Below are positions 1 to 20,000 of a stretch of DNA of 20,000 nucleotides, one piece after another. Made by a program: the position numbers and the translations under genes. The stretch is from Spizellomyces punctatus DAOM BR117 (taxonomy: Eukaryota): assembly GCA_000182565.2 (NCBI GenBank), contig KQ257454.1; one strand, given 5' to 3'. Numbering within the stretch: the first letter of the stretch is position 1; each line of letters starts with the position of its first letter. Under the pieces are notes generated by a model, which was not told the origin of the DNA, searched no databases, and saw only the letters and a program-made list of their open reading frames with translations.

Positions 1-1639
1 AGCTTGCCATTCGCCATATTCTCGACCGTGCTCACCATATTGCGTTGGATACGGAGTTCACAGGACTGGGGAATAACAGGAAGACAAAGGATTCGTATGT
101 GTTTTCGGCGATCTCCTTGCTGCACTGAAGTTCATTCTCACGATCGTCATATCTTGTTTCGGTGTTGTGAGCAGAAATATTGAACTGCGCTACAGAGCCC
201 TTGCAGACGTTGCACGCACACATGCCATTGTGTCCTTTGGCATCTCTGTCTTCGAGGCAAAACCCTCGGCGAATTCCGCTGGCACCAAAGAGCATGGATA
301 CATCGTCCATAACTTCAATTTCCTCATGCTTCGATCAACCGAGTTTACCGTCAACTCTGAGAGTATGACCTTCTTGGTGGACAATGGTTTTGACTTTAAC
401 AGATTGTACAGAGATGGTATTTTCTATAAGCCGGGTGGGGATGAGGTGAGACGATGGGACATATATCACGCAATGATCATATTTCTCTGATCATGGACTG
501 CAGGCCGTAGATGTACCTCCCGAAGACACAAACCAGATCATGCGTTCGATTTTCGCCCATATCCTGTCGTTGAAGGTTCCTATAGTTGTTCACAACGGAC
601 TTCTGGACCTGCTGTTCATCTACTACTCGTTTCACGCCGATCTTCCCAATGAGCTGGGGACATTCGTTGCCGACATGTTGGAAATGTTTCCGGCGGGCAT
701 ATATGATACAAAATATGTGGCAGACTATGTGACGCGGGAGAAGGCGAGTTTTCTGGCATACCTGTTTCGAAAGTAGTAAGTTATCATTGCATACTCATAT
801 CGTGATGCAAGAGCTGGTCGTAACTATTTCGTGGATCCCTAGCGAGCGAGTACAACTTGCCCGCAGCATATCCAAGGAAACAGACTTCATTACATGCGAG
901 ATCAAGGACCGTATGCCTACCATCACACGGAAGTGGACCCCACCCCCTGCACCCACAAAGGGAAAAAGGGCGTTTCCGGACACTGGAAAACCTTTCTGCG
1001 AACAATATGCTGTATGTTTCAGTTGCGTCTCTGGTAATTAAGACGGCACATCTGACGTGTTGAATATAGGCTCATGGGATCTGCAACAGTGGGCGATATT
1101 GCACAAAGTCCCATGATCTGGATATCATTCTAGATGACGAGCTGGGAGCGCCCTCCGACGGAAATTCCTCAAAGCGACGGCGAAAGAGGCAAAAAAAGGA
1201 TGACGGCCCGGAATTGTCTGAAGCTGATAATCTGGGCAAGGTCGAGGATGGGGTTGATGATGAGGCTGTGGCTAAAGGGAACGTGGATGGATTGAACTTA
1301 GAGAACAGTTCTGTGGAAGGTCCCGTATCAAACCCAGCGATATCCACATTACAGACGCCCATGCCAACCGAGCTGCATCCGCCACCCCCTTCAGACGGAA
1401 CACTATTTGAGAAGTACCATTCGGCTTGCTTTGACGCGTACATGACCGGCTTCATTTTCGCACACCAATTATTGGAGCATGGCGGAGGGGAGCAAGGGAC
1501 CGCCGAGTTGCGAAATAAGATTTATCTGATGAGCAAGTCTATGCCTTTGTTGATACAAAAGAGCAAATTTTCAAAGACGAGTGAGGGACATCGAGCTAAA
1601 ATGAAGAAACTCGCAAAGGCGCACGCGAATGGGGGGTAG
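1..1639 (+). CDS. TOE1: TOE1/Caf1z-like DEDD 3'-5' exonuclease (deadenylase) with CCCH zinc finger; 5'-partial, start upstream of window
   Basis: Exons <1-94, 175-445, 504-775, 843-1011, 1070-1639 joined by GT-AG introns in consistent phase. The spliced protein has the CAF1-family motifs IALDTEFTGLG, FLVDNGFDFN, PIVVHNGLLDL, IYDTKY and YHSACFDAYMTG. A CCCH finger (CEQYAAHGICNSGRYCTKSHD) spans the last intron and is followed by a basic NLS-like KRRRKRQKK, matching TOE1 architecture. Confidence 0.9.
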
Positions 1640-1906
1640 GTATAAGATCTGAGGCCGGAGTTTTGTAAATAGATGTATATTGCATTAGAATACCCATGAT
1701 TTGATTACGGAAAAGCTCCGCGAATCGATAGTTCCCATGTTTATGAGGAATCCATATTTTCATGTTGGTTTGTATAGATCGCGTATCAGGTGATTGTGAG
1801 GAGAATCACCAGAAAACGCCTGAAAGCCATGGACGCAGCAACATTGAATATGCGCTCATAGTCGTTGGTTGTGCATGCGCACTTATCTGCAGTGGGACTC
1901 GTCCTA

Positions 1907-2971
1907 CTATGCAAATCCCGTTTCCTTCATTTTCCTTCTAACCAGGTCTTCGGTAGTCTGTATCTGGTCTTCCAAAGACATGTTTGAACTGTCCACCACA
2001 ACAGCGTCATCGGCCTTCAATAGAGGTCCTACTTCACGGGTCCGATCCGACAAATCTCTAGCCTCAATTTCCTTTAGCACTGTTTCCAGATCTGGAAGAT
2101 CACCCTTGGATTGCTTTCTCTGGAGTTCCTCCAACCGCCGCTTAGCTCTAACAAGTGGATCTGCTTCAAAAAAGATTTTGAGATGGGCTTGTTTAAGGAC
2201 GTTGGTGCCAATGTCTCGGCCGTCCATTACGACGCCGCTGGGGACTTGTGACTCGGGCGACACGTCTTTTGGGGCCAATTCAGCACAAAGGTCACCGAGT
2301 TCTTTTATCTGGTCCTTGAGACTTTGAACCTGTGCGAAATCTCCTTCGGAAGTTGCCGTAAATAGGGCCTTCTCAAGCTCGATCTTTTCCTGGAGGAACA
2401 TTGCGTACTCGGAATCAGCACTCGCCTCCTCGGGTGGGGGCTGCCCTTCCTTTCCTTCAGCAATAGCTCGCTGTTTGGAGCACAGAACCTCTCGTACTGA
2501 GGGTAAAGCTGCTATAGGGGCTACGGCGCGCGTGATCATTGGCAATCGGATCTCATCCGTCACATCGACCCCGTCCAAGTACACGTGCGTTATAGCTGTT
2601 CTGGCGTTATCCAGCTGATCAACGGGAAGTTGGGGTGTACGAAAAGCAAAATTGGTTTGAGAGGCCATATTTGTGATGGTTTGAGCGTCTTTCGTAGGGT
2701 CCAGATTCCACGCCATAGCTTTGAGTGTCAAGCCTCGATACATTGCCCCAGAGTCGATATATGTGAAGCCTAGACGCGACGCCACTGCACGGGCGGTCGT
2801 GCTTTTCCCGGACGCTGCTGGGCCATCTATGGCCACTTGGAAGCTCTTAATTGATGTGGAATAGTATTGGACTCTGGCGACAGGGAACAGGTTGGCGTTG
2901 AAGAGCGGAGATCGGAACCCTAGCACGGAGAGTCTGGGCTTAGGAAGCCAGTTTGCATAAACATGAAGCAT
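1907..2971 (-). CDS. cmk: Bacterial-type cytidylate kinase ((d)CMP kinase) with N-terminal presequence-like extension and ~70-aa internal insertion; true start uncertain
   Basis: Uninterrupted ORF with Cmk signature motifs VAIDGPAASGKST (P-loop), YIDSGAMYR, LDGVDVTDEIR, QRAIA, GVVMDGRDIGT, EADPLVRAKRR, RDLSDRTREVGPL and DAVVVDSSNMS. Confidence 0.92.
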   Translation of the reverse strand: MLHVYANWLPKPRLSVLGFRSPLFNANLFPVARVQYYSTSIKSFQVAIDGPAASGKSTTARAVASRLGFTYIDSGAMYRGLTLKAMAWNLDPTKDAQTITNMASQTNFAFRTPQLPVDQLDNARTAITHVYLDGVDVTDEIRLPMITRAVAPIAALPSVREVLCSKQRAIAEGKEGQPPPEEASADSEYAMFLQEKIELEKALFTATSEGDFAQVQSLKDQIKELGDLCAELAPKDVSPESQVPSGVVMDGRDIGTNVLKQAHLKIFFEADPLVRAKRRLEELQRKQSKGDLPDLETVLKEIEARDLSDRTREVGPLLKADDAVVVDSSNMSLEDQIQTTEDLVRRKMKETGFA

Positions 2972-3235
2972 AAACAGAGAAAGATGATAAGATGTGAAAA
3001 CGTTATAAAGGCTCTAAAGAAGATGAAAAGATGCTCCTTACCTGCAACATGTTTCAGAGAAGGAGGGAGGATGGCGATGAATGATCTCAAAGGCGACTCG
3101 TGCAGCAATGTCCAAATAAATCGATGATCGGCTTAGTAAGCAATGAGTCAGCAATTTTGTGACTTGAGGTGCCGACACTGGGTCTTGTTTGAATTGTTGG
3201 GTCTTCCTGTGCGATCACCGTAGCGACGGAAGAGA

Positions 3236-5658
3236 ATGACATACCTGGCCAAATTAGCGACCGCTCTCACTGCCAAGCGGCTGCTGGATCATGTCACCGT
3301 CACATTACCTCACCCACCGCCTGTCGCAGAACAGCTTACTACCATTCTCTTGGGAGCACACTGTTGTCCTCGGTGTGTGCTGAGGTTTTTGGGTGTGAGG
3401 GATAGGAACGTCCACGCAAACCTATTAGCGTTAACAAGAGAATGGAGTGGACTGCCTTTTGGCGGGCAGCACGTGAATGGAGAGACCCAGGCAGAGGAGG
3501 TTGGAGTGGAGGGGGAGGCGGAGTCGGAAGACGGCGTGGAAGCAAAGAGACTGAAGCTAGAGATAGAAGACGGAAAAACTGTTGGTGGTTCGTGTCTTCC
3601 TGCTCTATGAGACGTTTTAGAAGAGTGTTACATATTGAAAAGCTGCTACATCTAGTCCCTAACCCAACATCACCCGCAAATCCTGTGATGCAAACCGCAC
3701 TACCAATGCCCTCCAATGATTCAGCACCCCAACGGACCTGTTCTGCGTGTCTAGGACTTTTACAGTGCGACCACCACGACCTTGCTGGAAAGGCCTTTAA
3801 GCTCTTTCAAAGCGAAGGGTACTCGCTCGGCTCCAATAACAAAACCTTTCTCTTGAGCATGCGATTACCTCCGCAGCTTGCAATTCGTCAGAGATCGTTT
3901 GTACTGCTGGTGGAAAAAGAGATGGGGTAGGTTCCTTGTGCATTTCGGGGATGTAGAGGCTGAGGCTTATGCCAATTTCGAAGGGCGGACATGATTGATG
4001 GTTCCGTCTCAGTTGAGGTCAAAGAGATATTGAAGTATTTAATATCGGATGCGTTTGCTGAGACGTCCAGTATAACGTACGATCCAGAGGTACTTCTTAT
4101 GATGTCCCCAACAATAATGTACGAGCTTGTAGGCGAGATTATAACGATCTTTCTAGAGCCCGTTCTCGTTGACTGTGCATTATGATCACCCGCAAACAAA
4201 GAAGGAATATGAATTCATGACCAAAATTCCAGAAGCTGACTTCAAAATTAAGACGTCACGTCAAAAGGTGAGTAATGGGTAGATGCGGTGCGCTCAGGGT
4301 CATTCTTGCTTCTTCTATTTGAGCTCACCGTTTCTGGGATGCCCCTCTCACAAAGGGGCAAATTCTTGTTCATGGCACCTCTTTTGAAAAGATCGCGAAA
4401 TCGGTTGATAAACTCTCGTATACACATTTTGCAGAGTAAGCAATGGAGTGGTGATGCGTGAATCAATCTTAGTGCATGTGAAACGATGCATTGGACTTAC
4501 CGTGATTTTCAAAGTGCGGCGATGTGTCCTCCGCCAATAGTGACAAAGCCTCCTCGATTGGTTGAGCTAGGACTGCAGCATGCTCCCATCTACGTCGCAG
4601 GTAGGCATTTTGATGTAATCAGTAACATGATACGTGTGCTAACTTGACTGCTGTGGAGGTCGCTACCTGAAGCTTCAGCGTCACATTAGCAACTCTCCAT
4701 GGGAAATTGGCGGCAAGCGAATGACCGAGCATTCTGTGGAGGAACTGATTGCGAACAAAGTGGACGCATTTTTCCGTAATGATGGTACAAATGCGGTAAA
4801 TGTGAGCAACATATGCCTGTAAGCTGATCGCACCCTTATGTAGGACACAAATTCTATTCTTCTGGGCGGGAGGATGCCGATGTGCTCATGCTTGGACGGG
4901 GCCGACCATACTATCTGGAGTTGGTCAATCCCCGACGCGTGGAGGCATCTGAGACCGAATTGAAGGCATTGCAGGACACGATCAATAAAGAAGCGAACGG
5001 GATGGTACTGTCAAGGGATATGCAAATTGTGCCGAGGTATGCGAAGAGGTCGATTAGAGCATTTGAATGCATCCACACTAACGGTTCTCAACAGAGAGGA
5101 GACTAAAATCTTAAAAGATGCCGCTAATACAAAGTCAAAGAGTTACTCGTAAGTAATACATGGACACAGTGTTGGGCAAATGTGCAATTGCTAAGGCCGA
5201 TATAACGATCAGAACGCTTGTGAAGCTGGCTTCACCGGTGACGGCCGAAGCTTTGGATAAAGTATCCAAAATAAGGGACCTTGCTATCAAGCAGCAAAAT
5301 CCGACTCGAGTACCACGGTAATTTCATGAGGCGGGCGTGTTTTCTGCAAACACTGATTAACCTCAGCCGCTACTCTCGTAGCCGAGCGGACCTAATGCGA
5401 GATAAGGTCATCGAATCCCTTCGGGTGTACCCAGCTGCCCCAACAACTGTTTCACCGACCGATGAAGTCCGTGTCGACTTGCGCACGAGCGCCGGAACGT
5501 ATGTTAAAGAGTTTGTTCATGGGGATAATGGACGTACGAATCCGAATTTGGCCAGCTTGCTTGGTGTAGAGTGGGCCAAGGTTTTGGAGTTGGATGTGCT
5601 GGAGGTACACTTGGATTGGCCCAAACAGATCGATTCGGAGATAGCACCGTTGATATAG
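3236..5658 (+). CDS. PUS10: tRNA pseudouridine synthase Pus10 (Psi54/55)
   Basis: Eleven exons: 3236-3587, 3656-3926, 3984-4089, 4157-4267, 4356-4435, 4515-4600, 4659-4784, 4844-5036, 5095-5148, 5213-5317, 5382-5658. Motifs: N-terminal Zn ligands CPRC and CSAC, IYVAGRYLKLQRHISNSPW, catalytic SSGREDADVLMLGRGRP, QQNPTRVPRR, TSAGTYVKEFVHGDNGRT and LELDVL. Confidence 0.93.
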
Positions 5659-5783
5659 ACAGGCAGAACACAAATGTGTAGATTTTCATGTATTTAATAG
5701 CGCGGTTGTAGCAATATCTACCTTCATATAAAAATGCATTTCATCTAGAACGGCAAACCAAACAAAAACCCGATCCCGACAGT

Positions 5784-6554
5784 TCATCCTAAAAGATTTG
5801 ATTTTCCAACTGCATACCCAACGGCAGCGGCCGCAGCAGCGAAGCCAACCAGCCATCCCACTACCTTGTTGTCAATCAACGAAAGGCCCCGACGCGCTAC
5901 AGTACCATGCGTGAATTCCGCCCCATCTCGTACATAATATCTTGCAAACAAGTCGTTTTGAATCCACAACAGCTTTGATAATGCTGCCAACGTCTTTGCC
6001 CTTCCCTCCGGATCTGCCTGCAAGGCCGGGTGTGCATCCAGGGTCTCGATCAAGAACCCATGTAGCCAGGCAAACAGAGCATTGACGTGAATGTATTCAA
6101 CGTTGATTTTTGACTTTTTCGACGGCGTATCAGTATGAATCTTGCCCACCCAATCCAAGTACGTCACGAAAGCCTTGTCGTACGACCCAGTCACCAGTTT
6201 TACGAGATATTTTCCCAAAAAGTCTTTTCTGAATTTGATTTGCTCCGAATCCAAGACAAGATGATCCAAGTCGCTGGCGAGCTGACCCTCAAACCCCTGA
6301 TTCCGCTGCAAAAAGACGCCCTTGGTAATGTCAAACGAAAAGAGACGCTCGTAAACCTTATCCACAATCGTTGGGACAAGAGGAGCGACAAGGGGAGCGG
6401 CTGCCTTGAGAGCAGCGATATCGGTTTCGTTAAAGTTTGCAAATTCCGAGACGTACGTGAAGCGGTAGTACGTGTCAGTGTAAAGACGCGGTCTGTCAAT
6501 GTGTTTGGGAGCCGCGGGCGTAGGAGTTGTTGAAGTCGGATTAAGAGGAGCCAT
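5784..6554 (-). CDS. Protoglobin/globin-sensor-type single-domain globin with C-terminal hydrophobic (putative tail-anchor) segment
   Basis: Intronless 256-aa ORF. RFTYVSEFANFNETDIAAL, IVDKVYERLFSF, YLDWVGKIHT (candidate proximal His), INVEYIHVNAL and ALSKLLWIQNDLF resemble fungal and bacterial protoglobin-family sensor globins. It ends in VVGWLVGFAAAAAAVGYAVGKSNLLG. Confidence 0.82.
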   Translation of the reverse strand: MAPLNPTSTTPTPAAPKHIDRPRLYTDTYYRFTYVSEFANFNETDIAALKAAAPLVAPLVPTIVDKVYERLFSFDITKGVFLQRNQGFEGQLASDLDHLVLDSEQIKFRKDFLGKYLVKLVTGSYDKAFVTYLDWVGKIHTDTPSKKSKINVEYIHVNALFAWLHGFLIETLDAHPALQADPEGRAKTLAALSKLLWIQNDLFARYYVRDGAEFTHGTVARRGLSLIDNKVVGWLVGFAAAAAAVGYAVGKSNLLG

Positions 6555-6656
6555 GTTTTGCGATTATTCGTCAGAAGGGGATGGTGATAATCAGCACGAG
6601 TGTGAGTGAAGAATGCAAAAGTTGGAGGTTGGGGGGGACGGAGAGGAAAGCTCGCC

Positions 6657-6666
6657 CTTTATATAT
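6657..6666 (-). promoter_or_regulatory. Candidate TATA box of the globin gene
   Basis: The minus strand reads ACATATATAAAGGG about 105 nt upstream of the globin ATG at 6554. Confidence 0.5.
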
Positions 6667-7114
6667 GTGGCAAAACCCGCCTTGAAAATGATGCGATGCG
6701 TCAAAAGCGACGGATTGAAACTCCGATTGCGTCGCCCATGGGAGTCATCGACTCTCATGGTTACCAGGAATGAGTCACACTCTACGCCAACCCAGGTTAC
6801 TGGAAATTCTAAATATGGAAAATAAACAAGCTGCGTTGTTGCAAGGACGGGATTATCGGATAACATCGGGTGGGAGTGTTATTGTGTGTGTGTGCAAAAA
6901 AAGGAGGTGTGCTAAATGGGTCAAAGGAGGAGAACAGGAGGCCGCATAGACAAACGGAGCGCGCGCCGAGAATTTATGGCACACTATTCACGTCTTTCAA
7001 AGGGGGGACATTTCAACTAAAACTGTTTAATAAATCCTGCATGGACTCGTAAAAGGCAAAAACTTGCCAGCATGGGCTGGTGTTCAGTTCAACAACGAGC
7101 CATAGCACGCTGTA

Positions 7115-10100
7115 TCACATTAATCCCCGTACAAGTAATCCCTCCACCCTCTTAGCCAGGACTTGAATAATTCCTCTGCGCTCATACTCCCCCTCTTCAA
7201 ATTCCTTTATGCGCTTCTTGACAAGATCAATTTGCTCTAGCACGGAACGGCAGTCCTTACCTTGCGCCGTCGCACTGTCAGCTTCCTGTTGGAGGCCTGT
7301 GAGCAAAATGTGGTTTTGAGCGTGCTGAGCCTGGAGGTGACTGTAGTATTGCAATTGGGATTCGATAAGCGTAATTTCCGATGGCTGCTGTTGGATGGAT
7401 GGGTGGGGAGCGCTTGGTCTGGTGGTTTCGGACTGTGCGGGTGGAATGCTCGCACTGTTTGCTGGACGCGATGATAGCAATTGTTCGGATGGCGTGGTAG
7501 CACGCCTTTCGCATGAAAGTGCATGTATCGGTGCGAGTGACCCACTCGTTGGTATTGCGCGAAGCGATGATTGTGACTGGTGCGGTATGGGTGACTGCGG
7601 CGATATCGGTGGAAGATGCATCGACGATGTGAGTTTCGGGACGTGCTCGCTTGTGCTTATAGTCGAATCGCCGACTGCATCACTTCCTACTTGCGCTTCT
7701 GGTACTAGGAGTGTCGCGAAGGTAATGGCACTACCGTTACTGACTGCAGTCGCTATAAAAGGGTCTTCAAGCAAAAACCCAGGCTTTCTCGGTGGCGGTC
7801 TCGGACGCCGTGGAATGGGAGGTTTGGGGATCGGCGGGACAGCTACAGGCAGGTTTTCAGAATTTTGTTTCTTGGGCGGTACCACGGCGGACGGAGCAGG
7901 CGTTGTGCTCCGCAACCGCTCCGGGTATAATTGAATCGGTTGTGCTGGTGGAATAGGTCTTTACGTGCGGGAGAAAAACATTGTAGAAACATTGCATGTA
8001 ACTTCAAATGCAGAGCGCATATAAGTGATTACCTGCTTTGTGGTCCAGGAATAGTGAAAAATGCCTCTTTATCGAGTTCCCGGAAAAGTTCCTTACGATG
8101 GACCGCTACTCGTAGAACCTATCAATGGTTTGCCGACGACAGTGCAAAGAAAGAAATCACTCACTCTCCGACAGTGGTCTGTGGTCCCTTGACGCCAGCA
8201 CCTTAGCCCGCCATTTGAAAGCAAATTTTTGCACCTTGCGCAATGACTCCACGGCTGTTGCAGCTTGATCGTTCAAGGCATTTTCGGTTTGCGTCGTGCG
8301 TATTGCCTCCGCGACCTATAGTCATAGGCCTGAATATTTCCATGTTTGTCTATCATGATGAAGACAGCAAGCCAACCTTGAGCCACTGCACAGCAACTCT
8401 CCGCATCGTCCTCTCCCTCTTCCATCCCATGGCATCCTTGATCCTCTCGTTCAGCTCTCGCTTGGTTCGCACGTACTCTATCCATGCATGGAAGGTCTTG
8501 CGCGTTATTCCCATGCCCCAGAAAATGATGGGTTGGCGAACATTTGATTCGTAAATCGCAGCCCAGTCTGGACGTGAAGAATACCAACATTGAAAGTACC
8601 GACTCAATAGCTTACGGTGCTGGAACGCAGTCGACTTTTTCAGGGATTTCTGGGTGTGATTATGGCATTGGTTCAATGGAAATGTATATCTCCTGATGGA
8701 AACGGTAACATCATACCTTGGTCCAGCGCTGATGAGCACAAAGTCCCTTCCAAGCATACAGTGCCTTGCCCACCAGGGAACGTTCATGAAATCGTGCAGC
8801 TTCGACTTCGAGAGCTCTCTTGTATCTTTCAATGCGAAAACGGAAGATCCACTTTCTCATAGCACATTGCAATTTCACTAAACGTTTCACCGGCTTGTAA
8901 AAAATTTCCAAACCATCTGGCACGATGAGATCCTTACCACGCGATAATGCGGCATGTGCTTCGCCGAGAACCTTTTGTTTAAATGCTCTCTCTTCTGAGC
9001 GCACATCGGCATACTCTTTCCAACCATGAATAATCTGTCATCACTTGTCAAACAGAAGGCCGACAGTTACCATAGCACAAACCAAAATTCTTTACCTTAC
9101 GACATAACCGTTGTTCCCATTTTTGCAACGCATGAGCCAGTTCCAAACGATTTTGGCGCGATTCAATCATTCTCTCACGCCATGTTCGCATAGAGTGTAG
9201 GAGAAGCCTATAAGCCCGCCGATCCGCAAAGTTTGAATATACAGCATGAAAGGCAGAGCGTGCATCCACGGCTGACTGTTTGATAATCTATGAGATTCAT
9301 ATAGTCGGTAGATTTGATTTAATTCTCACCTTCCACGCGAAAATATATTGTCGTTGAGTCTGCCGGTCTGCATGCGCGACGGCCATTCGCCATTTTACTC
9401 GATCTTGGTGTACCTCCTCCAGCTTCTATAAACGAAAATAACAAAGATGATGCTTGAATACGAAAAAAAAAACTCGCGGTAGAACGTGATTTCCATACCT
9501 TACGCCATATTTTCCATACCAGCCTCATCACATTCAGATACCGATGCCGAACGGCCTGCCGCCATCTTGACATTTTATGACTGGATTCATCTGCATACAC
9601 CCACCAAGCATTTATCACTTTACGAGCCACGGCAGAATTCCGATGATATATGGCTAGCGCCTACAAAAGCAACGAGGTTACGGAGTCTAGCGCACAATAC
9701 ACACAGTTGCTAGGAAGCCCTACCTGCTTATTTCGGGCGTCAATTTGCGACCTCGCGTGCCGCCGGAGAACGTTCAGCGCATTTCTCATACACAATGTAT
9801 CGTGGAAGGTCGCGAGCTGCATGCAGCGGTTTTTGTTTGTCACTTATTTTTGAACTGATACGTAACTCATGCCATGCTAACCTTTTTTGTAAGGATATGT
9901 TCACTTTGACGTTCAGTGAGAGCGGTAGTCCACGTAACCCAAAATCGTCGTAGTAGAGTACAGCTGTAATGCTGCGCTGCTGCATCACGTTGACGCTTTT
10001 TCAAAGAAGCTACAATAGCATGGTTTTGAAGCGTTCGAATGGCGTGCCGCAATAGTTGTCGATCACGAAAGTCTTCGGCTTTATGGTATCGCTCCTAAAC

Positions 10101-11922
10101 AGCGCTGTAAGCCTTTATTGCCGTTCACGGATCCGTCTGCCCACCACACCTTTTCAACCCGCCTCTCATTAACGAAGGCTTTCCATTCTGCAAAGGTCAG
10201 CCGTTTCAAACGCCACCGAAAGTGTTCGACACCCGCTTTAACCTCTTCAAGTTCGCGTAGCCGCACATGGGCTGCGTTTAATGTGCGCCAACGATGCCAC
10301 GCACTTCGCAATACCTATTGTGACGCAGGTTAATGGACAATGTCCAAGGCATCAAGTCCGTCTATTTCAACGGCCCAGCTACCCACACAACACCTTACGG
10401 CAATACTGCATGTCTGCACCCTCACTCAGTCGCGGTAGAGCTTTCAAACATCTGAGGCTTCGACGCTAGGTGGATCGGGAATTTCTGTCACAACAGACAG
10501 TAGACAAGAATGCGACGGCATTTCGGCATACCTTTAGCAGGGAATCATAGAACTTTTGCGCCTTTTGCATCGAGAGACGCTGTTCTGCCGCCACCGATTG
10601 GTCTGCAAATACACCACATGCCTGTTAGAAGGCCCACGTACGAACTCACGGCCCCCTTTGACTGCCTACATGTCTGCCAGCCATGGAAGATAACTCGCAG
10701 CATTTTTTCTCGATGGTGGTGCCGAGCAACGTTTTCCAATTCGACCATAGCAAGTCTATGGTAATACTTTAGGTGCCAGAGATGCAGTGCGGATCGCGCC
10801 AGGTGGCGGTTGCTGAAGACTATTGCTCGTTCTGTGCACACAAGAATCAATGAGATGTGTTTCTGTACGCTGTCCAGTTGAACGACACGCACCAATTTCA
10901 CTTTTTCGCATATCCTTCATCTCGATGGCGCTGATCCACCGCTGCATGACGACGCGTAACAGTGTTCGTTGATTGAACTTCAGGGCGAACGCTGCCCTTC
11001 GCGCGGTTTCTCGTCTTGTTGCATAAAGTCTAATCCATTTGCTCATCCATTTTCGAGTAACATTCAACTTCCAAAGAACGTCCGCCGATTGCATTGTGGC
11101 CTTTTTCTGATTGTTGATGTTGTGTTTTTGACGCCAATCCTTCCAAGCCTGCTCCATCTTCTTGTTCGCGTAATGCTTCGTTGCATCCGAATAGCGCAAG
11201 CTTAGCGCATGTTGTAGTTCTCGCTGTTGTCGCCACGTACGAAGCGCCTGGCGCAGCCGAAGGTGGTGACCTGTGGAATAGATACTCGTTAGACGGCAGT
11301 TTAAGCCGCAGATCATGACGAATGTAGCAGTAGGTTGCCCACCAAGAATCGCAGCTTGATCTTTGACAGTGCGATCACCAGTGCGGGTTCTTATGTACGA
11401 CCTCCAACCCCGCCAAGCTCGCAAACTCAGGATATATTTCCAGTGAACATCAGCTTTAACATGATTTCTCCAATCAATGCGTGCCCTCGCAAATGCTTGC
11501 CGCCACCGCCGCAAGGTGGACATCAGTAGAGTGTGGATATAATGACTTTCTGCAAGCTTGCGGTTGCGTCTCCTTCTCACTAGCATTTTCCACTGTTTGA
11601 CGGAGCGCACCGCGAGAGCAAGATCGCGCTCATTCAACATTAGGCCTTCACTTGTCAATTGTTCCAACGGTATCTGTGCAGGGTCGCGATGGGATGCAAC
11701 TGGGAGTCGTGAGGCAGTCTTTGACACGCCCTTCGGACGCTCGTTCGCACGAAATTTCGTTCCTTTCTCGTCTGCATGCCCATCACGAGTAATAGTGGTT
11801 TGAGTCCAGAGGTTGCGTCCCGTCAAACCTTTGTTAAGCAGGCGACCCAGTCCCAAGTGATGCCCAGCTGTGCCGACGGTGTTGCCTTTGAGTTCGTGGC
11901 CGCTGTGGGCCATCATAGTCAT
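7115..11922 (-). CDS. SFI1: Sfi1-like centrin-binding repeat protein (centriole/spindle pole body); multi-exon
   Basis: A chain of minus-strand exons separated by short GT-AG introns (e.g. 11342-11271, 10892-10832, donor at 10669). It encodes basic, Trp-containing helical repeats (TLRRWRQAF, AWRGWRSYI, ALRTWRQ, AWKDWRQ, VMQRWISAI, IFHGWQTY, AWHRWRTL, TFAEWKAF, SMRTWRER, TFHAWIEYV) typical of Sfi1 repeats, then a Pro/Ser-rich region and a C-terminal coiled coil ending at the TGA at 7115. Not all internal exon boundaries were resolved. Confidence 0.8.
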
Positions 11923-12127
11923 CCAAATTGCCTTGAAAAAGCGTCCAGGAAAAGCGCGTCGCTTCCCTCCTAGGTGCTTCGGTTCAGCTCGCGGTTTCCT
12001 TCGTTACTTCACTGGGTCCATTGACTCCAGCGAGTTAAGCTCTAGACCGGTTCTTGGCAGGGTGGATGATGCTTGGTGGGCCGCAGTAAAAAATCGCCCC
12101 TCTTTCCCTCAGACGATCTACAACGAA

Positions 12128-12370
12128 ATGTCCCCACAGCCACGACCACAATCTCACACATCCGGCGCGGACGAGGGCGATGACGACGACTACACCAAGC
12201 GCATAAAGAACTCTGGCTGTTTTCGGGAACACGAAGCTCTTCAGGACTGTCACTTTAACAAGAAAGATTGGCGCGCCTGTAAAGCAGAGATGCTAGCTTT
12301 TCGAAAGTGCTATGAGAGGCACCGGAAGCAACAATTGGACGAGGGGAAGGGGAGTACTGGCTGGGGTTGA
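12128..12370 (+). CDS. COA4: Cytochrome c oxidase assembly factor 4 (twin Cx9C mitochondrial IMS protein), 80 aa
   Basis: ATG at 12128 (ACGAAATGT). DDYTKRIKNSGC-x9-C..KDWRAC-x9-C matches the Coa4/CHCHD8 pattern. The upstream GTG-start extension in the ORF track overlaps the SFI1 start and promoter and is not supported. Confidence 0.88.
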   Translation: MSPQPRPQSHTSGADEGDDDDYTKRIKNSGCFREHEALQDCHFNKKDWRACKAEMLAFRKCYERHRKQQLDEGKGSTGWG

Positions 12371-12626
12371 TCAAAATCTGTAATCTATATCGCTTCGTGT
12401 ATATGTCTGTGCTGCGATTTCCTGATACTGATCGAATGGACGACAATTAAGATAAAAATTCGCTAAAATAACTTGCACAAAGAAATCCTCCTAGATTTTC
12501 GCCCTCTCTAGGTTCCCAGCTAACCCAGTAACAGCAACGATATATCCACAGGATCATCAAACGCCATATCCAGGCCCACCATCTCGTAGCTCGACTACGA
12601 CACACGTGCGCGCAGAGTCTTTCCTG

Positions 12627-13344
12627 CTAAAGCAGCGTACAGCAGCGGCAAACGCCGCCTTCTTCAGCTGCCTGCCTTGGTTTTTCGCCCGCTAGTTTGA
12701 TGCAAAAAAAGGTGCGTTAACATGGGAGTATGACATCCATCCCATCAGCAGTGATTGACCAGTACGTACAATTATCTTCCGTTTGAGGAGTTGGCTTGAC
12801 CAGAAGGTGGACAGTAGTCGTTTGGCCTGGCTGAATTTTATATTCTGGGTTTACATTGAGAGGACAGGGTCTGAGCGACATGGCGTTTTGTGCTACAGTT
12901 GCAGTTGCTCACCCACCAGCTAGCGTCTTGGGCTCTTCCAAAAATCGCCCATGATGCAAAATCCGCAAGTTTTCAGGTGCCTCAGGTGTCTCGCTAGCCC
13001 ACTCTGTAGGATGGAATATGCATTCAGAATCATGAGATTGGACGCTTAAACACCGATGCACGGCATAACATCGCGAAACCAAGCTCCAGTCCAATGTCCT
13101 GTGCTTTTCTTTCAGCTTTTCTTTCCTCCGACGTACCTCTAGGCCACACGGCATATATTTTTCTCTTGACGACTTGAACCGTGTCATTTGGCTCCAAAAA
13201 AACGTCCGTCCTCTGCCCCGATATCATCAGGAAGCGCAGGTTCACCTTGTCGTCTGGAACTTTGTCATTTACAACAAGGGTGTGAGGTGGCGCCTTTTCG
13301 CCCTCGCTGACCGTATTGGTCGCTGATTCTGGTGCATCCACCAT
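12627..13344 (-). CDS. UBL3: Membrane-anchored ubiquitin-fold protein (UBL3/MUB family) with C-terminal CaaX
   Basis: Exons 13344-13137, 13003-12917, 12844-12770, 12691-12627. Spliced product: ...KVNLRFLMISGQRTDVFLEPNDTVQVVKRKIYAVWPREWASETPEAPENLRILHHGRFLEEPKTLAEYKIQPGQTTTVHLLVKP...GGVCRCCTLL*. This is a ubiquitin-like fold with the WPxxW motif and a CCTLL prenylation signal. Confidence 0.9.
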
Positions 13345-14465
13345 ATTTATCGGTATATCGAAAATTCAAAGTGGGGTGGCAGATGCAAAGCTATATACGA
13401 TTGCTGAAATAGGGCGCTCAGCCCGTGACAATATGCAATTTGCTGAAAAAAAAATGTACAGACGTTTGTTAGCTAAAGGTAGTCGGGTATGATTCACGAA
13501 AGATTTTGCAAACGCCTCTAGCGAAGCCCGGCAATAGTCCTCAAGCGCTACGGGCACGAAAATCTCGAACGCGCGTTACGTACACCGCTCAAGACTTTCC
13601 AGCGTATGCTTCACAAGGATTACTCCGCTTCGTTACGCACAGAGTGCTCTCAGGAGGCTAGGCGTCCAACCAACCGTCCAGAAACACACCTCCAAAGTCA
13701 AAGGGCAATGCGTCGCGGTGACTCACAGGAAGACTCCGCCGACTTCAGCCCAGGAGTACCCTAGACTTGCGACCGATGCAAGTACGTGCGCCAGCGTTAA
13801 AGGAATCGGGATCTCTCGCAGGACAAGGTTAAATCAGACGGCTGTGGAGGATGCGGGGGGCGGCTAACGCTAGCGATAGTGGCACTTGCGATACTCGTTT
13901 GCAATGATTACGATACCCACGCCGCCTGGTTCGGAACATGTGACATTTGTCACACAAGCTGTCAGCAGGGCTTCTTGTTGCCGTGTGTTTGTTTTTAAAA
14001 TGTTTGGGGGAATGTTTTTAAACTCTAAACAAGGACTGTACAGGAATGCCAAGTGTCAATAAGCTTTGAATATGGACGCCCCCGTTACTCCTGGTCTGGA
14101 AGCGACTCTAAAGAAGGTAATTCGTGTGCATCCGACGCGATAGGGATTCCAACTTATTTGGGCTCAAGGGTGATGGAGATTGGTCGCTTTGCAGCGTGAA
14201 CATGTAGCTTCGACCAATGTCGGCCGATATGTGATGGAGGCCTGACAGAATATGAACATTGGGCTGTTGCAATGTCAAGCCAGTCCTGCTTGTTCCAAGA
14301 AGGTGATAATGCATGGAGCGATCGCTCAGATGCTGATGAGAGCATGCGCCACGGCTTAGCGACTGGCTGCGCCCATTCTCATTGAACGTCCAACTCATTC
14401 AACAGTTGTGCTCGGTTTGGCGAGATCACACATTCCACTTCAATTTTCCAGAACTCCTCCTTGCC

Positions 14466-16054
14466 ATGCGCAACATTTCCATTCTGGCGGGCTCGAGTCA
14501 CCCGCAGTTGGCACAGGACATATGTCAGCGACTAGGCATCCCGCAAGGAAGGGCGACATTGTCAAAATTTTCAAACAAGGAGACGAATGTGGAGGTCGGA
14601 GAGTCCGTCCGAGAACAAGATGTATATATCATCCAATCTGGCTGCGGAAATGTGAACGATAACTTTGTCGAAATGCTGATCATGATTGCTGCCTGCAAGA
14701 CCGCCAGTGCAAAGTACGTTATGCAAATCCCAATTGTTCATAACGCCTTCCATATTATCCAGACTTTGTAAGACGCTTACTCATGTAAATGTGTAGGAAA
14801 GTCACCGCTGTCATTCCATGCTTTCCATATGCCCGTCAACCGGAAACGCCGTATAAGAGGAATAGTGTGCCTTCGTCTCGTGTGGCAAAGCGTGATGATG
14901 ACAAGTTTGGCACAATGTATGACGGTCAATTGCAGTCACCTATAAAACCTTCATCGCTCCCTAGCCCTCCACCAAACTCTGACTCGTCCACTGCCAACTC
15001 TACCGACACCCCGCCCCAGCCAGAGATCTTTGAGAAATCCATGAGCAGCTTATCATTCCCAGATGAGGACGATACACCACTTCCCGCGCCGAAGCTCAGG
15101 CATCTTCGCACCGAATCTACCCTGTCTCTTGACGGTGGAGGTCGTGTGTCGAGTATTAGTCGCTCGCACTCCAATGTCGCTGTGCATCCGCTTGCCCCAC
15201 AACCGCCGGCTGACCGACCTCTTCAGACCGGGACTTGTACACCTGGACCTGGATCGGGTAATGGAGGTTACAAACACTGGACAGCGAGGAGCGGTACACT
15301 GATAGCAAACATGCTGATGGCAGCTGGTAAGTCCATGTAAGCCATGGCACCTTTCATGTGCGTCAACTTAAGGTGCCACGCTCGACCTGCCAAAGGCGCG
15401 GATCACATTATTACTATGGACCTCCACGATCCTCAATTTCAAGGATTTTTTGACATTCCTGTGGATAACCTATACGGCCAGCCCTTGATGATAAAGTATA
15501 TCAAGGAGAAAATACCAGATTTTCAGAACGCCGTTATTGTGTCTCCTGATGCAGGTGGTGCGAAGAGGTATGTCATTTTCTCGCTCGTCATCTCCGAAAG
15601 GTAATCATGGCACTAATCTGTTGATTCAAGGGCCACGGTCATTGCCGACAAGCTCAACGTGGATTTTGCATTGATTCACAAAGAGCGGCGGGTGGCTGCT
15701 GGCTCGGAATTGATCCTGGTTGGAGATGTCAAGGATAGGGTGTGCATATTGGTTGATGATATTGCTGATACATCATTTACAATTACGCGGGCTGCCACGT
15801 TATTGACGAAGAGTGGGGCTACCAAGATCTATGCGCTAATTACTCATGGAATCCTCAGCGGGAATGCCCTCGAACGGATCAAGAACTCGACCATTGACGA
15901 GGTGGTGGTGAGCAACAGCGTTCCCCAGCAGGATCATCTGGCACATTGTGACAAGATCAAAGTGTTTGACATTGCTGGAGTGTTTGCGGAAGCCATCAGG
16001 CGGATACACAATGGGGAGAGCGTCAGTTTCTTGTTCGAACAAACGCCATATTGA
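14466..16054 (+). CDS. PRS5: Ribose-phosphate pyrophosphokinase (PRPP synthetase), fungal PRS5-like with long low-complexity insertion
   Basis: Exons 14466-14713, 14797-15326, 15396-15567, 15631-16054. Motifs: [83 protein letters not shown] and [13 protein letters not shown]. The ~140-aa S/P-rich insert after PYARQ suggests the PRS5 subtype (subtype less certain than family). Confidence 0.93.
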
Positions 16055-16166
16055 GCTGGGTTGATAATACTTGCACATTCTGGGATGCAACTCATCATTT
16101 TTCCAGTAAATTAAATAAAATGCATGAAAATTGCAAAAACTTTTGTTCGATAGATTTGCAAACAAT

Positions 16167-16843
16167 CTACTTCTTCTTTCCTTTCTTTTTGCCACCTCCT
16201 GAACCACTTCCACTCTCCTTCGCAGCGTCTTTCGCCAACTCTTGAATTGTCTTGGACACCTCACTTCGGCTTGCAGCGGCCATAGCCACGATCCTCGGAT
16301 CTTCCTTCTTCATTCTCTCCTCCACCTCAGCATACATCTTTGCAATCTCTCTCAGCAATCCCAGTTTGCTGGTAACGTTCGGATTCAGTGGCTTTTTGGT
16401 GGCCGAGTGCTTTATCTGCACTTTAATTCGACCAAATACGAGAGGATCGGCGGGATGTCGCTTCTCGGGGTCGAGAACAGCGGGGAGGTTAAGCAGGCGC
16501 ACGCATTCTGACATGTAAATGGCGGAGGGAGCGGAGGGACAAAGGGTTTTGGCCAGACGACGTTGGGGCTTGGTTGGGTCAAGATATACAGGATACAATG
16601 TCGTCCAACTATTTCCGAGGAAGATACTCCATAAGAATACAGATATATGCCCAATCCCTATATACAAAATATTTCGCAGTATCACCTCTTGGCAGTCTCG
16701 TGGATGGAGGGATCTACAGCGACCATTCGCGGTTGTGATCGAGTTTGAGCAGACCCTGAACCTGATGGACCCGCCTGTTGCTGTGCATTGAGAAGATGGG
16801 CGGGTATGTCAAAGTCCATATTGTCAATGTCGTCTGGGTCCAT
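16167..16843 (-). CDS. SRP19: Signal recognition particle subunit SRP19/Sec65
   Basis: Exons 16843-16686 and 16608-16167. The acidic N-terminus MDPDDIDNMDFD is typical of fungal Sec65. Also WTTLYPVYLD...RRLAK, PEKRHPADP..GRIKVQI and a basic C-terminus GGGKKKGKKK. Confidence 0.9.
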
Positions 16844-17047
16844 TTTTGGCCGTGTTTCTGGTGATAGCGCTGCAACATTCAGTGCGCTGGACGAGGCCGT
16901 CAACGGCTGGGGTCACTACCGGTCGAGTCACGTGTGGCATGCTTACTGCCATGGCAACATTGATCCAGTCGCTGACCTGATCAAAATGCAGTCAGTGACA
17001 GTTTCCTCGCTCACCTCACCCGCTTCTAAACAAGAACATCCCACAGA

Positions 17048-17533
17048 ATGATTCCCTGGAGACAAGCCTTACACGCCCATCTTGTCGAAACTCTGGCCAA
17101 TAACCGGCTATTTCAAAAGTTTGCGGTGACTACAGAACAGAAGATATCAGAATTGAGTGGCAAAGGTACTTGGAGAGGAAAGCCATGACGAGACAAGCTA
17201 CGCTGGTGTTAACTCTCGCTGTGACACTGAAGGTGCCCGAAGGGCGCAAGAGTTTCAAAGTGAGCTCTCGAATCCGGAAACGATGTATGAGACAAAGGAA
17301 AAGATGATGACGGTACGTGCGCTAGCATCTGTTCAACTTGGCTGTTCGTACAGGTGCACTCGATGTTTGTACTGACCTGGTTGTTCGATCTTGCCGCTTC
17401 AATAGTTCATGGAAGAGTTTAAAAAGGTACGGAGATATCATTTTGTGCGATGCTGGTTACGGACAGCCAGCTGACAATGTTTTGGCAGGAATTGAAAGAG
17501 GGAGCGGAGCGGACTTTTGGTGGTAAACGATGA
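17048..17533 (+). CDS. Small conserved 87-aa protein, four exons; resembles the MRX7 / NCBP2-AS2 / plant LANS..FQRFAV microprotein group
   Basis: Exons 17048-17165, 17233-17312, 17406-17426 and 17489-17533 have GT-AG boundaries; introns 2 and 3 have CTGAC branch sites. They join in frame (264 nt) to give MIPWRQALHAHLVETLANNRLFQKFAVTTEQKISELSGKGARRAQEFQSELSNPETMYETKEKMMTFMEEFKKELKEGAERTFGGKR*. Confidence 0.75.
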
Positions 17534-18185
17534 CGGGTGGTGGAATTCTGTGCATGATGCTGTTATGGCGTTGGATATTTGCGTTCCCCGATTTGGCGTA
17601 TATGAAGTGTGCTTTTTTGTTTTGAATTCATGATCGTATAGGTTAGTTTGTAATTTAATTATATGATGCTTATTTCTCCTTATACCGGCATTGGCAAAAC
17701 CGCTCGATAAGGACATTGGTCATCATGATATTCGTGATGGTGGTGATGGTACTTCACTAGGTTCCGAGCTGTAAGTACGGAACGTAGGACTCAATAATCC
17801 TGGACACTACTGAATGGGCTGCTATGTCAATCTCCATCCTCCTGTATCTATTGCAGACCAACTGCAAGCAATGGTTAATGGTACTTGTCTTTTAAGTCCT
17901 ACCACCATATGCGTGTAAAGCTGCAGCGTTTTGTATTGAAGGGAGCAACGCCAATCCGATAATTGGCTATTTCGGTTGGAATCGCGACTTTTTCTGGATG
18001 CAAGATCGCGGTCCAAGCCATGTTGGCCGACGAGAACATTGACCTCACCAAAGGTAAAATCCATTTGCAAGTGCCTTTACTCCGCGCTGCACTGCAATAG
18101 CCCTACACCCAAGCGACGTTACTATTTGAACCTCGTCAAGTTTTCACTTGTTCCTCCCGTTCGTGGCCCGTAAACGAAATCACCA

Positions 18186-18619
18186 ATGTCGGCCCCTGCC
18201 TCCCGCCAAAGATGGCTCGTGCCCATCCAACCCCTCTTTCCGTTGATGATTATCGGCGTCCTCGGTGTGACAATGAGGTGGGGTGTCAAGAAATACCAAG
18301 AGTATGAGAACTGGGGAAAGGTGCGTTACAACGTCGGAGCATGCCGAGCCGTTGTCCGACGCTTTTGCTTACCTGTACTTTTTTTTTTTTGCTCGACACA
18401 GCCGAAGCGCTGGAGCGTGGACAGATGGGACAGGCGGATGATGGAGCGGGACAGCCGGCTGACTGGAAATGTTAACTTCCAGCGGGTATGTATCGGTACC
18501 CCTTTTTTAATTCTTTTTTTCGGATGCTCACCTTCCTACTGGGGAGCTAGGCTGAGGTGGAGGCGCCGAAAGAGTTTCTGACCAACAGTGCTTGGGAGGT
18601 TGAGCGTCCTTTCATGTAA
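18186..18619 (+). CDS. NDUFA1: NADH:ubiquinone oxidoreductase accessory subunit NDUFA1 (MWFE/NIMM), 95 aa
   Basis: Exons 18186-18320, 18402-18485, 18551-18619. One N-terminal TM segment, then ENWGKPKRWSVDRWDRRMMERDSRLTG..QRAEVEAPKEFLTNSAWEVER, matching the fungal NDUFA1 pattern. Confidence 0.88.
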
Positions 18620-18877
18620 ACCACGTCGCTGGGGCTCTCGGAAAGAAAGTTTGTATGATACCGTTTGCGACAGTCCTGGACAAATAGATTTCCTGATAGA
18701 AGGACCATTCCTTGCTTCGGGTGACATGTCTCGATTTAAATTCGGCCATTGCACGGTTTCTTTGCAATGGCAAACTTTTGGACAAAGCAGTCAGGGGAAC
18801 AGTCTCTGTTTTAAGAGTCTAACAAAGAAAAGAGACACTAATTACAGCACAAATAAATAATTACAGATCGTAATGCT

Positions 18878-19783
18878 CTAGCGATGCTTTACCCAAACTT
18901 TGTAGGTGCCCAATAACGCCGCGAGAAAACCGGATACTGCCTGCCATCCGTCGCTAATACCTTTGTCTCCCAAGTGGAAGACATCTATGGTGCAGAAAAC
19001 AAAGTCTGCCATAAGTTTGGCAAACGACACTTTCTGCATATATAACTTGCTTTCCAGCTCTTTCCTCTTGGACTCATCATCGGCGCGACATGCCACTAGC
19101 TTTCGCCGTATTGCCGCTGTGCCGTGCACATTCTCGTGAGCGTCGATGAATATACTAACATACCAGAGTCGATCTGCAAGGATTGTTGCGCGGTTGTACA
19201 GTGGTTTGTCCACGATGCCCATCTTTCCAGCGACTACCAAATCATCTGCCCACCCATTCACGATCCCGACAATAGCGTTGAAAACCGCCAGGAACTGCCT
19301 TAGCTTCTCCGTTGGCGTCACGGCTGATGACATCCCAAAATGCCGTTCTTTCGCCAGCTCTACAAATTCATCTAAGGAATTCAACCAGTAAAATAGCCGA
19401 ATGACTTTGCGGGTCATCGAAAACTGTGAGACGGTTTTATTGGCATGCGAATGGAGGGTGGGATGCCGTTTGGCGTCCAATATGTGAAGCCACATTGCAG
19501 TCTTGAGTCCGTATTGGATGACCTTCATCACCTTGTCCCGACCATCCGTGAGAAGAAGAACTCGTCTCAATATGAGGACCTGAACAAGGGGATTTATGCG
19601 GATGGATCGTGGTAAGCTTTTGCGGATCGAGTTTGAAGATGCTGAAGGTGCTTTTGAATTCGAGTCTTTTAGGGGATTTTGGAGCATAGAAGCGGCCTTC
19701 AATCTCTGTACTAGTTCTGCCGGCGGGGCCTGTACCACCGGTACGTGGTTCCCATTGGCATTATATCCTGCATTAACGCTCAT
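18878..19783 (-). CDS. PEX11: Peroxisomal biogenesis factor 11 (PEX11 family); start uncertain
   Basis: TDGRDKVMKVIQY, SQFSMTRKVIRLF, ADDL..GKMG, ADRLWYVSI, KLMADFVFC and SGFLAALLGTYKVW are PEX11 hallmarks. The first in-frame ATG is at 19783. The frame stays open to 19918 (GTG), so an upstream exon is possible. Confidence 0.85.
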   Translation of the reverse strand: MSVNAGYNANGNHVPVVQAPPAELVQRLKAASMLQNPLKDSNSKAPSASSNSIRKSLPRSIRINPLVQVLILRRVLLLTDGRDKVMKVIQYGLKTAMWLHILDAKRHPTLHSHANKTVSQFSMTRKVIRLFYWLNSLDEFVELAKERHFGMSSAVTPTEKLRQFLAVFNAIVGIVNGWADDLVVAGKMGIVDKPLYNRATILADRLWYVSIFIDAHENVHGTAAIRRKLVACRADDESKRKELESKLYMQKVSFAKLMADFVFCTIDVFHLGDKGISDGWQAVSGFLAALLGTYKVWVKHR

Positions 19784-20000
19784 CCTTGGAGAAATCGACG
19801 TAGGTGTTGTTGGGGCGCTCAAAACAGACCGAAGGTCAAAATCATAACCTCGGTTGCCGGCTATAAGTCCGAGTATATGGCGCGTCCCAGAGTATAGGGC
19901 AGTATTTGAGTCCCCCACAAGTCAGTTCAAGAATCAGATCAAGATACTCCTCCACCGGACCCTTCACTGAGCCGGCAGAAGGGTTAACAACGGATGCGAC

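What the first reader, a model, noticed from the sequence alone, without database searches (positions are those of the whole stretch)
1907..2971. Bacterial-type Cmk in a fungal nuclear genome with a mitochondrial-presequence-like N-terminus
Seen in sequence: a complete set of bacterial Cmk motifs in an intron-free kinase domain lying between multi-intron genes. The first ~43 aa (…PRLSVLGFRSPLFNANLFPVARVQYYSTSIK) are Arg/Ser/Leu/Phe-rich, lack acidic residues, and end in an R-x-x-Y-Y-S segment reminiscent of MPP/Icp55 cleavage regions. Established: model fungi and animals make CDP mainly with adenylate-kinase-family UMP-CMP kinase (Ura6/CMPK1), and bacterial Cmk is not a usual fungal gene. Inference: a horizontally acquired or retained endosymbiotic gene providing a mitochondrial (d)CMP kinase, analogous in function to animal CMPK2.
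Basis: partly seen in the sequence, partly recalled or inferred. Interest (0 to 1): 0.72.

Follow-up and report, generated by a model that had tools for sequence, protein, structure and literature searches.

The report
Old fungal bacterial-type CMP kinase gene
This chytrid fungus gene encodes a bacterial-style CMP kinase that is already annotated, is shared by nearly all non-Dikarya fungal lineages rather than being a recent import, and probably carries a mitochondrial address tag.

Summary
Window 1907-2971 (-) is an open 354-aa frame with a full bacterial-type (d)CMP kinase domain (PF02224 191.6 bits; TIGR00017 189.9 bits, cut-off 135.55).

- **Identity:** the window is Spizellomyces punctatus DAOM BR117, and the protein is already in GenBank as "cytidylate kinase".
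- **Gene model:** the annotated model has a 9-nt first exon and a 103-nt intron. The mRNA is polyadenylated.
- **Distribution:** the gene is not an oddity of this fungus. Homologues occur in Chytridiomycota, Monoblepharomycota, Blastocladiomycota, Zoopagomycota, Mucoromycota and Microsporidia. No Dikarya appeared among 111 named fungal hits.
- **Phylogeny:** the fungal sequences form one clade (100/99) next to Calditrichota-like bacteria (99/94). An alphaproteobacterial sister is not rejected (p-AU 0.11 and 0.47).
- **Targeting:** 34 of 60 fungal homologues have N-terminal extensions of at least 15 aa, almost free of acidic residues, and 23 carry R-x-[FYL]-[SAT]. Mitochondrial targeting is plausible but unproven.
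- **Insertion:** S. punctatus also has a roughly 72-aa helical-hairpin insertion with no relatives found.

This is an ordinary family member with a modest, apparently unpublished evolutionary story.

The parts
3042..3050 (-). Exon 1 of the annotated gene (ATG TTG CAG, Met-Leu-Gln)
   Evidence: Exon 1 + exon 2 translate letter for letter to GenBank protein P0001. A at -3 before this ATG (TGAAACATG), against T at -3 before the ATG at 2971.
2939..3041 (-). 103-nt spliceosomal intron (GTAAGG...CCTAAG).
   Evidence: Not confirmed by reads: the RNA run covers only the 3' end. Unspliced, the frame from ATG 3050 stops after 15 codons.
1907..2938 (-). Exon 2: rest of the CDS (residues 4-346) and the TAG stop at 1907-1909
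2843..2938 (-). Presequence-like N-terminal extension (residues 4-35: PRLSVLGFRSPLFNANLFPVARVQYYSTSIKS)
   Evidence: - 4 basic, 0 acidic, 6 Ser/Thr in the 37 residues before the first strand.
- AF2 pLDDT below 50 for residues 1-31.
- Bacterial homologues have a median of 6 residues here.
- No Met between residue 1 and residue 69, so no shorter isoform with an intact P-loop is possible.
2459..2842 (-). N-terminal half of the Cmk domain (residues 36-163), including the P-loop G42-T50 at 2798-2824 and the NMP-binding part (S66, R71, R152)
2237..2458 (-). Lineage-specific in-frame insertion (residues about 164-237), predicted as a two-helix hairpin
   Evidence: - It splits the PDB and Pfam matches into two stretches.
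- AF2 helices 180-201 and 204-224, block pLDDT 80-91.
- Mostly absent from Fimicolochytrium jonesii: 60 gap columns.
- A search with residues 160-240 found only the protein itself among 99 candidates.
- None of 78 in-frame GT/GC..AG pairs has a consensus-like donor.
1910..2236 (-). C-terminal half of the Cmk domain (residues 238-346): MDGRDIGT motif (R244, D245), R270, R297, D301, R304
1661..1906 (-). 3' UTR with the poly(A) site near 1661
   Evidence: Stranded RNA run X9 has depth 28-49 on the minus strand over 1692-1947. Eight reads carry a loose T-run before 1661.

Best explanation
This is the nuclear, expressed cmk gene of Spizellomyces punctatus, a bona fide bacterial-type (d)CMP kinase (ATP + CMP/dCMP -> ADP + CDP/dCDP).

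- **Origin:** it belongs to one old fungal clade that entered the fungal stem from a bacterium. Calditrichota-like bacteria are the nearest sampled relatives. The gene was then inherited vertically through Chytridiomycota, Monoblepharomycota, Blastocladiomycota, Zoopagomycota and Mucoromycota, and it is also present in Microsporidia. It appears to be missing from Dikarya.
- **Targeting:** in S. punctatus every translatable form carries a roughly 35-aa basic, acid-free N-terminal extension. This most likely acts as a mitochondrial presequence. The enzyme would then make (d)CDP inside the matrix for mtDNA/RNA synthesis and CDP-diacylglycerol, as CMPK2 is thought to do in animals.
- **Insertion:** a roughly 72-aa helical hairpin inserted in a surface loop is specific to this species or genus. 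Its role is unknown.

Shown here: family membership, conserved active-site residues, nuclear eukaryotic context, polyadenylated mRNA, the fungal clade and its distribution. Inferred: enzyme activity, mitochondrial import, and loss in Dikarya.
For: **Family**
- PF02224 191.6 bits and TIGR00017 189.9 bits (cut-off 135.55).
- Best PDB sequence match is Cmk 1q3t at 4.2e-39.
- The AF2 model has mean pLDDT 82.8. Its 17 best listed Foldseek hits are all Cmk structures (E 1.7e-15 to 1e-9, TMt 0.72-0.86).
- K48, R71, R152, R244, D245, R270, R297, D301 and R304 are invariant in 49 of 49 fungal rows and in 91-92 of 92 bacterial rows.

**Nuclear and expressed**
- 100% identical to a GenBank protein on a 1.54-Mb contig.
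- Neighbours are Pus10_N_euk, PEX11 and SRP19. GC is even across the window.
- The annotated model has a GT..AG intron.
- Minus-strand RNA depth reaches 49, and 8 reads carry a poly(A) tail at 1661.

**Old fungal clade**
- 100 of 120 best profile hits are named non-Dikarya fungi.
- 11 of 20 hand-picked representatives are further fungi: Allomyces, Blastocladiella, Paraphysoderma, Phlyctochytrium, Gonapodya, Furculomyces, Smittium, Neoconidiobolus, Geosiphon and a Mortierella (taxonomy).
- Fungi form one clade at UFBoot/SH-aLRT 100/99 (25 rows), SH-aLRT 92 (49 rows) and 95 (36 rows). S. punctatus pairs with F. jonesii (100/99).
- Fungi plus Calditrichota-like bacteria get 99/94.
- The P-loop DGPAASGKST is identical in 9 of 9 Calditrichota rows. 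All 6 alphaproteobacterial rows have GKG.
- Median identity of S. punctatus is 46.3% to Calditrichota and 37.2% to Alphaproteobacteria.

**Presequence**
- 34 of 60 fungal homologues have at least 15 residues before the first strand, against 9 of 119 bacterial rows.
- 32 of those 34 have at most 1 acidic and at least 3 basic residues.
- The acidic fraction is 0.009 in the extensions and 0.138 in the mature parts.
- 23 of 34 carry R-x-[FYL]-[SAT]. Shuffled extensions give a mean of 6.0 and a maximum of 13 in 500 shuffles.
- The motif definition is from PMC7723863 (passages read).
- There is no Met between residues 1 and 69.
Against: **Targeting**
- S. punctatus itself has no strict R-x-[FYL]-[SAT] motif, only RVQYYS.
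- Its best 11-residue hydrophobic moment is a moderate 0.45.
- No dedicated predictor (TargetP, MitoFates) could be run.
- Its closest relative, F. jonesii, has only 11 residues before the domain in its annotated model. That model may be truncated.
- 26 of 60 fungal homologues lack an extension, including 15 of 15 Mucorales with a conserved MSRLFR start. Targeting is therefore not universal in the clade.
- 7 of the 23 motif hits (6 Kickxellales and Furculomyces) abut the first strand and may be part of the domain.

**Origin**
- AU tests do not reject fungi plus Alphaproteobacteria as one clade: delta lnL 2.0, p 0.471 on 142 rows; delta lnL 22.8, p 0.111 on 92 rows.
- Only 6 Alphaproteobacteria were sampled, with no Rickettsiales.
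- The bacterial sample was chosen by likeness to the fungal query, and the genome scan used fungal-type motifs.

**Distribution**
- Absence from Dikarya rests on top-hit lists only.
- Microsporidian sequences could not be placed in the tree.

**Gene model**
- RNA reads cover only the 3' end, so the intron and the insertion are not confirmed by reads.
Confidence: 0.55

Rival explanations
1. Same old fungal Cmk, but cytosolic or dual-localised. The N-terminal extension would be a disordered tail with no import function, and the enzyme would simply add CMP kinase capacity beside an AK-type UMP-CMP kinase.
For: - No canonical R-2/R-3 motif in S. punctatus and only a moderate amphipathic moment of 0.45.
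- 26 of 60 fungal homologues have no extension, including 15 of 15 Mucorales and the annotated F. jonesii model.
- The microsporidian E. cuniculi chain is only 229 aa.
Against: - Extensions with the same acid-free, Arg-rich make-up recur in Blastocladiomycota, Chytridiomycota, Kickxellomycotina, Basidiobolus, Mortierellomycotina and Glomeromycotina: 32 of 34 long extensions.
- 12 of 12 Mortierellomycotina rows have R-x-[FY]-[SAT] several residues upstream of the domain.
- Conserved character with unconserved sequence is typical of presequences.
Confidence: 0.27
2. The fungal Cmk descends from the mitochondrial (alphaproteobacterial) endosymbiont. It would have been retained only in fungi and lost from other eukaryotes, rather than coming from a later transfer.
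For: - The AU tests do not reject fungi plus Alphaproteobacteria as one clade: p 0.471 and p 0.111.
- A presequence-bearing product would suit an organelle-derived gene.
Against: - ML trees place fungi with Calditrichota-like bacteria (99/94). The Alphaproteobacteria sit apart behind several supported branches (100/93, 99/89).
- The constrained tree is 22.8 lnL units worse.
- P-loop GKS in fungi against GKG in 6 of 6 Alphaproteobacteria, and 37.2% against 46.3% median identity.
- No non-fungal eukaryote turned up except one amoebozoan transcriptome sequence that nests among the bacteria.
Confidence: 0.12
3. Recent horizontal transfer from a bacterium into Spizellomyces or Spizellomycetales, which is the narrow form of the first reader's reading.
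For: The kinase domain has no intron, and the best non-self hit is only 39% identical by BLASTP.
Against: - S. punctatus plus F. jonesii nest inside a fungal clade of 25 to 49 rows. A third chytrid, Phlyctochytrium, joins them at SH-aLRT 83.
- GC is even with the flanks.
- The gene model has a spliceosomal intron at its 5' end.
Confidence: 0.02
4. Assembly contamination by bacterial DNA.
For: None beyond the bacterial family of the protein.
Against: - 1.54-Mb contig with eukaryotic neighbours on both sides.
- Polyadenylated, strand-specific RNA reads.
- Contigs of three other runs with the same species label hold the stretch with 0 differences. They may be the source sample, so this is not independent support.
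Confidence: 0.01

Closest known systems
Bacterial cytidylate kinase Cmk (E. coli CMK, PDB 1CKE/2CMK/1KDO; S. pneumoniae 1Q3T; S. aureus 2H92)
   Same: - Same Pfam and NCBIfam family above the curated cut-offs.
- Same fold (Foldseek E 1.7e-15 to 1e-12, TMt 0.74-0.86).
- Same P-loop and the same Arg/Asp residues at all checked E. coli positions.
   Different: - Encoded in a eukaryotic nucleus, with a 5' intron and a poly(A) tail.
- About 35 extra N-terminal residues of presequence-like make-up.
- A roughly 72-aa helical insertion before the MDGRD strand.
- E. coli S101 is Ala here.
Encephalitozoon cuniculi cytidylate kinase (PDB 7L4A), a microsporidian member with a solved structure; a Trachipleistophora hominis cytidylate kinase is noted as a weak LGT candidate in PMC3486916 (passage read)
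   Same: A bacterial-type Cmk encoded by a member of the fungal lineage. Sequence match E 8.9e-28; fold match E 8.6e-13.
   Different: - The chain is 229 aa, so it has no long N-terminal extension or insertion.
- I could not place it in the tree because its sequence is not held as a usable record.
- That microsporidia have no mitochondrial genome is recalled, not from a call.
Animal CMPK2 (mitochondrial UMP-CMP kinase 2)
   Same: It is the proposed functional analogue: a matrix enzyme that phosphorylates (d)CMP/UMP in mitochondrial nucleotide salvage (review PMC12493167, passages read).
   Different: CMPK2 is not a Cmk-family protein. That it belongs to the thymidylate-kinase-like group is recalled, not tested here. 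Localisation of the fungal protein is only predicted.
AK-family UMP-CMP kinases (yeast Ura6, human CMPK1, Dictyostelium UMP/CMP kinase)
   Same: P-loop NMP kinase superfamily; makes CDP from CMP.
   Different: - A different family. The adenylate-kinase NCBIfam models score 15.8-20.7 bits against cut-offs of 315-373.
- Structures 1UKY, 1UKE and 5UKD match only at E 0.013-0.05, TMq 0.31-0.33.
- Whether S. punctatus also has such an enzyme could not be checked, because no genome is held.

Membership tests
Bacterial-type cytidylate kinase (PF02224 / TIGR00017 cmk) | Profile score above the curated cut-offs | tested here: met
   PF02224 191.6 bits (cut-off 26); TIGR00017 189.9 bits (cut-off 135.55)
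Bacterial-type cytidylate kinase (PF02224 / TIGR00017 cmk) | P-loop G-x4-G-K-[ST] and the conserved Arg/Asp residues at the E. coli CMK substrate-site positions (R41, R110, R131, D132, R157, R181, D185, R188). The roles of these residues are recalled from the E. coli literature. | tested here: met
   G42-PAAS-G47-K48-S49-T50. R71, R152, R244, D245, R270, R297, D301 and R304 are all present. S101 is replaced by A143, as in 12 of 49 fungal rows.
Bacterial-type cytidylate kinase (PF02224 / TIGR00017 cmk) | Cmk fold | tested here: met
   AF2 model pLDDT 82.8. The 17 best listed Foldseek PDB hits are all CMP kinases.
Bacterial-type cytidylate kinase (PF02224 / TIGR00017 cmk) | CMP/dCMP kinase activity | not testable with these tools
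   Needs an enzyme assay or complementation of an E. coli cmk mutant
Matrix-targeted mitochondrial precursor (cleavable presequence) | N-terminal extension relative to non-targeted homologues; rich in Arg/Ser/Leu and poor in acidic residues | tested here: met
   37 residues against a bacterial median of 6; 4 basic, 0 acidic. Across homologues the acidic fraction is 0.009 in extensions and 0.138 in mature parts.
Matrix-targeted mitochondrial precursor (cleavable presequence) | Amphipathic helix | tested here: inconclusive
   The maximum 11-residue hydrophobic moment is 0.45, lower than in most homologues (0.5-0.98). AF2 leaves residues 1-31 unstructured.
Matrix-targeted mitochondrial precursor (cleavable presequence) | MPP/Icp55 cleavage motif (R-2 / R-3; definition in PMC7723863) | tested here: inconclusive
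   S. punctatus has no strict R-x-[FYL]-[SAT] motif, only RVQYYS. 23 of 34 homologues with long extensions have it, against a shuffled mean of 6.0.
Matrix-targeted mitochondrial precursor (cleavable presequence) | Positive call by a trained predictor, or experimental localisation | not testable with these tools
   TargetP, MitoFates and microscopy are not available here
Lineage-specific (recent) bacterial HGT into Spizellomyces | Absent from related fungi, and branching with bacteria apart from other fungal copies | tested here: not met
   Present in F. jonesii, Phlyctochytrium and at least five other fungal phyla. All fungal rows form one clade.
Endosymbiotic (alphaproteobacterial) gene transfer | Sister to Alphaproteobacteria | tested here: inconclusive
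   ML trees say no: Calditrichota-like bacteria are the sister at 99/94. The AU tests do not reject it (p 0.471; p 0.111).
AK-family UMP-CMP kinase (Ura6/CMPK1) | Match to adenylate/UMP-CMP kinase profiles and fold | tested here: not met
   Adenylate-kinase models score 15.8-20.7 bits against cut-offs of 315-373. UMP/CMP kinase structures match only at E 0.013-0.05.

The most novel reading that the evidence does not exclude
The fungal ancestor captured a cmk gene from a Calditrichota/FCB-like bacterium and fitted it with a presequence. It then served as the mitochondrion's own (d)CMP kinase, a non-homologous counterpart of animal CMPK2. Dikarya later lost it and rely on nucleotide import. Mucorales, Umbelopsis, Gonapodya and Microsporidia dropped the presequence and use it in the cytosol. 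This would make bacterial-type Cmk a clean marker separating early-diverging fungi from Dikarya. It would also be an enzyme present in Mucorales and Microsporidia but absent from their human hosts (the absence from humans is recalled, not tested).
Probability: 0.35. Interest if true: 0.55.

Novelty: new member of a known kind. Interest (0 to 1): 0.35.

Why it matters
The gene itself is ordinary and already annotated. What is mildly new is the pattern around it.

- A bacterial-type CMP kinase runs through almost every non-Dikarya fungal phylum.
- It often carries a presequence-like leader, and it did not appear in Dikarya.
- I found no paper describing this. Searches found none that links cytidylate kinase with early-diverging fungi, Dikarya, Mucorales, Mortierella, Rhizophagus, chytrids or Mucoromycota. 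The only related text is a microsporidian note on a weak LGT candidate.

If the mitochondrial reading is right, fungi and animals solved matrix (d)CMP phosphorylation with unrelated enzymes. It would also give a concrete case of loss of an organellar salvage step on the Dikarya stem. The enzyme could then be considered as a selective target in Mucorales and Microsporidia.

Tried and rejected
- **Whole-genome search of the window's assembly.** I wanted to look for a second cmk copy and an AK-type UMP-CMP kinase. No genome is held.
- **RNA evidence for the 5' intron and the insertion.** The only raw RNA run is 3'-biased. No reads lie over 2140-2840 on the gene's strand and no joints were seen, so this stays unconfirmed.
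- **Insertion as an unrecognised intron.** None of 78 in-frame GT/GC..AG pairs has a GT[AG]NG[TG]-like donor. GC and GC3 resemble the rest of the CDS (0.536/0.554 against 0.508/0.520). Rejected.
- **Relatives of the insertion.** A search with residues 160-240 returned only the protein itself (1 of 99 candidates).
- **ESM Atlas.** Only generic bacterial Cmk clusters at score 0.89. No help on distribution.
- **Earlier scan notes.** Nothing relevant.
- **Careful tree of the 106-row set.** It did not finish in 733 s, so the quick tree is reported for that set.
- **Placing microsporidian Cmk in the tree.** Not possible, because its sequence is not held as a usable record.
- **Neocallimastigomycota HGT preprint (10.1101/487215, passage read).** It lists a 'Cytidylate kinase-like family', which reads like the Pfam description of PF13189. 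I did not check which family the authors meant, so I did not use it.
- **Supplements.** Table S12 of PMC3486916 and the HGT tables of PMC11291939 (search listing only) are closed and may bear on the LGT claim.
Full report
**What is there**

The minus strand of window 1907-2971 holds an open frame of 354 aa.
- It matches Pfam Cytidylate_kin (PF02224) at E 1.8e-56 and 191.6 bits.
- It matches the NCBIfam equivalog TIGR00017 'cmk' at 189.9 bits against a curated cut-off of 135.55.
- The archaeal CMP kinase model (30.3 bits, cut-off 102.1) and the adenylate kinase models (15.8-20.7 bits, cut-offs 315-373) are far below threshold.
- Against PDB sequences the best match is the Cmk entry 1q3t (4.2e-39). 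Like all the matches, it comes in two stretches, ORF residues 40-172 and 245-340. The kinase domain is therefore interrupted by about 72 extra residues.
- An alignment with E. coli Cmk (locus L082) shows the P-loop and the positions R41, R110, R131, D132, R157, R181, D185 and R188 all conserved. Only S101 is replaced, by Ala. The roles of these residues are recalled from the E. coli literature, not taken from a call.

**Whose gene it is**

- The protein is 100% identical to GenBank 'cytidylate kinase [Spizellomyces punctatus DAOM BR117]' (P0001, 346 aa) on a 1.54-Mb contig. The gene is already annotated.
- The annotated model differs from the raw ORF at the 5' end. It has a 9-nt first exon (3042-3050, ATG TTG CAG) and a 103-nt GT..AG intron (2939-3041), followed by exon 2 (1907-2938).
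- I verified that these pieces translate exactly to P0001.
Both starts give the same PRLSVLGF... leader.
- The next Met is residue 69, behind the P-loop, so no leaderless functional isoform can be made from an AUG.

**Not contamination, and expressed**

- GC is even across the window (0.45-0.52).
- ORFs elsewhere in the window carry Pus10_N_euk, PEX11 and SRP19 domains.
- A stranded, 3'-biased RNA run with the same species label gives depth 28-49 on the gene's strand over 1692-1947. Eight reads carry a loose T-run before 1661, which marks a poly(A) site about 245 nt after the stop.
- The run does not reach the 5' part, so neither the intron nor the insertion is confirmed by reads.

**Distribution**

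- A single-sequence search already listed Mucorales, Mortierellomycotina, Glomeromycotina, Calcarisporiella and Coemansia among the 120 best hits.
- A profile of 18 fungal sequences (A2) returned 120 rows. By my count 100 carry a fungal species name, all non-Dikarya. They include a second member of Spizellomycetales, Fimicolochytrium jonesii (46% identity).
- A full HMMER scan of 1.84 billion representatives found 32,027 proteins at E <= 0.001.
- I hand-picked 20 of the 150 best for rank or for a long N-terminus and looked up their names. Eleven are further fungi: Allomyces, Blastocladiella, Paraphysoderma, Phlyctochytrium, two Gonapodya, Furculomyces, Smittium, Neoconidiobolus, Geosiphon and a 985-aa Mortierella model. 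Three are bacterial and six are unnamed (lineages checked).
- PDB entry 7L4A is a cytidylate kinase of the microsporidian Encephalitozoon cuniculi.
- The Trachipleistophora hominis genome paper mentions a cytidylate kinase as a weak LGT candidate (PMC3486916, passage read).
- No Dikarya and no convincing non-fungal eukaryote appeared. The one EukProt hit from an amoebozoan transcriptome nests among Calditrichota-like bacteria, and I read it as probable bacterial carry-over.
- These are top-hit lists, not a census.

**Phylogeny**

I combined four sets of sequences:
- the fungal proteins;
- the closest bacterial and metagenome hits;
- Cmk ORFs from the 80 best prokaryote loci (the scan used the fungal-type motifs MDGRDIGT and [IV]AIDGPAAS and is biased accordingly);
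- 13 outgroups taken from E. coli K-12 and from chromosome-like records in the plasmid collection, including six Alphaproteobacteria.

| Tree | Fungi as one clade | Fungi + Calditrichota-like rows | Alphaproteobacteria |
|---|---|---|---|
| Quick, 142 rows | 49 rows, SH-aLRT 92 | 74 rows, 96 | separate, 98 |
| Careful, 92 rows | 25 rows, 100/99 | 46 rows, 99/94 | separate, 100/98, behind branches of 100/93 and 99/89 |
| Quick, 106 rows (extra fungal lineages) | 36 rows, 95 | 57 rows, 95 | separate, 97 |

- In the 106-row tree the chytrids, the Blastocladiomycota and Harpellales+Kickxellales each group together. The careful search on this set did not finish.
- The inner groups mostly follow taxonomy, as expected for vertical descent.

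Against a firm donor call:
- Holding fungi and Alphaproteobacteria together costs only 2.0 lnL units on the 142-row set (p-AU 0.471).
- It costs 22.8 units on the 92-row set (p-AU 0.111).
- A mitochondrial origin is therefore disfavoured but not rejected.

Softer signs point the same way as the ML trees:
- The fungal P-loop DGPAASGKS[TS] equals that of 9 of 9 Calditrichota rows, while all six alphaproteobacterial rows have GKG.
- Median identity of the S. punctatus protein is 46.3% to Calditrichota and 37.2% to Alphaproteobacteria.

**The N-terminus**

- Before the first strand, S. punctatus has 37 residues with 4 basic and 0 acidic. AF2 leaves residues 1-31 unstructured.
- Across 60 fungal homologues, 34 have at least 15 residues there, against 9 of 119 bacterial rows.
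- 32 of the 34 have at most 1 acidic and at least 3 basic residues.
- Acidic residues make up 0.9% of the extensions and 13.8% of the mature parts.
- 23 of 34 contain R-x-[FYL]-[SAT]. Shuffled extensions give a mean of 6.0 and a maximum of 13 in 500 shuffles. This is the R-2/R-3 pattern of MPP plus Icp55 as defined in PMC7723863 (passages read).
- Seven of the 23 (six Kickxellales and Furculomyces) have the motif directly at the domain edge and should be discounted.
- All 12 Mortierellomycotina rows, three Blastocladiomycota and Diversispora have it several residues upstream.
- S. punctatus itself fails the strict pattern (RVQYYS). Its hydrophobic moment (0.45) is moderate.
- 26 homologues have no extension, including 15 of 15 Mucorales with a conserved MSRLFR start, both Umbelopsis, both Gonapodya and the annotated F. 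jonesii model.
- My reading is that a presequence is widespread, and perhaps ancestral, in the clade and was dropped in some lineages.
- Mitochondrial import in S. punctatus is likely, at about 0.6, but not shown.

If it is imported, the enzyme would supply (d)CDP in the matrix. This is the step assigned to the unrelated CMPK2 in animals (review PMC12493167, passages read).

**The insertion**

- Residues about 164-237 lie between the helix ending at 163 and the MDGRD strand.
- AF2 predicts two long helices (180-201 and 204-224) with block pLDDT 80-91.
- Other fungal homologues have shorter, unrelated insertions at the same loop. Bacteria have none.
- F. jonesii lacks most of it.
- A search with residues 160-240 found only the protein itself.
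- It is unlikely to be a missed intron. Its function is unknown.

**Verdict**

The gene is of bacterial type, and a mitochondrial role is plausible.
- It is wrong in treating the gene as unusual for fungi or as a lineage-specific import.
- The gene is a regular, annotated Cmk family member.
- I found no paper describing the surrounding pattern of a pan-early-diverging-fungal clade, frequent presequences and no Dikarya. That pattern is worth a modest follow-up.

Noticed in passing
window 5784-6554 (-): A 256-aa ORF with a strong Protoglobin domain (PF11563, E 6e-42). I recall this globin type mainly from archaea and bacteria, so it is worth a look in a chytrid genome.
   Followed up: no
window 1661-1714: Convergent transcripts overlap at their 3' ends. 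The plus-strand neighbour is polyadenylated at about 1714 (6 reads with a loose A-run). The cmk mRNA on the minus strand ends at about 1661 (8 reads). The overlap is about 54 nt.
   Followed up: partly
P0199 (Mortierella antarctica, 985 aa); P0166 (Coemansia sp. RSA 1933, 477 aa, DnaJ + Cmk + zf-CSL): Much longer fungal gene models contain the Cmk domain. They may be merged neighbouring genes or real fusions.
   Followed up: no
P0200 cluster (28 members, 451-460 aa, metagenomes): An unnamed cluster scoring as high as the fungal sequences against the fungal profile (E 7.2e-90), with Cmk at residues 3-224 and about 230 further residues. It was not identified and was not included in the trees.
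   Followed up: no
P0072 (EukProt, Paradermamoeba levis transcriptome): A Cmk without an N-terminal extension that nests among Calditrichota-like bacteria in the trees. Probably bacterial carry-over in the transcriptome rather than an amoebozoan gene.
   Followed up: partly
plasmid collection: 73 'plasmid' records hold cmk. Several are chromosome-sized, for example 4.8-4.9-Mb E. coli records and an 11.9-Mb Nonomuraea record, so they look like mislabelled chromosomes or chromids.
   Followed up: no
window 10756-11922 (-): The longest ORF in the window (388 aa) has no Pfam match at E <= 0.001.
   Followed up: no

What the first reader, a model, noticed from the sequence alone, without database searches (positions are those of the whole stretch)
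2237..2455. UVR (UvrB/UvrC-motif)-like helical hairpin inserted inside the cytidylate kinase fold
Seen in sequence: about 70 extra residues sit in frame between QRAIA and GVVMDGRDIG, which are only a few residues apart in canonical Cmk. The core LQEKIELEKALFTATSEGDFAQVQSLKDQIKEL (nt ~2395-2297) fits the UVR pattern L-E-x-x-[ML]-x-x-A-x-x-x-x-D-F-x-x-A-x-x-L-R-D-Q-I-x-x-L and is flanked by Pro/Glu-rich linkers. Established: UVR motifs are helical-hairpin interaction modules in UvrB, UvrC, McsA and the ClpC M-domain. Inference: a Cmk-UVR architecture I do not recognise, which could drive dimerisation or docking onto another organellar protein such as a protease or nucleoid factor.
Basis: partly seen in the sequence, partly recalled or inferred. 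Interest (0 to 1): 0.7.

Follow-up and report, generated by a model that had tools for sequence, protein, structure and literature searches.

The report
Chytrid CMP kinase with inserted hairpin
A soil fungus's CMP kinase carries a real, protein-coding 71-residue insert predicted to fold as a two-helix hairpin; it resembles the bacterial UVR pairing motif in shape but lacks that motif's key residues, so it is most likely a genus-specific add-on rather than a true UVR domain.

Summary
The insert is real. It lies in frame in a bacterial-type cytidylate kinase (minus strand, 3050-1907), which a database source names as Spizellomyces punctatus. It adds 71 residues at the helix alpha6 to core-strand junction.

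It is very probably exonic: it scores as coding, S. sp. 'palustris' keeps it at 71 of 72 residues, and RNA-library contigs run through it. AlphaFold2 folds its core as an antiparallel two-helix hairpin and leaves the kinase intact.

The UVR label is only partly right. Register and shape fit, but Pfam PF02151 does not hit. A UVR profile built here scores it below all 30 true members and level with unrelated hairpins of the same genome. The near-invariant E, A and R are replaced, and the interface Phe is the one residue that changes in 'palustris'. No UvrB, UvrC or credible UVR partner was found in the genome.

The site is a fungal insertion hotspot (25 of 25 other named fungal Cmks are lengthened there), and the closest other chytrid enzyme lacks the hairpin. 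Verdict: a genus-restricted accessory hairpin with a probably convergent UVR-like pattern, on a likely mitochondrial CMP kinase. No paper on it was found; interest is modest.

The parts
3042..3050 (-). Exon 1 (Met-Leu-Gln) of the database gene model of the cytidylate kinase
   Evidence: P0002 starts MLQ then PRL; ATG at 3050 in the sequence. Gene model only; the splice was not seen in reads. The 'palustris' model starts at the in-frame ATG equivalent to 2971 instead.
2939..3041 (-). 103-nt GT-AG intron of the database model (35% GC, 44% T)
   Evidence: Inferred from P0002 against the window; scores non-coding in all three frames.
2846..2971 (-). N-terminal leader (aa 1-42 of the ORF from 2971): basic, no acidic residues, mitochondrial-presequence-like
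   Evidence: 5 Arg/Lys, 0 Asp/Glu; no such leader in the five bacterial-type rows of alignment A1 beyond a short extension in one. Targeting is inferred; no predictor was run.
1907..2971 (-). Bacterial-type (d)CMP kinase ORF, 354 aa, single copy in the genome
   Evidence: TIGR00017 over cut-off; best fold matches are CMP kinases; one match in own genome; polyadenylated minus-strand 3' end near 1661.
2801..2824 (-). P-loop (aa 50-57)
   Evidence: Sequence; conserved columns in alignment A1.
2237..2455 (-). The insert (aa 173-245), at the junction of helix alpha6 and the core strand carrying DGRD
   Evidence: alpha6 joins the central and NMP-binding domains (PMC3603445 passage).
2411..2455 (-). 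N-terminal Pro/Glu-rich linker (aa 173-187); corresponds to the shorter loop of Fimicolochytrium jonesii
   Evidence: Alignment; pLDDT about 70-84.
2348..2410 (-). Hairpin helix 1 (aa 188-208)
   Evidence: AlphaFold2 helix 148-168 of the model; helix 2-25 when folded alone.
2339..2347 (-). Three-residue turn (aa 209-211, E-G-D)
2276..2338 (-). Hairpin helix 2 (aa 212-232); its first residue is Phe here and Ser in 'palustris' and in contig X3
2297..2395 (-). 33-residue stretch in UVR register (aa 193-225)
   Evidence: Best window of the ungapped UVR profile, score 8.1 against 17.8-71.0 for left-out true members.
2237..2275 (-). C-terminal Pro-containing linker (aa 233-245)
   Evidence: pLDDT about 68-83.
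2238..2408 (-). Candidate in-frame 171-nt GT-AG intron covering the hairpin; tested and disfavoured
   Evidence: Donor and acceptor present; scores coding in the Cmk frame; contigs X1 and X3 run across or inside it.
2213..2224 (-). DGRD motif (aa 250-253)
   Evidence: R252 and D253 invariant in 301 of 301 aligned Cmks.

Best explanation
The gene encodes an intact bacterial-type CMP kinase (CMP + ATP to CDP + ADP), probably imported into mitochondria. In fungi the surface loop after helix alpha6 tolerates extra sequence. In the Spizellomyces lineage it grew by about 53 residues beyond the loop of Fimicolochytrium and now holds a self-folding antiparallel hairpin of two 21-residue helices on flexible acidic linkers. 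The hairpin hangs off the enzyme without entering the active site and is kept by purifying selection. Most likely it is an accessory, acidic protein-binding handle, for example holding the kinase at a partner in organellar nucleotide supply. Its UVR-like pattern reflects the general code of tight-turn helical hairpins, shared with the Rabenosyn Rab-binding domain, not UVR-to-UVR docking. SHOWN: insert, family, coding signature, conservation in one sister taxon, absence from the F. jonesii model, sub-threshold UVR score. PREDICTED: fold. INFERRED: activity, mitochondrial location, selection, binding role.
For: Catalytic and substrate residues are kept: D73, R79, R160, R252, D253, R275, R278, R279, R305, D306, D309, R312. 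Model mean pLDDT 91.2 with an intact Cmk fold and hairpin blocks at 84-94; the hairpin alone folds at pLDDT 93.2. Coding score 10.6 in the Cmk frame, above all 256 non-coding segments (max 9.5) and above the coding median 6.5. 1 of 72 insert residues differs from 'palustris', against 15 of 240 in the core and 6 of 42 in the leader (Fisher p 0.08 against core, and 0.02 for the 57-codon part against leader). 25 of 25 other named fungal Cmks have a lengthened loop here (20-45 against 18). The genome's Rbsn domain scores 6.7 and a MINDY stretch 5.8 on the UVR profile, against 8.1 for the insert. Fold matches are a tie of unrelated hairpins.
Against: No partner is identified and the binding role has no direct evidence. 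Selection rests on one sister sequence at protein level; no dN/dS was possible, and the insert is not significantly more conserved than the core. The UVR register match is better than shuffles (0 of 5000) and ranks second of about 496,000 windows after composition correction, so remote homology is not excluded. No spliced-read proof that the segment is exonic.
Confidence: 0.5

Rival explanations
1. The hairpin is a true but degenerate UVR domain, or a homologue from a wider UVR/Rabenosyn hairpin group, captured into the loop. It pairs tip to tip with itself or with a UVR-like hairpin on a partner, as UvrB does with UvrC.
For: Ungapped register: L7, A14, F20, L26, D28, I30, L33 of the UVR consensus are kept. 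0 of 5000 shuffles reach the score. HHalign to the UVR set gives probability 41% over 28 columns. UvrB 1qoj (rmsd 0.8 over 45), McsA 8wtb (Z 8.1, rmsd 0.6 over 47) and ClpC 9a66 and 9qcl are among the fold matches.
Against: No PF02151 hit. HMM score 2.4 against 15.1-61.8 for left-out members. E21 (29 of 30), A23 (30 of 30), A24 (26 of 30) and R27 (29 of 30) are lost. The interface Phe is Ser in 'palustris' and in contig X3, which drops the score to 0.8. No fold match is significant (best E 0.69) and ferritins and designed proteins tie. No UvrB or UvrC in the genome, and the only PF02151 hit is in a MINDY deubiquitinase. No donor found.
Confidence: 0.18
2. The insert is exonic but has no selected role: a recent, tolerated expansion of a permissive loop, possibly an old intron now retained in frame, that happens to be helical.
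For: The site takes unrelated inserts in all other named fungi examined. A GT-AG pair brackets the hairpin in frame, and the donor falls where likeness to F. jonesii ends. It is found in one genus only. Conservation against the core is not significant (p 0.08).
Against: 1 change in 57 codons against 6 of 42 in the leader (p 0.02). Full coding signature and exon-like composition (18% T against 44% T in the model intron). A confident fold from a single sequence.
Confidence: 0.2
3. Bases 2408-2238 are a stop-free intron, spliced out always or in a share of transcripts. The main product is then a Cmk with a short loop like that of F. jonesii, and the hairpin is an annotation artefact or a minor isoform.
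For: GT donor and CAG acceptor 171 nt apart keep the frame. The spliced loop would be close in length to that of F. jonesii. Both Spizellomyces records are gene models. Raw-read depth in the insert is under 1.
Against: Scores coding, above 256 of 256 non-coding segments. No polypyrimidine tract before the acceptor. Protein-level conservation in 'palustris'. Metatranscriptome contig X1 (2355-2552) crosses the donor without a gap, contig X3 (2252-2402) lies wholly inside, and no joints were listed in 4 runs. These contigs may come from DNA in the libraries; no silent stretch was laid as a control.
Confidence: 0.1

Closest known systems
Bacterial-type (d)CMP kinase Cmk (TIGR00017, PF02224; E. coli 1cke and 1kdo, S. 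aureus 2h92, microsporidian 7l4a)
   Same: Over the family cut-off; P-loop, DGRD and the conserved arginines and aspartates kept; same predicted fold.
   Different: Presequence-like leader; 71 extra residues after helix alpha6. Ala151 stands where E. coli has Ser101 and 227 of 301 aligned Cmks have Ser; its role in dCMP use is recalled, not checked.
Cmks of other early-diverging fungi (F. jonesii KAI8824242.1; Mucorales, Mortierellaceae, Glomeromycotina)
   Same: Same clade in the tree; extra sequence at the same loop in 25 of 25.
   Different: Their loops add 2-27 residues and are unrelated in sequence to the hairpin; none is long enough to hold it.
UVR motif (Pfam PF02151) of UvrB, UvrC, McsA, the ClpC middle domain and plant CLPF, EXE and UVR1-4
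   Same: Two-helix hairpin with a three-residue turn, same register, seven consensus positions kept.
   Different: Below every member on three scores; lacks E, A, A and R after the Phe; the Phe is not fixed within the genus; no partner in the genome.
Rabenosyn-5 Rab-binding domain (Pfam PF11464; 1z0j, 1yzm)
   Same: Same hairpin shape (1z0j: rmsd 0.6, 25% identity over 44 columns; Z 8.2). The genome's own copy aligns without gaps at 11 of 43 identities.
   Different: Not a candidate in the PF11464 genome search, no Pfam hit; the pairwise score is reached by 5 of 57,349 windows, the insert included.

Membership tests
Cmk (TIGR00017 / PF02224) | Profile score over the curated cut-off | tested here: met
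   189.9 against 135.55; 191.6 against 26.
Cmk (TIGR00017 / PF02224) | P-loop, DGRD and conserved Arg/Asp residues; three-domain NMP kinase fold | tested here: met
Cmk (TIGR00017 / PF02224) | CMP or dCMP kinase activity | not testable with these tools
   Needs an assay; Ser101 equivalent is Ala.
UVR motif (PF02151) | Pfam score at or above 21.5 bits, or within the range of true members | tested here: not met
   No hit; not a candidate in the genome search; own HMM 2.4 against 15.1-61.8; ungapped profile 8.1 against 17.8-71.0; composition-corrected 44.0 against 54.9-103.8.
UVR motif (PF02151) | Near-invariant E, A and R, D after the aromatic residue | tested here: not met
   Only D is kept; Ala213, Val215 and Lys219 stand at E (29 of 30), A (30 of 30) and R (29 of 30).
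UVR motif (PF02151) | Interface Phe and Arg seven residues apart (UvrB F652 and R659) | tested here: not met
   Phe212 is Ser in 'palustris' and contig X3; the Arg position is Lys. The mapping rests on the profile register and the spacing of seven.
UVR motif (PF02151) | Helix-loop-helix hairpin of about 35-45 residues with a tight turn | tested here: met
   Predicted; rmsd 0.6-0.8 to UvrB and McsA hairpins. Not specific: 1633 of 48,161 chains reach Z 5 or more.
UVR motif (PF02151) | Tip-to-tip pairing with itself or another UVR motif | not testable with these tools
   Needs biophysics on the purified hairpin.
Rbsn Rab-binding domain (PF11464) | Pfam score at or above 26 bits | tested here: not met
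   No hit; the genome search finds only the true domain on contig C6.
Rbsn Rab-binding domain (PF11464) | Hairpin fold and remote sequence likeness | tested here: inconclusive
   Shape ties with many hairpins; single-sequence comparison only.
Spliceosomal intron (2408-2238) | Non-coding, T-rich sequence like this genome's introns; junction reads | tested here: not met
   Coding score, composition, no joints and two unspliced contigs. Read depth was too low to exclude a minor spliced form.

The most novel reading that the evidence does not exclude
A chytrid mitochondrial CMP kinase has captured a degenerate UVR-type pairing module inside its fold, at the joint between the NMP-binding and core domains. 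It uses it to dimerise or to dock on an organellar partner, with the in-frame GT-AG pair possibly switching the module in or out by splicing.
Probability: 0.12. Interest if true: 0.6.

Novelty: new variant of a known kind. Interest (0 to 1): 0.27.

Why it matters
If the best reading holds, this is a clean, small example of a folded module appearing inside a housekeeping enzyme within one genus, at a loop that fungi repeatedly expand. It is easy to test, since a deletion can be assayed for kinase activity and partners. It also shows that UVR-like patterns arise easily in tight-turn hairpins: two non-UVR proteins of the same genome score alike, so the label needs the E, A and R residues. It would matter more only if the hairpin proved to be a captured UVR module with a partner.

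Tried and rejected
1. Homodimer prediction of the hairpin (aa 184-236, two copies): no verdict, score 0.04 against a mark of 0.32, controls not folded. This is no evidence for or against binding.
2. Origin by duplication of the enzyme's own lid helices: 168 of 2000 protein shuffles and 639 of 1000 codon shuffles reach the score, and a lid HMM gives 0.2 bits. Rejected.
3. Origin from elsewhere in the genome: the protein search gave only a prohibitin-like exon at E 0.24 (name from my reading of the translation); the DNA search gave only self.
4. Homologues of the insert: 1 hit (self) among 42 candidates; no usable ESM Atlas hit in two searches; PDB sequence search gave two chance hits, E 0.31 and 0.73; PF24729 at E 0.048 is below its cut-off.
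5. More chytrid orthologues: two metagenome scans confirmed none (205 and 152 pattern matches). The targeted search found only S. punctatus and F. jonesii as close hits among 55. This is weak evidence of absence.
6. Run X4: its contigs cover the model intron and the region between the divergent genes unspliced, so it may be DNA; not used as evidence of an exon.
7. A window on contig C2 that outscored the insert after composition correction lies antisense to a longer open frame; treated as chance.
8. Literature: searches found no paper on this enzyme, its insert or UVR domains in fungi. The library lacks most subscription journals, and supplements were not searched.

Full report
WHAT IS THERE. 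The finding lies in a 354-codon minus-strand ORF, window 2971-1907. It is a bacterial-type cytidylate kinase: TIGR00017 189.9 bits against a cut-off of 135.55, PF02224 in two stretches, and PDB sequence and fold matches to CMP kinases. The window is eukaryotic: the database twin P0002 is labelled cytidylate kinase of Spizellomyces punctatus and differs only at the N-terminus, through a 103-nt intron at 3041-2939. The gene is single copy and has a polyadenylated 3' end near 1661. Its leader has 5 basic and no acidic residues, which suggests mitochondrial import; no predictor was run. The genome also has several matches to the eukaryotic UMP-CMP kinase profile, none over the cut-off in exon-wise search (14 of 14 scored), so a separate cytosolic enzyme is plausible but not shown.

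THE INSERT IS REAL. From R160 to D250 there are 89 residues, against 18 in 240 of 301 usable Cmks (301 of 303 selected from 323 stored proteins). The insert follows the helix that, by passages of PMC3603445, joins the central and NMP-binding domains (alpha6; my mapping by alignment). All conserved positions checked are intact except Ala151, where E. coli has Ser101.

THE SITE IS A FUNGAL HOTSPOT. All 25 other named fungal Cmks have 20-45 residues in that span, with unrelated sequences. The closest other chytrid enzyme, from Fimicolochytrium jonesii (54% identity), has 36 and no hairpin. In a FastTree tree of 70 sequences and 220 columns, midpoint-rooted, the three chytrid enzymes group with support 1.0. 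All 19 named fungal sequences lie in one clade (0.94) with 15 unnamed ones, two of which I had labelled bacterial without evidence. The simplest reading is a gain on the Spizellomyces branch. The F. jonesii record is a gene model whose DNA I could not see, so a spliced-out counterpart there is not excluded.

EXON OR INTRON. A GT at 2408 and a CAG ending at 2238 would remove 171 nt in frame and leave a loop near the F. jonesii length, so I tested this. A 3-periodic Markov model, trained on 200 kb of the genome with long open frames as coding and frame-poor stretches as non-coding, scores the 57 codons 10.6 in the Cmk frame. The coding median is 6.5 (n 151), the non-coding maximum 9.5 (n 256), and the model intron scores negative in all frames. 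The insert is 18% T against 44% T in that intron. S. sp. 'palustris' keeps 71 of 72 residues, against 15 of 240 differences in the core and 6 of 42 in the leader (counts read by hand; Fisher p 0.08 and, for the 57 codons against the leader, 0.02). Of 4 runs laid out of 12 listed, metatranscriptome contig X1 crosses the donor without a gap, contig X3 lies inside the candidate intron, and no joints were listed. Four of the five listed contig differences in the ORF are at third codon positions. Against this: raw-read depth in the insert is under 1 because run X10 is 3'-biased, the contigs could come from DNA, and no silent control stretch was laid. An exon is therefore very probable but not proven.

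FOLD. AlphaFold2 with 141 sequences gives mean pLDDT 91.2, an intact Cmk fold, and helices at aa 188-208 and 212-232 joined by a three-residue turn, with linkers near 68-84. The hairpin alone folds the same way at pLDDT 93.2. Fold searches give no significant match: best Foldseek E 0.69, and a plateau at Z 7.7-8.7 with 1633 of 48,161 chains at Z 5 or more. UVR structures are in the tie (ClpC 9a66 and 9qcl, UvrB 1qoj, McsA 8wtb), and so are ferritins, designed proteins and the Rabenosyn-5 Rab-binding domain.

IS IT A UVR DOMAIN. Pfam gives no PF02151 hit on three cuts, and the locus was not a candidate in the genome-wide PF02151 search. I built a set of 30 domains from the 37 PF02151 matches in 12 bacterial genomes, namely those returned as loci; one is below the Pfam cut-off. 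An HMM from them scores the insert 2.4 bits, against 15.1-61.8 for left-out members; 36 of 2000 shuffles reach it. An ungapped profile puts it in register at aa 193-225 with 8.1, against 17.8-71.0; 0 of 5000 shuffles reach it. Kept: L7, A14, F20, L26, D28, I30, L33. Lost: E21 (29 of 30), A23 (30 of 30), A24 (26 of 30), R27 (29 of 30). Passages of PMC10085695 name UvrB F652 and R659 as key interface residues. Here the Arg position is Lys, and the Phe is the single residue that differs in 'palustris' (Ser), also Ser in contig X3 at depth 3; the 'palustris' score is 0.8. HHalign gives 41%.

CONTROLS FOR THE RESEMBLANCE. It was top of 57,764 windows in the first 220 kb, but the window was chosen for this likeness. 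In 800 kb of other own-genome DNA, 2 of 224,594 windows score higher (3 of 495,921 with shorter frames), and a tail fit predicts about 50-85 genome-wide. After composition correction 1 of 495,921 is higher; the insert (44.0) stays below all members (54.9 and up) and near the genome's Rbsn domain (40.5). That Rbsn domain, a clear member of another family, scores 6.7 uncorrected and itself finds UvrB and ClpC weakly in the PDB. The genome's only PF02151 hit is a 20-residue stretch of a MINDY deubiquitinase. UvrB matches are confined to the helicase part (13 weak matches of 15 scored) and UvrC has none. These genome searches score only first-look candidates. So the pattern is real but generic to tight-turn hairpins; remote homology is possible and not shown.

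HOW IT MOST LIKELY WORKS. The kinase phosphorylates CMP, probably in mitochondria (inferred). The hairpin hangs from a permissive loop on flexible acidic linkers (net charge -10 for the insert) and should not be needed for catalysis (inferred from the model and conserved residues). Its conservation suggests selection, and the usual role of such hairpins is protein binding (own knowledge), so I favour an accessory binding handle that does not use the UVR code (0.5). Rivals: tolerated expansion without a role (0.2), degenerate UVR-type module (0.18), spliced or alternatively spliced intron (0.1).

LITERATURE SEEN. PMC10085695, 2 passages; PMC8889267, 7 passages on plastid UVR proteins; PMC3603445, 4 passages; 10.1101/487215 and PMC7024210, 1 and 3 passages, neither on this gene. 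Searches (listings only) found nothing on this enzyme, its insert or fungal UVR domains; some searches were background searches. Supplements were not searched and may list the gene. Earlier scan notes held no look-alike sequence, nothing for the combined words, eight unrelated phage and bacterial UVR-like cases shown out of 12, and one first-reader title on this same gene.

VERDICT. Observation partly confirmed, interpretation partly supported. A new variant of a known enzyme: a genus-restricted hairpin in a fungal hotspot loop, UVR-like in shape, not a member of the UVR family on the tests run. Interest 0.27.

Noticed in passing
window 1661-1714: The cmk transcript (minus strand, poly(A) near 1661) and the convergent plus-strand gene (poly(A) near 1714) overlap by about 54 nt at their 3' ends.
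   Followed up: no
window 2519-2521 (-), aa 151: Ala replaces the Ser found in 227 of 301 Cmks (E. coli Ser101) in all three chytrid enzymes. From recall this Ser favours dCMP use, so the enzyme may prefer CMP; not checked in a paper.
   Followed up: partly
window 2939-3050 (-): Two possible starts: the database model uses ATG 3050 with a 103-nt intron, while an in-frame ATG at 2971 inside that intron gives a longer leader and matches the 'palustris' model.
   Followed up: partly
L002 (G000:C6:840317-840376, -): A MINDY deubiquitinase has a 20-residue stretch that reaches the PF02151 cut-off in the genome search (21.6 bits) and 18.6 bits as a protein; probably chance.
   Followed up: partly
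L135 (G000:C6:734877-734996, -): The chytrid Rabenosyn Rab-binding domain has a UVR-like pattern after its turn and finds UvrB 1e52 (E 0.52) as well as human rabenosyn-5 (E 0.53) in the PDB; the two families may be remote relatives.
   Followed up: partly
tree of P-proteins: Named fungal bacterial-type Cmks form one clade whose sister group includes sequences labelled Calditrichota (node support 0.94). Sampling was biased to best hits and no rooting or clade test was run.
   Followed up: partly
window 5784-6554 (-): Intronless ORF with a Protoglobin domain (PF11563, E 6e-42) and a hydrophobic C-terminal tail.
   Followed up: partly
window 14400-16054 (+): Phosphoribosyl pyrophosphate synthetase gene (last exon PF14572) with what looks like a long Ser/Pro-rich insertion around 14789-15340.
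   Followed up: no
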